A stretch of 64,000 nt of DNA from Capsulimonadaceae bacterium. Lineage in GTDB: Bacteria > Armatimonadota > Armatimonadia > Armatimonadales > Capsulimonadaceae. Shown in pieces: positions 1-64,000 of the stretch (its first letter is position 1; the number at the start of each line of letters is the position of its first letter). The position numbers were made by a program, and so were the translations under genes. The notes beneath the pieces were generated by a model. That model worked only from the letters and a program-made list of their open reading frames with translations. It ran no database searches and had not been told where the DNA came from. The stretch spans positions 2,624,001-2,688,000 of the forward strand of contig OZ244065.1 of NCBI GenBank assembly GCA_965215505.1. The letters are read 5' to 3'.

Positions 1-813
1 CGCAACCCGCTGGCGATGGCGAGCCTGGTCGTCCTGACTTTGATCGTCCTGCTGGCCGTCTTCTACCCTATGGTTTCGCCCTACCGCTACGACCATCAGA
101 CGAACGATTACAGCGCGCCCTCTTCGGCGCGGCACTGGCTGGGGACCGACGATTCGGGCTATGACACCCTGACCCGGCTGGCAGCGGGCGCGCGCATCTC
201 ACTGATCGTCGGGGCGGGGGTGGAGGCGTTGGTACTGCTGGTGGGGGTGCCCATCGGCCTGATCGCGGGCTACTACGGCAAGTGGCTGGACGTCGGGCTG
301 ATGCGGCTGACCGACATGATGTTCGCCTTCCCGGACATCCTTCTGGCGATCCTGATTATGGCGATTCGGGGGCCGAGCCTGCTGAACATCTTCATCGCGC
401 TGGGCATCACCGGCTGGCCCGGACTGGCCCGGCTGGTGCGCGGGCAGGCGCTCACCCTGCGCGGGCGGGAGTATGTGGAGGCGGCGCGCGCCCTGGGTGT
501 GCCGAGCGGGCAGATCATCACGCGCCACCTGCTGCCCAACCTGCTCTCGCCCATCGTCGTCGCCGCCACCATCGACATCGCGGGCGTCATCATCGCCGAG
601 GCGACTCTGTCGTTCCTGGGCATCGGCGTCCAGGACCCCGTTCCGTCTTGGGGCAAGATGATCTCCGTGCCGCTCGAATCGGGCTACTACCGCTCACACC
701 CGGAACTCGTTATTTACCCCGCGCTCTGCCTGTCGCTGACCGTCCTGAGCCTGAACTTCCTCGGCGACGCCCTGCGCGACGCGCTGGACCCGCGCACGGA
801 GAAGGGGGGCTAG
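1..813 (+). CDS. Peptide/oligopeptide ABC transporter permease (OppC/DppC family), 5' end outside window
   Basis: Frame open from base 1 (RNPLAM..); HWLGTD..G.D, EYVEAARALG EAA motif, LSFLGIG..P.PSWG, LNFLGDALRDALDP. Confidence 0.93.
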   Translation, partial: RNPLAMASLVVLTLIVLLAVFYPMVSPYRYDHQTNDYSAPSSARHWLGTDDSGYDTLTRLAAGARISLIVGAGVEALVLLVGVPIGLIAGYYGKWLDVGLMRLTDMMFAFPDILLAILIMAIRGPSLLNIFIALGITGWPGLARLVRGQALTLRGREYVEAARALGVPSGQIITRHLLPNLLSPIVVAATIDIAGVIIAEATLSFLGIGVQDPVPSWGKMISVPLESGYYRSHPELVIYPALCLSLTVLSLNFLGDALRDALDPRTEKGG

Positions 814-913
814 AGGGGACGAGTGACTGAAATCAGTCGCTGACGGGGACCTGTCCAGGGGACAGGAGCAGGACAAGGAACGGGGCCTTTAGAGTACGTT
901 GAGAAAGTCTGCG

Positions 914-1809
914 TCATGCCTTTCTGGGCTTGGGTTTGAGCCTACGGACCATCAGGTGACACATCGCCAGGCGGATCATCGCCTCGCTGCTCTCGGTCAG
1001 GAACTCGTAGTCGCGCACCAGGCGGCGGTACTTGCACAGCCACGCGAACGTGCGCTCCACGATCCAGCGGTGCGGCTGAACCGCGAAGCCCTTGACGTCC
1101 TTTTGGTCTTCGGACTTCCTGACGATCTCCAGCGTCCAGCCGTAGGACGATCTCCAGCGTCCAGCCGTAGGACGATCTCCAGCGTCCAGCCGTAGGACGA
1201 TCTCCAGCGTCCAGCCGTAGCAGGAGGCGACCCAGTCCACCAACTCGCCCCCGTAGGCGGCGTCCGCCCACACCACAGACAGGCGCGGGTAGGTGCCCTT
1301 GCAGTAGGAGAGCACTTCTTTGGCCCCGTCACGGTCCTGCACATCGCCCGCCTGGACGGAGACGGCCAGCAGGAAGCCCTGCGTGTCCACCATCAGGTGC
1401 CGCCTGCGGCCCTTGATCTTCTTGTTGGCATCATAGCCGAGGGTGCCAGGCGGCCCCCTTTTTCGCCCGCCTTGACCGTCTGGCTGTCCAGGACGGCGGC
1501 GGACGGGCTGGCCTCGCGGCCCTGCTGCTTGCGGGCCTGGTCGCGCAGGTTGTCGTGCAGGCACTCGATGGTGCCGTCGTCGCGCCATCTGCGGAACTGG
1601 TCATAGACCGTGGCCCAGGGCGGCAGATCGTGGGGCAGATCGCGCCAGGGGCAGCCCGTCCGCAGTTGGTAGAACAGGCCGTTGACGACTTCGCGCAGCG
1701 GGTGCTTGCGGCGTCGGCCCGTGCGCCCGTTGCGGGCTTTGGGCAGGCACTCTTGTAGCTTCTGCCACTGGTCGTCGGTCAGGTCGGTAGAATAGGCTCG
1801 GCGTTCCAT
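914..1809 (-). CDS. IS5 DDE transposase in two overlapping frames (-1 shift at AAAAAGGGGG, ~1454-1463)
   Basis: OrfA YSTDLTDDQW..TGCPWRDLP..DSQTVK; OrfB GYDANKKIKGRRRHLMVDTQG..WADAAY..RWIVERTFAWL. Confidence 0.9.
1121..1220. repeat. Tandem repeat 4 x 25 bp (GACGATCTCCAGCGTCCAGCCGTAG) inside the transposase
   Basis: Four perfect copies starting at 1121, 1146, 1171, 1196. Confidence 0.95.
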
Positions 1810-1933
1810 AACTACAGTGTACTTGAACGACCAAGACTTTTTCAACATACTCTTAGAATCATCCCATTCCCTTGTCCCCTGGACAAATCCTGCCATAGCG
1901 AGTGATTTCAATCACTCGTCCTCATGTCTCCAG

Positions 1934-2527
1934 TCACGCCTTTGCCGGCGCGGCGGGCGTGCTGTCCGAGGGCTTGACCGCCTCAGCGGCTTTGGCGGCG
2001 GCCTCGGCAGCCTTCTTGTCGTCCTCAGCCTTCTTCGCGGCGGCCTCGGCGGTCACGATCTTGTTGACTTCGTCCGTAAGCATCGCCCGCATCCCATCCA
2101 TCGCTTGACCGTCCTCGCCCATGATCTTGTGCAGGACTCGCCCCGTCCGCCCGGACACCAGGTACAGGCTCGGCAGGTTGGAGACGCCCCACTGCCGCGT
2201 CTGGTACAGGTCGTGGTCCACGACCAGCGTGACGGCGTCCAGCCCGCGCGCCTCGGCGAACCGGGCCAGCTCCGCCCGGTCCCCGTCGCCCACGCCCAGG
2301 GCGGTCCACTTCTGCGTCGGCAGGTCCGCCGTCCAGGTCTGCACCGCCTCCAGGGCGCGCACCGAGGGGGCCGAGTCGAGGGCATAGAAGACCACGACCA
2401 GCAGCCCCTTCGCCCGCAGCTTGGCCGTGTACTGGTAGTTGCCTTTGAGGTCGGTCAGGCCGAAGTCCTGGATGGCCCGCCCTGTCCCCGCCGTGTTCGC
2501 CCCGTAAAACCGTTCCGTTACTGACAT
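1934..2527 (-). CDS. Thioredoxin/AhpC-TSA-fold protein with Ala/Lys-rich tail
   Basis: DFGLTDLKG, VVVFY, WGVSNLPSLYLV..GRV pattern of redoxin folds; no cysteines. Confidence 0.6.
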   Translation of the reverse strand: MSVTERFYGANTAGTGRAIQDFGLTDLKGNYQYTAKLRAKGLLVVVFYALDSAPSVRALEAVQTWTADLPTQKWTALGVGDGDRAELARFAEARGLDAVTLVVDHDLYQTRQWGVSNLPSLYLVSGRTGRVLHKIMGEDGQAMDGMRAMLTDEVNKIVTAEAAAKKAEDDKKAAEAAAKAAEAVKPSDSTPAAPAKA

Positions 2528-2616
2528 GCGTGTCTCCCGAGTGTGTCATGAGTTGGACGCTCTTGACTGTATGTGCGCTCATTGTACCCGCAATCTTTCC
2601 CGCATCCGCTTCCCTC

Positions 2617-2645
2617 TTGGCCTTTGCTCTGGAACGTGCTATAAT
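2617..2645 (+). promoter_or_regulatory. Sigma70-type promoter with extended -10
   Basis: TTGGCC-N17-TATAAT with TG upstream of the -10. Confidence 0.55.
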
Positions 2646-2673
2646 CAGGCACTCACCCACCCGGAGAAGCCTG

Positions 2674-3360
2674 ATGCCCCCGAACCAGCCCGACCCCACC
2701 CGACCGGAGCCTGCCGTCTGGCCGGAAGCCCCCGACGCCTGGCCTCGCATGGCCGACGCTCTGGCGATGGAGGCGCGGCGCATCGGCCCGCGCGTCGTTT
2801 TCCTGGGCGACTCGATCACGCAGGGCTGGGGCGGCGAGGGCCGGGCCGAATGGGAAACCCGCTTCGCGCCTCTGGGCGCGGCAAACCTGGGCATCGGCGG
2901 GGACCGGACGCAGAACATCTTGTGGCGTATCGCGCACGGCGCGCTGGACGGCCTGCGCCCGGAACTCGTCGTGCTGAAGATCGGCGTCAACAATTTATGG
3001 GCGGAGGTGCAGGAGTGCGGCACGGACCAAGTCGCGAACGGCGTGGCGGCCTGCGCCGCCGCCATTCGTGCCGAATGCCCCGATGCCAGGCTGCTTGTCC
3101 TGGGCATCCTGCCGACGCAGGCCGCGCCTGACAACCCGCTGCGCGCCGTCGTCCGCGCCGTCAACGCCCGCAGCGCCGCGCTCGTGTCCGCGATGGGCGG
3201 CCGGGTCAATTTCGCCGACATCGGCGCGGCGTTCCTGGAGCCGGACGGGCGGATCTCCACAGACATCATGCCGGACGGCTGCCACCTCTCGCCGGGCGGC
3301 TACGCCCTCTTCGCCGACGCCCTGGAGCCTCTGGTCCGGGGACTGCTGAACTCACGCTAG
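2674..3360 (+). CDS. SGNH/GDSL esterase (PAF-acetylhydrolase-like)
   Basis: FLGDSITQ, GIGGDRT, IGVNN, DGCHL blocks; GGAG RBS before ATG 2674. Confidence 0.9.
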   Translation: MPPNQPDPTRPEPAVWPEAPDAWPRMADALAMEARRIGPRVVFLGDSITQGWGGEGRAEWETRFAPLGAANLGIGGDRTQNILWRIAHGALDGLRPELVVLKIGVNNLWAEVQECGTDQVANGVAACAAAIRAECPDARLLVLGILPTQAAPDNPLRAVVRAVNARSAALVSAMGGRVNFADIGAAFLEPDGRISTDIMPDGCHLSPGGYALFADALEPLVRGLLNSR

Positions 3361-3372
3361 GAGACACCGCTG

Positions 3373-4200
3373 TTGGAACCGAAGCACCCCACCCCTTTAG
3401 ACGACTTCCTATTTGACCTGAACGGCTACCTCATCCTGAGAAACGCCGTCGAGCCGGCCCTGGTGTCTGACCTGAACCGCGCGTTTGACGACTTCCCGCC
3501 GCTCCAGCCGATGGAGTGGTGGGGGAACACGCAGCGGCGCGACTATACCGCCGAAACCGGCTTCGAGCTGCACAACTGCGTCGAGGCCGGTGCCCCGTTC
3601 GAGGCGCTGATCGACCACCCCGGCTGGGTGAGCCATGTCCGGCGGTACTGCGGGGAGCAGGACTCCTACGTCGAGGGCCTGTTTATCGATGAAACCATCG
3701 CCTCCATCCGCCGGTCCGGGGGGCATCACCCCGTCCACTCGGGCGGCTACAAGGGCGCGCTGCGCGGGGCCTACCATTTCAAGGACGGCGAGTTCCGGTG
3801 CGGCCAGTGCAACGTCATCCTCGCCCTCACCGACATCGGGGAGGGCGACGGGCCGACGATGGTGGTCCCCGGCAGCCACAAGTCCAACTTCCCCCACCCG
3901 CTGGCGGGCGACTACGAGCGCGGCGACCGCATGGACGACCTGCCGGGCGCGGTCCCCGTCTACCTCAGCAAAGGCGACGCCGTGCTGTTCTGCGACGGCC
4001 TGATGCACGGCGGCAGCAGCCGGACTCGGGAGGGCGGCGAGCGGCGCGTCACGATCTACCGCTACGGGCCGGTCTGGGGCGCGACCCGCTTCGGCTATGA
4101 GTATTCCCCCGCCCTGCTTGCCCGGCTGACACCCGAGCGACGCCGCATCTTGCAGCCCGTGGTCCCTGCCCGACCGCCTGCCTCCCAAAAAAGCGCTTGA
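3373..4200 (+). CDS. Phytanoyl-CoA dioxygenase (PhyH)-family Fe(II)/2OG oxygenase
   Basis: NGYLILRNA, ALTD..DGPT.VVPGSHK, KGDAVLF..LMHG; TTG start with GGAG RBS. Confidence 0.85.
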   Translation: MEPKHPTPLDDFLFDLNGYLILRNAVEPALVSDLNRAFDDFPPLQPMEWWGNTQRRDYTAETGFELHNCVEAGAPFEALIDHPGWVSHVRRYCGEQDSYVEGLFIDETIASIRRSGGHHPVHSGGYKGALRGAYHFKDGEFRCGQCNVILALTDIGEGDGPTMVVPGSHKSNFPHPLAGDYERGDRMDDLPGAVPVYLSKGDAVLFCDGLMHGGSSRTREGGERRVTIYRYGPVWGATRFGYEYSPALLARLTPERRRILQPVVPARPPASQKSA

Positions 4201-4221
4201 CTTTTCGCCGGGCCTGTGTTA
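4186..4221 (+). repeat. Direct repeat copy 1, containing promoter TTGACT-N17-TACCAT
   Basis: 34/36 identical to 7556-7591; 27-bp perfect core GCTTGACTTTTCGCCGGGCCTGTGTTA. Confidence 0.9.
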
Positions 4222-4260
4222 CCATGGTAGCAGTCGCCACAAACAAGCCGGGTCGAAGTC

Positions 4261-6255
4261 GTGCCGCAAGGAAAATGTCATGTCGCCTTGTCCGCTGCCG
4301 TCCGCCGTGCCGCCCTGCTGTGTGTCTTTTTTGCTGCCACCTTCGCGTCCGGCACCATCCTCTCTCCACATGCTTCCGCGCAACAGCCCGGCGGCGGTGG
4401 ATCGCCGGGCGGTGGCAGCTCCCCCGACGGATCTGCCGCCGGCTGGGTCCCACAGCCCCGCCCCGGCGTGACCGATCCTCAGTCATACGGTGACTACGAC
4501 TGGACCGGCCTTGATGGCAGCGTCATCCGCACCCCCTTCACCGGATCATACCCGCCGGAGATTTACCACGACTACGGCGGCAGTGAAGGCTTCAGCACCG
4601 GCGGCAGCTACTTCATGGAGTACCCCTTCAACGGCACCGGCGGGACCGGCAATACGCTCGCCGAGGTCTACACCCAGTTCAGCGGGACGACCACCTACAA
4701 GTGGAAGTGGGTGCCGCCCAACAACGCGGCGGGCCAGCCCGACACAGCGAACTTCCCCGCCCCGACCTTGTTCACGCTTTACGACATGTATGCGACGCTC
4801 GGGACGCAGTTGTGGAGTCCGCCCTACAACGCGGGCTTGGCGGCTTCGGGGACCGTTTCGGATGGCGCTCCCGACAATTGGACTTCCTCGGTGTCTACGG
4901 TGCCGCAGGTAATCACGGATGTCTTCCCGCGCCAGATGGTGCTGCCCGGCTCGGCCCCGGACTCTGGAGGCGTTTCCTCGGTGGCGATGGCACTCTCGGG
5001 GAACCTTGACGTGACGGGGAAGCAGTCGGTGGTGGTGGGCGGGTACACGGGGACGGGTGCCATGTGCATCAGCGCGACGACCGTGAACGGCCAGGCCTAC
5101 CCCATCACGCTGGCCGCCCCCGACCCTCTGACCAACCCCCTGCTGGGTGATGGCACCAACCAGTATGTCTACGATACGGAGCAGCCTGACGGCTACCTTG
5201 CGGTCCCCGCCTCCGTAAGCGTCCCCGGCGCGGGAACCGCCGACACAGCCTTCCTCCTGCCGCACGTCGCGCTCTCCGTCGCCCCCGCCATGCAGACGGG
5301 GGCGCAGCCCTTCCAGTGGACGAACTCCGGCTCCCAGATGTACGTCTACACGTCGGGCAGCTATCCAAGCGGCACCAGCTACCCCTCGGCGGCCTTCGTC
5401 TACAAGGGCCTGCCGCCCAATAACAGCTACTTCGGCAACCACACCATGACCATGAAGGTAGACGGCACGGTTTCGCAGACGGCCAACTACCAGTTGTTTT
5501 TCAACGCCACCACTAACAACTATCCAGGGGCGTTAGAATATGATAATCAAGGTGCCCTGAGCTACACCGGAATCCCGGATTGGTACTTCTATTATAACCA
5601 AGTGTATCCCGCGCCTGGTGGCTACAAGATGGGAAAAAGTTCCGAATATAATCCTGACGCCAATACGATTGACATATCAGATGACGCTCACGGCGTCTAC
5701 ACAATGCGTATCTTTCACCTTAATTCTTCTACGAACAAGGTTGAATATCTCGGTTCTTTGTCACTGGCTGGGCTTCATACCTACATAGAAGTCATTGGGC
5801 ACGAGTTAGGGCACAAGTATGCGGCAAACCACAACATAGAAGTTTCTAACTCAACTGCATCTCACCCTGATCACGACAACGACGGTTTGGATGACAACTG
5901 GGAACTATTGAATGGTTTCGATCCTAATAAATCTGACACTACCGGGGCCTATGCCAACATACCTTCGACCGACGCAGACTTCGGAAAAGGTGATCGCGAG
6001 TGCGTTGCGGATATACAAGCTTTGGGGGCATTGTTAACGCCTACAGCATCGGGTACCGTCAAGAGCCTTTGGAAACAGGATTGGGCGAACGATGGCTCAC
6101 AGTGGGGTACATGGAATCAGCATACTCCAGCCCTAAATCCCTCTGCGCCTTATTGGCCCTGGTACTTCGCTTCATCGGTTAATGGAGCGAGAGCAGCCGA
6201 CCCACCTTCTGATGCATTGTCAAAACTAACTCAATTACCGAACAATGGTAACTGA
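4261..6255 (+). CDS. Secreted protein with C-terminal zincin-like HExxH motif and Ca-binding DxDxDG repeat
   Basis: Signal-peptide-like N-terminus (..PHASA|QQ); GHELGH; DHDNDGLDDNWE; 3' part visibly AT-richer; start codon uncertain. Confidence 0.65.
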   Translation: MPQGKCHVALSAAVRRAALLCVFFAATFASGTILSPHASAQQPGGGGSPGGGSSPDGSAAGWVPQPRPGVTDPQSYGDYDWTGLDGSVIRTPFTGSYPPEIYHDYGGSEGFSTGGSYFMEYPFNGTGGTGNTLAEVYTQFSGTTTYKWKWVPPNNAAGQPDTANFPAPTLFTLYDMYATLGTQLWSPPYNAGLAASGTVSDGAPDNWTSSVSTVPQVITDVFPRQMVLPGSAPDSGGVSSVAMALSGNLDVTGKQSVVVGGYTGTGAMCISATTVNGQAYPITLAAPDPLTNPLLGDGTNQYVYDTEQPDGYLAVPASVSVPGAGTADTAFLLPHVALSVAPAMQTGAQPFQWTNSGSQMYVYTSGSYPSGTSYPSAAFVYKGLPPNNSYFGNHTMTMKVDGTVSQTANYQLFFNATTNNYPGALEYDNQGALSYTGIPDWYFYYNQVYPAPGGYKMGKSSEYNPDANTIDISDDAHGVYTMRIFHLNSSTNKVEYLGSLSLAGLHTYIEVIGHELGHKYAANHNIEVSNSTASHPDHDNDGLDDNWELLNGFDPNKSDTTGAYANIPSTDADFGKGDRECVADIQALGALLTPTASGTVKSLWKQDWANDGSQWGTWNQHTPALNPSAPYWPWYFASSVNGARAADPPSDALSKLTQLPNNGN

Positions 6256-6289
6256 GTACAGCCTTCTGAGACGCCAGAAAAGCACAACT

Positions 6290-7366
6290 ATGAAACTCTT
6301 AACGGCTTTCTTTTCTATCGTTGGCATTTGTGGATTCTTCCTAGTGATGTCTGTCATGCAGGCAGTACCAATGCCAGGAGCCAGACTCGCCCCAGCACAA
6401 GTGCCAGATCTCTCAGCCCGACTCTTCGGTTCCTCTGCGCCGGTGAAACAATGGAGATATTCCTCCGCGAAACCTGCTGCTCCCTCGTCGCCGGATGAAT
6501 ACGATTATTTAGCAGGCATCCGAGTGGCGGGATTAAATAGGGACTCATCTCGCTTGGCTGATATGGTTGCCTGTTTGAAAAGCACTGACCCAGCTTCTGT
6601 TGCCACTGGCTTACACGCGCTCGCGCACCTGGGAGATGAGCGGGCCATACCTGATGTGGAACAGGTCGTACAAAACTACCCTGCCGGATACATACGCGCG
6701 GAGGCTAAATCAGCACGCGCGAGGCTACTTGCAGAATCTACAGGTCGGAGCCTTACTATACCCGGTGATCGCGCGGGTGTGAAAACAACAAAGTTCATGT
6801 CTGAGGAGGGGATAGACGCCACTATACTCAACGCGGGGGTTTTGGCCTACTATAGTTCATCCGGTGAAGGTCAAGGATTGCCCCATGAAGTAGACTCCTT
6901 GCGGGAACTCGCGGATATGGCATATCGGGAACCTGATGCCGACTATCTGGCCCTGCCACTGCTACAGAAGATAAACTTCAGCCAAGACCCCGGTTCGACC
7001 CTAAAGATCAAACTGGCGGTCATGCCGAAAGCAGCCAGAGTCCCCTGGATGATTAACGAACTAGCGCATAAGACCATCCTCCACAAAGAGGATGCATTAT
7101 TGACTCAACTAGCGGTCGATGAAGGCACATCGTCTAGCCAGCAAGTCGCCATCAAGTTAACAGAAATGGATGCTCAAAGGGACCAGTATACATACACTGG
7201 ATTTTCAGCGCTATTTGATGTTTTACGCGGCATAGGGGATAGCCGGCAGGCACCAACTGTTGAGCATTTCCTAAACGACAAAGACACCTGGGTGGCTTAC
7301 TATGCACAACAGGTTTATCCAGACGTAAAAAGAGGGCTACGTCGGCAGTATGCCATTGGCTACTGA
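6290..7366 (+). CDS. Exported HEAT-repeat-like hypothetical protein
   Basis: Hydrophobic N-terminus; ALAHLGDERAIPDV and LRGIGDSRQAPTV HEAT-like motifs; low GC; alternative start 6245. Confidence 0.6.
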   Translation: MKLLTAFFSIVGICGFFLVMSVMQAVPMPGARLAPAQVPDLSARLFGSSAPVKQWRYSSAKPAAPSSPDEYDYLAGIRVAGLNRDSSRLADMVACLKSTDPASVATGLHALAHLGDERAIPDVEQVVQNYPAGYIRAEAKSARARLLAESTGRSLTIPGDRAGVKTTKFMSEEGIDATILNAGVLAYYSSSGEGQGLPHEVDSLRELADMAYREPDADYLALPLLQKINFSQDPGSTLKIKLAVMPKAARVPWMINELAHKTILHKEDALLTQLAVDEGTSSSQQVAIKLTEMDAQRDQYTYTGFSALFDVLRGIGDSRQAPTVEHFLNDKDTWVAYYAQQVYPDVKRGLRRQYAIGY

Positions 7367-7555
7367 TGGAACGCCCTCCGGAATAGTGTCTTACCGCTCC
7401 GTAGAAGCCATTCGCCGTGTCTAACGGGGCAGGCACTATGATAACCCATAAACTTCTACAGAGCGCTCAACACCCTCTAGCCTCCTCCCTGACAGCAACC
7501 ACCTCGACAATCGAAAGATGCGGAAATCCTACGGAACACGAAGAGCAAAGCGGCA

Positions 7556-7591
7556 CAAAAAACTGCTTGACTTTTCGCCGGGCCTGTGTTA
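7556..7591 (+). repeat. Direct repeat copy 2, containing promoter TTGACT-N17-TAAAGT
   Basis: Matches 4186-4221. Confidence 0.9.
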
Positions 7592-7716
7592 AAGTAGGGG
7601 AACACCGAATTCCGGCCATGAACTCCGGCCCCGAACCTGCCGAACACACAACCCACCGACGTGTCATAAACCGTTCACGCGCTATGGCCCGATCCCCCTT
7701 GCCTGGAGGCGTTTGC

Positions 7717-9576
7717 ATGAAACTCTGTCTGAAGGACCTGACCGGCGCGGCGACGATGCTGGCCGCCGCGCTCGGCCTGAGCCTCTTCGGCCCCCACCGG
7801 GCCTACGCCGCGCCCGGCGGAATCACCGCCCCCGGCGAGAGCGAGCTGGACGTCAAGGTCCTCAGCCCCGACCCGCACACGCCGCTCGTCGGCCTGAAGC
7901 CCGTAGACATCTCCGCCTTCTACCAGGGCACGCCCGGCAACCAGATCGTCGCCGTGGAGCTGTACCTGGACGGAAGGAAGGTGGCGGCCCGGACTCTGGA
8001 CGTGCCCGAGACGCGCGGCGTGGTCTCGTTCCTCGTGGACGCTTCCCAGATCACGCCGGGCGCGCACAAGGTCGTGGTCAGGGTGACGGCGGCCGACCAG
8101 GAAGTCAAGTCTGTCCGCTCCGTCTTCCAGTTCGGCGAGCCGGCCCCGGACAGCCCCGCAACGGGCAGCCTCCCCGGACTCTCGCCCACCGCGCCCGGCA
8201 TCGGGGCCGGGGCCGCCCCCACACTGCGCCTGTTCGACCCGTCGGAGAACGGCAAGGTGCAGGGGACCGTGACCATCAAGGTCAAGGCGACCGACCCGAG
8301 CGGCAAAAATCCTTACGTCTCGCTGTTCATTGACAAGAAGTTCGAGACGCTGCGGAACTACGCCCCCTACGAGTTCGAGTGGGACACGACGGCCTACCCT
8401 AACGGCTACCACACGATCGAGGTGTCCGGCTACAACGAGTCCTCGCCGGGCAGCAGCGAGTCGAAGAGCCTGCGCCTGTATATCAACAACCCCGGCGGCG
8501 AAACCTCCATCCGGCGTGACCTGATGGACGGCGTCAAGCCTGCCAAGACGCGCGCCCCCCGGACATCCGCCCCCCGGAAGAGCGTCGGCCGGCCCCTGCC
8601 GCTGCGCCGCCCCGACCTGCTGACGGCGGACGAGCGCCGGGCGGACAAGGATAATGCACAGCGCGTGGCCTCGGTCATGCCCCGGCACATCCAGTCCACG
8701 CGCGAGGTCGTTCAGCATCTGGTGCGCGGGGCCGGCTCGCTCCGCTTCGGCCCGATTGACGCCGCGACCGAACTGTCCGCGCCGTTCGCCGCAGAGACGC
8801 CCGCCGCGCCCGTCCTGAACGAGAGCGCCCCGCACATCGCGCCGCCCCGCATCGCCCGGACCATGCGGGCAGGCGGCCACAAGCCCATGCCCGCCGCTGT
8901 CGCCGCCGCCGCGCCGGACGTTGACCCGAACACGGCTGCCCTGGCCGACCTGACCCGCTCCGCACGCCGCGTGTCGGGCAAGATCGCCCGCCTCCAGCGC
9001 ATGGCCGGGCTGCGCCTGCCGGACAGCGACCTGGCCTCGCCCTTCCTGGCGGCCCCGCGCGCCCAGCCGCTCCCCGCCGCCACGGTCGTCAAGATCGCCG
9101 CCTACCAGGCCCGGATACAGGCGACCGAGCGGATCACCCATTCGGCGATCAAGCCGGTGATGCGGATGCACCCGCTGCGGGTCCACCTCCCTACGGGCCT
9201 TGGCAACCTCCTGCGGAGCGTCGGGCAGACCTCCATCGTGTTCAACCATACGACGGTGCGGATAGACCGGCCCCTGGCCGCGTCGGGCGGCGTCCTCTTC
9301 GGCCCGCTGCGCCAGATCTTCGAGCAGGGCGGCGGCACCCTCACCTGGGAGTCCCGGACGGGGATCGTCCGCGCCAAAAGCGCGACGAAGGACATCCAGC
9401 TCACCATCGGCAAGAACAAGGCCGTGATTAACGCGAAGGCCGTCTCGCTGGACGGCAAGCCGTACCTGCTCATGGGCCGGACGATGGTCCCGCTGTCGTT
9501 CGTGACGGCGGCCATGGACGCGGACGTGCAGTACGACGCCGCGACGGGCCACCTGCTGATCACGAGCCGCAAGTAG
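7717..9576 (+). CDS. Secreted protein with Ig-like (Big) domains and C-terminal copper-amine-oxidase-N (stalk) domain
   Basis: GGAGG RBS, signal peptide, APYEFEWDTT..NGYHTI, GRTMVPLSFV..ADVQYD. Confidence 0.8.
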   Translation: MKLCLKDLTGAATMLAAALGLSLFGPHRAYAAPGGITAPGESELDVKVLSPDPHTPLVGLKPVDISAFYQGTPGNQIVAVELYLDGRKVAARTLDVPETRGVVSFLVDASQITPGAHKVVVRVTAADQEVKSVRSVFQFGEPAPDSPATGSLPGLSPTAPGIGAGAAPTLRLFDPSENGKVQGTVTIKVKATDPSGKNPYVSLFIDKKFETLRNYAPYEFEWDTTAYPNGYHTIEVSGYNESSPGSSESKSLRLYINNPGGETSIRRDLMDGVKPAKTRAPRTSAPRKSVGRPLPLRRPDLLTADERRADKDNAQRVASVMPRHIQSTREVVQHLVRGAGSLRFGPIDAATELSAPFAAETPAAPVLNESAPHIAPPRIARTMRAGGHKPMPAAVAAAAPDVDPNTAALADLTRSARRVSGKIARLQRMAGLRLPDSDLASPFLAAPRAQPLPAATVVKIAAYQARIQATERITHSAIKPVMRMHPLRVHLPTGLGNLLRSVGQTSIVFNHTTVRIDRPLAASGGVLFGPLRQIFEQGGGTLTWESRTGIVRAKSATKDIQLTIGKNKAVINAKAVSLDGKPYLLMGRTMVPLSFVTAAMDADVQYDAATGHLLITSRK

Positions 9577-9591
9577 TCGCTTCTTCGGTCC

Positions 9592-9628
9592 ACAAAGCCC
9601 CCGTACCGCACTGGTGCGGGGGCTTTGT
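9592..9628 (+). terminator. Intrinsic terminator-like hairpin
   Basis: ACAAAGCCCCCGTACC-GCACT-GGTGCGGGGGCTTTGT right after the stop codon. Confidence 0.75.
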
Positions 9629-9646
9629 CTTTGAGGCCTGGGTGAT

Positions 9647-12199
9647 TTGAGGCCCCCCGTGAACCGCTGCTGCCGAGTCCTTGCGGTCATTACCATCTTG
9701 CTGGCCCTTCTCCTGCCTGACGCCCCCTGCCGGGCGCAGAAGACGGGCGCGCTCCAGAAGGCCGGGTGGCGTCTCACCTTCGATGACGAGTTCTCGGGGT
9801 CCGCCCTGGACACGCGCAAGTGGACGGCAAGCGAAGGCACCTTCGAGAATCGCTCCGCGCCGATCCAGTACTTCCTGCCGTCCGAGGTGAGCGTCGCGCA
9901 GGGACACCTCACCCTCACCAGCGAGCAGCGTTCCAGCCACGGGTACGGGTACACGTCGGGCGAGATTCGCACCCTGGACAAGTTCTGCCAGCTCTACGGC
10001 CGGCTCGAAGTCCGCTGCCGCTTCCCCACCGTGCCGGGCGTTTGGCCCGCCGTCTATTTGCTCCCGGCGGACGACAGTTGGCCGCCGGAGATCGACGTCG
10101 CCGAGTTCATCGGGCGCACCCCCGATAAGGTCTATCTGACGAACCACTGGCTGGACGGCTACGGCGCACACAAGCAGATGAACTGTGACTGGGCGGACCC
10201 GGCCACCGACTGGGGGGCCTGGCACACCTACGCCACCGAGTGGCAGCCGGGCGGCGTCCGCTGGTATGTTGACGGCGTCCTGCGCGGCACGGACCTGGGG
10301 CCGGTGTCCAGGGTGCCGATGTACATCCGCGTGAACCTCATGGTCGGCGGCGACTTCGCGGGCATCCCGCAGCCGGGCGCGTGGCCGCAGACGTTCGCGC
10401 TGGACTATGTCCGCATGTACCAGCGCAAGGGCGGACCCGCGCCCATTCTGAGGCCGGTCCCCCGCTTCGTGCCGCCCCCGCCGCCGCCTTCATATTCCCC
10501 ACCGCCACCCGAGCCGGCACCCGTCGATGATCAGGGCGGGGAGGGCGGGACGGACGGCTGGGGCCTCTTCTTCCTGCTGGCCCCCCCGCTCCTGGTCTGG
10601 TGGTGGATGGGGGGGTTGGTGGGGTCGCGGGCGGCGCGGACGGCCGCCCTGGCGTCGGGCGTGTGGGTGAGCGCGGGGGGCTACCTGCTGTTCCGGATCC
10701 AGGTCATCCACTGGGCGGCCTGGTGGATCGCGCTGCCGCTGCTCCTCGCCGAGATGCACGGGCTGCTGCACACCCTGGGGCTGCAATACACGCTCTGGCC
10801 GCGCCCGGCCCCGGTGGTTCATGCCGAGCAAGACCCTTCCCTGCGGCCCGTCTTCATCCTCATCCCCACCGTGAACGAAGGCCCGGACGTGCTGGGGCTG
10901 ACGGTGGAGGGCGCGCTGCGGACCCGCGCCCATTACCTCGAACGCTTCCCCGAAGCGCGGGTCACGGTCGTCGTCTGCAACGACGGGTATGTGGCGGGTT
11001 ACCCGGAGTGGTACGCCGCCGAGAAGCTGGCGGAGCGGCTCGGCGTGGTCTGCGTCACCCGCGCGGTCGGGGGCGGCGCGAAGGCGGGCAACATCGAGTG
11101 GGCGCGGCAGACGGTGGGGGCGGTCGGGGATGCGCTCATTGTCCTGTTCGACGCCGACCAGGTCGCCGAGGAAGACTTCCTGGCGCAGACGGCCCTCCCC
11201 TTCGCGGACCCGTCCATCGGCTGGGTGCAGACCGGCCAGTATTACCGCAACCTGGAGAACCCGGTCGCGCGCTGGGCCAACGACCAGCAGGGCCTGTTCT
11301 ACCAGGTCCTCTGCCCCGGCAAGGCGGCCCTGAACGCGGCATTCATCTGCGGCACGAACGTCATGCTGCGGGCCGAGGCGCTGGACGAGATCGGCGGGCT
11401 GCCGCAGGACTCGGTGACGGAGGATTTCGCCGCCTCACTCCAACTTCACCCGCGCTGGCGCAGCCTGTTTCTGCCAGACGTGCTGGCGCAGGGCCTGGGG
11501 CCGATGGACCTGAAATCCTACTTCGCCCAGCAGGGCCGCTGGGCGACCGGGACCTTGGGCGTCCTGCGCCGACACTGGCGGATGCTGCTCCTGCCGGGCA
11601 AGGGTGGCCTGAGCCTGCCCCAGCGCGTCCAATACGGGCTGGCCTGCACCCACTATCTGTCGGGCCTGCGCGACCTGGTCTACCTGCTGGTGCCGTTCCT
11701 CTTCCTGCTCCTGGGCGTTTCGGCCCTGCGCGGCGCGGACATGCCGACATTCCTGGGCCGCTTCCTGCCCTACTTCGTGTTCTCCCAGGTCGCCTTCTGG
11801 CACGCCGCCGCGCGCAAGACGACCTGGCGCGGGCTGGTCCTGAGCTTCGGCAGCTTTCCGGTCCTGCTGGCGAGCCTGATGCTGGTCGTTCTGGGCCAGA
11901 AGACGCGCTTCGCGATCACCCCCAAGCGCCGCAGCGGGGTCCGGGCAAGCCCCCCGCTGCTGCCACAAATCCTGGCCGGGGCCGCCTGCCTGGTCGGCTT
12001 GGTCATGGCCGCCGCCTCGCCCGAGGACAAGACCCTGGTCCTGCTGAGTGCGCTCTGGCTGCTCGTCATGCTGCTGATGCTGGCGGGCGTGCTGTGGCTG
12101 GGATTACAGGACCGTCGAGAGGAAAAGGGCATTCGCATCGGTTTAGAGGCTGGTGGCGAACCTCATCGGGGCGAGGGGGTGGGAAGAGACGAGGTTTGA
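9647..12199 (+). CDS. Fusion of GH16 beta-glucanase-like domain and cellulose-synthase-like GT2 glycosyltransferase
   Basis: WRLTFDDEF, WPPEIDVAE, DYVRMYQ (GH16); AKAGN, FDAD, VTED, QQGRW and TM helices (GT2); start 9647 or 9659. Confidence 0.85.
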   Translation: MRPPVNRCCRVLAVITILLALLLPDAPCRAQKTGALQKAGWRLTFDDEFSGSALDTRKWTASEGTFENRSAPIQYFLPSEVSVAQGHLTLTSEQRSSHGYGYTSGEIRTLDKFCQLYGRLEVRCRFPTVPGVWPAVYLLPADDSWPPEIDVAEFIGRTPDKVYLTNHWLDGYGAHKQMNCDWADPATDWGAWHTYATEWQPGGVRWYVDGVLRGTDLGPVSRVPMYIRVNLMVGGDFAGIPQPGAWPQTFALDYVRMYQRKGGPAPILRPVPRFVPPPPPPSYSPPPPEPAPVDDQGGEGGTDGWGLFFLLAPPLLVWWWMGGLVGSRAARTAALASGVWVSAGGYLLFRIQVIHWAAWWIALPLLLAEMHGLLHTLGLQYTLWPRPAPVVHAEQDPSLRPVFILIPTVNEGPDVLGLTVEGALRTRAHYLERFPEARVTVVVCNDGYVAGYPEWYAAEKLAERLGVVCVTRAVGGGAKAGNIEWARQTVGAVGDALIVLFDADQVAEEDFLAQTALPFADPSIGWVQTGQYYRNLENPVARWANDQQGLFYQVLCPGKAALNAAFICGTNVMLRAEALDEIGGLPQDSVTEDFAASLQLHPRWRSLFLPDVLAQGLGPMDLKSYFAQQGRWATGTLGVLRRHWRMLLLPGKGGLSLPQRVQYGLACTHYLSGLRDLVYLLVPFLFLLLGVSALRGADMPTFLGRFLPYFVFSQVAFWHAAARKTTWRGLVLSFGSFPVLLASLMLVVLGQKTRFAITPKRRSGVRASPPLLPQILAGAACLVGLVMAAASPEDKTLVLLSALWLLVMLLMLAGVLWLGLQDRREEKGIRIGLEAGGEPHRGEGVGRDEV

Positions 12200-12217
12200 G
12201 CTATTTTTAAGAATCGC

Positions 12218-12246
12218 TTGACATTTAGTGCGCTTTGGGATAAAAT
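12218..12246 (+). promoter_or_regulatory. Sigma70 promoter for the LacI operon
   Basis: TTGACA-N17-TAAAAT. Confidence 0.8.
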
Positions 12247-12259
12247 AAATAACAGTATG

Positions 12260-12314
12260 ATTTAACGATAGGTTAGATCGGTTTTCGTTTCTCATCATTG
12301 ACCTAACGCTAGGT
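12260..12314. promoter_or_regulatory. Putative LacI-family operators
   Basis: Near-palindrome ACCTAACGCTAGGT (12301-12314) with central CG; 11/14 variant ATTTAACGATAGGT (12260-12273). Confidence 0.55.
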
Positions 12315-12324
12315 TTTAAATCTT

Positions 12325-13383
12325 ATGGCAAGCAACAAAGTTACATTGGCCGAGGTCGCGCGTCAGGCGGGCACAAGCCCGATGGCGGTTTCCGTCACTC
12401 TGAACGGCGCGCGTTCCAACACCCGCGTCTCCAGCGCGACCCGGCAGCGGATCATGGCGGTCGCGGCCGACTTGAACTATTCCCCGAATGCCGTGGCGCA
12501 GGGACTGAAGCGCCGGTACACCAGCACAATCGGCGTCTTGTTCAACTGGGCGGGGCCGACCACGGTCCACGACTTGTTCTCCACAGCCCTGCTGGACGGC
12601 ATCGTCGCCGGAGCGGCGACGGCGGGATACCACATCTTGCTTTATACCAAATCGTGGCGCGATGCCGCGACCTCCTCTCCGATGTTCTCGGATCGTCGTA
12701 CCGACGGGGTCATCGTGGTCGCGCCGGAGGAAGCCTCCGATGTCGTCCCCAGCCTCACCGCGCTGGGCGTCCCGACGGTGCTGCTGTCAGCCGCCACGGA
12801 CGTCCCCGGCGTTCATTTCGTGAAAACGGACAATTCTTTGGGCGTCTCGCTGGCACTAGATCATCTGTGGGACCTGGGGCACCGGCAGATCGCCTTTGCC
12901 AGCCAGGGGCGGACGCGGTACTCCATGCGGGAACGTAGTTTGGCCTATCATGCTTGGATGGCACGGCACGGCCTCCCGATTCCGGATGGGTACGTCCTGG
13001 AGGACCTCGATTCGAACCACGAGCCGATCAACATGGCCCGATTGGAAAAACTGCTGAGGCACCCGAAGCGCCCGACGGCCGTGTTCGCCGCCACGGATGA
13101 TCTGGCCGTGGACGTTCTGGAGGCCGCCCGCATCGTCGGCCTCGGCGTGCCGGGACGGCTCTCCGTGGTCGGCTTCGACGATGTGCTTGTGGCCTCTCTC
13201 ACGGTGCCGAAGCTGACTACGGTCCGCCAGCCGCTCCATGAGATGGGGCGGCGAGCCGCGCATCTGCTGATCGCGAACATCAAAGGAGAGGAGGAAACTA
13301 CCGCAGGACCGACAAGCCATGTGACCGTACCGGAACTCATCGTGCGGGACTCGACGGCACCGCCAACCACCGTCCTCGGATGA
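12325..13383 (+). CDS. LacI-family transcriptional regulator
   Basis: [37 protein letters not shown]. Confidence 0.95.
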
Positions 13384-13451
13384 CGGCCCATTTCGCCCCG
13401 ACCCGCCTGCCGTCATGGCAGACCCTCTTCGGCCAAAGGAAGGACATGACA

Positions 13452-14363
13452 ATGTTCTCTGTCATTCAGCACCCCGTCAGTCGCCGGCGACCGGCGCTAT
13501 CGCCCGCGAGGCCCTCCTCCGGATTCACTCTGATAGAACTACTCGTGGTTATTGCTATAATCGCTATATTGGCGGCGATCCTGTTCCCCGTCTTCCAGAA
13601 GGTCCGCGAGAACGCGCGCCGGACCGCCTGCCTTTCCAACACCAAACAGATGGGGTTGGCCGTCATGCAGTACATCCAGGACGCCGACGAAACCTACCCG
13701 AACGGCAACTACAACTACAACGCGATCGGCGGGTGGGCCGGCCAGATCTTCCCCTATGTCAAGAGTACCGGGGCGTACCGGTGCCCGGACGACTACAAGG
13801 TGGTTTCCGCCGCCGACAACCCCAGTTCCTTCGGCATGAACAGCAACTTCGGCCGACAGGGGAACCCCAGCGGCGGCGTCCCGAACGTCTCCCGCACCCT
13901 GGCCTCGATGAACGCCGCCAGCAGAACGGTGATGCTGTTCGAGGTGGAGGGCAACACGGGCATTGATGTCACCAGACTGCTCGAGGGACCCTACAGCAAG
14001 AACTACAACTCGTCGCCCTTTGGGAACGGGGGGGTGTACGGCTACAGCCCCTCCGGTGGGGGGACGTTCGGCGGCTGCCCGGCGGCGGCGGGCCAGACGC
14101 TGAAGTACGCCACCGGCTATATGGGGGGACGTGACCCCGGCCCACTCGCCTGCCACTATACCGGCGCGACGGGCAGGCACAACGGCGGGGCGAACTACCT
14201 GATGGGCGACGGCCACGCCAAGTGGTTTCGGTCCGAGGTGGTGTCCTCCGGGTCCAACGCCGTCAATGAAACCGACGCGCAGACCAGCGGCACTGGCGTC
14301 GCCGCCGGGACCGGGGGGACCATCGGCGGCGCTCCCGCCGCCGCGACGTTCAGCATCAACTAG
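13452..14363 (+). CDS. Prepilin-type N-methylation / DUF1559 protein with H-X9-DG motif
   Basis: [53 protein letters not shown]; start 13446 or 13452. Confidence 0.92.
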
Positions 14364-14425
14364 GCCCATCCCTGGAGCGAAAGACATAAAGCTGGGCATG
14401 AAGCTGGGGCGGAACGGGTTGTCCC

Positions 14426-14504
14426 GCCCCAGGCTCAACGTGCCCCAGGCTCAACGTGCCCCAGGCTCAACGTGCCCCAGGCTCAACGTGCCCCAGGCTC
14501 AACG
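14426..14504. repeat. Tandem repeat 5 x 16 bp (GCCCCAGGCTCAACGT)
   Basis: Units start at 14426, 14442, 14458, 14474, 14490; first unit is the right arm of hairpin CTGGGGCGG..CCGCCCCAG. Confidence 0.95.
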
Positions 14505-14536
14505 CGAACGCAACGGACTCACGAAAGCCTCAACCT

Positions 14537-16456
14537 ATGACGCGCTCTCTCTCAAATGTCCTACTCGTCTCCGCCGTCCTGGCCCTTGTGGCCGGCCGAG
14601 TTCCGCAAGCCCTCGGGGCGGCCCCCCACGGCGGGCCGCTGCTCCGGCAGGACTTCAATCAGCCCGGTTCCTGGCCCGGTCTCACCGCCGCCCCCGCCCT
14701 GGCGGGCGTGGCCGTCGTGGCCGAGCGGGCGTCAGTCGGCACGGTGGATGCCGCCGGATCGGCCACACCCTCCGGCGCGATCCGGCTGACCGTCCGCCGC
14801 AGGGCGAGCAGGGGCACATGGAGCGCGGGGATGACCAGCGGCCTGCTGACCGTCCATACGGCGGAGAAGGATCTGGGCAAGCTGACCCTCAGCTTCGACC
14901 ACTCGATTTCCTTGGTGCGCCCCGTGACGGTGCGGGTCGAATCGTTCGACGCCCGCAGGCACCGCACCGGGGGGCGTGAGGGCACGGTCTATCCCGCCGC
15001 ACCCGACTTCTACCTCCGGGCCGCGCTGGAACTCTCGGCGATGCGCCCGTCCGGCGGGGGCGTGTTCCGGCCAGCCGATCCGTTCGTGCGAATCACCTTC
15101 CAGATAAGCCGCCTGCCCGCCGAGGCGGCGGACGCGGGGCTGGTAGAGCTTCGCATCGACAACGTGTGCTATGCCAGCCCCGCTTACTACGTCAGCCCCC
15201 AGGGCAGCGACGCCGGCGACGGTCGGACGGAGGCGACGGCTTTCGCCACGCCGCAGAAGGCCGTGGATGCCGCCCAGCCGGGCGACATCATCCTGGTCAT
15301 GGACGGGACTTACCTGCCGCACTCAGACCAGGAAGGGGTGGCCGCCTTCCGGCGTCCCGGCAGCCCGGCGGCATGGATCACGCTGAAAAATTATCCCGGT
15401 CAGCATCCGGTATTCTCCACGGTCGGTGCCTGGAACGCGGTGCGGATCGGGCAGCGGGGGACGAACGCCGTCCCCTCCCCGCTGCCCGCGCTCGCCTATC
15501 TTGAGGTGAGGGGGCTGCACTTCCGGGGGGACGCCGATGTCGCGAAGCAGAAATACCCCGATCTGGTCGGCAAGTCCGACGCGCACACAAACGGCAACGG
15601 GGTCAGCATCACAGGCGTCGCCGAAACCCACCGCGCCCACCACATCCGAATCGCGGACAACGTCGCCGACTACTGCGCCGGCGGCGGAATCAGCGCCATC
15701 CAGGCGGACTGGATCACGATTGAGAACAACGTCGTCCGTAACAACTGCTGGTGGACGGTCTATGCCGGGTCCGGGATCTCGCTGCTCGACTCCGCAAACT
15801 TCGACGCCGGGACGAACGTCTACAAGTGTCTGATTCGCGGCAACCAGTCCAGCGGGAATCGGTGCTTCGTTCCGTGGGGGCAGGTCAAGCGGATCTCCGA
15901 CGGCAACGGGATCATCATTGACACCAACAACGCCCCCGCCCAGCGCCATGTCTATCTTGGGCGGACCCTGGTACAGAACAACCTGTCCTTCAACAACGGC
16001 GGGTCGGGCATCCATGCCTTCAAGAGCCATCAGATAGACATCATCAACAACACCGCCTACCACAACGGCGCGTCCCCGGAACTGAACTGGGGACAGATCT
16101 TCGTCCAGGTCGCCGACGACGTGCGGATCATGAACAACATCCTGGTGTCGCGTCCCGGTCAGCCGATCAACTCGGTCGGCCCCGACGGCGGCGACCAGAA
16201 CAGCACCCGCGTCACGCGCGCCCACAACCTCTACTTCGGCGGGCTGGCCCCGAAACTCACCGGGGCGGGCGACGTGACAGGCGACCCGCAGTTCGTGAAC
16301 GCCTCCGCCGACCCCGCCGACGCCGACTTCCGTCTGAAGCCCGGCAGCCCGGCGCTGAGATCGGGCGTGCCGGGAGAGATAGTCCCATTGCTCGACATGG
16401 ACGGCAGACCGCGCCCGACCGGCACCACGCCTGACAGGGGAGCCTACCAGAAGTAA
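14537..16456 (+). CDS. Secreted right-handed parallel beta-helix protein (pectin-lyase-like fold)
   Basis: Signal peptide; YYVSPQGSD..DG, AQPGDIILV.DGTY, DGNGIIID, NNGGSGIH, DFRLKPGSPA..PDRGAY. Confidence 0.85.
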   Translation: MTRSLSNVLLVSAVLALVAGRVPQALGAAPHGGPLLRQDFNQPGSWPGLTAAPALAGVAVVAERASVGTVDAAGSATPSGAIRLTVRRRASRGTWSAGMTSGLLTVHTAEKDLGKLTLSFDHSISLVRPVTVRVESFDARRHRTGGREGTVYPAAPDFYLRAALELSAMRPSGGGVFRPADPFVRITFQISRLPAEAADAGLVELRIDNVCYASPAYYVSPQGSDAGDGRTEATAFATPQKAVDAAQPGDIILVMDGTYLPHSDQEGVAAFRRPGSPAAWITLKNYPGQHPVFSTVGAWNAVRIGQRGTNAVPSPLPALAYLEVRGLHFRGDADVAKQKYPDLVGKSDAHTNGNGVSITGVAETHRAHHIRIADNVADYCAGGGISAIQADWITIENNVVRNNCWWTVYAGSGISLLDSANFDAGTNVYKCLIRGNQSSGNRCFVPWGQVKRISDGNGIIIDTNNAPAQRHVYLGRTLVQNNLSFNNGGSGIHAFKSHQIDIINNTAYHNGASPELNWGQIFVQVADDVRIMNNILVSRPGQPINSVGPDGGDQNSTRVTRAHNLYFGGLAPKLTGAGDVTGDPQFVNASADPADADFRLKPGSPALRSGVPGEIVPLLDMDGRPRPTGTTPDRGAYQK

Positions 16457-16530
16457 CGCGGAAGCCCATATTCCCCAGTTCTCTGCTCCCCGGCGAGTAC
16501 ATAAGCGCGAAAGAAAGCGTTCCCAGCAAG

Positions 16531-16563
16531 ACAGGCAGCCTCCCCTACCGGGAGGCTGCCTGT
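16531..16563. terminator. Hairpin terminator between convergent genes
   Basis: ACAGGCAGCCTCCC-CTACC-GGGAGGCTGCCTGT followed by T-rich sequence. Confidence 0.8.
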
Positions 16564-16585
16564 TTGTGGTAAACTGAGGCGGGTG

Positions 16586-16936
16586 CTAGGAGGCCGCAGG
16601 CGCGGGCGCTTTCGTTTCGGCCTTCGTTTCCGTCTTGACCGCCTCGGACTTCGCCTCGGGCTTCGACTCGGTCTTTGCCTCCGACTTCACCTCACCACTT
16701 GGCGCAACGGCCTCGGAGGAAGACGCGGGGGCACTGCCCTCGGACGCGCCGCTGGGCTTGGCGGCGTAGTCGTTGACGTAGAAGCCGGACCCCTTGAAGG
16801 AGATGCCGACGGGGTAGATGCGCTTGCGGAGCTTGCCGCCGCACGTCTCGCAGGTCGTCAAGGCGTCGTCTTTGATGCTCTGGAAGATCTCAAACTGGTT
16901 GTCGCAGGAAAGACACTCGTAACCATAGGTCGGCAT
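16586..16936 (-). CDS. FmdB-family zinc-ribbon regulatory protein
   Basis: MPTYGYECLSC..CETCGG..FKGSGFY. Confidence 0.9.
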   Translation of the reverse strand: MPTYGYECLSCDNQFEIFQSIKDDALTTCETCGGKLRKRIYPVGISFKGSGFYVNDYAAKPSGASEGSAPASSSEAVAPSGEVKSEAKTESKPEAKSEAVKTETKAETKAPAPAAS

Positions 16937-17044
16937 AGGAAAGCACACCTCACAAATCGCTGTAGTAGTTTGTTGTCGTAGTTGATTGTACCACCATCAT
17001 AACACGTTTTTCTCCCAACACGTTTCCCCGAAAGGCGAGTTCCC

Positions 17045-17965
17045 TTGATACCGACCGACCCACGCACGCTGACGACGGAGTTGCTGACGACCGAAGCCAT
17101 CAACCCCGCCCTGGCCGACATTGACGCCCTGGACACCGAGACGCGCCTGCGGCTCATCAACGCCGAGGACGCAACGGTCGCCGCCGCCGTCGGGCTGGAG
17201 GTCCCGCAGATCGCCCGCGCCGTGCAGCGGGCGGCGGCTTCGCTCCGGGCGGGGGGCAGGCTGATCTATGTGGGCGCGGGGACCAGCGGGCGACTGGGCG
17301 TACTGGACGCCGCCGAGTGCCCCCCGACGTTCGGCGTCTCGCCGCAGACCGTGCTGGGGCTGATCGCGGGCGGCGAGGGGGCGATGTTCCGGGCCGTGGA
17401 AGGGGCCGAAGACGACCCCGACCTGGGCGCGGCGGCAATCATCGGGGCGGACGTCAGCGAGCGGGACACCGTGGTCGGCATCAGCGCCTCCGGCCAGGCC
17501 CCGTTCGTGCTGGGCGCGTTGCGGCAGGCGGTCAAGCGCGGTGCGGCGACGGTCGCCGTCACCAACAACCGTCCCTCCGAGGTGGAAGCAGTCGCCGCCG
17601 TCACCATCGCCGTTGTCGTCGGCCCCGAAGTCCTAGCCGGCTCGACCCGGCTGAAAAGCGGCACGGCGCAGAAAATGGTGCTGAACATGATCTCGACGGG
17701 CGCAATGATCGAGACCGGCAAGACCTACGGCAACCTGATGGTGGACGTCCAGGCCACCAACCGGAAGCTCCAGGCGCGCGCCGTCCGCATCATCCGCCAG
17801 GTTACCGGGGACACGCGGGAGCGCGCCGAGGCGGCCCTTGCGGCGGCAGGCGGGTCGGCCAAAGTCGCCATCGTGACGCTCCAGACCGGGGCGACGCCCG
17901 ACGAGGCGCGGCAGCGGCTCAGTCACGCGGGCGGCTTCCTGCGCCGCGCCCTGGCGGAAGAGTGA
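17045..17965 (+). CDS. murQ: N-acetylmuramic acid 6-phosphate etherase
   Basis: GAGTSGRLGVLDAAECPPTF, GPEVLAGSTRLKSGTAQKMVLNMIST, GNLMVDV. Confidence 0.95.
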   Translation: MIPTDPRTLTTELLTTEAINPALADIDALDTETRLRLINAEDATVAAAVGLEVPQIARAVQRAAASLRAGGRLIYVGAGTSGRLGVLDAAECPPTFGVSPQTVLGLIAGGEGAMFRAVEGAEDDPDLGAAAIIGADVSERDTVVGISASGQAPFVLGALRQAVKRGAATVAVTNNRPSEVEAVAAVTIAVVVGPEVLAGSTRLKSGTAQKMVLNMISTGAMIETGKTYGNLMVDVQATNRKLQARAVRIIRQVTGDTRERAEAALAAAGGSAKVAIVTLQTGATPDEARQRLSHAGGFLRRALAEE

Positions 17966-17968
17966 GCC

Positions 17969-18679
17969 GTGGATGACCCTCTCGTACAGTCGCTCGCCCC
18001 GGAAGCGGCCCTGCTCTGGCGGCAATGCCTCTTGGCCGAGTCGCGGGGGCAGCGCGCGCGTACACTTGCGGCGCTGAGGGAGTTCGTGGGGGCGCTTCAA
18101 GCAGGCCCGGAGGAGCAGCGCCGCCGGTTCTCGGAGGCGTTCTGCCGCCAAGTGGCGGACGACGGGGCTGCACTGCCATTGCGGGAGCCGCTTTTCGCCG
18201 GCATCATCGGCCCCTACCTTGTTACGGCCTACCAGAAGGGGGAGACGGATGCCGGGCGCTGGCTGGCTTACTTTCACCTGCACTTTCTGAACATGCCGCC
18301 ATCTCGAAAGTTAATTGATCTGGTTGACTCTTTATCACCAATAGCCTTGCTGACTGATGCGTTTAGACGTGACCCCGATGACGCCCGCACACTGGACCAG
18401 CTCATTCAACTGCTGGACGGGCATTTCTCTTATGCTGTTCATGAGTTGCCGTCCGGCGTCCTATATGGTGCTAATGGCGCGACGGTGGAAGAGTGCCGGG
18501 AATGGGAGGCTGATCTGGCGCTCTTCCGTGAGGTAGTGCAGAAACGTGATGTGGCCGAAAAGTACGAGGCGGCGACGCGCTACTGGGGCTTCCACTTCTA
18601 CGGGTACGCAGACTACCTGATCCACCGGGAGCAGTACGGGAGCTATGCGGAGTACATCAAGCGCCACTGGCAGGAGTGA
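17969..18679 (+). CDS. Hypothetical protein
   Basis: 236-aa ORF starting 3 nt after murQ stop; YAVHELPSGVLY motif; family not recognised. Confidence 0.6.
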   Translation: MDDPLVQSLAPEAALLWRQCLLAESRGQRARTLAALREFVGALQAGPEEQRRRFSEAFCRQVADDGAALPLREPLFAGIIGPYLVTAYQKGETDAGRWLAYFHLHFLNMPPSRKLIDLVDSLSPIALLTDAFRRDPDDARTLDQLIQLLDGHFSYAVHELPSGVLYGANGATVEECREWEADLALFREVVQKRDVAEKYEAATRYWGFHFYGYADYLIHREQYGSYAEYIKRHWQE

Positions 18680-18733
18680 CTTATGAGGCTGACGAGCGCG
18701 GATGAGGTATGATGGAGTCAGGGGGGGAGCGTC

Positions 18734-18991
18734 ATGGCAACACAAGTTCTGGAAGGCACCTGGGAAGAGATCGCCGCGCACGCCGATGAACTGGCGGGCA
18801 AGCGCGTCAGAGTGAGCGTGGAAATGGATGCGCCATCGGCGGCTGTTCAGCCCAACTTGAAGATGCTGGACGCGATGCGCGCGGCGGAAGAGATACAGCG
18901 CGGGATGAACCCGAAGCCGGACAGTGACGGGGTGGCGATCATCCGCGAGGGACGCCAAGGAGCCATGTATGGCGATGATCCTGCCGAATAA
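18734..18991 (+). CDS. Putative antitoxin
   Basis: 85 aa, LEGTWEEI..AGKRVRV, C-terminal IIREGR; overlaps the PIN gene. Confidence 0.7.
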   Translation: MATQVLEGTWEEIAAHADELAGKRVRVSVEMDAPSAAVQPNLKMLDAMRAAEEIQRGMNPKPDSDGVAIIREGRQGAMYGDDPAE

Positions 18992-19448
18992 TCCTTCCTG
19001 CGTCGTCGTGGATGCGAACGTAATGGTCGCGCTGTGCGCCAAGGAGCCGCAGCGTTTCGTCGCGCTGACGGCGGAAGTGGAAAGTTATGCTCGGGCGGGG
19101 AGCCTCTTCTACGCGCCAAACGTAATCGTCGGCGAGTCGCTATACACATTGCGCCGCAAGTTGACGGACGGAATCTTGAACGCCACGGAACACGCACAGG
19201 CCGTGCAGAGCCTGCGAGTACGCATGACGGCCATCCTCCTGCCTCTTGGCGGCGAAGCATCACTCATCCTGCGCGCCGATCAGATCTGTGATGGTTATGG
19301 GTACAGCCGCTCCGACGACGCGCTCCACATCGCTCTGGCCGAGGAGCTTTCGCGGACTTACACCACGCGCCTGCTGACGTTCGACCAGGGCGTACCCAAT
19401 CAAGCCGCCCGCCATGCGCCGCTCGTTACCGTCCACCTGCTGACATGA
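18969..19448 (+). CDS. PIN-domain (VapC-like) toxin
   Basis: VVDANV, ..GES.., DDALHIALAE, LLTFD acidic PIN motifs. Confidence 0.85.
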   Translation: MAMILPNNPSCVVVDANVMVALCAKEPQRFVALTAEVESYARAGSLFYAPNVIVGESLYTLRRKLTDGILNATEHAQAVQSLRVRMTAILLPLGGEASLILRADQICDGYGYSRSDDALHIALAEELSRTYTTRLLTFDQGVPNQAARHAPLVTVHLLT

Positions 19449-19460
19449 CCGCTGCTTGAC

Positions 19461-20180
19461 ATGATACCCACCCCACCCACCATTCCGATCCGCCTGCTCC
19501 GGGGCCTCGCCCAACTGGTCATCCTCGGCGGCGCGGCGGGCGTGCTGGCGGGGGCGCTCAGTCCGTGGGCGACGTTCCGGGTCTTCCACAACATTGAGGT
19601 CAACCTGCCCGGCCTCGTCTTCCCCACGGGCGGGCTTTGCCTCGCCGTCGCCGCCCTGGTCTTCCTGGGGGTGCGCCGGTCGCCCATCCTGTGCCTGCTG
19701 GGCGCGCTCTTCGTTCTGCACGAGACGGCGGAAGCACGGGTGCGCGTCCCGGAGCGGGTCAAGTTCCAGCTCGCCGGGTCGCAGCTCGAACTTTCGGCCT
19801 CCATTAACCGCCTGCTGGATCAGTTCCACATCCCCGACATCGAGGTCGCCAACCTCAACACCCCCAGCCCGGACCTGCTCGGCGAAGGGCTGGGCTGGAC
19901 GGCGGACGGGGCCTACCTGCTGCTGCTGGGTGGGCTAGTCGGGCTGCCCGCCGACCCGGTCGCCGTCTGGGCCTTCAGGCACACCGTCCGCGTCCGGTGC
20001 CGCGCCTGCGGCGCGCGGCGGCTCCTGGCGCGTCCCGCCCCCTTCTGCCCGAACTGCGGGGTTTCCACCCTGCCCCGGAGTGTCCGGCTCTGCCCGCACT
20101 GCCGGACGCGGGCGCGGCGCGGCGACCGGCACTGCGCCGCCTGCGGGACGGCGCTTCCCCTGGCAGCAAAGACCGCTTGA
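19461..20180 (+). CDS. Membrane protein with C-terminal double zinc ribbon
   Basis: TM segments followed by four CxxC motifs (CRAC, CPNC, CPHC, CAAC). Confidence 0.75.
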   Translation: MIPTPPTIPIRLLRGLAQLVILGGAAGVLAGALSPWATFRVFHNIEVNLPGLVFPTGGLCLAVAALVFLGVRRSPILCLLGALFVLHETAEARVRVPERVKFQLAGSQLELSASINRLLDQFHIPDIEVANLNTPSPDLLGEGLGWTADGAYLLLLGGLVGLPADPVAVWAFRHTVRVRCRACGARRLLARPAPFCPNCGVSTLPRSVRLCPHCRTRARRGDRHCAACGTALPLAAKTA

Positions 20181-20205
20181 CAGGCGGGCGTGGGCGTGCT
20201 AAAAT
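20177..20205 (+). promoter_or_regulatory. Sigma70 promoter
   Basis: TTGACA-N17-TAAAAT with extended TG; followed by hairpin TGGGGCGAGGCAAAC-ATAA-GTTTGCCCCGCCCCA. Confidence 0.7.
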
Positions 20206-20255
20206 GGGGCGAGGCAAACATAAGTTTGCCCCGCCCCAAAGGAGAAACACCCGCC

Positions 20256-20651
20256 ATGTTCCGCGCACCACATGTTCGCCTGCTCGTCTCCGACTTCCCC
20301 GCCTGCTTCCGCTTCTACCGTGACGTCCTAGGGTTTGAGGCCCAGTTCGGCTCCGAGGACGATGTCTATACAGAGTTTGGCGTCGGCGACCAGATGGTCG
20401 CCTTGTTCCGGCGCGACCTGATGACGATGGCCGTAGAAACCACCGACAAACCAACGAGCGCGGACGCGCAGGACCGCGTGGCGCTCGTCTTCGCGACGGA
20501 CGACGTGGATGCCGCCGCCGCTGAGGTGGTGGGGCGCGGCATCCCCCTCGTAGCGGGGCCGCAGGACCGGCCCGACTGGATGATCCGCACGGCGCACTTC
20601 CGCGACCCGGACGGCAACCTGATCGAGATCAACAGCGCCATGAGGGCGTAG
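20256..20651 (+). CDS. VOC/glyoxalase-family protein
   Basis: HVRLLVSD..FYRDVLGF..FRDPDGNLIEI; AAGGAG RBS. Confidence 0.9.
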   Translation: MFRAPHVRLLVSDFPACFRFYRDVLGFEAQFGSEDDVYTEFGVGDQMVALFRRDLMTMAVETTDKPTSADAQDRVALVFATDDVDAAAAEVVGRGIPLVAGPQDRPDWMIRTAHFRDPDGNLIEINSAMRA

Positions 20652-20670
20652 CCACCGTCGAGCCTGCCGC

Positions 20671-20919
20671 CTAGCGGACGTAGGGCAGGCTAGACTCCTC
20701 CCAGTAGTCGGTCAGGCTCCGGTGTGCGAAGCAGTTTTCGTGCGGCTGCACGATGACTTCCCTTTGGGTCTTCTGCGACAGCAGGCCGCAGCGCCAGACG
20801 GCGGCGGTCTGCTTGCCGCTGGGCGCGGTCAAATACACACGGTTCTTGTGGCCGCACGTCGCGCACTCGTGCTGGGTTTCAGCCGCTGGGGTCGGTCGTT
20901 CCAGTAGTTCCAGGGTCAT
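20671..20919 (-). CDS. Small Cys-rich hypothetical protein
   Basis: AAGGAG RBS; CATCGH..C..C. Confidence 0.6.
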   Translation of the reverse strand: MTLELLERPTPAAETQHECATCGHKNRVYLTAPSGKQTAAVWRCGLLSQKTQREVIVQPHENCFAHRSLTDYWEESSLPYVR

Positions 20920-21110
20920 GCGTTTCTCCTTGAAGTCGTAAACATCCTCTCCATCAACGTCATTCTACCAGGGTTGGTTCCAGTTTTATATAAAATTATA
21001 TGGGATTTTTGCCCACAAAACTCACCTGTCAGTGCCGGGGCTGACACGGACGCGGGCCGCGCCGGGGATGGTCAAGTCCATTCGGCGCGGCCCGCGTTCG
21101 GTTGAGTGAT

Positions 21111-21173
21111 GCTTTAGCTGGTGCTTTAGTTGGTGCTTTAGTTGGTGCTTTAGTTGGTGCTTTAGTTGGTGCT
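21111..21173. repeat. Tandem repeat 5 x 12 bp (GCTTTAGTTGGT) including the stop codon of the DUF1559 gene
   Basis: Units start at 21111, 21123, 21135, 21147, 21159. Confidence 0.92.
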
Positions 21174-22085
21174 GAAGGTGCCGACGACGGAGGCGCTATG
21201 GCCGGTGTCCAGGTACATGGTGTCGGTGGCCGCCGCACGGTAGTTACCGCGCCCGCTGGTGGCGGTGGCGGTCGCCTGGTCCTGGCCGGAAGTCCCATTG
21301 TGGCCCGACGAGACCTGGACGGGCTTCAGCCACTTCACATGGCCGTCGCCGAACAGGAAGTTGGAGCCGTCTGCGTGGATTCCGGTCGGCCCGGTGTAGT
21401 AGCTCGTGAAGGGCGGCCCGTAGGGGTCAACGCCACTCAGGCCGGCCGCCATGTCTCCCGTCGCGAGTTTCAAGTCGGGACCCAGCCCGTCAACGCCGTC
21501 CGTCAGGGAGCCGCCGAAGGCGTTGGCGTAGTCCGGCAGGCCGTTCGTGGCCGGGGAAAGGTCGTGGTAGGTCCCCGCCGACAGGCCCTCGTCGGGCTGG
21601 TCTATCTGCGCACTGGCACCATAAACCTCGCAGACCATGATGGTGGCCGCAGAAGAGTTAAAAGCCGACAGGGGCTTGCCGCCAGCGTTCGTGTTCAGGG
21701 CGTAGGAGATCGGGTAGTCGGTGAACCCGTTGAAAGTCCCCTGATTCGTGCCGTCGTCGGGGCACTTGTAGACGCCGGTACTCTTGACATAGGTGAAGGT
21801 CTGGCCTGCCCACCCCTGGCTGTAGCGCGCGCCGCGCACGGGAACGCCAAGAGGGTAGCGCTCATCATAGTCCTGGGTGTACTGGGTCAGGGCCAGCCCT
21901 ATCTGTTTCAGGTTGGACTGGCAGGAGGCGCGGCGGGCGTTCTCCCGGACCTTCTGGAAGACCGGGAAGAGTATCGCCGCGAGAATCGCGATGATGGCGA
22001 TGACGACGAGCAGTTCGATCAGCGTAAACGCTCGGGTGAAGCCGAGCGGATTGGCTCGGGCTGAGGACATTCGTTTCTTTGACAT
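21162..22085 (-). CDS. Prepilin-type N-methylation / DUF1559 protein with H-X9-DG motif
   Basis: [25 protein letters not shown]..; [26 protein letters not shown]. Confidence 0.92.
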
Positions 22086-22150
22086 GGGCGTTCTCCTTGT
22101 TTGCATTTTCCCGATGGCTGGACCGAGACTGGAAGCCGTTCCGGCCTCCT

Positions 22151-22882
22151 TCAGCCGGTGGTGTCATCTATCTGCTGGATGCTATAGGCCGGCGTTGCCG
22201 ACACCGTCGGCTCGACGACGAACAGCGTGTAAACCTGGCCGGAACTCAGACCCAGCGTCTGCGAGGGGACCAGGACAGTGCCGGTGCCGGTCTGGTTGAC
22301 CTGGATGGTCACATTGCCGGACGGCTGACTGAACAGGGAACTGACGCCCTTGTATGTCGCGCCGGTGGCGACGACGATGCCGTTGATCAGGACATCCACC
22401 GGGCCGGCATCGGGCGCAGCATAAACCAGCCGCACGGCGGCCTGTGAGGTATACGACGTGTTGAAGGCGTCCTGGATGGCAATGACAGTGGGGTAGCGCG
22501 GGTCGGTCGGCGACGTGACATCGGACCGGCCGACGAGGACCAGCGAGTAGTAGTTCGACACCAGGAAGTTCTGGGAGACGGCAGGGTAGCTGGTGCCCGA
22601 GTCGGCGCTCATGCTGAACGTGACCGAGGCCGGACCGCCCCCGAAACTCTGGTAGCCGGTCACATTGGAATAGCCCTGGCTGCCGCCGATCTGGGTGCCG
22701 TTTACATAAACGGAGGTCGTACCGCCGTTCGCGCTGACGTCTATAGCTCGGATTTGAGCATTGGTGGTATTGTTGCTGCCACCGCCGCAGCCGGACAGCA
22801 GCATCATGCCGCCGAGTGCGGCCAGGGCAGAGAGTGCGATGCCACGCCCCGGTGCTGAGAATGTGAGTCGCAAAGAGCGCAT
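22151..22882 (-). CDS. Lipoprotein, DUF4397-like
   Basis: Lipobox [23 protein letters not shown]. Confidence 0.75.
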
Positions 22883-22898
22883 CCGAAAGAATCCTGTC

Positions 22899-23873
22899 TT
22901 AGTCGCGGGACGTTAGGGGAGGGTCCACCTGGGTGTAGCCCGCCGGGAGCTGGAACAGCGCGTCATCGAGCGGGGCCTGCGAGAAAGCCGTCACCTGCGT
23001 GGCCGTCGTCTCCGTCCGCTCTGGGGACGCCGACGCGGGCTGCCCGCCGTCCGCCTGGTTGGCACCGCGCGCCCGCCGCGCCGCCCGGATTTCCGTGATC
23101 CGGCTGTAGAGCGGCAGCAGCTTCATCTTGTTGAGGTCGTCGGTCAGCGGTTTCAGGGCCGGACCGCCCCCGGCGAAGAGCAGCCGTGCCGACGGCAGTG
23201 CGGTCGCTTTCTTGTCGTCGGGCAACCGCGCGGCGTCGGACAGCCAGACCTCGCCGGTGATCTCCGTCCGGGCCGCCTGCCCCCCGCCCTGTCTGCCTTC
23301 CGTGCCGCCCCCGCCGCGACGCCCACGGCGCCCCCCGCCGCCGGGGAAGCCTCCGCCGCCGCCGGGGAACCCGCCGCCGAAAATGCCGCCGAGCGGGCCA
23401 CCCGACCGGCCCTCCCTGGGCCTCGCGCTGATCGAGCCGGTGACGTTGTATTCCTTGGCGGTCAGGCCGACGTAGGGCCGCGTTTCCGCGCCGTCAGGCG
23501 ATTTGAGGTCCACCTTGACGTCCAGGTTTGAGTCCCCAGCATCGGCCAATCCCTGGCCCTCCTGCACCTGCTTCAAGGGGAGGACGTAATAAGTTCTGGC
23601 GGCTGGGTCGAGCGTGTAGACCCGGCCCGCATCGTCGTTGTACAAGGTGACCGGCCCGCCGGCCACCTCCACGCGGGCGTAGCGGCCCTTGTAGTAGGTG
23701 GTCACCGTCTGGGTTGCGGGGACGCCGGAGTCCCCGCCGTCGCTGGACTGCCGGGTGACGGTGACGTCCGAGACGATCTTGACGTCGGCCCGTGCCGACA
23801 CGGCGGGGAAGGCCAGTCCCAGGACGGAAAGCATCAGACAGGCGCGGCGCGCATCGAGAACTTCAGCGTGCAT
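22899..23873 (-). CDS. Secreted protein, DUF4412-like with Gly-rich insert
   Basis: Signal peptide ..ARA|D; YYKG..RVE, YTLDP..RTY, LFQLPAGY. Confidence 0.65.
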   Translation of the reverse strand: MHAEVLDARRACLMLSVLGLAFPAVSARADVKIVSDVTVTRQSSDGGDSGVPATQTVTTYYKGRYARVEVAGGPVTLYNDDAGRVYTLDPAARTYYVLPLKQVQEGQGLADAGDSNLDVKVDLKSPDGAETRPYVGLTAKEYNVTGSISARPREGRSGGPLGGIFGGGFPGGGGGFPGGGGRRGRRGGGGTEGRQGGGQAARTEITGEVWLSDAARLPDDKKATALPSARLLFAGGGPALKPLTDDLNKMKLLPLYSRITEIRAARRARGANQADGGQPASASPERTETTATQVTAFSQAPLDDALFQLPAGYTQVDPPLTSRD

Positions 23874-24042
23874 AAAGAACTCCTTAGTCTGTTGTTGCCG
23901 GTGAGAATACCGGGGCAACATGAAAACCACATTAAAGCGGGGCAGTATCGCTAGGCTCGCCGTCTTTCCCCGTTGGCACGTCAATGGCCGCCGAAGCGCC
24001 GCACTCAGGTATCGGTCCGCACTCAGGTATAATGAAGGCAAT

Positions 24043-25851
24043 ATGGAAGACCACCAGAAGAACATCCGCAACTTTTGCATCATCGCCCACATCGACCACG
24101 GCAAATCGACTTTAGCCGACCGGCTCCTGGAGTTCACCGGGACCGTCCAGCGGCGGCACATGCAGGAGCAGCTACTGGACTCGATGGACATCGAACGCGA
24201 GCGCGGCATCACGATCAAGATGGCCGCCGTCCGGCTGAACTACAAGGCCCTGGACGGGCAGGAGTACGAGCTGAACCTGATTGACACGCCCGGTCATGTG
24301 GACTTCACCTACGAGGTTTCCCGGTCTCTGGCCGCCTGCGAAGGGGCCGTCCTGGTCGTGGATGCCGCCCAGGGGGTCGAGGCGCAGACGCTGGCGAACG
24401 TCAACCTCGCCATGAACAACCATCTGGAGATCGTCCCGGTCATCAACAAGATAGACCTGCCCGCCGCCGATCCCGACCGCGTGGCCGAAGAGATCGAGGA
24501 GGTGCTGGCGATTGACGCCACCGAGGCCATCCGCGCCTCGGCCAAGGAAGGCATCGGGACGCTGGAGATTCTCGAGTCCATCGTCCGTCGTGTCCCGCCG
24601 CCGCAGGGCGACGCTCAGAAGCCGCTGCGGGCGCTCATCTTCGACAGCCACTTCGACGCGCACCTTGGCGTCGTGGCCTATGTGCGCGTCCGCGACGGCG
24701 AGATCGCGCCGGGCACACAGATCCGGGCGATGGCGAGCGGGAAGACCTTCGACGTGACCGGCGTCGGCATCTTCGCGCCGCGCATGAAGCCGGTGGCGAA
24801 GCTGATGACCGGCGAGGTCGGCTACATCACGGCCAGCGTCAAGACGGTCGGCGACTGCCGCGTAGGCGACACCCTGACGGTCGCGCACGGCGGCGCGACC
24901 GAAGCATTGGCGGGCTACCGGCAGGCCCTCCCGGTCGTCTTCTGCGGCCTGTACCCTGTAGACAGCAGCCAGTACCCCGAGCTGAAGGAGGCCTTGGGAA
25001 GGCTCCAGCTCAACGACGCCGCGCTGACCTTCGAGCCGGAATCCTCGGCGGCCCTGGGCTTCGGCTACCGCTGCGGGTTCCTCGGCCTGCTGCACCTGGA
25101 CATCGTGCAGGAGCGGCTGGAGCGCGAGTTCAACCTGACCCTGATCGCGACCGCCCCGAGCGTCATCTACAAGGTGCATCTGACCAGCGGCGAGCTGATT
25201 GAGGTGGACAACCCGGCAAACCTGCCGCCGCCTGGGGAGATCGCCAGCATGGACGAGCCGTATGTGACGGCCAGCATCATCATCCCCTCCACCTATGTCG
25301 GGACAGTCATGGACATGGCGCGCGAGCGGCGCGGCGTCTACCTCCGCACGGAATACCCTGCCAAGGAGCGGGTGATGATCTTCTACAAGCTGCCCCTGAA
25401 CGAGATCCTGATGGACTTCTTCGACCAGCTCAAGTCGCGGACGAAGGGCTACGCCTCGTTCGACTACGAGATGAGCGGCTACGAGCCGTCCAACCTGGTC
25501 AAGCTCGACGTCAAGATCAACGACGATCCCCTGGACGCCCTCTCGTTCATCACGCACCGGGATAAGGCGTATGAGCGGGGCCGGCAGCTCGTGGACAAGC
25601 TCAAAGAGGTCATCCCGCGCCAGCAGTTCGAGATCAAGTTGCAGGCGGCCGTCGGGGCCAAAGTGGTGGCCGCCGAGCGCATCTCCGCGCTCCGTAAGAA
25701 CGTCATCGCCAAGTGCTACGGCGGCGACATCTCCCGCAAGCGCAAGCTGCTGGAGAAGCAGAAGGAGGGCAAGAAGCGCATGAAGAGCATCGGCAGCGTC
25801 GAGATCCCGCAGGAGGCGTTCATGAGCGTCCTGAAGCTGGGGAGTGATTAG
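24043..25851 (+). CDS. lepA: Translation elongation factor 4
   Basis: [53 protein letters not shown]. Confidence 0.98.
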
Positions 25852-25879
25852 AGCTGGTCTGTAGCGGAAGGAAACAGTC

Positions 25880-26344
25880 ATGCCTTTTTATGATGAGGAA
25901 AGCTACCGGCGCATTCCGTATGAGGAATATAAAGCGATCAATGAGCTGATGCACGCGCATCTCCGCACGCACAACGGCAAACTCCGCGCGCTCGTCGCTT
26001 TCGGCGAGATAGTGACTCGCGGCGGCACCTACGACATTGATCTGCTGGAAGTCGTCGAAGGATGGGAGGGACCAAGCTCCGTCGCATTTTCCAGTTCGGA
26101 TGCACTGCCCCTGCGTGGTCAGCTCCGCCTCTACCTGCTGGCGCCGGAGCAGTTTGAAGGCACAGCCGCTGAAATATGGATGCCGGGAGAACGCCTGTTG
26201 GACCGCGTCCGAGAGGGCTACGACATCGTCTATGAGAATCCACCCGGCTATGCCCGGAACGTGTTCGCTCAACGGGTGAGGAACGGTCTGAGCAATAATC
26301 CTCTGGATTTCCTTGTCTCCGGCAATTCGGGCCAGGGGCAATGA
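25880..26344 (+). CDS. Minimal nucleotidyltransferase (MNT)-like protein
   Basis: LVAFGE..YDIDLLEVV (degenerate GS..DxD); overlaps the HEPN-like gene. Confidence 0.6.
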   Translation: MPFYDEESYRRIPYEEYKAINELMHAHLRTHNGKLRALVAFGEIVTRGGTYDIDLLEVVEGWEGPSSVAFSSSDALPLRGQLRLYLLAPEQFEGTAAEIWMPGERLLDRVREGYDIVYENPPGYARNVFAQRVRNGLSNNPLDFLVSGNSGQGQ

Positions 26345-26918
26345 GCATCATATCGCCCTACCCTCGGTTTCCAGACGGCGATGCTTTAGCGCGAGCCTTC
26401 TTTGAAGAAGGAATACGGCATCTGGAAGATGCTCACGTTTTGCATGAGGCGGGCCGCTACCCGGCTGCCATTGCCTCAGCCATGAAGGCGGCGGAGTCGG
26501 AGTCAAAACGATTATCATCTTGGGTGGTGCAATGGGCTGGTGGGACAAGGTTTTCACGACGCATAGACCTCTCGATGACATCAACAGACTTGGCATATTT
26601 GAGCATCACATCAAGACAATCACCGCGTATAACGGGATTTTGGTATCAGATGTCAGGGAAATGGAGGGGCTATCTCCTGCAAAGCCCGGCGGTTCGTATG
26701 ACATCAGTTCTGGACAGAATCCTGAGTACCCATTTCTGTCGTACCAGAAGGCTACCGCCACTAGCCCAGGAGAGTTCCGTTTGAGCAAGCCTTCCACACA
26801 TTTTGGAGAGGCGGAAAGCAAAAGGTACTACAATACTGCACAGGACTTGCTGGCAGCAGTGACGGCTCAGTACGCAACAGTTAGCGGCTGGGGTTTAATG
26901 ATTCCAGGTGCCTTTTAG
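26341..26918 (+). pseudogene. HEPN-like protein, frameshifted near 26497
   Basis: HLEDAHVLHEAGRY..A..SAMKAAE continues in another frame as GVKTIIILGG..NPEYP..YYNTAQDLL. Confidence 0.65.
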
Positions 26919-27070
26919 CAACGCAGACCCCCCTAGGCCTGCCTGGAAGCGTTGGAGTTGATGCGGCAGGTGATGTATGGCTGTGATTTTACTACCACCC
27001 GGCTTGAAAGACTTTTTGAGATTGCTCGGCTCAGGCGCATGGAGTAGGTGCTAATGAGTGGATCATCCAA

Positions 27071-27136
27071 GGGCAGGCTTTAGCCTGCCCTGTTCGCTTT
27101 CTGACCCGCCCCGGTGTGACAACTTTCACACCGGGG
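27071..27136. terminator. Two adjacent hairpins, terminator-like
   Basis: GGGCAGGCT-TT-AGCCTGCCC and CCCGGTGTGA..TCACACCGGG. Confidence 0.5.
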
Positions 27137-27212
27137 TATCTTCTTTGCATACATAATAGGGATGGGCACAAGCAGACTGATGCCAGGCGAAATTAATCGT
27201 ATAAATAATGTG

Positions 27213-27734
27213 ATGTTTGATGCAGAGGACGCCGTACTAAAGGGTATCATAGCTTATCTCGGCGTCGGGACGAACCTAGGGGACCGGATGGGAAACATCC
27301 GAGGGGCCTTGCGAAAACTGGCGGACCTGCCGACAATGGAAGTCACGCACGTCTCGTCAGTGTATGAGACCGCGCCCGTCGGCATCACAGACCAGCCGGA
27401 CTTCCTAAATCTGGTCGCCGCCGTCCGGACCAGTCTGACGCCGCCCGCACTGCTGGGCGCTCTGCTGAACATTGAAAACCAAATGGGCCGGGTGCGAACC
27501 GAACGCTGGGGGCCGCGCGTTATAGATCTAGATCTGCTCCTTTACGGCAGTGAGCGGGTTTCGCTCCCTGAACTGACCGTTCCGCATCCGCGGTTACACG
27601 AGCGGGCCTTTGTCGTGATTCCACTGGCCGAGATCGCGCCGAATTTGGCACTGTCGGGGGATGAAAAAGAAGTGGCCGTCATCGCCGATTCTTTTTCGCG
27701 CGAGGGGAACATTCGGCGTGTCGGGCACGTCTAA
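27213..27734 (+). CDS. folK: 2-amino-4-hydroxy-6-hydroxymethyldihydropteridine diphosphokinase
   Basis: AYLGVGTNLG, SSVYETAP, RWGPRVIDLDLL, PHPRLHERAFV; start uncertain (27162-27213). Confidence 0.93.
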   Translation: MFDAEDAVLKGIIAYLGVGTNLGDRMGNIRGALRKLADLPTMEVTHVSSVYETAPVGITDQPDFLNLVAAVRTSLTPPALLGALLNIENQMGRVRTERWGPRVIDLDLLLYGSERVSLPELTVPHPRLHERAFVVIPLAEIAPNLALSGDEKEVAVIADSFSREGNIRRVGHV

Positions 27735-27794
27735 CAACGGCAAGGCCCCGTCCGCACCGCCGACCGCAGGCTATGACTAGCTTATGAACAGCTT

Positions 27795-29057
27795 ATGATC
27801 TACTCGTATCAAGCCAAAGACCGGACCGGGCGGACCGTCACCGGCTCGCTGGACGCGCCCGACGAGCGCCGTGCGGCCCAGGAGATCCGGGACATGGGGT
27901 ACTTCCCCATGCGCCTCGCGCCGCAGCAGGGCGGGGCGGCCACGCTCTCGCCCCAGAACGACCTGGCTTTCAACGGGTCGCCGCCGCGCCGCACCGTCGC
28001 GGGGGCCGCGCGGCAGGCGCCCCTCTCCGGCGGCTGGCTGCTGGCGCACCTCGTTTACCCCATCTGGTCCGGTGTCGGGCTGCGCGACCTGGCGCTGCTC
28101 TACCGGCAGTTCTCGGCCATGCTAAACGCGGGGGTGCCGATCTACCAGTGTCTCACCACGCTGACGCAGCAGACCGGGAACGCCCGCCTGCGGCGCTACC
28201 TGACCCGCATCAGTGCGCGCGTCTTGGAAGGGGCGATGCTGACCGAGGCGTTCGCCGAGTTCCCGTGGGTCTTCACCGACTTCCACCGGGCGATGATCGC
28301 GGCGGGCGAGCAGAGCGGGCGGCTGGACGTGATGATGTCCCGGCTGGCGTCCGCTCTGGAGCAGGAGTACGCGCTGCGGGCTGCGGTCAAGAAGGAGACT
28401 TGGTATCCGGCCGTAACGCTCCTGATGAGTTTTCTGCTCCCGCCCGTCGTGGACCTGATCATCCTGAAGGACGCGAAGCTTTATTACCAGGAGGCGATAC
28501 AGCCGCTGCTGATCTTCGGGGCCGTGGTCGTCGTCGGCTATGTCGTCACCCGGCTCCTATCGCAGTTCAAGGTGGCCTATGACTGGCTGATTGCCACGCT
28601 GCCGGGGATCGGCGGCGCGGTCCGGATGGTGGCTCTGGCACGGTTCGCCCGCGTGATCGCTTCGCTGTATGCGGCGGGTGTCTCGATCCCCGAGGCCCTG
28701 CGGGCGGCGGCGGCGGCGACCGGCAACGCCTACATGGAGCGCCGCATGGTCGCGGCGATCCCCGCCCTGCAAGGCGGGCACGGCATCGCTGAAGCGCTGG
28801 TCGCGACGCGCATCTTCCCGCCGATGGTCGTCTCCATGCTGGGGACCGGCGAGCAGACCGGCAGCCTGGACATGACGATGGACAAAGTCGCCGAGTATTA
28901 CGAGCAGGAGTCGGTGGTCCGCCTGCACCAACTGAGTGTGGCGCTCGGCGCGTTCGCCATGATCGTCGCCGGCATCCGGGTCGCCATCGTCGTCGGGAAC
29001 TTCTACACCGGCTACTTCAACAAGATGAACGATCAGGCGAACCCGGACGCCCCCTGA
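27795..29057 (+). CDS. pilC: Type II secretion F / PilC-family pilus platform protein
   Basis: YSYQAKD..G, MLNAGVP, AGEQSGRLD, GEQTGSLD..KVAEYYE. Confidence 0.88.
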   Translation: MIYSYQAKDRTGRTVTGSLDAPDERRAAQEIRDMGYFPMRLAPQQGGAATLSPQNDLAFNGSPPRRTVAGAARQAPLSGGWLLAHLVYPIWSGVGLRDLALLYRQFSAMLNAGVPIYQCLTTLTQQTGNARLRRYLTRISARVLEGAMLTEAFAEFPWVFTDFHRAMIAAGEQSGRLDVMMSRLASALEQEYALRAAVKKETWYPAVTLLMSFLLPPVVDLIILKDAKLYYQEAIQPLLIFGAVVVVGYVVTRLLSQFKVAYDWLIATLPGIGGAVRMVALARFARVIASLYAAGVSIPEALRAAAAATGNAYMERRMVAAIPALQGGHGIAEALVATRIFPPMVVSMLGTGEQTGSLDMTMDKVAEYYEQESVVRLHQLSVALGAFAMIVAGIRVAIVVGNFYTGYFNKMNDQANPDAP

Positions 29058-29203
29058 TCGGCACAGATAATGATCAAACGGCTCAGGACTGACGCGCGCC
29101 CTTATCATATGCTCTTTCGCGCGGACGTTCGGAAAGTGAGGGAAGAAAGTACGACCGTCTCAAGAAACCTGCATTCATATCATCCTGTTCGGAGCATATC
29201 ACG

Positions 29204-29980
29204 ATGAGCTTACAGCGAAATTATTACGAGGTCCTGGGCGTCCCGCAAGAGGCGACCACCGACCAGATCAAAAAGAAATACCGGGAACTGGCGCGTCGGT
29301 TCCATCCGGACGTGGTCCAGGATAAGGACCTGGGCCAGCGCGTCTTCTCGCAGATCAACCAGGCGTATCACATCCTGGGCGACAGGGACCTGCGCGCCAA
29401 GTATGATGCCACCCTGACAGCGGCAGCCGCGGCGGCCAGAGGGACGTCAGGCAACGGCTCCGCGCCCGCAGCGCAGGCCACCCGCCCCAATGGCGTCGCA
29501 CCCTATGCTAATGGGAACGGCACGACGCCCTATGGCAACGGTAATGGGGCGACACCTTACGGCAACGGGTCGGCTCCCGCGCCGCAGGCCGCGCCCGTCC
29601 CCCCGCAGAAGCTGGAGGCGATCGCGGGGCTTCTGAAACACGCGGACAACGCCATTATGGCCGGCAAGCCGGTCGAGGCGGGAGCGTTCTGCATGAAAGT
29701 GCTGGAGATTGATGCGCGCAACGTCCGCGCCCTGGACATCTTCGGGGACGCTCTGACCCAGCAGGGGAAGCGTGAGGATGCCGCCGTCCAGTACCGGAAG
29801 GCCCTCCAGGTTGCGCCCAGCCATTCCATTCAGGCCAAACTGAACCGACTGGTCCAGGCCGCCCCGTCCAACAGGACAAACCCGATCGGACAGCCCCCGC
29901 CGCCAAGCAAGCCCGATCCCGCGCCGAGCGGCGACAAAGCCGGCGGAGGCCTGCTCGGACGGTTCCTTGGGCGCAAATAG
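29204..29980 (+). CDS. DnaJ-domain protein with TPR-like C-terminus
   Basis: NYYEVLGV..FHPD..INQAY; NG..PYG repeats; TPR-like helices. Confidence 0.85.
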   Translation: MSLQRNYYEVLGVPQEATTDQIKKKYRELARRFHPDVVQDKDLGQRVFSQINQAYHILGDRDLRAKYDATLTAAAAAARGTSGNGSAPAAQATRPNGVAPYANGNGTTPYGNGNGATPYGNGSAPAPQAAPVPPQKLEAIAGLLKHADNAIMAGKPVEAGAFCMKVLEIDARNVRALDIFGDALTQQGKREDAAVQYRKALQVAPSHSIQAKLNRLVQAAPSNRTNPIGQPPPPSKPDPAPSGDKAGGGLLGRFLGRK

Positions 29981-30005
29981 TGGCAGGCTCTCAGAGCGGA
30001 CGCGA

Positions 30006-30037
30006 AAAACGCGGGAGGCATCAGCCTCCCGCGTTTT
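30006..30037. terminator. Bidirectional intrinsic terminator
   Basis: AAAACGCGGGAGGC-ATCA-GCCTCCCGCGTTTT between convergent genes. Confidence 0.85.
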
Positions 30038-30058
30038 TCTATGCCTGCCCTGGAGTCC

Positions 30059-31495
30059 CTAATCGCAGTGGCGCACGGCGGGGTCCAAAGGCAGCGTGTA
30101 CGGGAACAGGCCGAGGCGCAGGAGACGGGGCGGGCGCTCCGACATCTCGCGGGCGTAATCCTGGACTTCGTGCCGCCGCCCTCCCTGCATGTAAACGACA
30201 CGGATGATCGGTGTGGGCTGGGCCGTGCGGCAGAACAGCCGCAGCCCCTCGTGGAAGAAGTAGTCGGTATACTGCCACTGATCCGGCTGCCCCAGGCGCT
30301 CCAGGGCGGACGTCAATACCTCCCCCCAGTCTCCCCCGGCGATGTCCGGCAGGCCCTCGATGGACTCGATTCTGATGTAGCGCCCCGCCCCCAGCGGGCG
30401 CCAGCGCGCGGGCCAGAGCAGGTGGCTCCAGGGGTCGGGGCGCAGGTTGCTGAACATGGCGAAGCTGAAGTTGGTTTTGAGGCCGAGGTAGGGAGCCAGG
30501 CCATTCAGCAGAAAGGCCGACGTCAGCAGCAGCAGCAGCGCGCGCTGGTTCGGGCCGCCCCAGGCGAACGTGGCCCGCAGCGGCCCGGCGTGCAGCAGGG
30601 CCAGGCTGACGGCGAGGGCGGCGAGGAAGTAGACGCCGAAGAAGAGCTGGTGGCAGTAGGCGGGTACGCGGCGCTTGAAGCCGTAGCCCCCGAAGCGGTG
30701 GCCGATGTAGAGGCCGAGCAGGAGGTACAGGGCCATCCTGGTCCGGCTCAGGGCGAACGCCGAGGCCAGCAGGCGCGGCCAGTCGCCGGGCGCGACGAAC
30801 GCGGACAGCCCGGCGTACATGACGGCGGCGAAATGGACGTGAACCAGCAGCCCCAGAGGCAGGTGGAGCAGGACGGCCAGGAGGATGCCGAGCGGGCGGG
30901 TCGCCGGGAACAGGAACAGGAGCGGGATGATTCCTTCCAGGGCGAGGATGGCGTAGATGGAGAGGAAACCCTGAATTTTGAGCAGGCCGGGGTGGCGGAT
31001 GTTGACCCGGTACTCGAGGTACTCGCGGCCGAGATAGCTGCCGCAGCTCATGCAGGGCGACAGGTATTCCGGGTTCAGCTTGTGCAGGAAGGCCAGGGCA
31101 TAGGTCAGGCCGACCACGATTTGGACGCCGGACAGGAAGAAGGGCGTCGGCGATAGCCCGCGCCGCTCGGGGGCCTGGAACAGCAGATCCAGGCAAAGCA
31201 GCAGCCCCATGAACCAGGCCGCGACGAGGTGGTTGGACAGCCGGAGCGGGTAGGAGGCGATCAGCAGGGAGAGCGCCAGGAGCAGCAGAGGATACAGCTC
31301 CCATAGGGCGGGCCGGACGAGCAGGACCAGGCAAAGGCTAACCAGCCCGCCGTGCAGGGCGATCATCCCGCGCCGTGAGAGGTTCAGGCCCAGGGTGGGC
31401 AGGAAACAGGTCGTGAAATAGGCCCGGCCCTGGGTGAAGAGGCCCGTATTCTCGTGGAGGAGCAGGGCGAGGGCGAAGAGACGGACGAAGAGCAT
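30059..31495 (-). CDS. Multi-TM membrane protein, HTTM-like (horizontally transferred TM domain)
   Basis: SNH, YALAFLHKLNPEY, LLH, PYLGLKT.FSFAMFSNL pattern resembling HTTM-domain proteins. Confidence 0.6.
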   Translation of the reverse strand: MLFVRLFALALLLHENTGLFTQGRAYFTTCFLPTLGLNLSRRGMIALHGGLVSLCLVLLVRPALWELYPLLLLALSLLIASYPLRLSNHLVAAWFMGLLLCLDLLFQAPERRGLSPTPFFLSGVQIVVGLTYALAFLHKLNPEYLSPCMSCGSYLGREYLEYRVNIRHPGLLKIQGFLSIYAILALEGIIPLLFLFPATRPLGILLAVLLHLPLGLLVHVHFAAVMYAGLSAFVAPGDWPRLLASAFALSRTRMALYLLLGLYIGHRFGGYGFKRRVPAYCHQLFFGVYFLAALAVSLALLHAGPLRATFAWGGPNQRALLLLLTSAFLLNGLAPYLGLKTNFSFAMFSNLRPDPWSHLLWPARWRPLGAGRYIRIESIEGLPDIAGGDWGEVLTSALERLGQPDQWQYTDYFFHEGLRLFCRTAQPTPIIRVVYMQGGRRHEVQDYAREMSERPPRLLRLGLFPYTLPLDPAVRHCD

Positions 31496-31514
31496 CGTTG
31501 AAGTACACGATCCG

Positions 31515-32258
31515 TTAGAGTACGCGGCGGGGCAAGCGCGGCAGGCCGGGCTGATTCGAGACTATGCGGAGCGCGAAACGGCCCGCGCTCCGCAGCACGA
31601 GGCAGAGCCGCTCGGTCACGCGGGCACACCGGAACAGGATCGCCGCTCCCCTGCTGTAGCGCGTCCCGACCTGCGCGCGCACATGAGCGTCGGCCTCGAC
31701 GGTCGTCATGGCAAGCCCCGCCCGGTACAAGCGCGGCGTGGTCATCGCGACGTATTCACTGGCGATGCACAGCATCTGGGCGTCGGCGGGGATGTCCTTC
31801 CCGTGACGCCCGAAGGGGTAGCCGCTGCCGTCAAGATACTCGTGATGATACCGCACGGCGTCGGCGGCGGGACTGAGTACGGGGATAGCATCCAGGATGG
31901 CCGCGCCGACCCGGACGTAGTCGCGCAGGACGAAGCGGTCAGCGGGGCCGGGTGGACAGGCGGGGCTGTTCAGCAGACCGTAGGGGACGCTCACCTTGCC
32001 GATCCCGTGCAGGAGGGCGGCATATTCCAGGGTGCGCGTCCGAGCGAAGCCCATGCCGCGCCAGCGAGCCATCAGCACCACATAGCGCGCCGTCTTCTCG
32101 GCGTGGCCGAGCAGGTGCGGCTCGCGCGCCTCGACGGCGCGGGCGATGGCGATGAATGTCTGCCGGTAGGAGTGGCGGATGCGCCACGGCAGGTAAAAAA
32201 AGATGGCGAGCAGAGCGGAGGTGAAGGCCACGGCGGCCACGATGTCGAACAGCTTCAT
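31515..32258 (-). CDS. HD-GYP-domain protein, degenerate (HD to HG), one TM helix
   Basis: EARE..GH, LLHGIGK, HHEYLDGSGYP. Confidence 0.85.
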   Translation of the reverse strand: MKLFDIVAAVAFTSALLAIFFYLPWRIRHSYRQTFIAIARAVEAREPHLLGHAEKTARYVVLMARWRGMGFARTRTLEYAALLHGIGKVSVPYGLLNSPACPPGPADRFVLRDYVRVGAAILDAIPVLSPAADAVRYHHEYLDGSGYPFGRHGKDIPADAQMLCIASEYVAMTTPRLYRAGLAMTTVEADAHVRAQVGTRYSRGAAILFRCARVTERLCLVLRSAGRFALRIVSNQPGLPRLPRRVL

Positions 32259-32267
32259 GGGAAGGCT

Positions 32268-33818
32268 CTAACCTCCCATCGCCGCGGCCATCGCACCCGA
32301 GTGCGGCGGCACGGCCCAGAGCGAGTCGTCGGCGAGGCCCGGCTTGGGTGCGGGCTGCTGCCCGCTCTCTTCCAGCCGTCTCTCGCGCTGAAGGATGGTG
32401 ATGAAGACCTCCACGACCTGCGCGTGGAACTGTGTCCCGGCATGGCGGCGCAGCTCGGCGATGGCGGCCTCCTGCGTCATCGGCTGTCGGTAGGGCCGCT
32501 GGTCTTCCTTGGCCGGGCCACCCACCATGGCGTCGAAGGCATCCACAACGGAGATGATCATGGACTCGACCGGAATCTCGTCTTCCGCCAGGCCGTCCGG
32601 GTAGCCCTTGCCGTCGGGCCGCTCGTGGTGGTGGCGTATCCAGTGTCCGACCCGGTCCATCACGCTCATCTGGATGACGAGGTCCGCGCCAGTGACCGGG
32701 TGCAGGCGGATCATCGCCCAGTCGTCCTCCGTCAGTTTGCCCACCTTATTCAGCACGCGGTCGTCTACGGCGACCTTGCCGATGTCGTGCAGGATGGCGG
32801 CGTCCTCGATGTGCTGCATGGAGGAGGCGGGCAGTTCCATGTCCTCGGCGATGCGCTTGGCCCAGTGCGCGACTCGGTGCAAGTGCCCGTGCGTGTACGG
32901 GTGCGCCTCCTGCATGATGCGCCCCAGCAGATCCACCCCCTGCCTGTAGGCCGCCAGCGTCCGCTCGTGGGTCACCGCCGTCATCCGCAGGGCGTAGACC
33001 GGCACGATGATGAAGCCGATGCCCAGCCACTGGTTCTGGTCGTAGAGCATCGCGGTCAGGAGGCCGACGGGAGACATGAAAACGGCGCTTGAGAGCATCC
33101 AGCGCACGTTGTCATGCCAGATGATGTCCCAGCGCTTCCCCTGATAAGTGCTGACCAGAGTTGTGGTGATCAGCGTATTGACGATGAAGGCGAGCAGAGC
33201 GCAGAGGGGCAGCGCGAGACAGACACGCCAGTCCGGTGTTTCCCCAAGTCGAACACCGTTTTTAGAGAAACCCAGACGCTCTATCATCACATAAAGGAGC
33301 GCACTGCCGCCAAGCGAGATCACCTGTGTGGATATGTTAGGGATATAATACTTGATCTGGAACCGACGAGAGCGGGGGAGGCCGACGGACCCGCTCGCAA
33401 GCACCGAGACAGCGGCGGCGAGTACGACGGCAGTGGCCCCGTAAAGTCCGGCCATTGAAAAAAGGATGGGGATGACCGGGTAGGTGAACATCTTGCTGCC
33501 CGGCAGGCGTGCGGGCAGCAGACTGACGACAATGGCGAGCGCGGTCAGCACAGCCACGTTCGGTAGGACGCCCGGTGAGAGGGGGCTGTTCCAAACACAG
33601 AACAGAGCGACGAGCAGCGCCCCGCCGCCAAGCCAACGTCGCAAATAGGCGTAAGATTCCCGCGAAGGCTGGCCCAGCGGGGAGTCCGTCGTTTCCGGCT
33701 GTGGTTGTGCGATGGGCGAAGGCACTGACATGAAAGATACAGCTATTCCTGCGGCTAACGAACGCCGTATTTCACGGGGCGGAGGGGCTTCCGGGTGAAT
33801 CTCGGCGGGACGCGCCAT
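32268..33818 (-). CDS. Membrane-bound HD-GYP phosphodiesterase with multi-TM sensor domain
   Basis: About 7 TM helices then PYTHGH, ILHDIGK, HHERPDGKGYPDG, VVDAFDAM..RPYR; start 33818 or 33731. Confidence 0.9.
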   Translation of the reverse strand: MARPAEIHPEAPPPREIRRSLAAGIAVSFMSVPSPIAQPQPETTDSPLGQPSRESYAYLRRWLGGGALLVALFCVWNSPLSPGVLPNVAVLTALAIVVSLLPARLPGSKMFTYPVIPILFSMAGLYGATAVVLAAAVSVLASGSVGLPRSRRFQIKYYIPNISTQVISLGGSALLYVMIERLGFSKNGVRLGETPDWRVCLALPLCALLAFIVNTLITTTLVSTYQGKRWDIIWHDNVRWMLSSAVFMSPVGLLTAMLYDQNQWLGIGFIIVPVYALRMTAVTHERTLAAYRQGVDLLGRIMQEAHPYTHGHLHRVAHWAKRIAEDMELPASSMQHIEDAAILHDIGKVAVDDRVLNKVGKLTEDDWAMIRLHPVTGADLVIQMSVMDRVGHWIRHHHERPDGKGYPDGLAEDEIPVESMIISVVDAFDAMVGGPAKEDQRPYRQPMTQEAAIAELRRHAGTQFHAQVVEVFITILQRERRLEESGQQPAPKPGLADDSLWAVPPHSGAMAAAMGG

Positions 33819-33836
33819 CTTCCTAAGATTTTATAA

Positions 33837-34124
33837 GGGCTGCTGGAGAAGAAAGGACATAACTCGCTCGAAGGTTAATCAGGCCACTGGCGCATGAACA
33901 AGCCGACAGTCGCCTGCAATTTATGATTGCAGGTATGTGTGAGCTAGTCCCAAGGCCAATGCACGATGACGCCGCAGCCGGTGATGGCGGTGGTTACGGT
34001 CTTGATGATGTGAGTGAGCTTCTTCAAGTTAGTATCCAGATTTGTCACGGACGTGCCGATCTCTCGGACATCGTTCCGTCTCCGCTCGTGAGGCCCCTCG
34101 GGCCTCGTTCGCCTCCAGCAGCCC
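33837..34124 (-). other. Putative structured leader/RNA closed by a perfect 12-bp inverted repeat
   Basis: GGGCTGCTGGAG (33837-33848) vs CTCCAGCAGCCC (34113-34124); internal hairpins 34090-34106 and 33913-33933. Confidence 0.5.
33944..34027 (-). CDS. Putative 27-aa peptide MKKLTHIIKTVTTAITGCGVIVHWPWD
   Basis: TTG start preceded by TGGAT, host-like C-ending codons, basic N-terminus, Trp-rich end, downstream hairpin 33913-33933; alternative GTG start 34048. Confidence 0.55.
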   Translation of the reverse strand: MKKLTHIIKTVTTAITGCGVIVHWPWD

Positions 34125-34184
34125 AAACCGTATTCATTATTCCATTGTCACAGTGAAAATCACAGGGATTTTTTGTAGATTTTC

Positions 34185-34886
34185 CTAGAACTCGTCCTCC
34201 ATGAATGCCAGGCTCACGCGCCGGTTGACCGCGTCCAGCGTGGCATTGACGACGGCCTTCCAGACATCGTGGCGGACCAGAGCGGAGCCGGTCAGAAGCT
34301 CCTCGCCTTTGGGGGACGTCAGGGCACTGACAAGGACCGTCACCGCCTTACGACCGGCCAGCGGGACCTCGGTCTGCAAGTCTTCCACCACCATGGTCCC
34401 GTCCTGGTCGTGTGCGTCCTCGACGGCCCGGATCGCCGCCGTGGCGATCAGGCGCATCTGATTGTAGGAGGAGGCGTGGCCGATCGCGATGCCGGTAAAA
34501 AGGGCGTCCTCCCGCTTGAGGTGGACGATGGCTTCGCCGCGACTGCCGGTGACGGTGAGTGAGACGTCGGCGAAGCGCAGGCGGGGCAGCCCGGCCGTGC
34601 TGCCGCCGGCCAGGGCTGCGCGGCCCTGAGTCTGCGCGATGCTGATTTTCTTGTAGTCGAGTGCGATGTCCAGGTGTGCGCGCAGTGCCGATTCGATGTC
34701 CCGCGCGATCTGCTTGGGGGCGCGCTTGGGGTTGACCAGCACATGCAGCTCATCGATGTGGCCCGACGGCCCCAGGACGGCCCGCGTGGAGACGATGTCC
34801 TTGAGCTGACGCACGACGTCTTCGACCTGTTCGGCGGAAACGTAGCGGCGCGAGGTGGTCGCGAGGTCTCCGGGCGGCATATCCAA
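34185..34886 (-). CDS. Conserved hypothetical protein (ELHVL..PKQIARDIESAL family)
   Basis: AAGGAG RBS; motifs LHVL..RAPKQIARDIES..KKISIAQ and LLTGSALV..AVVNATLDAVNRR. Confidence 0.75.
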   Translation of the reverse strand: MDMPPGDLATTSRRYVSAEQVEDVVRQLKDIVSTRAVLGPSGHIDELHVLVNPKRAPKQIARDIESALRAHLDIALDYKKISIAQTQGRAALAGGSTAGLPRLRFADVSLTVTGSRGEAIVHLKREDALFTGIAIGHASSYNQMRLIATAAIRAVEDAHDQDGTMVVEDLQTEVPLAGRKAVTVLVSALTSPKGEELLTGSALVRHDVWKAVVNATLDAVNRRVSLAFMEDEF

Positions 34887-35028
34887 AATGGGGCGCTCCT
34901 TAAAACTGCTCAGGATACGAAGGGACAGTAAAGTGAAGGGACGTTAAAGTGGCCGAACAGCCTGCACTTCTATTGTAACACGCATTGCGCCATTTCAGGC
35001 GGGACTTGTATGACAAGGAAAATTATTT

Positions 35029-35805
35029 TTACAGGCAGAGCGCGATCCCGACTGCGCCCAGGGTGCAGAGGGCGTTGACAACGTCGTTGTTGACGCCCCG
35101 CAGGCCACGGAGCGGCGGCCCCGGCTGGGGCCGCTCGGTGAACAGACCGGGTCGGAGCGGGTCGGGCCAGCGGGCCTGCACGGTCGCCCCGAGCAGGCTG
35201 TCCAGCAGTGACCCGGCCAGCCCCGCTGCGGTCACCACGCCCCAGCCTGTCCCGCCACCCGCGAACAGCCCGAGGAGGGCGGCCCCGGCCAGCGCGGCCA
35301 GCGTCCCCGGCAGGCTCACCGCACCCGAGGTGCCCGGCGGGGCGGGGCGTGCCGTCCGCAGGTCGTAAGGGCGTCCGCCGAGGGCGGACCCGATCTCCGT
35401 CGCCCAGGTGTCGGCGTTGGCGGCGGCAAGGGCGGCCAGGAACAGCAGGTGCGCGTGTCCCGCGCCGGCCTTCGGGACCGCAGCCGGCAGAAGGGCGCAC
35501 AGCGCGGCCACGCCGCCGTTCGCCAGCACCTGCCCGGCGTCGCGCCGCCCGCCCTTCTCGTAGCCCAGCCGCTCCTTCGTGCCGCGCCGCCAGCGGCTCA
35601 GGGCGGTGGAGGTGCCGAAGAACGTCAGCAGGGCCGCGGCCCAAGCCCAGCCGCCGACCCCGAAGATGACCGCCCCGACGCCCCAGGCCGCTAGAGCGCC
35701 GCTCCGCGTCAGCGCCCCCGCCCGGTAGGCGAGGGCCGCGACGGCGGCGGCGAGGAGGAGGCCGAGGAGCATCTGAGCGGGCAAGGATTGATGAAGAGGG
35801 GGCAT
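35029..35805 (-). CDS. DUF92 (TMEM19-like) membrane protein
   Basis: RDAGQVLANG, ANADTWATEIG, GTSGAVS..G, DSLLGATVQ, NNDVVN. Confidence 0.9.
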   Translation of the reverse strand: MPPLHQSLPAQMLLGLLLAAAVAALAYRAGALTRSGALAAWGVGAVIFGVGGWAWAAALLTFFGTSTALSRWRRGTKERLGYEKGGRRDAGQVLANGGVAALCALLPAAVPKAGAGHAHLLFLAALAAANADTWATEIGSALGGRPYDLRTARPAPPGTSGAVSLPGTLAALAGAALLGLFAGGGTGWGVVTAAGLAGSLLDSLLGATVQARWPDPLRPGLFTERPQPGPPLRGLRGVNNDVVNALCTLGAVGIALCL

Positions 35806-35827
35806 GGCAGTTCCCCGGCTTTGGATG

Positions 35828-36021
35828 GACACGGGGCTGAACCCCCGTGCTTTAGCCTTGCAAGCCCCCGCCTGCGCGGGCGCAGCAAGATAAAGAGGGC
35901 GCAGCAAGATAAAGAGGGCGCGGCAAGATAAAGAGGGCGCGGCAAGCAGCGCCCCTACCTCTCTTATGCCCGCGAAGGCGGGAGTTTGCTTTACCGAAGC
36001 ACGGGGGTTCAGCCCTGTGTC
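35828..36021. repeat. Composite palindromic element: 25-bp terminal IR, 19-bp tandem array, GTAG-type REP
   Basis: GACACGGGGCTGAACCCCCGTGCTT vs 35997-36021 (24/25); GGGCGCRGCAAGATAAAGA x3+ at 35878-35946; REP ending CGCCCCTAC at 35958. Confidence 0.85.
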
Positions 36022-36024
36022 TCC

Positions 36025-36615
36025 TCACTTGCGCGAGACATACGGGCTGCCCGCCACATAGTACCGCAGGGGCAGGTCCACGCCCTGCGTGATGCCGATG
36101 CGGGTCGTCGTGACCATCTCGAACGGCGGGTACTCGCAGGGCACCACCAGCAGCTCACCGGCCGGGTCGGTCAGGTCCGCGTTATTATGCGCCAGCCGGG
36201 TCAGGGCCAATGCCTGTGCCAATTTGCCCGGCCCGTTTGTGAGCTGCCGCGTCTCCGCCATACCGCCTCGGTTCAGGCGCATCGCCTCGACGCCCTCGAC
36301 CGGCTCCAGAGCGCGGATCAGGACCGCCTCCGCCGTGCCTTCGGGCGCGCAGACGAGGTTGAGCATCATGTGGAGGCCGTAGGTGAAGTAGACGTAGGCA
36401 TGACCCGGCGGCCCGAACATCGCGCTGTTGCGCGGCGTCCGCCCCCGGTAGGCGTGGCAGGCCGGGTCGTCCTTTAGGTACGCCTCGGTTTCTACGATAA
36501 TGCCCGACAGAGTCTCGCCCGTGGGAAGGCGGCGCGTCACGGTCTGTCCAAGCAGCTTCTGCGCCGCCGCCCGCGTGTCTTGCAGATAAAACTCACGCGG
36601 GAGCGGGGCTACCAC
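36025..36615 (-). CDS. DNA-3-methyladenine glycosylase (MPG/Aag family)
   Basis: IVETEAY..DPACHA, MFGPPGHAYVY..YG.H, AVLIRALEP, NGPGKL, RIGI. Confidence 0.93.
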   Translation of the reverse strand: MVAPLPREFYLQDTRAAAQKLLGQTVTRRLPTGETLSGIIVETEAYLKDDPACHAYRGRTPRNSAMFGPPGHAYVYFTYGLHMMLNLVCAPEGTAEAVLIRALEPVEGVEAMRLNRGGMAETRQLTNGPGKLAQALALTRLAHNNADLTDPAGELLVVPCEYPPFEMVTTTRIGITQGVDLPLRYYVAGSPYVSRK

Positions 36616-36974
36616 GGCGACTCGATCTCCGCCCCGTCTTCCTCGGCGGCGGGCGTGGCGGCGACCAGCTCCGGTACGGCAGTGGGCGGGGCGGCCTTCA
36701 CCGCCTCTTCGGCTTTCAGCCTTTCGTAGAGGGCGCACGTCCCCGTCGCAAGTATCTCCTGCGTCTTGCCGACGATGGCCTCCCCGAAGCCGGAGATTTT
36801 CTTCAGCTCGCCCCGCGCATTGATGTCGGCGGCCGGCTCACGGAGATTCTCCAGAGTGCGGACGGCGTTCCGATAGGCGCGCACCTTGAACGGGTTCTCA
36901 CCCTGCCCTTCCAATATGTTCGCGATCTGCTCAAAAACGTCCGCGACTTCGGCGTTCGTGGGTGTGTGGTCCAT
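36609..36974 (-). CDS. Stand-alone DNA polymerase X/beta N-terminal HhH (8-kDa lyase) domain
   Basis: NAEVA..F..IA..LE..GENPFKVRAYRNA..KKISGFGEAIVGKTQEILATG; no polymerase domain. Confidence 0.85.
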   Translation of the reverse strand: MDHTPTNAEVADVFEQIANILEGQGENPFKVRAYRNAVRTLENLREPAADINARGELKKISGFGEAIVGKTQEILATGTCALYERLKAEEAVKAAPPTAVPELVAATPAAEEDGAEIESPW

Positions 36975-37037
36975 GCTGGCTATTTACCCGTTTGCGGGGC
37001 ATTCATACGTCCGTGCCCTTCCTATCCGTCCGCGCCC

Positions 37038-39179
37038 CTATCTCAGATGCAGCAGCGAGTAGGCGATCAGCAGGCCCGTCCCGCCGATGATCCAGCGCCA
37101 GAGCTGCCAGCGCCCCCACCCCTGCGGGCTGAGGGCCAGCGCGAAGGTCTGCAAGACCAGCAGGACGACGATGGGAGTCACGGTTTCCACCAATGCCAGG
37201 TGTGCCGAAGCCGTATTCCCGCCGAAGTTCTGGGCCGTCCGCCAGGCGCACCAGGCGTTCAAGCCGGCTAGGCCCAGCGGGAGCAGGCGCGGGGGCCAGG
37301 CGAGGTCGGCGGCGAAGGTCAGGGCGAACAGGGCCAGGAAGAGCAGGCCGCTGGCGACGAAGCCCGGCTGCCACCCGTGGCCCAGGCCGGAGTGGGAGAG
37401 GTGCGCGTACAGGCCGACGGCGGCGGGCAGGGCGGCGCAGAGCAGCAGGGGCAGATACCACAAGCCGATGCGCGTCCAGGACAGACGGGCCGGCAGGATA
37501 CTGGCCGAGACGGCGATCTCCTGGCGGCCTCCCGAGGTTTCCAGGACCACGGTTTCCTGGTAGGCGGCGGGGGCGGCCAGGACGGCGTCCGTCTGGGCGG
37601 TGAGCGTTAGTGTCTGCCGCTTGCGCGTCGAGAAGGCGGGCGGCTCGACCCGGACCCAGCCGGGCGCGGCGGCGACGCGGCCCTCCAGGACGCCCCCGCC
37701 CTCGCTGCTCAGGGTCAGCCGGCAGGCCCGGCTCTGGCCCCGGCGCAGGACGCCGAAGTCTACGCGCGAGTCGCTGAGGACGACGGCCGCCCCGGCGAGG
37801 GCGGCGTGTTCCCGGACCAGCTTCCGGGCGGTGGGGTGGGCGGCCAAAGCCCCTTCCAGAACGAGCGCGGCCCCGGCCGTGTCGCCGGTCGCGCGCAGGG
37901 CGGCGGCCAGCTCTTGCGGGTATTCGGGGCGGGTCGGGTCGAGACGGGCGGCCCGGCGCAGCAGGGGGACCGCCTCGGAGAAGTAGCGCCCGCCGCGCGC
38001 CAGCCGCTGGCCCTCGCCGAAGGCGCGGCGGGCCTCATCGGCGGTTTCCATGCCGGCCCGGTAGAGGAAGTCGCGCAGCTTGTCGTCATCATCCCGGTCC
38101 GCGTCCCGCGCCACGTCCTCGGCGACGGCGGCGAGGGGGTCCTCGCCGACCGCGCGGAGCCAGCGGGCCAGCGCGCCGCCGACGAGCGCCTCGCGGGACG
38201 CCTCCCAGCGGTCGGGGGCGTGGGCGAGGAAGACGTCGATGTCGGCGACGCCGTCCGGGAAGCCGGACAGGGTCGGCGGCGCACCCATCGGGACGGGCGG
38301 GGTGGCGTAGACCGCTGCATGAACGGAGGACGCGGGGCCGGTCCCCGTAGGGGCGGGGTTCCCCCGCCCTTCCTGTGCCGGTTGCAGTGCGCGCAGGTCG
38401 GCGGCCATGGACGCCGCGTCGCGGTAGCGGGCGGACTTGTCGCGAGCCAGGGCGTAGGAGACGATGGCTTCAAGCTGCGGCGGCAGATCGGGCCGGAGCG
38501 TGTGGGCGGGGACGACGGGGTCGTTCTCGATGGCCCGCTTCCAGGCGAACGGGTCTTTGGACTTGGGCACCTGGAAGGGACGCCGGCCCGTCAGCATCTC
38601 GTAGAGGATGACGCCGACGGCCCAGATGTCCGATTGTCGGTCGGAATGCTCCTCGGGGTGGAAGTCCTCGGGGGCCATGTAGGCGTAGGTGCCCGCGCCT
38701 CCCGCGAACGAGTGCGTCCCCAGCACTTCGGCCAGGCCGAAGTCCACCAGCTTGACCACGCCCTCGCGGGTCAGCAGGATGTTGGCGGGCTTGATGTCCC
38801 GGTGAACGGTGCGGCGGGAGTGGGCGTAAGCCAGACCGTCGCAGATCTGGGCGGCGATGTCGAGGGCCTGGGGGATGGGGAGCTGCGGGGTTTCGCGCAG
38901 GACGTCCTGGAGGTTGCGCCCCCGGATGTACTCCATGTCAATGACGACCTTGCCGCCGATCTCGTCCACGCTGTTGACCTGGACGATGTTCGGGTGGCGC
39001 AGTCGGTCCAGCACGCGGGCCTCTTCCAGAAACCGGTGCTTTTCTTCCCCTTGGGCTGAAATTTCTTTCAGGGCGACCTGTTTACCCAGCAGCGTGTCTT
39101 TGGCGAGGTAGACGATGCCGGACGTCCCGTGCCCCAGCACGTCCAGCCGCTCGTATTTGCCCAGCATCTCCAGAGGCAT
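37038..39179 (-). CDS. Hanks-type Ser/Thr protein kinase with TPR/Ig-like region and C-terminal TM helices
   Basis: LGHGTSGIVY, VALK, HRDIKPAN, DFG, YMAPE, SDIWAVG. Confidence 0.93.
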   Translation of the reverse strand: MPLEMLGKYERLDVLGHGTSGIVYLAKDTLLGKQVALKEISAQGEEKHRFLEEARVLDRLRHPNIVQVNSVDEIGGKVVIDMEYIRGRNLQDVLRETPQLPIPQALDIAAQICDGLAYAHSRRTVHRDIKPANILLTREGVVKLVDFGLAEVLGTHSFAGGAGTYAYMAPEDFHPEEHSDRQSDIWAVGVILYEMLTGRRPFQVPKSKDPFAWKRAIENDPVVPAHTLRPDLPPQLEAIVSYALARDKSARYRDAASMAADLRALQPAQEGRGNPAPTGTGPASSVHAAVYATPPVPMGAPPTLSGFPDGVADIDVFLAHAPDRWEASREALVGGALARWLRAVGEDPLAAVAEDVARDADRDDDDKLRDFLYRAGMETADEARRAFGEGQRLARGGRYFSEAVPLLRRAARLDPTRPEYPQELAAALRATGDTAGAALVLEGALAAHPTARKLVREHAALAGAAVVLSDSRVDFGVLRRGQSRACRLTLSSEGGGVLEGRVAAAPGWVRVEPPAFSTRKRQTLTLTAQTDAVLAAPAAYQETVVLETSGGRQEIAVSASILPARLSWTRIGLWYLPLLLCAALPAAVGLYAHLSHSGLGHGWQPGFVASGLLFLALFALTFAADLAWPPRLLPLGLAGLNAWCAWRTAQNFGGNTASAHLALVETVTPIVVLLVLQTFALALSPQGWGRWQLWRWIIGGTGLLIAYSLLHLR

Positions 39180-39190
39180 CGGGAACCCTC

Positions 39191-40855
39191 CTAGAGCTGG
39201 CCCCCGCCGCGCCGGTAGCCGTAGTGGCGATACCCGTAGTGGCGGAAGTGACGGCCGCCGGACGCGGGGGCGGCGGGCACAGCCTCGGCGGGCGGCAGTG
39301 CCGGGAGCAGGGAGGCGGCGGGCGCGGCCGGCTTGGGTGCAGGGGCGGGGATGGGCGGCAGCGGCGTGGTAGACGGGTGCGCGTGCAGGACCTTCAGCCG
39401 CTCGGCGTCAATGAGGTAGATCGTGCCGTCCCCGGCCACGCCGATCGCCTGGGGATTGAGGAGCGTCTTGGGCTTGCCGGGCGTGTTGCGGGCGACGAGG
39501 CCCAACGGGACGCCGTTCGGGCTGTACTTGGTGATCGTCTTGGCGAGGGCGTCCGACACATACAGGTCGCCCAGCGGGTCGGTCGCCGTGTGCAGCGTGA
39601 CGCCGTTCGCCCCCAATGCCCCGGCGGGGGCGGGTGCCTGGGGCTTGATGAAGGGCAGGGCGTACTTGTAACGCACGCCGTCCGCCCCGAGCGCGACCAT
39701 TGTGCCGGAGAGGGTCGCGGCCGTCACCAGGCCGCTCTGCGCGCTGACCGTCAGGAAGCCGCCACGCACGGGGTTGAAGTAGAAGGCGGTTGGGGCGTCA
39801 TAGGCGACATGGGCCGGGTCGAGCGGCTTGGGCGCGGGCGGCGGGGTTGGCCGGACGGCGAAGGGCGGGGCGGCCCGGAACGTGTACCCGTCATGGGCCA
39901 TGAGGCGGGCCAGCCAGCCGGTCGCGGTCGCGCCAGCCGCCAGGAACAGGACGGCGAGGATCGGCCACAGGACCGACCCGCGCCGGCGGGCGGGCAGCGC
40001 GGCGGGGGCGAGGCCGTCGTCCTCGTCCTCCGCCTCTTCCTCGCGGCGCATGTCGCCGGGCCGGGCGAGGTCGGCGACCTGCATCCGCAGAGTGCGCGTG
40101 CCGGCCTGGAGGCGGGCGACGACGGCGGTGATGTTGTCCTTGCCGCCGTTCCGGTTCGCCATCCCGACGAGCTTGTCGGCGGCGTTCTGCGGGGATGCGG
40201 ACTGCGCCAAAGTGCGCGCGATGTCCTCCTCGTCCACCATGTTGCTCAGGCCGTCGGTGCAGAGCAGGAGGGTGTCGCCGGGGCGGACCTCGGCGTCCGT
40301 GACCTCGGCCTCCAGGGTCGGCTCGATGCCGACGGCGCGGGTGATGATGTTGCGGAAGCGGGACTTGCGCGCGCCCTCCTCGGTGATCGCCCCGGCCCGC
40401 ACCTGCTCGGCGACATAGGAGTGGTCGGCGGTGAGCTGGATCAAAGCGCCCTCGCGCAGCAGGTAGGCGCGGCTGTCCCCGGCGTGGGCCACATACACCC
40501 GCTCGCCCTCGATGACGGCGGCGACGCAGGTCGTCCCCATCCCCTTGCGGTCGTCATCGGCGCTCGCCAGCTCGTAGACGCGGGCGTTGGCTTTCCGCAG
40601 GGCGGAGGCGAGGACGTCCGCCATGACGACCTCGCCGCCGTCTCGGCTGTCCAGCATCTCGGCCAGCGACTCCTCGACGGTCTCCACGGCGGCGGCGGCG
40701 GCCTGCTCGCCGAAGGAGCGCCCGCCCATGCCGTCGGCGATGATCAGGACTCCGTCGGCCCGCATCCCGCGCCGGCGCGTGTCCACGACGGAGAACTGGT
40801 CCTCATTGTTGGGCCGCTGCCCCTTGTCTGTTTTCGCTCCCGCACTGACATTCAT
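39191..40855 (-). CDS. PP2C/Stp1-type Ser/Thr phosphatase with TM helix and NHL-like external domain
   Basis: RPNNED, IADGMGG, MGTT, AGDSRAY, LCTDGL, GGKDNIT. Confidence 0.93.
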   Translation of the reverse strand: MNVSAGAKTDKGQRPNNEDQFSVVDTRRRGMRADGVLIIADGMGGRSFGEQAAAAAVETVEESLAEMLDSRDGGEVVMADVLASALRKANARVYELASADDDRKGMGTTCVAAVIEGERVYVAHAGDSRAYLLREGALIQLTADHSYVAEQVRAGAITEEGARKSRFRNIITRAVGIEPTLEAEVTDAEVRPGDTLLLCTDGLSNMVDEEDIARTLAQSASPQNAADKLVGMANRNGGKDNITAVVARLQAGTRTLRMQVADLARPGDMRREEEAEDEDDGLAPAALPARRRGSVLWPILAVLFLAAGATATGWLARLMAHDGYTFRAAPPFAVRPTPPPAPKPLDPAHVAYDAPTAFYFNPVRGGFLTVSAQSGLVTAATLSGTMVALGADGVRYKYALPFIKPQAPAPAGALGANGVTLHTATDPLGDLYVSDALAKTITKYSPNGVPLGLVARNTPGKPKTLLNPQAIGVAGDGTIYLIDAERLKVLHAHPSTTPLPPIPAPAPKPAAPAASLLPALPPAEAVPAAPASGGRHFRHYGYRHYGYRRGGGQL

Positions 40856-41042
40856 AGGTGTAGGCTTAGTATAACCGCTGGGGGCGGAAAAGGCAAGGGG
40901 CACTGCCCTTGAAGACAGGCGCGCTCGAAGGGCGGCCCCTTCACAGGATGCTTGTTTAGGGATGCGCGTGGGGCTTCGGATGCCATGCAAACCGACAGCG
41001 GAGCGCGCTATTCCTTACCAGGAACTATTTTCAAGGGAACAC

Positions 41043-41071
41043 TTGACAAAGGTTGTAGGGTTCGCTATAAT
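41043..41071 (+). promoter_or_regulatory. Consensus sigma70 promoter
   Basis: TTGACA-N17-TATAAT. Confidence 0.85.
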
Positions 41072-41118
41072 TGCTAATATCTCCTCTGGGTCGCACCCCC
41101 TTTAGCTGACCCACTCCT

Positions 41119-41224
41119 CAACCGAGCGCTCTCGCACCAACCGAGCGCTCTCGCACCAACCGAGCGCTCTCGCACCAACCGAGCGCTCTCGCACCAACCG
41201 AGCGCTCTCGCACCAACCGAGCGC
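41119..41224. repeat. Tandem repeat 5.5 x 19 bp (CAACCGAGCGCTCTCGCAC)
   Basis: Units start at 41119, 41138, 41157, 41176, 41195 plus a partial at 41214; no spacers. Confidence 0.95.
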
Positions 41225-41288
41225 ATACGGCACGTTGTATGCGTTCCCGACAAGTTCTCGCTTTCTGCTGACTTGAAAGGAAACGCTC

Positions 41289-41861
41289 GTGAAACACCTC
41301 TTCTCCCTCCTCATCGCTCTAGCCGCGACTGCCGCTCTACTTCTCGACCTAACCGGCACTGCCAGAGCATCCGCCGTCGATGTAACCAATGCCGCCCCCA
41401 ACTCTTCCGGCTTTGCGACCTGTACCGGCGCTAACTCGGACAACAGCACCGCCACCTGGACCGTCGGAGGGCAAATCTATTTCACTTCCGAGTACCAATA
41501 CCCTCCCGCGATGGGCGTAGCTGCTGGCTTCCACAATATCCATCCCGGTGTGGTCGGCCCCTATGACACGATGGGAGGCAGTATCTGCGAATATCAGGTG
41601 ACGACCTCAAGTAATGTCAAAACGGACGGCTGTGACCCGATCGACGGCGACATGAACCTCTACTTCACTCCCTATACTGGTGGTGGCTCACCTGAGTATG
41701 TCGGGGGATATGCCATCTCTTCCCCTTCCGCCAGCACGACTTACAAAACCGCATCACAGTTCACCTTCAATGAAGTCGTGGATGCCAAAAACATCCAGTA
41801 CAAAGTGACCTCCGAGCAAGGCATGGGGGCGCTCGGCACGGTAGCCACGCCGTACCTCTAG
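41289..41861 (+). CDS. Secreted hypothetical protein
   Basis: AAGGA RBS, GTG start, signal peptide ..TARA; Thr/Ser/Gly-rich mature part. Confidence 0.7.
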   Translation: MKHLFSLLIALAATAALLLDLTGTARASAVDVTNAAPNSSGFATCTGANSDNSTATWTVGGQIYFTSEYQYPPAMGVAAGFHNIHPGVVGPYDTMGGSICEYQVTTSSNVKTDGCDPIDGDMNLYFTPYTGGGSPEYVGGYAISSPSASTTYKTASQFTFNEVVDAKNIQYKVTSEQGMGALGTVATPYL

Positions 41862-41979
41862 GTGCAAGCCCGGTCCCGGCAGGATAGATCTTCAGCCGTT
41901 GCATCCTTGCCGGGGCTGCTTTCACAACCGTGACGGCTTCATGAACGCGAATGAGCATGGAGGCTTAACAGGTGAAACC

Positions 41980-43362
41980 ATGTCCCATAACCGGTGGCTC
42001 TTACCGTCCACTATTTTCGCTGGCGTTCTTCTCCCGGTCGGCATACTGGGAGTTATCGCGGCCCGCTCGGCTCCCTTTCAAGCCGCTTCTCAAGGCGCGA
42101 AAGAAGCCGCCAAACCGTCAATAAACAGTGACGGCTCCCTCTTTGGGGAGGTCATCCCCGCCGAACTAGAGAAACCGGTGACGGTCAAGCCGTCTTGGCT
42201 GCCCCTGTCCAAGCATCTCGTCGCCCTCCAGGATGCCACCCAGGTCCCCCTCACTCGTGCCCCCTCTATGCCTGATGACATCCTTTTTGTCACTACCCCC
42301 GGCCGCACGGAGTTTTCCCTGCTCCGCCAAATGCGTCTGCTGTTGACGGATGACCGGTGGCGGGCCGAATGGGGTAGCAAGGAAGTGAGCAAAGGCAACG
42401 ATGACGTAAGCAAAGGCGAACACTCCTACCACCTGTGGCGCGAGGCGGTCAGCCCGCAGGAGCGGAAGGCCAGGATGGCTAAGGCGGCGGAGGATCGGCT
42501 GGCGAAGGTGCTGGCGCTGCTGGCGGCAGGTCCCCAAGCATGGGACGCAGCGCGGCAGGATGACCCGGAGTTATCCAACGGCCTCGGCCAGTCCATCCGC
42601 CAAGCCCCGCTCCTGTTGGCCGCCGAACTCTCCCCTGAGCAGATAGACGCCATACTGATGGGTCAGCCGCTCACCCTGAGTGTGGCAAGTATGTCTCCCC
42701 TGGACCAGGGGCGCGTGCGGCAAGCCGTCTCCGCTGTGCCCAGCAACGCCATTACCACCACTGCGACCAGCACGATAACCGGCGAGAAGAGGACTGTCTT
42801 TGATGAGCGGCACCTGCTGACGACTGGCGCGGTCGTGTTCGAGGCGGCACCGGCCGTTGGTAATCCGGGATTACTTGAGTTGGCGATGCACATCTATACG
42901 GAGCCGTCGCACGAGTTCGGGATGGGCAGCAACGGGATGCTGCTCCTGTCTGCATCCGCCTTCAACCCTAGCGAGAAACGGGAGATCGAAGAGCGGCACC
43001 GGCAGGAGGCAGCGAACGCGCTGGCCGACAAGACGCCGGGGTCCAAGATGGTGACGATTGACGCGGCGGCCAGACCGCAGCCGGGCGAGCCGGAACTTGC
43101 GGCCTACCTGCGCGCCTTCGCCGAGCAGACGAAGCTGACGGTGCTGGCACACTGGCCCCAGGACAGCAAGGCCCTGACCGACGACAAGGGCCTGCCCAAG
43201 CGGCTGCCCGCCTCCATCGTGAACCGCCCGGCGGGGGAGGCGCTGGACATCCTGTGCAAGACGTATGGCGGTGAGTGGGTGCAGGACGAGGCGACGGTTC
43301 GCCTGCGCGCCCTGCCCGCCCCGGAGCCTGTGGTCAGGAAGCCGGGCAGCCCCAGCCGGTGA
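41980..43362 (+). CDS. Exported hypothetical protein, weak secretin-N/STN-like segments
   Basis: N-terminal TM; LEKPVTV..PLSKHL..LQDATQVPL and EALDILCKTYGGEW. Confidence 0.6.
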   Translation: MSHNRWLLPSTIFAGVLLPVGILGVIAARSAPFQAASQGAKEAAKPSINSDGSLFGEVIPAELEKPVTVKPSWLPLSKHLVALQDATQVPLTRAPSMPDDILFVTTPGRTEFSLLRQMRLLLTDDRWRAEWGSKEVSKGNDDVSKGEHSYHLWREAVSPQERKARMAKAAEDRLAKVLALLAAGPQAWDAARQDDPELSNGLGQSIRQAPLLLAAELSPEQIDAILMGQPLTLSVASMSPLDQGRVRQAVSAVPSNAITTTATSTITGEKRTVFDERHLLTTGAVVFEAAPAVGNPGLLELAMHIYTEPSHEFGMGSNGMLLLSASAFNPSEKREIEERHRQEAANALADKTPGSKMVTIDAAARPQPGEPELAAYLRAFAEQTKLTVLAHWPQDSKALTDDKGLPKRLPASIVNRPAGEALDILCKTYGGEWVQDEATVRLRALPAPEPVVRKPGSPSR

Positions 43363-43379
43363 GGCGGGCGTGAAACAGG

Positions 43380-43416
43380 CAAAGGGCGGGGGTGACACAG
43401 TCACCCCCGCCCTTTG
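43380..43416. terminator. Hairpin between convergent genes
   Basis: CAAAGGGCGGGGGTGAC-ACA-GTCACCCCCGCCCTTTG. Confidence 0.8.
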
Positions 43417-43458
43417 TGCTGCCGGGGCTAGCTCCCGGACCCCTTCACCCTTTTCTTC

Positions 43459-43812
43459 TCACCCGTTCCTCCCCTTCCACGCCAGCGCGACCGCGCCCAC
43501 CGAGGCCAGCGCGAGGCAGAGGCCGTAGAAGACGTGGAAGGGGAGCGGGAACTGCGGGCTGGAGAGCGAGGCGGACGCGATCCCCGCCGCCGCCAGGCAG
43601 ATGCCGATGCGCGCGTTGACGTCGGCAGGCTTCTGCCCGAACTGGCGGGCATTGCCCAGGCTGCCGCCCGCCGCCATGCCGCGCAGCAGCAGGAACAGTC
43701 CGACGACGATGCCCAGTGTCAGGGCCAGGGCCGACTTGTGCCCGAGCGTCAGGCCCGCCACGGCCAGGAGAGTCGCCAGCACGGCGGCAAAGCGGATCAT
43801 TGAGGGGTTCAT
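43459..43812 (-). CDS. Small 4-TM membrane protein
   Basis: Hydrophobic 117-aa ORF with ATGA overlap to upstream gene. Confidence 0.7.
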   Translation of the reverse strand: MNPSMIRFAAVLATLLAVAGLTLGHKSALALTLGIVVGLFLLLRGMAAGGSLGNARQFGQKPADVNARIGICLAAAGIASASLSSPQFPLPFHVFYGLCLALASVGAVALAWKGRNG

Positions 43813-44840
43813 TGCGGGGCCGGCCCGCCCGGCGGCAGGCTCGGGCGCTGCGGGCCGCTGCCCTCCTCTTCGAGCGGGTCGCCGCCCAGGGACCGCCGGG
43901 GCGGCGCGGCGGGCGGCGGCTGGCTGAAGGAAGGCGGCGGGGGCTGCTGGCTGTAAGGAGGCTGCTGGCCGAAGGCGGGCGGCTGACCGTAAGGGGGAGC
44001 CTGGCCATAGGGCGGCGCTTGGCCGGGCGGCGGGGGCCAGACGCCCGGCGCGTAGGGCGCGGGAGCGCCGTAAGGGGCCGCGCCGTGGGGCGAGGCGGGG
44101 GCCAAGATGCCCGGCATGCCGATCATGTCCCGGTACGCCAGCGCGCCGACGATGTGTAGCATGGGGATGGTCACGAACAGCCCCAGGCCGCAGGGGATGA
44201 CGCTCGCCACGATGAGGAGCGAGAGAACAAAAAGGAACAGCGCGCCGTTCAGCCAGTCCCGCTTCATGCCCTCGATGCTCTGCGAGAGCGCCGCGACCGC
44301 CGGGCGACCGTCTGCGACCAGCGCCTGGGTCGGCAGGGCGAAGGCGGCGACGACGAACACGCCGATACAGAAGGAAACCACGCCGAGGATGTACGCAAAA
44401 AACAGGAGCAGGTTCAGGAGGAGCATCGGCGCAAAGCGCGCCCCGCCGCCGAAGGCATCACCGAGCGAGATCGGCTCCCCGCGCACCTGCTTGACGGCCA
44501 TGCCGTAAAGTGAGGCATCCTGGAAGGAGGTGAACGTCCAGGTGAACAGCGCGGCCAGCGTCTGTCCGAGCGGCGTCACATTGCTGTTCGTGCCGTACTG
44601 AATGCCCCAATGGGCACTCATTCCGCCGAACGGGCCGGGCGAGGCGACGTAGGCGCTGTTGGCGAAGACGGTTGAAATGATGCCGTCCACCACATTGCTG
44701 ACGATCCCATAGAGCAGGACCGCCACGATCCAGGTCCCCGCCTTCCCGCCGAGTATCTGCCAGGACTCCCCGATCCAGCCGAAGTTCACCCGGCCCGGCG
44801 GCATGTACCCGCCGGGCGGGCTTCCATAGGCGACGCTCAT
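43809..44840 (-). CDS. Membrane protein paralog 3 (DUF975/BPSS1780-like) with Pro/Gln-rich tail
   Basis: GRVNFGWIGESW..CGLGLFVTIP..AYRD..PGVWPPPP; AAGGAG RBS. Confidence 0.8.
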   Translation of the reverse strand: MSVAYGSPPGGYMPPGRVNFGWIGESWQILGGKAGTWIVAVLLYGIVSNVVDGIISTVFANSAYVASPGPFGGMSAHWGIQYGTNSNVTPLGQTLAALFTWTFTSFQDASLYGMAVKQVRGEPISLGDAFGGGARFAPMLLLNLLLFFAYILGVVSFCIGVFVVAAFALPTQALVADGRPAVAALSQSIEGMKRDWLNGALFLFVLSLLIVASVIPCGLGLFVTIPMLHIVGALAYRDMIGMPGILAPASPHGAAPYGAPAPYAPGVWPPPPGQAPPYGQAPPYGQPPAFGQQPPYSQQPPPPSFSQPPPAAPPRRSLGGDPLEEEGSGPQRPSLPPGGPAPQ

Positions 44841-44854
44841 GTGCTTCTCTCCTT

Positions 44855-45724
44855 CTATCGCGCCGTGGGCGGCGGGGGCCAGACGCCCGGCGGGGGCGCG
44901 GCATATTGGTACTGCGTAGGGTAGGCGGGCGGCGTCTGCGTCAGGGCGAGGTAGCCGACGGCGATGCTGATCAGGAACACGGGGTAGGTCGCCAGCATCC
45001 CGACGCCGCACACCAGCGCGCCCAGGCCGCCGACGAGCGCGGCGACGAAGTAGAAGAAGGTGGCCATCAGCCACTGGCCTTTCAGCAGGCGGACACTGCC
45101 CAGGAGGGCGTCGGCGGCATCCTTGCCCGCATCCACCACCAGCAGCGGGGCGAACATGAGTAGGGACTCCAGCACGATGTCGGGAAGCCAGACGACCGCA
45201 TTGACGATGGACACGGCGGCGGTCGGCGCGAGGGACAGGTGCAGGAGCCACACGCCCAGGCCCCCGACAAGGCCCACGGCGGCGGGGGCGACGATACCGA
45301 CCATGAAGAGCGGCACGGCCTGGGGGAAGGCGGAGAACAGGCCGAGCGGGGAGATCGGCTCGCCGCGCCGCTGCATCAGCGCCATGCGGTAAAGCCCCCC
45401 GAAGAAGACGGCGTTATACCCGCCGGCCAGCACGGCGAAGACGTGGCCCACGGCGTACTGGGTGAGCGGGTTCTGGGCGGGCGGGCGCGGGGCCGTCGGG
45501 TGGAAGATCGTCTGGAAGGCGTGCTGCAAGGTCGCCAGCGTGCCGGTCGGAATCGCCCAGAGCAGCCACAAGACCATGCTGATCAGGAAGAACAAAAAGG
45601 ACGCCCCAACCCATGCGCCCGCCTGCGCCGCGAACAGCGACCACGCCTCGCCGATCCAGCCGAAATCCACGCGGCCCGTCGGCGGCGCATATCCGCCCGG
45701 CGGACCTCCGTAAGCAACGCTCAT
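44855..45724 (-). CDS. Membrane protein paralog 2
   Basis: GRVDFGWIGEAW..CGVGMLATYP..PGVWPPPP. Confidence 0.8.
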   Translation of the reverse strand: MSVAYGGPPGGYAPPTGRVDFGWIGEAWSLFAAQAGAWVGASFLFFLISMVLWLLWAIPTGTLATLQHAFQTIFHPTAPRPPAQNPLTQYAVGHVFAVLAGGYNAVFFGGLYRMALMQRRGEPISPLGLFSAFPQAVPLFMVGIVAPAAVGLVGGLGVWLLHLSLAPTAAVSIVNAVVWLPDIVLESLLMFAPLLVVDAGKDAADALLGSVRLLKGQWLMATFFYFVAALVGGLGALVCGVGMLATYPVFLISIAVGYLALTQTPPAYPTQYQYAAPPPGVWPPPPTAR

Positions 45725-45749
45725 GTTTGTTCTTTCTCCACGGACCCGC

Positions 45750-46694
45750 CTACGCCGTGGGCGCGGGCGGCCAGACGCCCGGCGCGGCGGGCGGATGATA
45801 CGGGGCGGGCGGCGGCAGGATGTCCGGCATCCCGGCGAGGTCCCGATAGGCCAGGGCGGTCACCAGGAAGATCATGGGGACCGTCACCAGCATCCCGAGG
45901 AAGCAGAGGAGCTGGCTGACATAGTAGAGCAGGCCCATGACGAACACGAACCCGGCGGCGGGCAGCCAGTGCGCCTTCATCGCCTGGGCACTGCGCCGCA
46001 GGGCCGGGAAGGCGCGGACGCCGTCGGCCATCAGCGGGAAGGCGGGCAGCAGCAGGGCCGTCAGGGCGAGGGAGGAACACAGCCACACGACCAGACCCAC
46101 GACGAATGTCACGGCTGTCGCCGCCGTGGAGGCGTGGCGCAGGACCAGGATGTACCCCGGCCCCAGGCCGATCGCTTCCAGGGCGTAGGAGGCGAAGTAC
46201 AGCAGGAACATCGCCCCCAGCATCCGCCAGAACAGCGGCCCGCCCGCGAAGATGTCCCGGAAGGTTAGGGCCAGCCCGCGCACCTGCCGGACGGCCATGC
46301 GGAACATGCCGCCGAACAGAAAGGCGGAGTAGAGGGAGAAGACGAAGAGGACGGCGAATTCTACGGTTATGATCCTGCCCGTGTTGCCGGGCGCGAAGAT
46401 CGCAGGCGGGGCGGGCGCGGGCACCACCGCCCCCGGAGCCGGCGGATGGGGCGGGAAGCCGCCGGGGAACATGGAGGCGATGATGTAGACGTAGAAGGCA
46501 ATCGCGACGACCGCGAAGGGGCCGATGAGGGCCAGGACGGCGACGACCCAGAGGCCCGCATGGGCCATGAAGAACTGCCAGGCCTCATTGATCCAGCCGA
46601 AGTCCACCCGCTTGGCCGGCGGCGCGTAGACGCCGGGGTAGCCGCCCGCCGGGTATTCTCCTGCCGGGTACTGCCCGCTCGTCGGGACGCTCAT
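45750..46694 (-). CDS. Membrane protein paralog 1
   Basis: RVDFGWINEAW..CFLGMLVTVP..AYRD..PGVWPPAP. Confidence 0.8.
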   Translation of the reverse strand: MSVPTSGQYPAGEYPAGGYPGVYAPPAKRVDFGWINEAWQFFMAHAGLWVVAVLALIGPFAVVAIAFYVYIIASMFPGGFPPHPPAPGAVVPAPAPPAIFAPGNTGRIITVEFAVLFVFSLYSAFLFGGMFRMAVRQVRGLALTFRDIFAGGPLFWRMLGAMFLLYFASYALEAIGLGPGYILVLRHASTAATAVTFVVGLVVWLCSSLALTALLLPAFPLMADGVRAFPALRRSAQAMKAHWLPAAGFVFVMGLLYYVSQLLCFLGMLVTVPMIFLVTALAYRDLAGMPDILPPPAPYHPPAAPGVWPPAPTA

Positions 46695-46878
46695 GCCTAT
46701 TCCCCTCCCCCTTGCCGTGAACACTGGAACGATGGGAGGGTGTTCGGCGCGGGGGGCGGGTTTTCCTGCATGAAGCCCAGCGGCAAGAAAGGCGCGGGAA
46801 GATGAAGAAGAGCAGGGAAGATGAGAAAAGGCGGGTGAAGAGCAGAACGCGAGAAAGAAAGGCGAACACCTCCAGGAA

Positions 46879-47016
46879 GGGCGAACACAAGGTTCGCCCC
46901 TACATCCGTTCGCACATCCCTTCCGTCTGCCCCGTAGGGGCGAACCTTGTGTTCGCCCTTCCCACCCGTCCGCGCCCTTCCCGTCCGCGCCCTTCCCGTC
47001 CGCGCCCTTCCCGTCC
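46879..47016. repeat. GTAG-type REP inverted pair plus 3 x 15 bp tandem repeat
   Basis: GGGCGAACACAAGGTTCGCCCCTAC (46879-46903) and exact reverse complement (46934-46958); CCCGTCCGCGCCCTT x3 from 46965. Confidence 0.88.
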
Positions 47017-47043
47017 CTGGCCCTTCCTCTCCGCGCGTCTGCC

Positions 47044-48255
47044 CTACTTGTCCTGCAAGGCCGCCACGCCCGGCAGCTCTTTCCCTTCCAGGAACTCCAG
47101 CGACGCGCCGCCGCCGGTCGAGATGTGCGTCATCCTGTCGGCGAAGCCCAGCTTCTCCACCGCCGCCGCCGAGTCGCCGCCGCCGACGATGGTGATGGCC
47201 CCGCTGTCGGCCAGGGCCTGCGCGACGCCGCGCGTGCCGGCCGCGAACTTTTCGAACTCGAAGATGCCCGCCGGGCCGTTCCAAATCACCGTCTTCGCGC
47301 CCTGCAAGATGGCCGTGATCGCCTTCACCGTGGTCGGGCCGATGTCCGCGCCCTCCCAGTCGGCGGGGATCTCCTTGACCGGGACGACCTTCGTTTGCAA
47401 GGCGTCCGGATTGCCGTCGAAAGGGTTGCCGTCGGTGACGACAACGTCCACGGGCAGCATCAGCTTGACGCCTGCCTCGTCCTGCACCTTCTTGGCGAAC
47501 TCCAGGCTGTTCACGTCCAGCAGCGACTTGCCGATCTCCATTCCCTGCGCCTTGAAGAAGGTGTAGGCCATGCCGCCGACGATGATTAAAGTGTCCACCT
47601 TGGGCAGCAGGCTCTCGATCACGGGGATCTTGTCCTTGACCTTCGCCCCGCCCAGGATCGCGACGAACGGCCGAGCCGGGTTCTCGACCGTGTTGCCCAA
47701 ATAGTCCAGTTCTTTCTTGAGCAGGAAGCCGGCCACAGCGGGCTTGCCCTGTTCGGTCATCACGCGCGCCACGCCTTCGGTCGAGGCGTGGGCGCGGTGG
47801 GCGGCCCCGAAGGCGTCATTAACGTAGACGTCGGCCAGCTTCGCCAGCTCGTGGCTCATCTCGGGGTCGTTGGCCTCCTCGCGCGGCGTGTAGCGCAGGT
47901 TCTCCAGCATGACCAGCGTGCCGGGTGCCTCAAAGGTCTTGACCACCTGCGGCACTTCAAACGCATCCCGGTCCAGCAGCTCCACCTTCTGCCCCGTAAG
48001 CTGTGCCAGCCGCTCGGCGACGGGCTTCAGGGTGTACTTCGGGTCCGGCTTGCCCTTGGGCCGGCCTAGGTGACTCATCAGGATGACGAGCGCGCCCTTC
48101 TCGGTCAGGTACTGGATGGTCGGCAGGGCCGCCCGGATGCGGCGGTCGTCGGTGATCGCGCCCGTCTCGTCCTGGGGCACGTTGAAGTCCACCCGCACCA
48201 GGACGCGCTTGCCAGCCACGTCCACGTCTTCCACGGTCTTCTTGTTGAAACTCAT
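47044..48255 (-). CDS. pgk: Phosphoglycerate kinase
   Basis: [46 protein letters not shown]. Confidence 0.98.
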
Positions 48256-48337
48256 TGATATTGTCCTCGCGCTTGGGTAAAGATGTGATACAAAACGCTC
48301 TCAGTATACCCGCCGCGCAAAAAGATTTTGCTGGCTC

Positions 48338-48372
48338 TTGACAATTAGAATACTAACTGTTATAATACTAAT
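48338..48372 (+). promoter_or_regulatory. Sigma70 promoter with overlapping putative MarR operator
   Basis: TTGACA-N17-TATAAT (extended TG); AATACTAA repeated twice and imperfect palindrome TTAGAATACTAA. Confidence 0.75.
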
Positions 48373-48373
48373 C

Positions 48374-48814
48374 ATGCAAGACGTTCCGCTGCCTGCCGCC
48401 CTCTGCACCGCCCTGATGCGTCTGGGGACGCGCATGGCGACCCTCTTCGACCAGAAGTTCAGCCGGTTCGGGCTGACCCAGGCGCAGTTCCGCGTCCTGC
48501 TGGCGGTCTGGGAGGCGGGCGCAGACGGGGTCACCCCGTCCGTCCTGGCCGACCGCCTGCTGATCGAGCGGGCGACGGTTTCGGTCCTGACGGCCCGCCT
48601 GGTGGAGCGCGGCTGGCTGGCCCGACGGCCCGGCGAGAACCGGCGCACGTTCCTCCTGGTCATGACCGAAGCGGGAACGGCGAGTCTGCTGGAATCATTG
48701 CCGCACGCGGCCGCGCTGGCGGACGAGACATTGGCAGGCTTCCACCGGGAGGAGCTGCGCGAGACTCTGGCGCTGCTGGACCGACTGGAAGCGCATTTAC
48801 GGGAGAAGGAATAG
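48374..48814 (+). CDS. MarR-family transcriptional regulator
   Basis: GLTQAQFRVL, LADRL..ERATVS..RLVERGW..NRR..TEAG. Confidence 0.92.
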   Translation: MQDVPLPAALCTALMRLGTRMATLFDQKFSRFGLTQAQFRVLLAVWEAGADGVTPSVLADRLLIERATVSVLTARLVERGWLARRPGENRRTFLLVMTEAGTASLLESLPHAAALADETLAGFHREELRETLALLDRLEAHLREKE

Positions 48815-48817
48815 GAA

Positions 48818-49291
48818 ATGGCAACAATTCATGGGGGGCGGTTCACCGCCGACACGTCGGAACCGTTCGTGGTTTTCCTGATCGGGATGCGGATCAACAA
48901 ACCGCTGGCCGTCCACAAGTGGCTGCCGACGACTCTCGCGATGGGGCCGATGCTGCGCTCGCTCGCCCAGGACCCGGACAGCGGCTTCCTGCATGGCGAG
49001 CCGTTCTTCTACCCCGGCGGGGTGGGCCTGATCCAATACTGGCGCTCGACCGAGGACCTGGAGCGGTTCGCCCGGTCCCCGCAGGAGCCGCACCTGAAGG
49101 CCTGGCGGCGCTTCAACAAGGCAATCGGCAAGGACGGCAGCGTCGGCATCTGGCACGAGACTTACGAGGTGGCGGCGGGCCGTTACGAGGCGATCTACGC
49201 CAACATGCCCCGCTTCGGCCTGGCCGCCGCGACGGCCCACGCCCCGGTCGGCAAGCGCGGCGAGACGGCCCGCGAGCGGCTGACAGTATAG
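48818..49291 (+). CDS. DUF4188 (putative monooxygenase) family protein
   Basis: FVVFLIGMRINK, IQYWRS, HLKAW..FN, VGIWHETY, YANMP.FGL. Confidence 0.88.
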   Translation: MATIHGGRFTADTSEPFVVFLIGMRINKPLAVHKWLPTTLAMGPMLRSLAQDPDSGFLHGEPFFYPGGVGLIQYWRSTEDLERFARSPQEPHLKAWRRFNKAIGKDGSVGIWHETYEVAAGRYEAIYANMPRFGLAAATAHAPVGKRGETARERLTV

Positions 49292-49355
49292 GCACGGCCG
49301 TGTCTTCCCCTTCGTGCAACCTTTTCGCGGCTGCCGTGTCAAAGGAAGTAAGACC

Positions 49356-49976
49356 ATGATTACACTGATCTGCTCGATACTTCTGCTGATCGGCATCCTG
49401 GGCCTGCTGGCACAGGTCGTGCTGGGCGGCCACCACGCCGGCCACCTGGGGCACCATGCCTCTGTCGGGCACGCGCACGGCGGCAGCGCAGGCCACGGGC
49501 AGGCCGGGCACGGGCACGCAGGGCAGAGCCATTCCGGCCAAGACCGGGGGCCCTCGCCGCTGTGGACGCTGCTGTCGCCGCTGGCCCTCTTCAGCGTGTG
49601 CCTCGGGACGGGCGCGACGGGCCTGTTGCTGAAGCACCTGCATCTGCCGACGGGCCAGGTCGCCCTCGCCGCGCTGGTCGGCGGGCTGGTCTTCTACGGG
49701 CTGCTCGTCCGGCCCCTCTGGAACGTCCTCTTCCGCTTCGCCTCCACGCCCAGCACCTCGCTCGCCGGGACCGTGGCGCACGAGGCCGAGGCCCTGACCC
49801 GCTTCGACGCATCGGGCAAGGGCCTAGTGCGCGTCACCGTTGACGGCCAGCTCGTCCGCATCCTCGCCACTTTGGAGCCGGAGGACAGGGCCGAAGAGGC
49901 AGTCCGGCCCGGCGACCGGCTCACCATCACGAGCGTGGACGGCCGCACCAATTCCTGCCGCGTCGCGCGGCTATGA
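49356..49976 (+). CDS. NfeD-like membrane protein with His/Gly-rich loop
   Basis: TM helices, GHAHGG..GH repeats, C-terminal OB-like GLVRVTVDGQ..GDRLTI; precedes SPFH gene. Confidence 0.75.
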   Translation: MITLICSILLLIGILGLLAQVVLGGHHAGHLGHHASVGHAHGGSAGHGQAGHGHAGQSHSGQDRGPSPLWTLLSPLALFSVCLGTGATGLLLKHLHLPTGQVALAALVGGLVFYGLLVRPLWNVLFRFASTPSTSLAGTVAHEAEALTRFDASGKGLVRVTVDGQLVRILATLEPEDRAEEAVRPGDRLTITSVDGRTNSCRVARL

Positions 49977-50119
49977 CCTACCCCCGCGACAAGTCGCGAC
50001 CCCTCCCTGTTAGGGAAGGGTAAGGATGTGGCGAAAGCTCTTCCTGTCTTCACCCTCCCTTGACAGGGGAGGGTCGCCGCTCGCCCTCCGGGTAGCCAGT
50101 GCTGCGGCGGGGAGAGGTC
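49975..50119. repeat. Palindromic element of CCCTCCC..GGGAGGG type
   Basis: Inverted hairpins CCCTCCCTGTTAGGGAAGGG / CCCTCCCTTGACAGGGGAGGG. Confidence 0.6.
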
Positions 50120-50143
50120 CGCTTAGACTTTAGGAGAAAACCC

Positions 50144-51475
50144 ATGGATTTCAGAGTGATTCTGTCCGTCGTCGGCCTCATCGTCTTCGTCCTGATCCTC
50201 GTCCCGATCATCATCAGCCGGTTCCTGACTACGGTGGACGCCGGGACCATCCGCCTCGTCTCGCGCTTCGGCGGCAGCACCTCCATCTACCGGGGGCCGG
50301 GCAAGGCCATCGAGGTGCCGCTGATGACCACCAGCACGACCATACCGTCCAAGGCCATCAACATCGACCTGGACATCGCCGACCAGACCGCCGACGTGGA
50401 CCGGAGCGGCGTCCCCAAGCCGATCAAGGTGCGCGTCCTGGCCTCGGCCATCGTCTCGGTCGGTGACTCCGACGAGATGATCACGACCTCGGCCAACAAG
50501 TTCTTCTCCAAGCCGCAGGCCGAGCAGACGGCAACCCTCTCGGACCTGCTGACCTCCACGGGGCGGCGCGCGGTCAATCTGCTCAACCACGACGAGCTGT
50601 TCTCCTCCAAGGGCCAGCGCGACATCTCCAGCCTCGCGCCCGGCTCGGACGTGGCCCGCTCCATCGCCGCCGTGCCCGTGGAAGAAGACGACCGCTTGGC
50701 GCTCATCATCAAAGGCGCGTGTTCGCGTGAATTGCAGGACCTGGGCCTGGTCTTTAACTCCCTCAACATCAAAGAGGTCCAGAGCGAAGTCGCCGAGGCG
50801 CGGCGTCGCCAGTCCGCCGTGGAAGCGAAGGCCAACGCCGACATCGTCTCCGCCGACCAGGAGCGCCGGGCGCGTGAGGCGCAGCTCGGGGCCGAACAGG
50901 CGATCAACGACAAGCAGCGCGACCTGGAGCAGCGCAAGGCGCAGAACGCCGCCACGGTCGCCGAGGCCGAGGCTTTGAAGCAGTCCGCGCTCGCCGTCCA
51001 GCGCGAAGCGGAACTGAAGGCCACCCAGATCGCCCAGGCGAACGCCGACGCCGCCCGCGTCCGCATCCAGGCGGAAGCCTCCGCCGACGCCGAGGCCGTC
51101 AAGGTCCGGACCCTGGGCTTGGCCCAGGCCGACGCCATCCGCGCCGTCAACCAGGCGATCCAGCAGGGCGGCGACGCCTACCTCGCCTTGAAGCAGCTCG
51201 AACTGCTGCCGCAGATCGTCCCGGCCATCGCCGAGGCCCTGGCGAACGCCAAGCTGATCAACATCAGCGGCGCGGGCGACGGGCGCGGCGCGGCAGGCAA
51301 CGCGACGGACCAGATCACCGGCGTCATCCAGACCCTCCTGGCGACCCAGCTTGTCAGCGGCCAGTTAAGGCTGGACGCCCCCGACCCCGCCCTGGCCCTG
51401 CCCCGGCAGAACGGGACAGAGCCGCAGGCCCAGCCAACGTCCGAGCAGGTAGCTCTGACGGCGCGGCGGAGGTAG
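50144..51475 (+). CDS. SPFH/flotillin-family membrane protein
   Basis: N-terminal TM, band-7-like region (DLGLVFNSLNIKEV), long Ala/Glu coiled coil; AGGAG RBS. Confidence 0.85.
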   Translation: MDFRVILSVVGLIVFVLILVPIIISRFLTTVDAGTIRLVSRFGGSTSIYRGPGKAIEVPLMTTSTTIPSKAINIDLDIADQTADVDRSGVPKPIKVRVLASAIVSVGDSDEMITTSANKFFSKPQAEQTATLSDLLTSTGRRAVNLLNHDELFSSKGQRDISSLAPGSDVARSIAAVPVEEDDRLALIIKGACSRELQDLGLVFNSLNIKEVQSEVAEARRRQSAVEAKANADIVSADQERRAREAQLGAEQAINDKQRDLEQRKAQNAATVAEAEALKQSALAVQREAELKATQIAQANADAARVRIQAEASADAEAVKVRTLGLAQADAIRAVNQAIQQGGDAYLALKQLELLPQIVPAIAEALANAKLINISGAGDGRGAAGNATDQITGVIQTLLATQLVSGQLRLDAPDPALALPRQNGTEPQAQPTSEQVALTARRR

Positions 51476-51479
51476 AGGG

Positions 51480-51761
51480 ATGAGGTCAGCCGCTCAATTT
51501 ATCATCCGCCAAAGCCGCTCCCTTGCCTTCGTCCTGCTTATGTTTGCGTTGCTGCGCGGGCTGGAGGTCTGCCAGGGCTTGTGGCAGGGGAGCGGACTGC
51601 ACGGATATGTGGTCCATTACGGCAAAGCGCACTCAGGCTTCACAGTATCCGTATGGGCCGCCTTCCTTCAGGCGCTGGCTTTGGCAGGGGCGGCGGGTTT
51701 GTTCGCCTGCATCGCCTCGTGGCATAGACGCCGCGCGCCACGGGCTGAAGCCCGAGGCTGA
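51480..51761 (+). CDS. Small membrane protein
   Basis: Two hydrophobic segments, starts 4 nt after SPFH stop; stop lies within a palindromic repeat. Confidence 0.45.
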   Translation: MRSAAQFIIRQSRSLAFVLLMFALLRGLEVCQGLWQGSGLHGYVVHYGKAHSGFTVSVWAAFLQALALAGAAGLFACIASWHRRRAPRAEARG

Positions 51762-52184
51762 GAAAAGCCCACCGTCCAGGGGACGCAAGATGAAAACCAG
51801 AGGGCGGGGATGGGAAGGTCGGGATGAACCCCTCCCCCACACCGACGCGAGGCGGGGCTGTGAACGCACCGTAGGGGTAGGGCTTGTCCCTACCCTCCCC
51901 GCTTGTCCCTCCTTCCATCTGCATCCTTCCGTCTCGCTCCTCTCTTCCGTCCCCCGGACGGCACATGGGGATCGCTCCGGGGAATCTTCGTAGGGGCGCC
52001 GCTTACCGCGCCCTCCTTCTGCTCCGGTCCCTTCTGCTCCGGTCCCTTCCCGGCGGGCGCGGAGAGGAGGGCGGGCAAGCGGCGCCCCTACCCACCCGGT
52101 CCCCACAGCCCCACCCGGTCCCCACAGCCCCACCCGGTCCCCACAGCCCCACCCGGTCCCCACAGCCCCACCCGGTCCCCACAG
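51739..52184. repeat. Cluster of REP-like palindromes with 15-bp and 19-bp tandem arrays
   Basis: GGGCTGAAGCCC..GTCCAGGGGAC; GTAGGGG REPs at ~51871, ~51989 and ~52069-52091; CCCACCCGGTCCCCACAGC x5 at 52091-52184. Confidence 0.85.
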
Positions 52185-52299
52185 GCGCGGGCGGCGGAAC
52201 GAGAACTAGATGGCCCTGCCCATGGCGACTGTGGGCTATGGCAGGAAAAACACCCTACCCCGCCGAACTTCCCGAAAACCGCCGCCAGGAGTCCCGCCC

Positions 52300-53214
52300 A
52301 TGCCCACCCCTCATGCCAACCTCCCCGTCCAAGAAGGCCGCCTGCCTTTTCACGGCTTTACCGACTGGTATCGAGTCGTCGGCGGGCCTGCCGAGCCGGG
52401 CAAGCTGCCCGTCCTGGTGCTGCACGGCGGGCCGGGCGCGGCGCACGACTATTTGGAACCCATCGGCGCGCTGGCCGCCACGGGCCGCCCGGTCATCTTC
52501 TACGATCAACTCGGCTGCGGCCTGTCCGACCACCCGCACGACCCGTCTCTGTGGCATGTTCCCCTCTTTGTCGAGGAAGTCACGGCGGTACGAAAGGCAT
52601 TAAGCCTGGACCGGCTGCACATCCTCGGCCAGTCCTGGGGCGGGATGCTGGGCATGGAATACGCGCTGACCCAGCCGGAGGGCCTGGCAAGCCTGATCGT
52701 CGCCAACTCCCCGGCCAGCATGACCCAATGGGTATCCGAAGCGAACCGGTTGCGCGCCGAACTTCCCGAAGAGGTCCAGGCCACGCTGCTCCAGCACGAG
52801 GAGGCGGGGACGACCGACTCGGCAGAGTACCAGGAGGCCGTCATGGTCTTCTACGGCCGCCACGTCTGCCGGACCGACCCGCTGCCGGACTATGTCCAGC
52901 GCTCCTTCGCCCAGATCGAGGCCGACCCGGAGGTCTATCACACCATGAACGGCCCCTCCGAGTTCCACGTCGTCGGGCGTCTGAAGGGCTGGGACATCAC
53001 CGAGCGCCTGAGTGGGATCGCCCTGCCGACCTTGGTGCTGTCGGGCCGCTACGATGAGGCGACGCCCTTGATCGCCCAGACGGTGCAGCACGGCATCCCC
53101 GATGCGGAGTGGGTTCTGTTTGAGGAAAGCTCACACATGCCGCATGTGGAGGAGGCGGAGCGTTATATCAAGGTCGTGGATGAGTTCCTGACGCGCGTCG
53201 AGCGGGCGGCATAA
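52300..53214 (+). CDS. Proline iminopeptidase-family alpha/beta hydrolase
   Basis: LHGGPG, YDQLGCG.S, GQSWGG, MNGPSEF, GRYDE, SSHMPH. Confidence 0.92.
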   Translation: MPTPHANLPVQEGRLPFHGFTDWYRVVGGPAEPGKLPVLVLHGGPGAAHDYLEPIGALAATGRPVIFYDQLGCGLSDHPHDPSLWHVPLFVEEVTAVRKALSLDRLHILGQSWGGMLGMEYALTQPEGLASLIVANSPASMTQWVSEANRLRAELPEEVQATLLQHEEAGTTDSAEYQEAVMVFYGRHVCRTDPLPDYVQRSFAQIEADPEVYHTMNGPSEFHVVGRLKGWDITERLSGIALPTLVLSGRYDEATPLIAQTVQHGIPDAEWVLFEESSHMPHVEEAERYIKVVDEFLTRVERAA

Positions 53215-53221
53215 GTCCGGC

Positions 53222-53728
53222 ATGAAGCGCATCGCCATCATCGGCCCCGGCGGGGCGGGCAAGTCCACGCTGGCGCGGCAGATCGGCGCGAAGACCGGCC
53301 TGCCCGTCGTCCATTTGGACGCCCACTACTGGGGCGCGGGCTGGGTGGAGCCGCCGAAGGATGCCTGGGAACAGGCAGTGCGAGGGCTTGCCGGGGGCGA
53401 GGCGTGGGTCATGGACGGCAACTACGGCGGCACCATGGACCTCCGGCTGGCCGCCGCCGACACCATCGTCTTTCTGGACCTGCCGCGCCATGTTTGCCTC
53501 CCGCGCGTCATTTTGCGGCAGGTCCGCTATCGGAACCGGACGCGGCCGGACATGGCGGCGGGCTGCCCGGAGCGGCTGACCTGGTTCTTCCTGAAGTACA
53601 TCTGGAACTACCGGCGCGACCGGCGGCCCGGCGTCTTGGAGCGGATGCAGAAGTACGCCGAGGGACGGAAGCTGGTCCACTTGCAGACGCCGAGGCAGGT
53701 ACGCCGCTTCCTGGAGGCGCTGCCGTGA
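53222..53728 (+). CDS. P-loop kinase, DNA topology modulation protein (FlaR)-like
   Basis: GPGGAGKST, HLD..YW..GW, WVMDGNY, RPDMAAGCPE. Confidence 0.85.
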   Translation: MKRIAIIGPGGAGKSTLARQIGAKTGLPVVHLDAHYWGAGWVEPPKDAWEQAVRGLAGGEAWVMDGNYGGTMDLRLAAADTIVFLDLPRHVCLPRVILRQVRYRNRTRPDMAAGCPERLTWFFLKYIWNYRRDRRPGVLERMQKYAEGRKLVHLQTPRQVRRFLEALP

Positions 53729-54306
53729 AGGAAAAGAGCACGCTCGCCACCGACCGGCTGCTCCTGCGTGAATTCACCGAAGACGACTGGCAGGCAATGC
53801 TGGCCTACCAGTCCGACCCGCTGTACCTGCGCTTCTACCCGTGGACGCACCGCACGGAAGACGACGTCCGCGCGTTCGTCGGCGCGTTTGTCGCCCAGCA
53901 GGAGGAGCGGCCCCGGCGCAAGTTTCAGTTTGCCCTCGTCCTGAAAGGAGACGGGCGACTCATCGGCAGCGGCGGCGTCCGCGTCCGTGACCCCGAGGGC
54001 CGGCAGGCCGACATCGGCTATGAGCTGGACCCACATTCCTGGGGGCGCGGCCTGGCGATAGAGGCGGCGCGCGAGTTGCTGCGCTTCGGCTTTGAAGACC
54101 TGAGGATGCATCGCGTTTCTGGGGACTGTGTGGCAGACAACGCGGCCTCGGCGCGGGTCATGGAGAAGATCGGGATGCGGCGCGAGGCACTGCTGCGCGA
54201 GCAGGCCTGGTACAAAGATCGCTGGTGGGACGCGCTGGTTTACGCGGTCCTGGAAGACGAGTGGCGGGCGGCACGGATGCAAGGAACACATCAGACCATA
54301 CGTTGA
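53725..54306 (+). CDS. RimJ/RimL-type GNAT acetyltransferase
   Basis: TDRLLLREF, IGYEL..WGRGLA.EAA, NAASARVMEKIGM. Confidence 0.92.
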   Translation: MKEKSTLATDRLLLREFTEDDWQAMLAYQSDPLYLRFYPWTHRTEDDVRAFVGAFVAQQEERPRRKFQFALVLKGDGRLIGSGGVRVRDPEGRQADIGYELDPHSWGRGLAIEAARELLRFGFEDLRMHRVSGDCVADNAASARVMEKIGMRREALLREQAWYKDRWWDALVYAVLEDEWRAARMQGTHQTIR

Positions 54307-54455
54307 AACGCACGGCTACTCAGCGGAGACGCTACAAACCCCCGCTTCGCGGGGCTAGAAGTTTCTCCTCAGTGCCGCGCCCTCCGGGTCTGCCAATGCA
54401 GAAGCGGTACTTCCTGGCGTCTGCGCCGTCTAGCCGTGCGTTTCAACGCATGGTC
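54294..54455. repeat. Palindromic REPIN-like element (GTTGAAACGCACGGCTA family)
   Basis: 54294-54318 vs 54431-54455 reverse complement 24/25; supplies the GNAT stop codon. Confidence 0.8.
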
Positions 54456-54479
54456 AACACGCGGCGAACCCATCCCTCC

Positions 54480-54509
54480 TTGACAGCGCCCCTCCTGCGC
54501 GGCTATAGT
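54480..54509 (+). promoter_or_regulatory. Sigma70 promoter
   Basis: TTGACA-N18-TATAGT, ending 6 nt before the ATG. Confidence 0.65.
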
Positions 54510-54515
54510 GACTGC

Positions 54516-55328
54516 ATGACCCGACGCTTGCTCTGCCTCCTCAGCCTCCTCCTATGCCTCGCACCGACGACCTACGCCGCGCCGCCGCAACGGATCGTCT
54601 CGCTATCGCCCGGCACGACGGAGATGCTGTTCGCGCTGGGCCTGGGCCGGTCCGTGGTCGGCGACACCGTCTACTGCGACTATCCGCCCGCCGCGAAGGC
54701 GATCTCCAAAGTCGGCGATGTGAACACCAGCTATGAAAAGGTGCTGGCCCTGCATCCAGACCTGATCGTCGCCGATGCCGCCGCGAATAGCCGGGCCGTC
54801 GCGCGGCTGACACAGCTCCATCAGCCCGTCCTGGCCGTCAGCCCGACCTCGCTCACCGCAGTTGAGACCAGCCTGCGTCAGATCGGGGCGCGCACCGGCA
54901 CCAGGCGGCAGGCCGAAACCATCATCGCCCAGATGGAGCGCAAGGCGCATCAGGCGGCGCTCATTGCGGCTGCCGACAAGCGCCCGCGCCCGCGCGTCTT
55001 GATCGTCGTCCAGACCAGCCCCCTGTGGACGGCGGGGGCGGGGACGTTCATGGACGACCTGGTGACGCGCGCGGGCGGCGTCAACGTCGGGGCCGCCGTG
55101 CATGGCTACGCGACGTTCTCTCGCGAGCAGGTCTTGGCGCACCCGCCCGACGTGATCCTGGGCGACGCCGCCGTGTCGGCCGCCTTCCGGGCCGACCCGC
55201 TCCTGGGCCGGCTGGCCGCCGTCCGGGCGGGCCGCTTTTACGCCCTGCCTGGCGACCTGACCTCGCGCCCCGGCCCGCGCCTGGCCGACGGGCTGGTGCT
55301 GGTGGCGAAGGCGCTGCACAGGAGATGA
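54516..55328 (+). CDS. Cobalamin/iron-siderophore ABC substrate-binding protein (BtuF-like)
   Basis: PQRIVSLSP..TEMLFALG, CDYP, EKVLAL.PDL, RPGPRL. Confidence 0.88.
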   Translation: MTRRLLCLLSLLLCLAPTTYAAPPQRIVSLSPGTTEMLFALGLGRSVVGDTVYCDYPPAAKAISKVGDVNTSYEKVLALHPDLIVADAAANSRAVARLTQLHQPVLAVSPTSLTAVETSLRQIGARTGTRRQAETIIAQMERKAHQAALIAAADKRPRPRVLIVVQTSPLWTAGAGTFMDDLVTRAGGVNVGAAVHGYATFSREQVLAHPPDVILGDAAVSAAFRADPLLGRLAAVRAGRFYALPGDLTSRPGPRLADGLVLVAKALHRR

Positions 55329-56440
55329 GAGCAGGAGCCCCCACCCCCCGCCCCTCCCCCGCAAGCGGGAGAAGGGAGCCAGATTTGGATTCAGAAAGGA
55401 AGCGGGAGCGTTCGGCTTCCTTCCTTCATACTCCCCTCTCCCGCTTGCGGGGGAGGGGCGGGGGGTGGGGGCTTCTTCTCCTCCTCCTCGCCTCCCTCCT
55501 CCTCGCCGCCGGGATCGGCCAGGTACACCTCTCGCCCGCCGAAGTCCTCGCCGCCCTCAAGCACGGCCCGCGCGGGGCAGGCCCAAACGACGGCATCGTC
55601 TGGGAGCTGCGCCTGCCGCGCATCCTGCTGGCCGCCCTCGTCGGCGCGTCCCTGGCCGCGGCCGGGGTCGCCTTCCAGGCCCTGCTGCGGAACGATCTGG
55701 CGGACCCGTACCTCGTCGGCGTCTCGGCGGGGGCCTCGGTCGGGTCCGAGGCGACGATACTTCTGCACGGGGAGGCCGCGCTGGGCGGGTTCGCCCTGCC
55801 CGCCGCCGCCTTCGCGGCGGCTTCGGCGGCGATGTCCACGGTCTACGCGCTGGCCCGGCGGCACGGGCGGGTCGCCGTCACCTCGCTGCTGCTGGTCGGG
55901 GTCGTCGTCAGCGCCTTCCTCGGCGGCGTCTCCACCCTGATGCTCCAGTTCAGCCGCCCCAATGACGCCCAATACATTCAGTTCCGGCTGAACGGCTCGC
56001 TGCAAGACGCGACGCTTACGCAGTGCGGTGTGACACTGGGCTTCCTGACCGTCGGCCTGCTGGTCCTGGCCGTCGAGGCGCGGGCGATGAACCTGTTCGC
56101 ACTGGGCGAGGAGTCCGCGCAGCAGCTCGGCATCGAGACGGAGCGGTTCAAGGCGGTCCTGATCGTCACCGGCTCGCTGCTGACGGCGGCGACGGTCGCC
56201 TTCGCGGGCATCATCGGGTTCGTCGGCCTGATGTCGCCGCACATCGCCCGCCAGATCGCGCGGACGCCGGATCACCGGGTCGTGCTGCCGCTGGCGACAT
56301 TAGGCGGGGCCATCCTGATGGTGTGGGCGGACACGGCCGCCCGGAGCCTACTGCCCGACGGCCGCGAACTCCCCGTGGGCATCGTGACCGCCTTCTTCGG
56401 GGCTTTCTTTTTCCTCTATCTGCTGCGGCGTCAGCGGTAG
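55325..56440 (+). CDS. FecCD/BtuC-family ABC permease
   Basis: LRLPRILLA, FQALLRNDLADPY, LGEESAQQLG, GIIGFVGL..PH, ELPVGIVTA. Confidence 0.92.
   Translation: MRAGAPTPRPSPASGRREPDLDSERKRERSASFLHTPLSRLRGRGGGWGLLLLLLASLLLAAGIGQVHLSPAEVLAALKHGPRGAGPNDGIVWELRLPRILLAALVGASLAAAGVAFQALLRNDLADPYLVGVSAGASVGSEATILLHGEAALGGFALPAAAFAAASAAMSTVYALARRHGRVAVTSLLLVGVVVSAFLGGVSTLMLQFSRPNDAQYIQFRLNGSLQDATLTQCGVTLGFLTVGLLVLAVEARAMNLFALGEESAQQLGIETERFKAVLIVTGSLLTAATVAFAGIIGFVGLMSPHIARQIARTPDHRVVLPLATLGGAILMVWADTAARSLLPDGRELPVGIVTAFFGAFFFLYLLRRQR
55336..55473. repeat. 138-bp palindromic element in frame within the permease 5' end
   Basis: Arms 55336-55378 and 55431-55473 are near-perfect reverse complements (CCCCCGCAAGCGGGAG core). 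Confidence 0.85.
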
Positions 56441-56449
56441 CCTCCAGTC

Positions 56450-56582
56450 CGAGTGGTTGAAATCACTCGCTGGAGGTGCGGGCGTCCAGGGGACGCTAAG
56501 ACGGGTTGAACCTAACGTCCTGTCTTTTCCCTCTTCTGTCCCCTGGACAGGTCCAGCGGTAGCGAGTGATTTCACTCACTCG
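56450..56582. repeat. Palindromic REPIN-like element (CGAGTG..AATCACTCGCT / GTCCAGGGGAC family)
   Basis: Same arms as 818-1920 and 60741-60880. Confidence 0.85.
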
Positions 56583-56591
56583 ACGCCTCGC

Positions 56592-56620
56592 TTGACACGT
56601 CCCCTCCCTCTTGGTATAAT
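56592..56620 (+). promoter_or_regulatory. Consensus sigma70 promoter
   Basis: TTGACA-N17-TATAAT with extended TG. Confidence 0.85.
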
Positions 56621-56684
56621 GGTTCATTCCCCCGCAATGGCGCGGCGTCTAATGCTACACACTTAGGAGCACGTCGCCTTTCCC

Positions 56685-58256
56685 ATGTCCCTCTTCGACC
56701 ACTACACCCTCGATGGGTTCTATGACGAGATGTTTCTCGAGGCGAACCAGCCCCGACCGCACTACAAGAGCCTGCATGCGACTCTGGAGTCGCTGACCGC
56801 ACACGACTTCAAGCAGCGCGCCCAGATGGCCGAGATGAGCATGCTCAATCAGGGCGTCACCTTTACGGTCTACGGGGACAACCAGGGGCTGGAAAAGACC
56901 ATGCCGGTGGACCTCGTCCCGCGCATCATCACGCACGAGGAGTGGGCGGGCATCGAGCGCGGGCTGATCCAGCGGATCAGGGCACTGAACCTGTTCCTGC
57001 ACGACGTCTATCACGACCAGAAAATCCTCAAGGACGGCATCGTGCCGCGCGAGCTGATCGTCAACGCGAAGCACTTCCGGCGCGAGTTCCTGGGTGCGCC
57101 CGTCCCCAAAGACATCTACGTCCACATCTGCGGCACGGATCTGGTGCGCGACGACAAGGGTGCCTATTACATCCTGGAAGACAACCTGCGCTCGCCCTCG
57201 GGCGTCTCCTATGTGCTGCAAAACCGGATGCTGATGACGCGCATCTTCCCCGGCCTGTTCCGCGAGAACCGGGTCCTCGCTGTGGACCACTACACCTCGC
57301 AGCTCTTGACCAACCTGCGCTACGTCTCGCCCCGCAAGAACGACGACCCGACCGTCGTGCTGCTGACGCCCGGCGAGTACAACTCCGCCTACTTTGAACA
57401 CGCCTTCCTGGCCCAGCAGATGGGCATCGATCTGGTGCAGGGCCGAGACCTGTATGTGGACAACAACATGGTCTGGATGCGGACCACACGCGGCGCGCAG
57501 CGCGTGGACGTCATCTACCGCCGCATTGACGACGACTTTCTGGACCCACTGACCTTCCGCCCCGATTCCAGCCTCGGCGTGCCGGGCCTGATTAACGCCT
57601 ACCGGGCCGGCAACGTCGCGCTCGCCAATGCCGTCGGGACGGGCGTCGCCGACGACAAGGTGATCTATGCCTATGTCCCGGCCATGATCAAGTACTATCT
57701 GGGCGAAGAGGCCCTGCTCCCTAACGTCCCGACCTACCTGTCCGCCGACGAGTCCCAGCGCACTTTCATCTTAGAAAACCTGGACAAGCTGGTCGTCAAG
57801 GCCGCGAACGAGGCGGGCGGCTATGGGATGCTGATGGGACCGCAGTCCACGAAGGCCGAGCAGGCAGAGTTCGCCGAGAAGATCAAGGCCGATCCGCGCA
57901 ATTTTATCGCCCAGCCCCTCGTCCAGATCTCGCGCGCCCCCGCCTTCGTCCCGGACGTTGAGGGCTTTGAGGGGCGGCACATTGACCTGCGGCCTTATAT
58001 CCTGATGGGCGAGGAGATCACCATCATCCCCGGCGGCCTGACGCGCGTCGCGCTCCGGAAAGGCTCCTACGTCGTCAACTCCAGCCAGGGCGGCGGCTCC
58101 AAAGACACCTGGGTGCTGGCGCGGCCGGCAGGCCAGTCGCAGTCCCAGTCGCAGAGGATGGGCAGCATGAGCCAGTCGCAGATGCAGGGCTTCGGCGGCG
58201 CGGCGGAGACGCGGCCGGTGGAGGGGGCGGTCAAGGCAGACGCAGCAGGAGGGTAG
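56685..58256 (+). CDS. Circularly permuted type-2 ATP-grasp protein
   Basis: [59 protein letters not shown]. Confidence 0.95.
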
Positions 58257-58260
58257 GACA

Positions 58261-58668
58261 GTGACCGTCGTTCCACCTTTGTACAGGTTGATTTCAGAAT
58301 TCAACTACGTCTTTCACAGCGTCATAGATCTGTTGTTCATCGTGGTCGCCCTTCTCATTGTTGGCACAGTTTCTCGTCCCGGTTGGCGGCACCATCTCCA
58401 ATGGGCAAGGCTTCTCGCCGCTGCTGCCTGGCTGACCGGCTGTTACCGTCTCATACTTGATCAGAGTCATTACCTTCACTTCGGCGGCCTGACGGTGTAT
58501 GTCGCATCAAACATTCTGCTTTACCTAGCGGATGGTGCATCCTTGTGGGGAACATGGCTTCTCTGGCTGACGCTCCGCGACTCGGCCCGCGCCCCGGCCG
58601 CGCCAGATCCGCAGGCGGAGTATCCAGCGCAACCCGGCGTGTGGCCCCCCGCCCCGGTCATCAAGTAG
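58261..58668 (+). CDS. Small membrane protein with GVWPPAP tail
   Basis: Three TM-like segments, AT-richer 5' part, ends QPGVWPPAPVIK. Confidence 0.65.
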   Translation: MTVVPPLYRLISEFNYVFHSVIDLLFIVVALLIVGTVSRPGWRHHLQWARLLAAAAWLTGCYRLILDQSHYLHFGGLTVYVASNILLYLADGASLWGTWLLWLTLRDSARAPAAPDPQAEYPAQPGVWPPAPVIK

Positions 58669-58690
58669 CGAGAGGGCGCGGCAGGGAAGA

Positions 58691-58860
58691 GGACGCGATG
58701 AATCGTGCCCCTACGCCGTGCAGGACAGGGACATGATGGGCGAACACGGATAGAAAGGGCGAACACAAGGTTCGCCCCTACAGTCGGTACGTCTTCGGCC
58801 TCAATCTTCAACCCCGGATGGGTTTTCACTCAAGAGTGGGCCGGCCATTCATGGCCGGTC
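58691..58860. repeat. GTAG-type REPs and a TTCA-loop palindrome
   Basis: ..ATGAATCGTGCCCCTAC; GGGCGAACACAAGGTTCGCCCCTAC identical to 46879-46903; GGCCGGCCA-TTCA-TGGCCGGTC. Confidence 0.75.
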
Positions 58861-58881
58861 ACTCTCATCAGGAACCAATTT

Positions 58882-59850
58882 ATGCTCGCTCGTGAAGCCG
58901 ACGCCATGTTCTGGATCGGGCGCTATGTGGAGCGCGCCGAGGCGACCGCCCGCATCGTGGACGTCCAGTACCACTCCGAACTCGAAGGCGCGTTCCCGCT
59001 CGCCCCGACCGGCGAGAGCGACCCATCCGCCCTGTGGGGGCCGATCCTCGCCATCTCGGGCGACTCCGAGCTGTTCGCCGCGCTCTACGACGACAATCAG
59101 GTCGAGCGCAATGTGCTGGACTTCTTCGCCTTCCGCCGCGACCACCCGAACTCCATCCTCTCCTGCGTCAGCCGCGCCCGCGAGAACGCGCGCGGCGTCC
59201 GCGAGATGATCTCCTCGGAGATGTACGAGAGCCTGAACATGTTCTTCCTGGAGGCGACCCGGTGGAACGCCGACAAGATTTTGGAGACATCGCCGCACGC
59301 CTACTTCTCCCAGATCAAGAGCGCCTCATTGCTCTTCCACGGCATCACCGCCCGGACGATGCCCCGCGACGAGGCCTGGGCCTTCCTCGACTGCGGCATG
59401 TTCCTGGAGCGGGCCGACAAGACCGCGCGCATTTTGGACGTCAAGTACCACATCCTGCTCGGCCCCGAGCAGCTCGGCGGGACTCTGGACCAGCACCAGT
59501 GGATCGCCGTCCTGAAAAGCGTCGGCGCGTTCGAGGCCTTCCGCAAGGCCAACCGGCTGGGCATCACGCCCGGCAAGGTCGTCTCTTACCTCGTCCGCAA
59601 CCCCGCCTTCCCCGCCTCCATCGCCTACTCAGTCACCCGCCTGGACCGCGCCCTGCGCCAGATCGGCGGCACGAAGGGCCAGCCCGCCGCCAACCGCGCC
59701 GAGCGCCTGGTGGGCCGGCTGCGCGCGGACCTGTCGTTCATCACGACCGACGAGATCATCAACCAGGGCCTGCACCAGTTCCTGGATCAAGTCCAGGTCC
59801 GGTGCATCGAGATCGGCGACGCCATCTCCGAGGCGTACCTGCGCTACTGA
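58882..59850 (+). CDS. Alpha-E domain protein
   Basis: FWIGRYVERAE..AR, ARENAR..RE.ISSE, FLERADKTARILDVKY. Confidence 0.93.
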   Translation: MLAREADAMFWIGRYVERAEATARIVDVQYHSELEGAFPLAPTGESDPSALWGPILAISGDSELFAALYDDNQVERNVLDFFAFRRDHPNSILSCVSRARENARGVREMISSEMYESLNMFFLEATRWNADKILETSPHAYFSQIKSASLLFHGITARTMPRDEAWAFLDCGMFLERADKTARILDVKYHILLGPEQLGGTLDQHQWIAVLKSVGAFEAFRKANRLGITPGKVVSYLVRNPAFPASIAYSVTRLDRALRQIGGTKGQPAANRAERLVGRLRADLSFITTDEIINQGLHQFLDQVQVRCIEIGDAISEAYLRY

Positions 59851-59882
59851 GGACGCCCCGCCGAAGTATTTTTACCGCCCCC

Positions 59883-59927
59883 TTGACACACTTGCTTTTG
59901 CGTGATATACTTTACTTATAGTAAAGT
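59883..59927 (+). promoter_or_regulatory. Promoter with overlapping palindromic operator
   Basis: TTGACA-N17-TATACT; ACTTTAC-TTATA-GTAAAGT at 59909-59927. Confidence 0.75.
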
Positions 59928-59947
59928 GCTTACTAAGGAGGCAACTG

Positions 59948-60394
59948 ATGGAGACAAACACGCAGCAGGCGCGCGAAAGCCTGCAAGTCATCTCACAGGC
60001 GGAAGCGGCGGCCCGCCTGAACAGCCCGAACAACGGGACCGTGCCCCTGGTCTGGGGGTCCGTCATTCTGGCCTGCATGGTGAGCTATGACCTGGTCCCG
60101 CCGATCTTTGCGCTGGCCGTCACCGTCGCGGGCGCTTTTGCGGCCTCACGCTGGTCATGTTCCTACCAGCGCTGCCTCCCCGTCAAGCCGCTGAAGGTGG
60201 ACAAGCCCCGGATGTTCAGCGTGTGGGGACTATACCACGGCGTGGTGCTGATGGGCGGCATCGCGCTGGGGACCCACTTCTGGCACGCCCCCATGCGGCC
60301 GGGGGCGTTCACCCTGATCGGCCTGCTGGACGCCGCTCCCCTCCTGCTCATCGGCTGGACTCAGCGGCGGCGCGCACAGGGGCTGCACCCATGA
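59948..60394 (+). CDS. Small membrane protein co-transcribed with a winged-helix regulator
   Basis: AAGGAGG RBS; four TM-like segments; ATGA overlap. Confidence 0.75.
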   Translation: METNTQQARESLQVISQAEAAARLNSPNNGTVPLVWGSVILACMVSYDLVPPIFALAVTVAGAFAASRWSCSYQRCLPVKPLKVDKPRMFSVWGLYHGVVLMGGIALGTHFWHAPMRPGAFTLIGLLDAAPLLLIGWTQRRRAQGLHP

Positions 60395-60747
60395 GCGTCC
60401 TCCCCGCCTCGCCGCCGCACCCCCGTCTGGAACTGGATGAGGCCATCCATCAGCCCGTCCGGCTGTCCATCATGGCGCTGCTGGCGCAGTCCGAGAAGGT
60501 AGATTTCGCCTTCCTGCGCGACCACCTCGCCTTGGGGGACTCCAACCTGTCCCGCCACCTGTCCGCCTTGGAAGGGTTAGGGTACATCGTCATCACCAAG
60601 GTGTTCGAAGGCAAGCGGGGCCGCACCTGGCTGTCCCTCAGCGCGGAAGGCCGCGCCGCATTTGAAAACCATGTCCGCGTCCTGCATGAGATCGTCGGGC
60701 CGGCTGCGGATGAGCCGCAGACGAACAAGACGAGAACGGACAAGTGA
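60391..60747 (+). CDS. Winged-helix (HTH_34/ArsR-like) transcriptional regulator
   Basis: LDEAIHQPVRLSIM..DF..LR..DSNLSRHL..LE..GY..K.F.GKR.RTW..EGR.AF. Confidence 0.9.
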   Translation: MSVLPASPPHPRLELDEAIHQPVRLSIMALLAQSEKVDFAFLRDHLALGDSNLSRHLSALEGLGYIVITKVFEGKRGRTWLSLSAEGRAAFENHVRVLHEIVGPAADEPQTNKTRTDK

Positions 60748-60880
60748 TTAAAAATCACTCGCTGCGGGCGGACCTGTCCAGGGGACAGTATGGCAGGATC
60801 CGTCAGGACGGCCCGGCCCGTCTTCTTTTTCTTCTGTCCCCTGGACAGGTCTTACGGGAGCGAGTGAATTTATTCACTCG
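60741..60880. repeat. Palindromic REPIN-like element (third copy of the GTCCAGGGGAC family)
   Basis: Arms homologous to 56450-56582; contains the regulator stop codon. Confidence 0.85.
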
Positions 60881-60917
60881 GCCCTCCGCCCGAGCCGTAC
60901 CATCAAAGGATACCGTC

Positions 60918-62243
60918 ATGCACCTCTGTTTCCCGGCCCGCCTGCGGGCCTCCGTCTTCTGCCTCCTGCTGCTCCTGGCCGCCCTGCCCGCCTTCGCCTT
61001 TGACGAGGACCATCACGAAACCATCAACGGCGCGATGCTCCACTTCCGTGTTCGGGGCACGGACAAGGCCCACCCGTACCTCGTCATCCTGCACGGCGGG
61101 CCGGGCTTCTCCGCCCACATGTTCTATCCCTGGGGGGCGAGCCTGGAGAAGACCCTCAACGTGGTCTACCTGGACCAGCGCGGCAGCGGCGAGTCGGCCC
61201 GGCTCTCGGTGGCGAACGTCATGGCCCCCACGCCCGCCGAGGTCAAGGGGTACACGGTCGCCAACCTCGCGGCCGACATCGAAGGCGTCCGGCAGTCGTT
61301 GAAGGTGGACAAGTGGTACGTCCTGGGCCACTCCTGGGGCGGGATGCTGGGGCTGGAATATGTGACCGCGCACCCCGGCCACGTTATCGGCTACATCCAC
61401 ATGGACGGCCTGGTTTCGGTCCCGCAGATGCAGGACGCCATGCTGGACAATGCCGCCAAGAAGTTCGCGGCGGCAAAGCCGAAAGATGACGCCGGTCTGG
61501 CCCAGGTGAAGCAGCTCCGCGCCCTGCCCACGGACAACCCTATCCGCCTGTTCGGCGCGCTCGGGCTGGCAATGGGTCCCGCCGGTCTGTACTTCGCGGG
61601 CGACCAGGCGGCCGGGTTTGCCGCCGGGTTTGGACAGATCGGCGCGGCCGTCGCGTCCTACCACCTGTCTCCCGCCGCCCTCGCGCTCGCCTCGGAGCCT
61701 GGCGCGGCTTTGATCGTCAACGACCACTATCTGACCCGCGACGACACGCCGCTGCTGGCGAAGGTGACGGTGCCGACGCTGATCATCAACGGCAAGCAGG
61801 ACGGCGTCATCCCCCCGTCAGCGGCGGAGGCGGCGCATACGGCGATCAAAGGCTCGCAGCTCGTGGAGCTAGACGACTGCGGCCACTTCCCGTTCTTCGA
61901 GCAGCCAGTTACGACGACAGCCCTAGTGCTGACGTTCGTGACGCTGAAAGCGCCGGACAGGCCTGGACACACGGTGACGACGCCGACACTATCAGTCGGA
62001 AGTTTTAATGACATTTCAATGCTGGGCGATATCGACACGAGAACGCTCAACGGAAAACCGACCGTCGTGAACTGGACCGTGACTGACCAGGGGAAGCCTG
62101 TCAACATCGCTATCGCTTCCTCATGCGGCAACAAGGGCTTAGATCAGGTATTTGCCCGGACCATTCAAGGGATGCGCTTCAAACCGGGCACCATAGATGG
62201 GCAACCGGTTCCGGCCTGCGTGACGCACACATACCAGCTCTAG
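60918..62243 (+). CDS. Secreted alpha/beta hydrolase (proline-iminopeptidase-like) with C-terminal TonB-C-like domain
   Basis: Signal peptide, LHGGPG, DQRGSG, GHSWGG, CGHFPF; C-terminal VTDQGKPVNIAIASSCGNKGLD..MRFKPG..DGQPV. Confidence 0.8.
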   Translation: MHLCFPARLRASVFCLLLLLAALPAFAFDEDHHETINGAMLHFRVRGTDKAHPYLVILHGGPGFSAHMFYPWGASLEKTLNVVYLDQRGSGESARLSVANVMAPTPAEVKGYTVANLAADIEGVRQSLKVDKWYVLGHSWGGMLGLEYVTAHPGHVIGYIHMDGLVSVPQMQDAMLDNAAKKFAAAKPKDDAGLAQVKQLRALPTDNPIRLFGALGLAMGPAGLYFAGDQAAGFAAGFGQIGAAVASYHLSPAALALASEPGAALIVNDHYLTRDDTPLLAKVTVPTLIINGKQDGVIPPSAAEAAHTAIKGSQLVELDDCGHFPFFEQPVTTTALVLTFVTLKAPDRPGHTVTTPTLSVGSFNDISMLGDIDTRTLNGKPTVVNWTVTDQGKPVNIAIASSCGNKGLDQVFARTIQGMRFKPGTIDGQPVPACVTHTYQL

Positions 62244-62348
62244 CCATAAAACCCCGATCAACAGAACGCTGGGCCAGAATCTTGGGCAAAATCTTGACAA
62301 AACACCCGCACTAGACGTATAGTAACGGGGAGAAGAGTCTCGGAGGGT

Positions 62349-63179
62349 TTGATCGTGGCACGCAGCAACTCCAATGGAACACTGAAATTCGTCGGCCTGG
62401 GCGCGGTCGCCATCGTCGGCGGCGTCGCCATCGGCCTGCTCGTCGGCGGCGTGCGCGCCTCGCACTCGACGGAACAGGTCGTCGAGCAGCCCGCCCCCGC
62501 CGTCTCCGCCCCGGTGACGCCGTCCGCCGCGCCGCCCGTCGTGCGCCCGCACATCAACGGCGACTACACCGCGCCCGACGCCCCCCGCATCACCATCCGT
62601 GAGGAGAGCGCCCCCACCCTGCGGCGGGCGGACCGGATCGTCCCCGCCCCGCCCACCGACACCGAGGCCAGCCAGGAGGCCCCGCCCCCGGTCAAGTCCA
62701 AGCCGGCTAAGGAGCCGTCGGACGCCGCGCCCGCCGACACTTCCGCCCCGAGCGACACGGCCCCGACGCCGCCCGCCCCGGCCCCCGACGCCACCGCGCC
62801 GGGCGATGACAGCAAGCCGCCCGCCCCGCCGCCCGCGCCCGCCGATCCCGACTTTGAACGCGTCGGCAAGCCCGCCGACCCCGGAGCCGGGCAGGAGGGC
62901 GGCAAGGGCCAGTCTGGGCAGGAAACCGGCAAGGCCCAGTACCGGGTCCAGACCGGCTCCTACACCGACGAGAGCAACGCCCGCAGCATCGCCGACCAGC
63001 TCCGGGGCCAGGGCTACACCGCCAGCACCCGTAGCGAGCGTGACGGCGACCACCTCGTCTACAAGGTGCAGGCCGGCGCGTACCGCTCCAAGAGCGGCGC
63101 GAGCAAGGCCGCCGGGGACCTCCAGAAGCTCGGCTTCCCCGCCTACGTCGCGCCCATCACACCCAGGGCCACGCCCTGA
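62349..63179 (+). CDS. SPOR-domain peptidoglycan-binding membrane protein
   Basis: N-terminal TM, Pro-rich linker, YRVQTGSY..NA..YKVQAGAY; upstream TTGACA-N18-TATAGT. Confidence 0.88.
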   Translation: MIVARSNSNGTLKFVGLGAVAIVGGVAIGLLVGGVRASHSTEQVVEQPAPAVSAPVTPSAAPPVVRPHINGDYTAPDAPRITIREESAPTLRRADRIVPAPPTDTEASQEAPPPVKSKPAKEPSDAAPADTSAPSDTAPTPPAPAPDATAPGDDSKPPAPPPAPADPDFERVGKPADPGAGQEGGKGQSGQETGKAQYRVQTGSYTDESNARSIADQLRGQGYTASTRSERDGDHLVYKVQAGAYRSKSGASKAAGDLQKLGFPAYVAPITPRATP

Positions 63180-63186
63180 CCAGGCT

Positions 63187-63609
63187 TTAGTAGATCTCCC
63201 AGCACCCCGGCGTGATCAGCTCGATCAGGTGGCCGTCGGGGTCGCGGAAGTACAGGCTGTCCCCCTGCGGGCTGTCGTCCCCGCAGTGGACCAGACTTTC
63301 CAGCGCCACGCCTTTCTCCTCCAATGACTGCTTCCACGGCTCGACCTCATCCGGCGAGATCGCGAACGCGAGGTGCAGCGTGCCGCGTCCGTCGTGGGCG
63401 GGGATGAGGCCGCCGTGCATCGGCGAGGGCTGGGCCGAGCCGCCGACCTTGAACAGCAGCAGGACCTGTTTGTCGGCGACGCTGTAGGCCCGCATACGCT
63501 CCTCGGCCATGAGCAGGTGGAAGTCGAAGACTTCTTCGTAAAACCGCCCCGCGCGTTCCAGGTCCTCCACATAAAGCGATGTCTCGACGACGCCGTTGAC
63601 TGCCGGCAT
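63187..63609 (-). CDS. VOC/glyoxalase-family protein
   Basis: ETSLYVEDLERA..FY, HLAFAI, SLYFRDPDGHLIEL.TPG.W. Confidence 0.9.
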   Translation of the reverse strand: MPAVNGVVETSLYVEDLERAGRFYEEVFDFHLLMAEERMRAYSVADKQVLLLFKVGGSAQPSPMHGGLIPAHDGRGTLHLAFAISPDEVEPWKQSLEEKGVALESLVHCGDDSPQGDSLYFRDPDGHLIELITPGCWEIY

Positions 63610-63698
63610 AATGCCCTCCCTATTCTTCCCCGTTGACTGGCGGCCTTGTTCGCCGCCCCCGCCGTCTACTCCTGCCTTCATAGTCGAAAGGAAGCCAA

Positions 63699-64000
63699 AT
63701 GAAAAATCTACTCGCGCCGGGAGGCTGGCGCTTCGCCAGCGCGGCGGGCGAGGCCGCCCAGGGGCGCGTCGCCGAGGAAGACGACGGCCCCGCCCTGGTC
63801 ATCGAACACGCCGAATACGCCGAGGGCAGCCGGTGGGAGCAGGACATCACGGGCCTGCCTGCGGGGACACTGCTGACCTTCATCGGCCATGCCCGGACAT
63901 GGGGGGAGTGCCTCCGGAGCATCGGGGACAGCCGGTATGTGTCCGGGGTCCGGCTCACCCTGGAGGCCGTGACCGGCAACGGCCGCCTTGAATCGGTGGA
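63699..64000 (+). CDS. Hypothetical protein, runs off the window end
   Basis: AAGGAAG RBS, ATG 63699, frame open to 64000 (MKNLLAPGGWRF..). Confidence 0.5.
   Translation, partial: MKNLLAPGGWRFASAAGEAAQGRVAEEDDGPALVIEHAEYAEGSRWEQDITGLPAGTLLTFIGHARTWGECLRSIGDSRYVSGVRLTLEAVTGNGRLESV

Follow-up and report, generated by a model that had tools for sequence, protein, structure and literature searches.

A microprotein gene conserved beside a membrane HD-GYP phosphodiesterase gene in four bacterial phyla

Membrane sensors and pumps can be modulated by small membrane proteins, as in the pairs MgrB-PhoQ, SafA-PhoQ, KdpF-KdpABC and AcrZ-AcrB. In the SHP/Rgg, ComS/ComR and Phr/Rap systems of Bacillota, a gene next to that of the receptor encodes a precursor of 17-45 residues whose N-terminus is basic-hydrophobic and whose C-terminal tail, often rich in Trp, is the active part; the peptide has to be re-imported to reach its receptor, a cytoplasmic RRNPP protein. 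Agr (AgrD/AgrB/AgrC) and ComX/ComQ/ComP loci also place a short peptide gene beside the gene for a multi-TM receptor. For the HD-GYP proteins that carry a MASE9 membrane domain (e.g. T. maritima TM1467 and S. venezuelae HdgA), the accessible text of Galperin and Chou (10.1101/2021.11.05.467447) argues for ligand binding by MASE9 inside the membrane. Proteins of the C. difficile CD1980.2 family, in the part of PMC13724677 that is available, run at about 8 kDa on blots, have four predicted helices and act on sporulation, and class I c-di-GMP riboswitches precede their genes.

The locus analysed here lies in a 64,000-nt stretch of contig OZ244065.1 from a Capsulimonadaceae bacterium (assembly GCA_965215505.1; positions 2,624,001 to 2,688,000), referred to as the window. 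Five units, all on the minus strand, were confirmed in it (Table 1); their positions and shared orientation, and the gaps of 9 and 19 nt between the last three genes, are as given in a preliminary description made from the sequence. The unannotated 27-codon ORF pointed out there is also real, and examination of homologous loci found it to be a conserved gene, tied to a membrane HD-GYP gene in four phyla, although its start in the window is TTG rather than ATG. No published description of this module was found in the literature.

Table 1 Features of the locus and their coordinates in the window.
Feature	Position	Strand	Properties
478-aa HTTM / vitamin-K gamma-carboxylase-like membrane protein	30059..31495	-	GGCX fold match
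One-TM degenerate HD-GYP, 247 aa	31515..32258	-	HD_5 2e-29; HG for HD, HHE and GYP kept
Polytopic membrane HD-GYP phosphodiesterase, 516 aa	32268..33818	-	HD_5 5.2e-33; MASE9-like N-terminal domain
CCCTTATAA-type element	33828..33840	-	Directly upstream of HD-GYP start; conserved in most genus loci
8-bp hairpin, no U tract	33913..33933	-	11 nt past microprotein stop; kept in part of genus
Microprotein gene	33944..34027	-	27 codons, TTG start, TAG stop
Structured leader RNA	34024..34131	-	Outer helix, 7-bp hairpin, long bulged hairpin, conserved AGCGRAG junction
Near-invariant box, GACAATGGAATAAT core	34136..34152	-	Upstream of leader; invariant or nearly so in 20/20 genus loci
233-aa cytoplasmic protein, unnamed family	34185..34886	-	AF2 model, fold matches

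The 27-codon ORF is a real, previously unannotated gene. It is intact at all 20 loci from the genus, starting with ATG (13) or TTG (7) and changing length only in frame, and its variability by codon position (0.375/0.257/0.482), highest at the third, is a coding-type substitution pattern. Among 79 loci retrieved via the 233-aa protein a microprotein profile scored at least 15 bits in 67, 41 of them among the 53 non-seed loci; all 67 matches fall in the gap before the HD-GYP gene, with none among the other six-frame segments (28,993 in total). A six-frame search of 151 whole Armatimonadota genomes gave a single match at E<=1e-3 in each of 19 genomes, always 130-290 nt downstream of the 233-aa gene and on the same strand, and the genome containing the window has one match at E<=0.1 (E 8.6e-8). 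The sensitivity counts (79 loci, 151 genomes) are partly circular because the profiles include same-species sequences; the specificity counts are not. No match to the microprotein was found in a collection of 15 billion proteins. A biocrust metatranscriptome yielded four contigs (83-193 nt, depth up to 50), confined to 33853-34098 of the window and derived from a close relative (similarity 90-95% for one and below 90% for three), in which the frame is kept and the changes are synonymous; neither flanking gene was covered by a contig in this set. These contigs are a hint of expression, as contigs from an RNA library cannot prove transcription.

The arrangement is kept at 20 of 20 related loci and across phyla, far above chance. 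Its core is a trio, composed of the 233-aa protein (the most constant companion), the microprotein and the membrane HD-GYP protein, which is found in Armatimonadota, Bacillota, Chloroflexota and Actinomycetota. An HD-GYP gene lies downstream in 70 of the 79 loci retrieved via the 233-aa protein, and six of the nine loci without one are on contigs that end 145-1332 nt past the 233-aa gene. From the end of the microprotein gene to the HD-GYP start there are 34-70 nt in most Bacillota loci and 109-309 nt in 14 of the 15 Capsulimonadaceae loci read, and in Capsulimonadaceae the ORF may form a transcript separate from the HD-GYP gene. At locus L022 the distance is 26 nt, the enzyme start chosen there being doubtful. 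Adjacency by itself may have co-regulation as its source. Since the trio recurs in four phyla, the microprotein is probably the HD-GYP enzyme's partner or signal.

The HD-GYP domain of the 516-aa protein is intact, as first described, with HD, HHE and GYP all present (LHDIGK, HHHE...GYP); the accompanying estimate of about seven TM segments was checked in part, a crude hydropathy scan giving five strong segments. Orthologues are present in 23 of 24 other genomes of the family, and across the module the HD motif (HDxGK) occurs in 58 of 59 HD-GYP proteins and the HHE..GYP pattern was matched in 45 of the 59. MASE9 (PF20972) matches residues 119-282 with 29.6 bits (cut-off 24.3), a marginal assignment given that the HD-GYP proteins of loci L024 and L102 score 17.7 and 38.5 bits and those of L078 and L046 have no match to it. 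The protein is like the MASE9-HD-GYPs TM1467 and HdgA in having HD_5 with HD, HHE and GYP behind a polytopic N-terminal domain, but no partner microprotein, leader RNA or 233-aa companion is described for these in the accessible text (10.1101/2021.11.05.467447). The 247-aa paralogue was also correctly described as a one-TM HD-GYP with HD changed to HG, its TM segment being N-terminal (residues 3-21). All 13 Capsulimonadaceae-type loci in which the paralogue was read keep LHG[IL]GK, and with HG for HD the protein is probably catalytically inactive.

The leader RNA went unnoticed in the preliminary description, in which the 233-aa protein was also underrated. The outer helix of the leader pairs, and so masks, the AGG(U)/GGA ribosome site of the microprotein gene. 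In covariation analysis 76.5% of cells were paired, against 36-45% in slid controls, and compensatory changes altered both sides of 17 of 32 pairs. The leader model (R1) has a single match in the 6.18-Mb genome (84.9 bits) and 22 matches at E<=3e-13 in related loci. Rfam 15 gave no minus-strand match at E<=10 in 33900-34190 of the window or at E<=1 in 29000-36500, and none at gathering score in the gap of 12 loci from other phyla. As in the CD1980.2 family, in the available part of PMC13724677, small, long-unannotated membrane-associated proteins appear to be wired to c-di-GMP via a structured leader RNA; unlike that family, the microprotein here has 25-32 residues, a leader without Rfam match and a tie to an HD-GYP gene. 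The box upstream of the leader is a candidate promoter or operator, in which a simple scan found no canonical sigma-70 match, and the element before the HD-GYP start is a possible -10 of a second promoter. The hairpin past the microprotein stop was negative in a terminator scan.

The 233-aa protein is encoded by a single-copy gene and is composed of an N-terminal ferredoxin-like domain and a C-terminal (beta-beta-beta-alpha)x2 domain (AF2 model, pLDDT 83.3). It matches no Pfam or NCBIfam family (two chance-level Pfam matches at E<=10), no sequence relative was found in the PDB, and all 464 homologues are labelled 'hypothetical'. Foldseek matched the model to 3f6g_A (E 2e-4, TMt 0.61) and VIA matched it to 3f6g_B (Z 8.8, rmsd 3.1, 106 aligned), although a Z near 8 can reflect a common arrangement. 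In the model the C-domain resembles the allosteric domain of LeuA and citramalate synthase (LeuA_dimer, PF08502), having the same fold, but differs from it in the lack of a Pfam match, in an identity of ~14-17% in structural alignments and in being joined to a ferredoxin-like domain or to CBS-GGDEF rather than to a TIM-barrel synthase. By hhalign, this domain and the C-terminus of CBS-GGDEF proteins are homologous (probability 98%, E 2.4e-13), and the recurrence of the domain on these cyclases is a link to c-di-GMP.

The name 'HTTM-like' given to the 478-aa protein holds by fold but not by profile. The 15 best PDB matches of its AF2 model (pLDDT 90.7) are all GGCX (E 1e-5 to 1.5e-2, probability 1.00, TMq 0.47-0.54), followed by an unrelated match at E 0.09 and probability 0.23. 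PF05090 is unmatched in the window protein, for which hmmscan finds no Pfam family even at E<=10, and is on record for 5 of 71 homologues; homologues also occur in unrelated phyla. Only 4 of the 23 Capsulimonadaceae-type loci fetched have an intact gene, and two more keep remnants (it is intact downstream in L021, L025 and L031, while L022 has it split over three frames and L042 has a remnant). This does not support its proposed part as a membrane processing enzyme; the gene is a lineage-specific accessory outside the conserved module.

The locus had been likened to Agr/Com-type quorum systems, which it resembles in gene order and, in the window's genus, in a peptide whose Cys is conserved, whose N-terminal half is amphipathic and whose C-terminus is acidic. 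The candidate receptor differs in having c-di-GMP hydrolysis as its output, and the analogy is unsupported in that a Pfam scan of eight genes (window 27795-36738) found no AgrB, ComQ-type polyprenyl synthase or histidine kinase, and that Cys and Trp are not conserved family-wide. The 478-aa protein was rejected as AgrB (its fold is GGCX/HTTM), the multi-TM neighbour as a histidine-kinase receptor (it ends in HD_5, not HisKA/HATPase) and ComX/ComQ membership on account of the missing polyprenyl synthase domain nearby and the replacement of Trp in 6 of 20 genus peptides. The synteny comparison proposed in the preliminary description found the small ORF conserved beside homologous HD-GYP genes, so a peptide acting on c-di-GMP turnover is a reasonable reading.

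Outside Capsulimonadaceae the microprotein has a basic N-terminus, a hydrophobic stretch, a small-Gly-Ala motif (its Gly in at least 90% of rows) and a Trp tail, with a median best 15-residue hydropathy of 2.19 (n=46), and looks like a single hydrophobic helix that would fit an in-membrane partner at least as well as a secreted signal. The Capsulimonadaceae peptides are much less hydrophobic (median 1.13, range 0.78-1.76, n=21), and membrane insertion is therefore doubtful in the window's lineage. Cys is present in 21 of 21 peptides of this type versus 10 of 46 others, and an acidic C-terminus occurs in this lineage only. Peptides of the genus combine a conserved N-terminal half with a hypervariable tail past Gly-Cys-Gly, a pattern that would be typical of pheromone precursors too. 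Like MgrB, SafA, KdpF and AcrZ, the microprotein has fewer than 50 residues, is basically one helix and is encoded beside, or co-regulated with, a polytopic protein, to which binding within the membrane is proposed here. Unlike them, it would have an HD-GYP c-di-GMP phosphodiesterase and not a kinase or pump as its target, shows no sequence relation to them, is encoded behind a conserved leader RNA and always accompanied by the 233-aa protein with its regulatory-like domain, and in the window is only weakly hydrophobic.

The microprotein is most likely a direct modulator of the HD-GYP sensor, and we rate at about even the chance that the locus as a whole is a module for c-di-GMP turnover with, at its centre, a hidden microprotein that modulates the neighbouring membrane HD-GYP. 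The co-folding proposed at the outset was run on the orthologue pair of locus L024 (32-aa peptide and 503-aa HD-GYP, the latter 62% identical to that of the window), because the window's own peptide has fewer than 30 residues. The pair scored 0.60, against 0.01 for the best of three controls, a weak pass that defines no interface; its runs agree in at least 73% of contacts, with a partner pLDDT of at least 52. In calibration, 58 of 80 solved complexes passed, as did 2 of 110 mismatched pairs; passing scores of 0.60 or under were those of only seven of the 80 complexes and of both passing mismatches. These counts hold only roughly, since our own alignments were used.

An unlikely alternative, though still a live one, is that the peptide is a secreted and processed signal in the style of Phr, SHP or XIP rather than Agr/Com: the basic-hydrophobic N-terminal part would be an export signal, the small-Gly-Ala motif a signal-peptidase site, and a Trp-containing tail of 5-10 residues would be released, to be detected on the outside by the membrane domain of the HD-GYP. 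Judged by eye, a signal peptide would suit the basic N-terminus, the hydrophobic stretch of 12-15 residues and the small residues at -3/-1 ahead of the tail; Trp lies within the last 12 residues of 51 of 67 peptides, and the hypervariable tail in the genus and the adjoining membrane sensor gene also point this way. However, the window's lineage has no signal-like hydrophobic core, no export or processing gene is conserved (the HTTM-like gene being so seldom intact), and AgrB, ComQ and an ABC exporter are absent among the neighbours scanned. The short precursor design and the gene beside a candidate receptor are shared with SHP/Rgg, ComS/ComR and Phr/Rap, but here the adjoining gene encodes a membrane enzyme and has no exporter, Eep-type protease or Opp system linked to it.

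It is improbable that the ORF acts only in cis, its translation remodelling the leader RNA and so controlling expression of the downstream HD-GYP, with a peptide that has no partner. The conserved structured leader, which holds or precedes the ORF and pairs its ribosome site, and the closeness of the ORF to the HD-GYP start in most Bacillota loci suit such a role; yet the physicochemical pattern of the peptide is kept between phyla where the DNA no longer aligns, the distance in Capsulimonadaceae is usually much longer and includes a conserved element, and a peptide of 25-32 residues is still within the ribosomal tunnel, ruling out force-sensing arrest (SecM/MifM). Very improbable is a RiPP-like precursor modified by the HTTM/GGCX-like enzyme in the window's sub-lineage. 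In its favour are the conserved N-terminal 'leader' and variable tail of the peptide, the place of the enzyme gene 19 nt past the second HD-GYP, and the action of GGCX on peptides that it recognises by a propeptide, as the titles of the matched PDB entries indicate; but most loci with the peptide lack the enzyme gene, which has homologues in unrelated phyla, and where it is present the peptides have no Glu. We give least credence to the locus being that of an unrelated small hydrophobic protein (e.g. a type I toxin) or of a dual-function small RNA, with no tie to the HD-GYP gene other than proximity. A short hydrophobic ORF, a structured 5' leader occluding the ribosome site and short abundant contigs in an RNA library would agree with it, but the microprotein and the leader are each single copy in the genome, and the microprotein gene keeps its place between one and the same pair of genes across four phyla, in contrast to the mobile, multi-copy loci of toxins.

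If the microprotein does modulate the HD-GYP sensor directly, opening of the leader would allow it to be made, and it would then associate with the membrane domain of the enzyme and set its phosphodiesterase activity in the manner of MgrB with PhoQ, the small-Gly-Ala motif forming a helix-packing face and the aromatic/Pro tail lying at the membrane surface. More speculatively, the 233-aa protein may be a ligand-sensing third partner, as synteny, modelled fold and domain fusion suggest, acting on the enzyme or, via repeated AGCG motifs, on the leader; the degenerate HG paralogue, equally speculatively, may be a non-catalytic regulatory subunit. We tentatively raise the possibility, which we consider rather less than probable, that the locus represents an undescribed three-part c-di-GMP control unit of at least four phyla, in which the microprotein would be the long-sought in-membrane input of MASE9-type HD-GYPs, a new AGCG-rich leader RNA would gate its translation and a new LeuA-regulatory-like ligand-sensing domain would act on RNA or enzyme. 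If this is true, a LeuA-regulatory-like signalling domain would occur in two settings, free next to HD-GYP genes or as part of GGDEF cyclases.

All five minus-strand units of the preliminary description are present in the window at the positions assigned to them (see table), including the intact HD-GYP protein and its degenerate one-TM companion with HD changed to HG, both recognised by motifs and by Pfam HD_5. The HD, HHE and GYP motifs of the 516-aa protein are all intact, and the 247-aa protein has a single TM segment and HG in the HD position; gaps are 9 nt between the 516-aa and 247-aa genes and 19 nt between the 247-aa and 478-aa genes. The small ORF lies where it had been placed, but starts with TTG rather than ATG. 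Between the DUF92 and methylpurine glycosylase genes (35828-36021), tandem 19-nt units lie within an inverted repeat of 54 nt (81% complementary), the source of a spurious match to the microRNA family RF04198 (33 bits, gathering score 150).

Coordinates of the units of the locus (window positions) and of features in related loci (L numbers, positions within each locus)
Feature	Location	Strand	Remarks
233-aa protein gene	34185-34886	minus	No Pfam/NCBIfam match
Spacer, 366 nt	Between 233-aa and 516-aa genes	minus	Harbours small ORF
Small ORF	33944-34027	minus	TTG start
516-aa HD-GYP gene	32268-33818	minus	HD_5 5.2e-33; MASE9 29.6 bits (Pfam; MASE9 cut-off 24.3 bits)
247-aa HD-GYP gene	31515-32258	minus	HD_5 2e-29 (Pfam)
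478-aa membrane protein gene	30059-31495	minus	No Pfam match
PMT_2-type glycosyltransferase gene	L102 2826-4442	minus	Follows second HD-GYP, in slot of HTTM-like gene
Two DUF5317 membrane-protein genes	L078 7571-8182, 8346-8939		Geosporobacter; follow HD-GYP, first overlapping its end; in slot of HTTM-like gene
CBS-CBS-GGDEF gene	L101 1180-2523	minus	C-terminal domain homologous to 233-aa C-domain
CBS-CBS-GGDEF gene	L102 733-2031	plus	C-terminal domain homologous to 233-aa C-domain

Judged from its conservation, the small ORF is a genuine gene. Of 24 other genomes of the family, 23 have an HD-GYP orthologue and the remaining one (G010) is 75% complete; in all 20 loci fetched, the 233-aa gene is followed by the spacer, the HD-GYP gene and the second HD-GYP gene, in that order. 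Each of the 20 spacers contains an intact ORF of 25-32 codons (start ATG in 13, TTG in 7), preceded at 8-12 nt by an AGG(U)/GGA element; every length difference is in frame, and the C-terminus is acidic. Mean pairwise differences at codon positions 1, 2 and 3 are 0.375, 0.257 and 0.482. Of the 20 loci, none has an open +1 frame and 17 have an open +2 frame, so that an open frame by itself is weak evidence at this G+C content. Exact-sequence look-up of 20 microproteins (17 with an ATG start) among 15 billion predicted proteins found none of them, and nine microproteins gave only chance-level matches to Pfam and NCBIfam.

The 233-aa protein has 464 homologues, none of them named, and scanning of one genome per species gave 431 loci confirmed by tblastn, of which the best 79 were kept. 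By record title, these 79 loci are from Armatimonadota (including Capsulimonadaceae, the group of the window), Bacillota, Chloroflexota, Actinomycetota and three others. A same-strand HD-GYP gene lies downstream of the 233-aa gene in 70 of them; in six of the other nine only 145-1332 nt of contig remain, and the last three (L077, L080 and L093) have >4 kb of downstream sequence with no HD-GYP gene. The spacers (165-670 nt) contain a small ORF of a single recognisable family. A profile built from 26 of these ORFs, selected by eye and taken from the loci at their coordinates, was searched against all 28,993 stop-to-stop segments in six frames of the best 79 loci, and at a threshold of 15 bits gave 67 matches, one per locus, every one in the spacer, with no match outside it; among the 53 loci that had not contributed to the profile, 41 were matched. 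Of the 12 loci without a match, L030 has a divergent homologue (7.9 bits), L043 and L049 have variants of similar Gly-Ala...Pro-Pro-Pro pattern, L031 and L075 are decayed, four are contig ends and three lack HD-GYP. The preliminary description had proposed a search for a short ORF beside homologous loci; a conserved one is found in 20/20 of the related spacers fetched and 67/79 of the wider set.

In L031 (6279-6500) the leader RNA described below is present (89 bits), while the microprotein ORF and approximately the first 220 HD-GYP codons are absent, reflecting either a deletion or an assembly fault. In L075 (5501-8115), from an Armatimonadota MAG, the 233-aa and HD-GYP genes are broken across several reading frames and the small ORF is cut short, which points either to decay of the module or to sequencing errors in the record.

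A test with no selection through the 233-aa gene was provided by six-frame searches of 151 whole Armatimonadota genomes with the microprotein alignment. Exactly one match at E<=1e-3 was obtained in each of 19 genomes, and all 19 lie 130-290 nt downstream of a separately found 233-aa gene, which is full-length in 39 of the 151 genomes; as the profile includes some rows of the same species, the sensitivity of this search is partly circular, its specificity not. A genus missed by the profile (g26) has a divergent ORF of the same build at the same place.

The microproteins align collinearly across phyla. Their N-terminus carries one or two basic residues, after which come ~15 hydrophobic ones and a small-(Cys/Ser/Gly/Ala)-Gly-Ala motif, in which at least 90% of rows have the Gly; one to four further residues then lead to an aromatic residue, usually Trp, often with Pro-Pro(-Pro). 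Median hydropathy of the best 15-residue segment is 2.19 outside Capsulimonadaceae (n=46) vs 1.13 inside (n=21), and in the genus of the window Thr, Ser and Lys are abundant in the helix, the Cys never varies and the tail past Gly-Cys-Gly is hypervariable. Readings as a lasso peptide or a TnaC-type stalling peptide were dropped: maturation genes are absent, the spacing of the acidic residue does not suit a lasso ring, and the tail past Pro varies from 1 to 7 residues.

A near-invariant box and a structured RNA of ~105 nt lie 5′ of the small ORF. RNAalifold on plain MAFFT alignments missed obvious hairpins, so structures were taken from single-sequence folds and pairs counted separately, the three-helix leader structure of one sequence being counted on a plain MAFFT alignment containing that sequence. 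Paired cells amount to 76.5%, vs 36-45% in slid controls; among 32 pairs, 17 have changes on both sides, and the covariation score was matched by 0/500 shuffles. The outer helix pairs the ribosome site of the small ORF. A covariance model of this Capsulimonadaceae leader (R1) has a single match in the 6.18-Mb genome (window 34024-34131, 84.9 bits) and 22 copies in related loci. Beyond Capsulimonadaceae its best match is L041 (15.7 bits, at the correct place), together with one off-target match at E 0.13, and as a model for the leaders of other lineages R1 fails. Rfam scans of the leader in the window and in other-lineage loci gave no match on the correct strand.

Leaders of other Armatimonadota contain the invariant blocks ACCCGAGCGRAGCGG and CGAAAGGGGUUGA, which are able to pair, and also a hairpin with AGCG kept in its loop. 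The stem of this hairpin covaries (5/6 pairs changed on both sides; 91% of cells paired vs 15-57% in slid controls). The corresponding model (R2) finds matches at the right place in Bacillota (L090, 1e-9; L096, 1.3e-5; L091, 1.1e-4; L095, 0.005; L076, 0.008), with 0 off-target matches below E 0.01 in 867 kb, and none in the window or its genus; any homology between the two leader types is therefore only a visual impression, from shared short motifs. Neither a promoter nor a terminator was found by simple scans of 33700-34300, and folding of the 3′ region is no better than that of shuffles (z -0.82).

Four contigs of a biocrust metatranscriptome (83-193 nt, depth up to 50) are confined to window positions 33853-34098, one of them 90-95% like the window and three under 90%. 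Differences are frame-preserving: two are synonymous, and one codon change gives a residue found in relatives. No contig falls on either flanking gene, an absence that is no sign of silence there. The contigs come from an RNA library, and hence hint at expression of the small ORF region rather than prove it.

An AF2 model of the 233-aa protein (pLDDT 83.3), the gene for which is single-copy in the genome of the window, has a ferredoxin-like N-domain, with Z of about 8-9 to many unrelated proteins, and a C-domain of (beta-beta-beta-alpha)x2 build that resembles the regulatory domain by which LeuA and citramalate synthase bind Leu/Ile; the sequence profile matched nothing in PDB sequences below E 0.17. 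The same C-domain is found at the C-terminus of CBS-CBS-GGDEF proteins of 430-450 residues (hhalign probability 98%, E 2.4e-13, 36% identity) and, given this fusion, by homology belongs to c-di-GMP signalling. In g26, a CBS-CBS-GGDEF cyclase gene lies ~5 kb from the module. In Geosporobacter, the 3 kb preceding the 233-aa gene contain raiA RNA, a class I c-di-GMP riboswitch, a PilZ-domain gene and a gene for a ribosome hibernation factor; raiA RNA is also upstream in a Coriobacteriia locus. The positions concerned are L078 2684-3774 and 4743-5273, L085 2935-3437 and L099 344-587.

The HG variant of the second HD-GYP was seen in 13/13 Capsulimonadaceae-type loci where this gene was read, which suggests a selected, non-catalytic role. 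In several Armatimonadota outside Capsulimonadaceae the HD-GYP protein (e.g. L046 6614-8167) has an insertion after the HD domain, with a sub-threshold rubredoxin-like match (RUBY_RBDX, 22.3 bits; cut-off 26.5), and the HHE...GYP search pattern is unmatched. The 478-aa product, previously called HTTM-like, does have a vitamin-K gamma-carboxylase-like fold (PF05090 on record for 5/71 homologues; protein-atlas leads to LMF1, HTTM and MauE at 0.92-0.94), but its gene is intact after the module in just 3 of 23 related loci fetched (L021, L025 and L031), is split over three frames in L022 and is a remnant in L042.

The best-supported reading is that the microprotein would bind and tune the neighbouring HD-GYP sensor, with the leader RNA gating microprotein synthesis. 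Co-folding used the pair from a related locus (L024), the 27-residue peptide of the window being too short, and gave a score of 0.60 vs 0.01 for the best of 3 controls. In calibration the mark was reached by 58/80 solved complexes and 2/110 mismatched pairs, with 7 of the 80 and both passing mismatches reaching it at 0.60 or below, counts that hold loosely as own alignments were used. Runs shared at least 73% of contacts, with partner pLDDT of at least 52 and no interface given, and the model weakly backs microprotein-HD-GYP binding. A secreted or processed peptide signal is a less likely but serious alternative: hydrophobic forms resemble a signal peptide whose mature part is tiny, and the genus combines a conserved 'leader' half with a variable tail, but the module is accompanied by no exporter or processing gene. 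A leader ORF that acts purely in cis is also less likely than a tuner of the sensor, because peptide properties are kept where the DNA is not.

Searches of the literature on MASE9 and on HD-GYP proteins with small (membrane) proteins gave, among the papers listed, no description of the microprotein, the leader or the 233-aa family. None appears in the available part of Galperin and Chou (10.1101/2021.11.05.467447), supplements aside, and PMC13724677 concerns a different, larger family of small proteins. Gene callers have overlooked a family in hundreds of genomes, judging by the 431 loci of its companion gene. Experiments are feasible, since the module has cultured carriers: Geosporobacter subterraneus DSM 17957, G. 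ferrireducens IRF9, Wukongibacter, Phosphitispora and Thermohalobacter berrensis. A conserved microprotein encoded just before membrane-embedded HD-GYP sensors such as MASE9 proteins is a concrete, testable candidate for the cue of the sensor, and c-di-GMP biology would gain a layer of small proteins along with candidates for a new regulatory RNA and a new signalling domain.

What the first reader, a model, noticed from the sequence alone, without database searches (positions are those of the whole stretch)
33944..34027. Unannotated 27-aa peptide ORF ending HWPWD
Seen: TTG start after a weak RBS (TGGAT), codons almost all ending in C/G like host genes although the flanks are AT-richer, an MKK start, a small-residue/Gly segment (AITGCG), a Trp-rich C-terminus and an 8-bp hairpin right after the stop. 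The ORF track shows it only as the tail of a 60-aa frame. Inference: a propeptide with a leader and a short mature C-terminal signal; the single Cys could allow cyclisation or lipidation.
Basis: partly seen in the sequence, partly recalled or inferred. Interest (0 to 1): 0.75.

Follow-up and report, generated by a model that had tools for sequence, protein, structure and literature searches.

The report
Small peptide gene inside clamped RNA
The 27-codon reading frame is a real, conserved small-protein gene of one soil bacterial family, carried on a compact folded RNA whose two ends pair with each other; what the peptide does is still unknown.

Summary
The ORF is real. It lies on the minus strand (34027..33944, TTG start, MKKLTHIIKTVTTAITGCGVIVHWPWD). 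An intact 26-32-codon ORF sits at the same syntenic place in all 24 relatives analysed, and only this frame is open in all of them (pN/pS 0.58; 0.65-1.34 in the other five frames).

- a promoter-like box;
- a 13-16-bp helix (P1) pairing a segment about 100 nt upstream of the start with one 70-125 nt past the stop (13 of 14 pairs show compensatory changes);
- two covarying 5'-UTR hairpins and an invariant AGCGNAG linker.

Short metatranscriptome contigs of relatives cover only the P1-to-P1 stretch.

The unit is single-copy. It was found only in five genera of one Armatimonadota family (relatives are named Capsulimonadaceae). Wherever the flanks are on the contig, it lies between a 233-aa protein of no known family and a MASE9/HD-GYP c-di-GMP phosphodiesterase gene.

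There is no Rfam, Pfam or NCBIfam match, and only six true hits among 1.84 billion protein representatives.

The peptide has a conserved amphipathic N-terminal helix and a variable aromatic-Pro-acidic tail. Function remains inferred.

The parts
34136..34151 (-). Promoter-like conserved box gTGACAATGGAATAAT (TTGACAATGGAATAAT in most relatives). It reads as TGn plus AATAAT, i.e. like an extended -10 element.
   Evidence: Nearly invariant block in the alignment of 24 loci. In 7 relatives a 20-76-nt insert follows it directly, so the box is not spaced to P1. It occurs once in the genome at 0 mismatches, and twice more at 2 mismatches. The generic sigma-70 scan found no promoter on either strand, so promoter function is inferred.
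34112..34124 (-). P1, 5' strand: GGGCUGCUGGAGG
   Evidence: Pairs with 33849..33837 (dG -28.4). RNAalifold recovers 14 pairs. 13 of the 14 show changes on both sides, 97.3% of cells are paired, and 0 of 500 shuffles reach the observed values.
34090..34106 (-). P2 hairpin: GAGGCCC-gag-GGGCCUC
   Evidence: A hairpin of at least 5 bp lies at this place in 23 of 24 loci. There are 17 distinct stem sequence pairs. The loop is GAG, GAGG, GAAG or AAG in 20 of the 24 loci.
34080..34086 (-). Invariant single-stranded linker AGCGNAG
   Evidence: Invariant columns A, G, C, G., A, G in all 24 sequences. It is the best conserved region: mean pairwise identity 0.80, against 0.69 for the N-terminal half of the ORF.
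34047..34079 (-). P3, a two-part stem-loop: ACGGA..UG.CCGA-gaga-UCGG.CA..UCCGU
   Evidence: RNAalifold pairs at columns 57-61/85-89 and 66-72/77-82. 9 of 11 pairs show changes on both sides, and 92-96% of cells are paired.
34035..34037 (-). Weak Shine-Dalgarno-like GGA (AGG in most relatives), 7 nt before the start
   Evidence: Sequence. A GG is conserved at this place in the alignment.
33944..34027 (-). Small ORF: 27 codons plus TAG, product MKKLTHIIKTVTTAITGCGVIVHWPWD (Cys codon at 33976..33974)
   Evidence: Open and syntenic in 24 of 24 loci. pN/pS is 0.58 with 0 stops in this frame, against 0.65-1.34 and 2-54 stops in the other five frames. Within-clade differences by codon position are 120:83:207. 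GC3 is 0.86.
33913..33933 (-). 3'-UTR hairpin CCUGCAAU-cauaa-AUUGCAGG
   Evidence: Sequence. The CUGCAAU..UUGCAGGCG block is shared by 9 of 24 loci, while other clades have CYGUAUUCAUG at this place. The 3' UTR as a whole is the least conserved part, with identity 0.29.
33837..33849 (-). P1, 3' strand UCUCCAGCAGCCC, followed by the conserved UUAU and a loosely U-rich tail
   Evidence: The HD-GYP ORF's first ATG (33818) lies 19 nt beyond it. In relatives the next gene's first start codons lie mostly 40-110 nt beyond P1.
34185..34886 (-). Upstream neighbour: 233-aa protein of no known family that always accompanies the RNA
   Evidence: No Pfam, NCBIfam or PDB sequence match. 462 homologues, named only 'hypothetical'. 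AF2 model with pLDDT 82. The N-domain is ferredoxin-like (Z 8-9.7) and the C-domain resembles the LeuA/citramalate-synthase regulatory domain (Foldseek prob 1.0, TM 0.62-0.64; Z 8.2). Found in 31 of 71 genomes of the order.
32268..33818 (-). Downstream neighbour: membrane MASE9 plus HD-GYP (HD_5) protein, a putative c-di-GMP phosphodiesterase
   Evidence: Pfam HD_5 at 5e-33, HD at 4e-17, MASE9 at 8e-07. Present downstream of the ORF in all loci examined.

Best explanation
The ORF is a real, translated small-protein gene. It is not a bare ORF in a spacer. It sits on a discrete, single-copy RNA of about 290 nt with its own promoter-like box. In this RNA a 13-16-bp helix (P1) joins the 5' leader to the 3' trailer. 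The 5' UTR carries two conserved hairpins (P2, P3) and an invariant AGCGNAG linker.

Shown here:
- the coding signature of the ORF;
- the covarying RNA architecture;
- the strict gene order: 233-aa gene, then this RNA, then the MASE9/HD-GYP gene;
- RNA-library contigs of relatives that cover only the P1-to-P1 stretch.

Inferred:
- P1 hides both RNA ends from end-dependent RNases. This would make a long-lived, abundant message for a peptide that is made in quantity.
- The peptide is not membrane-spanning. It has an N-terminal amphipathic helix (residues about 2-17), a G-C-G break, and a short variable tail with an aromatic residue, a Pro and an acidic end.
- It acts as a small regulatory protein together with one of its two constant neighbours. 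The most likely target is the adjacent MASE9/HD-GYP c-di-GMP phosphodiesterase.
- The conserved P2-AGCGNAG-P3 module controls its translation, or binds a factor.
For: Coding signature
- An intact ORF of 26-32 codons is present in 24 of 24 syntenic loci, with ATG or TTG at the same place.
- An in-frame stop lies 6 codons or fewer upstream of the start in 11 of 24.
- pN/pS is 0.58 in this frame with 0 stops, the only frame open in all 24.
- Within-clade differences by codon position are 120:83:207, and the N-terminal half shows 73 synonymous against 75 non-synonymous codon differences.
- GC3 is 0.86, like host genes.
- Insertions between the N-terminus and the G-C-G keep the frame.

RNA architecture
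- P1 is found in 23-24 of 24 loci.
- 13 of 14 P1 pairs and 9 of 11 P3 pairs are compensated; 95.9% of cells are paired, against 35-48% when the partner columns are slid; 0 of 500 shuffles reach the observed values.
- P2 is present in 23 of 24 loci with 17 different stems.
- P1, P2 and P3 appear in the unconstrained minimum-free-energy fold of all 24 sequences, by my inspection.

Expression (weak)
- 18 contigs of 83-308 nt from 4 RNA libraries of 3 studies, 80-95% alike, lie only within 33852..34111.
- The loose ends of five contigs read on into the P1 strands, and the contigs stop there.

Distribution and context
- One copy per genome.
- Peptide model: 21 of 23 genomes of the genus and 2 of 2 of a second genus.
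- Three further genera were found by following the 233-aa gene.
- Of 18 real loci from public genome and metagenome contigs, all 18 have the HD-GYP gene downstream and 17 have the 233-aa gene upstream; the 18th contig begins 70 nt before the ORF.

Peptide shape
- AF2 gives a helix over residues 2-21 (pLDDT 72-78) and a disordered tail.
- The helical hydrophobic moment is 0.34-0.70.
- The best 17-residue Kyte-Doolittle mean is 0.35-1.42. This is below the roughly 1.6 usually taken for a membrane span; that threshold is recalled.
Against: - There is no direct evidence of translation. The SD is weak (GGA/AGG), and the window uses a TTG start.
- Purifying selection is moderate overall. The C-terminal third evolves almost neutrally (41 synonymous: 87 non-synonymous).
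- One antisense frame also scores 0.65, though it has 8 stops.
- The non-coding 5' part is as well or better conserved than the ORF, so the RNA may have a role of its own.
- The expression evidence comes from unstranded assembled contigs of relatives, not of this strain. The tool itself warns that DNA can be present in RNA libraries.
- The promoter call rests on conservation only; the generic scan found no promoter or terminator.
- The link to the neighbours rests on gene order and co-occurrence alone.
Confidence: 0.6

Rival explanations
1. Precursor of an exported, possibly modified signal peptide. The conserved N-terminal helix is a leader. The short variable C-terminal part after G-C-G is the mature pheromone-like product, sensed by the adjacent membrane MASE9/HD-GYP protein. 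The layout would be loosely like comQ-comX-comP.
For: - The family shows a conserved N-terminal half and a fast-evolving C-terminal part with fixed anchor residues (aromatic, Pro, acidic).
- A membrane sensor gene always lies downstream.
- The message is abundant and stabilised, as is usual for precursor peptides (that generalisation is recalled).
- In ComX the modified Trp lies 3rd or 4th from the C-end and the mature peptide has 6-10 residues (PMC5331326, passages read). The window's W24 is 4th from the end.
Against: - No prenyltransferase, protease, radical-SAM, cyclase or ABC/C39 exporter was seen among the 20 neighbouring proteins scanned.
- The constant 233-aa neighbour has no Pfam family, and its alpha/beta fold does not resemble a modifying enzyme.
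- F, I, L or T replaces the Trp before the invariant Pro in 10 of the 24 aligned peptides.
- Cys is absent in two members.
- The peptide has no signal peptide.
- ComX precursors are 53-58 aa, about twice as long.
Confidence: 0.17
2. Dual-function RNA. The clamped RNA is itself a regulator: it pairs with target mRNAs, or it binds the co-inherited 233-aa protein or a small ligand through P2-AGCGNAG-P3. It also encodes the peptide.
For: - The single-stranded AGCGNAG linker is invariant in 24 of 24 loci, and the P1-P3 scaffold is as conserved as the coding part or more.
- The RNA and the 233-aa gene co-occur. All 5 genera of the family that have the gene have the RNA just downstream, and no RNA was found in the family's genera that lack the gene.
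- Weak Foldseek matches of the 233-aa model to dsRBD and PUR-like RNA-binding folds (prob 0.5-0.9, TM about 0.2).
Against: - No target or ligand is identified.
- The better fold matches are to small-molecule-binding or regulatory domains, not RNA-binding ones.
- A structured 5' UTR can simply be a translational control element.
- There is no Rfam match even at E up to 10.
Confidence: 0.25
3. Type I toxin-antitoxin-like module. A small toxic peptide is encoded on a stable mRNA that is kept inert by a 5'-3' long-distance interaction, as in hok or aapA1.
For: - The ORF size (26-32 codons).
- A strong 5'-3' helix encloses the message.
- The RNA looks abundant and compact.
- In aapA1 the full-length transcript's fold blocks translation until the 3' end is processed (PMC5416894, abstract read).
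Against: - The peptide is not hydrophobic enough for a membrane span.
- P1 does not touch the SD or the start codon. Pairing between the start region and the 3' UTR is no better than shuffled controls: mean z -0.3, and 1 of 24 below -2.
- It is single-copy and strictly syntenic across five genera, unlike the patchy, multi-copy type I loci.
- The scan found no promoter-like site on the opposite strand.
Confidence: 0.07
4. Regulatory leader peptide (uORF) for the downstream HD-GYP gene. Ribosome pausing at the W-P-P/P-P-P-acidic end would control read-through or downstream translation.
For: - The Pro is invariant in the 24 analysed loci. PP or PPP followed by D, E, G or N occurs in most members; such motifs are known EF-P-dependent pause sites (recalled).
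- The HD-GYP gene follows on the same strand.
Against: - The N-terminal half, not the C-terminal end, is the conserved part.
- The window's own peptide and its three closest relatives have a single Pro.
- The stop codon lies 70-125 nt before the P1 3' strand, so a terminating ribosome cannot reach it.
- The RNA-library contigs stop at P1 and do not run into the HD-GYP gene (weak).
Confidence: 0.06
5. A purely non-coding structured RNA whose central region happens to stay open.
For: The strongest conservation and all the covariation lie outside the ORF. There is no direct evidence of translation.
Against: - The frame is open in 24 of 24 loci down to about 35% peptide identity.
- Third-position changes are in excess, and the ORF frame has the lowest pN/pS of the six frames.
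- Indels keep the frame, and ATG or TTG is conserved at one place.
- The ORF region has no conserved secondary structure.
Confidence: 0.06

Closest known systems
Type I toxin mRNAs with a 5'-3' long-distance interaction (hok/sok; aapA1/IsoA1 of Helicobacter pylori, PMC5416894)
   Same: An ORF of about 30 codons on a compact message of about 200-400 nt, whose 5' and 3' parts pair. The fold of the message is central to its biology.
   Different: - Here the peptide is amphipathic, not a hydrophobic membrane span.
- The clamp leaves the SD and start codon free.
- No antisense partner is seen.
- The locus is single-copy and vertically inherited in a fixed gene order.
Dual-function small RNAs that encode small proteins (RNAIII/delta-haemolysin, SgrS/SgrT, SR1/SR1P, AzuCR/AzuC; recalled, not read here)
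   Same: A structured, abundant RNA with conserved non-coding modules plus a small ORF. Delta-haemolysin and AzuC are also amphipathic helical peptides of about 26-28 aa (recalled).
   Different: There is no sequence or Rfam relationship. A base-pairing function is not shown here. The RNA is enclosed by an end-to-end helix and is tied to a fixed pair of neighbours.
ComX pheromone precursors of the comQXPA locus (PMC5331326)
   Same: A short C-terminal part bearing Trp near the end, variable between lineages. The gene sits next to a membrane sensor gene.
   Different: - There is no ComQ-type prenyltransferase.
- The precursor is half as long.
- Trp is not conserved.
- The sensor is an HD-GYP phosphodiesterase rather than a histidine kinase.
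tmRNA
   Same: 5' and 3' ends pair around an internal short reading frame. The 5' strand begins GGGCUG.
   Different: ARAGORN finds nothing here, and there is no Rfam match. The genome's true tmRNA lies elsewhere, at 152.8 bits. This ORF has its own start codon and does not end in the usual Ala-Ala.

Membership tests
Type I toxin-antitoxin (hok/sok, aapA/IsoA type) | Small hydrophobic, membrane-spanning toxin peptide | tested here: not met
   The best 17-residue Kyte-Doolittle mean is 0.35-1.42 across 24 peptides, and GRAVY is -0.21 to 0.42. Toxicity itself was not tested.
Type I toxin-antitoxin (hok/sok, aapA/IsoA type) | Long-distance 5'-3' pairing within the toxin mRNA | tested here: met
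   P1 of 13-16 bp in 23-24 of 24 loci, with 13 of 14 pairs compensated.
Type I toxin-antitoxin (hok/sok, aapA/IsoA type) | Ribosome-binding site sequestered in the full-length message | tested here: inconclusive
   Pairing between the start region and the 3' UTR is no stronger than shuffles (mean z -0.3; 1 of 24 below -2). Clade-specific complementary blocks exist, for example CAUGAAUAC with GUAUUCAUG.
Type I toxin-antitoxin (hok/sok, aapA/IsoA type) | Antisense or overlapping antitoxin RNA | tested here: inconclusive
   The scan found no promoter-like or terminator-like site on either strand. No stranded RNA data were available.
ComX-type prenylated pheromone (comQXPA) | Adjacent ComQ isoprenyl transferase (polyprenyl synthase family) | tested here: not met
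   The 233-aa neighbour has no Pfam or NCBIfam family. The model is built of alpha/beta modules, ferredoxin-like and LeuA-regulatory-like. The other neighbours scanned carry no such domain.
ComX-type prenylated pheromone (comQXPA) | Conserved Trp 3rd or 4th from the C-terminus | tested here: not met
   The window has W 4th from the end, but F, I, L or T holds that column in 10 of the 24 aligned peptides. The criterion is taken from PMC5331326.
Bacterial lipoprotein signal peptide (lipobox) | Lipobox [LVI][ASTVI][GAS]C | tested here: met
   The window has I-T-G-C; relatives have I-x-G-C or V-x-G-C. The motif definition is recalled.
Bacterial lipoprotein signal peptide (lipobox) | Uncharged hydrophobic core before the lipobox, and an invariant Cys | tested here: not met
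   A conserved Lys at position 9 and a Thr/Ser-rich segment precede the lipobox, and hydropathy is low. Cys is replaced in L043 (GRG) and absent in one peptide of a further genus.
Double-glycine leader peptides (class II bacteriocins / PCAT substrates) | GG, GA or GS cleavage motif and a C39-peptidase ABC exporter nearby | tested here: not met
   The motif here is G-C-G. No ABC or C39 domain was seen among the 20 neighbouring proteins scanned. The rest of the genome was not searched for one.
Any Rfam 15 RNA family (including tmRNA and the c-di-GMP riboswitches) | Covariance-model match | tested here: not met
   No hits at gathering score in the whole window. Only three chance hits with E 1.5-3.9 to eukaryotic or archaeal families in 33780..34200. 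ARAGORN finds none.
Dual-function sRNA | A translated small ORF | tested here: met
   This is an evolutionary coding signature only. Translation itself is not testable with these tools.
Dual-function sRNA | A separate regulatory activity of the RNA | not testable with these tools
   The only hint is the invariant single-stranded AGCGNAG and the conserved P2 and P3.

The most novel reading that the evidence does not exclude
A new three-part signalling cassette of Armatimonadota. It would consist of (1) an end-clamped, very stable dual-function RNA whose conserved P2-AGCGNAG-P3 domain binds the co-inherited 233-aa protein or a ligand, (2) a lineage-variable peptide encoded by that RNA, and (3) the adjacent MASE9/HD-GYP phosphodiesterase, which reads the peptide out. 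That would link a peptide signal directly to c-di-GMP turnover.
Probability: 0.12. Interest if true: 0.85.

Novelty: new variant of a known kind. Interest (0 to 1): 0.6.

Why it matters
Small proteins below 30 residues are routinely missed by annotation. Here only 6 true relatives stand among 1.84 billion protein representatives, and three of those are mis-called as longer ORFs.

This case adds three things:
- a well-supported new small-protein family in a barely studied phylum;
- a new covariation-supported RNA architecture, in which an end-to-end helix encloses a whole small message;
- a strictly conserved link to a c-di-GMP phosphodiesterase gene.

If the clamp does stabilise the message, it is a natural design for a long-lived mRNA. 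If the peptide or the RNA acts on the HD-GYP enzyme, it would be a new kind of input into c-di-GMP signalling. Relatives appear in biocrust, soil and plant-associated RNA libraries, so the element is probably expressed in nature.

Tried and rejected
- tmRNA: rejected. ARAGORN finds none, and the true tmRNA lies elsewhere.
- Known RNA families: none match.
- Start-codon sequestration by the 3' UTR: not supported family-wide.
- An upstream mini-ORF, MSERSARP, inside P3: its AUG is missing in several relatives and its frame relative to the main ORF differs between loci. I read it as a by-product of the P3 structure (my reading).
- The longer 60-aa frame: excluded by in-frame stops in relatives.
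- Covariance model of the 5' UTR (R1) searched in 151 genomes of the phylum: strong hits only in G000 and 5 genomes of the same genus. The three hits at E about 0.01 lie inside coding sequence and are false. Two weak peptide-model hits (L045, L046) lie inside long ORFs and are also false.
- ESM Atlas: no usable hit.
- Complex prediction of the peptide with the 233-aa neighbour: the tool's verdict was 'no answer' (score 0.01, controls not run). This says nothing either way.
- Flanking genes had no cover in the four RNA libraries.
- Earlier findings of this scan: two look-ups returned nothing.
- Literature: searches for Capsulimonas (22 papers; the 15 listed titles were scanned) and for Armatimonadota/Armatimonadetes combined with riboswitch, structured RNA or small ORF gave nothing on this element. 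One search was badly framed and useless. 'ComX' with 'KWPPIE' gave 0 papers, so my recollection of that sequence stays unverified and is not used.
Full report
**1. The observation**

The product is MKKLTHIIKTVTTAITGCGVIVHWPWD. The other details also hold:
- a weak GGA lies 7 nt before the start;
- the 8-bp hairpin is at 33933..33913;
- the ORF list shows only a 60-aa frame;
- GC by codon position is 0.39/0.43/0.86, in an intergenic region of 0.50-0.55 GC between genes of 0.65-0.70.

The ORF lies in a 366-nt spacer between two minus-strand genes. Upstream is a 233-aa protein with no Pfam or NCBIfam family (34886..34185). Downstream is a 516-aa MASE9 plus HD-GYP protein (33818..32268).

**2. It is a conserved coding gene**

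Conservation of the spacer. The spacer DNA matched 21 of 41 related genomes, G000 included: 20 of 23 of the same genus and none of 17 from other genera.

Conservation of the ORF.
- In 19 of the 20 loci returned, an intact ORF of 26-31 codons lies at the homologous place between the same two genes. The 20th locus (L009) is masked with N and was dropped.
- A profile of the 19 peptides found one match per genome in 21 of 23 genomes of the genus. One of the two misses is the masked locus; the other genome is 75% complete. It also found 2 of 2 genomes of a second genus.
- Two further weak hits were inside long ORFs and are false.

The set analysed. I used 24 loci: L001-L008, L010-L020, L038 and L041-L044. 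I left out L021-L037, L039 and L040, which are the same places fetched a second time.

Consensus and start. The consensus is MNTVSKMIKTLSxAIxGCGxxxHWPxx. The start is ATG in 14 loci, TTG in 7, and an ATG two codons further in for 3. In 11 of 24 an in-frame stop lies 6 codons or fewer upstream.

Coding signature.

| Frame | pN/pS | Stop codons (sum over 24) |
|---|---|---|
| ORF frame | 0.58 | 0 |
| sense +1 | 0.99 | 54 |
| sense +2 | 1.34 | 4 |
| antisense 0 | 1.10 | 2 |
| antisense 1 | 0.65 | 8 |
| antisense 2 | 1.19 | 51 |

These values are pooled over 276 pairs. Within nine close clades, differences by codon position are 120:83:207. The N-terminal part up to G-C-G has 73 synonymous against 75 non-synonymous codon differences; the C-terminal part has 41 against 87. 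The pairs are not independent, so these figures are descriptive. They do agree with each other.

**3. The ORF sits inside a conserved structured RNA**

Alignment of the whole region shows blocks outside the ORF that are as well conserved as the ORF or better. The elements, in order, are as follows.

a. A promoter-like box, TTGACAATGGAATAAT (34151..34136). In 7 relatives an insert of 20-76 nt follows it directly.

b. P1. GGGCUGCUGGAGG (34124..34112) pairs with UCUCCAGCAGCCC (33849..33837).
- RNAduplex finds such a helix, 13-16 bp and -25 to -35 kcal/mol, in 23 of 24 loci.
- The 5' strand starts about 100 nt before the start codon. The 3' strand lies 70-125 nt after the stop (37 nt in L042).
- Different lineages carry different but matching strands, for example GGAAUGCCGGGG/CCCGGCAUUCC and GGGGCCACUGG/CCAGUGGCCC.

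c. P2 hairpin (34106..34090). It has at least 5 bp in 23 of 24 loci, with 17 different stem pairs.

d. An invariant single-stranded AGCGNAG (34086..34080).

e. P3, a two-part stem-loop (34079..34047).

Support for the structure. RNAalifold recovers P1 and P3. Counting on that structure gives 95.9% of cells paired, against 35-48% with slid partner columns. 22 of 25 pairs change on both sides, and 0 of 500 shuffles reach any observed measure. P1, P2 and P3 also appear in the unconstrained minimum-free-energy fold of each of the 24 sequences, by my inspection.

What has no shared structure. The ORF and the 3' UTR do not.

Known RNA families. No Rfam family matches, either at gathering score in the window or at E up to 10 in the spacer. 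It is not a tmRNA.

**4. Expression**

The run index listed five RNA libraries that hold a small share of the words of window 33700..34300. I laid four of them, from three studies (biocrust, plant, soil), at 80% likeness or more. Eighteen contigs of 83-308 nt, 80-95% alike, lie only within 33852..34111.

Loose ends:
- Three contigs run on for 12-16 letters into the P1 3' strand and stop there.
- Two contigs run on for 16-24 letters into the P1 5' strand and stop there.

These are unstranded contigs of relatives, and no DNA run was laid beside them. I take this only as a weak hint of a discrete transcript bounded by P1.

**5. Distribution and context**

- There is one copy per genome.
- The 233-aa gene is found in 31 of 71 genomes of the order. 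These belong to 5 genera of the window's family and 2 genera of the sister family.
- I fetched the DNA downstream of it in the six genomes whose genera had no peptide hit. In the three further genera of the same family there is a recognisable P1 (unclear in one of the four loci) and a short ORF:
  - MKNLFGILIGCGHSSFWPGD;
  - MITASAINGCSHIIFCPGD, behind a frameshift in an assembly whose 233-aa gene is also broken;
  - MVLTGACTSIWSPPPGY;
  - MKNIKAMVLTGASQIIIVPPPESAQ.
- In the two sister-family genomes another gene follows directly and no such RNA is present.
- Public genome contigs gave 12 loci. Their records are titled Capsulimonadaceae or uncultured Armatimonadales, and one bin carries an unrelated genus name. 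Metagenome contigs gave 6 real loci out of 7.
- All 18 have the HD-GYP gene downstream, and 17 have the 233-aa gene upstream. The 18th contig starts 70 nt before the ORF.
- A profile search of 1.84 billion protein representatives gave 7 hits at E of 0.001 or less. Six are true members of this family, and three of those are called with spurious N-terminal extensions.

**6. The peptide and its neighbours**

The peptide.
- AF2 on the 19-row alignment gives a helix over residues 2-21 (pLDDT 72-78) and an unstructured tail.
- The helical hydrophobic moment of residues 3-16 is 0.34-0.70.
- The best 17-residue hydropathy is 0.35-1.42.
- Net charge is 0 to +3.
- So it is an amphipathic peptide, not a membrane-spanning one.

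The 233-aa protein.
- It has 462 homologues, all unnamed.
- Its model (pLDDT 82) has a ferredoxin-like N-domain (Z 8-9.7 to the C-terminal domains of adenylate-forming enzymes and CDF transporters) and a C-domain like the LeuA/citramalate-synthase regulatory domain.
- These are common small regulatory folds and name no enzyme.

Wider neighbourhood. The other genes nearby are housekeeping or signalling genes: LepA, a T2SS F-like protein, DnaJ, MPG glycosylase, a Ser/Thr kinase, PP2C and PGK.

**7. Interpretation**

Shown: a conserved coding sORF, a covarying RNA scaffold that encloses it, and a fixed gene order.

Inferred:
- P1 protects both ends of a small independent message and makes it stable and abundant.
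- The P2-AGCGNAG-P3 domain controls translation or binds a factor.
- The peptide is a small regulatory protein working with a neighbour, most plausibly the MASE9/HD-GYP phosphodiesterase.

Rival readings are given with odds in their own section: signal-peptide precursor, dual-function RNA, type I toxin, leader peptide, and pure ncRNA. It lacks any maturation or export gene, and Cys and Trp are not family-wide.

**8. Novelty**

There is no match in Rfam, Pfam or NCBIfam. I found nothing in print (searches, titles and abstracts only). The general kind is known: a small ORF on a structured RNA with 5'-3' pairing. This family, its clamp that leaves the ribosome-binding site free, and its fixed link to an HD-GYP gene are new.

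Noticed in passing
window 34185..34886 (-): A 233-aa protein family with no Pfam or NCBIfam model: 462 homologues, all 'hypothetical'. The model shows a ferredoxin-like N-domain and a LeuA-regulatory-like C-domain. Within the window's family it co-occurs with the RNA (5 of 5 genera that have the gene).
   Followed up: partly
window 31515..32258 (-) and 32268..33818 (-): Two HD-GYP (HD_5) genes in tandem directly downstream of the RNA. The first carries a MASE9 membrane domain. The second is a stand-alone 247-aa protein.
   Followed up: no
L012, L013, L015, L017, L018, L020, L038 (between the promoter-like box and P1): Lineage-specific inserts of 20-76 nt lie right after the AATAAT box. In L018 the insert is a short tandem repeat (gttacgatttgattt units). 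If transcription starts at the box, these RNAs carry a 5' extension before P1.
   Followed up: no
L013, about 40-200 nt after the P1 3' strand: A tandem repeat of an 18-nt unit (ggtaagctattaatgctc-like) lies between the RNA and the HD-GYP gene. It reads as LLGKLLML repeats in one frame.
   Followed up: no
L062 (G058:C4:448000-449600): In this 68%-complete assembly both the 233-aa gene (3 in-frame TGA, split match) and the small ORF (one-base frame break after MTTLSNVIK) are interrupted. This is probably assembly error rather than decay.
   Followed up: partly
24-50 nt after P1 in most loci (window about 33812..33798): A second conserved block, ..gccGACAnT.. (window ggcgcgtcccgccgagattcac), sits between P1 and the HD-GYP coding region. 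It resembles the GACAAT core of the promoter-like box upstream of the RNA, and may be a shared promoter or operator element.
   Followed up: no
L054: One public bin that carries this Armatimonadota-type locus is titled with an unrelated proteobacterial genus name. This is probably a mislabelled or contaminated bin.
   Followed up: no
window 35100..35700: A stretch of 0.78-0.80 GC inside the DUF92 membrane-protein gene, well above the 0.65-0.70 of neighbouring genes.
   Followed up: no
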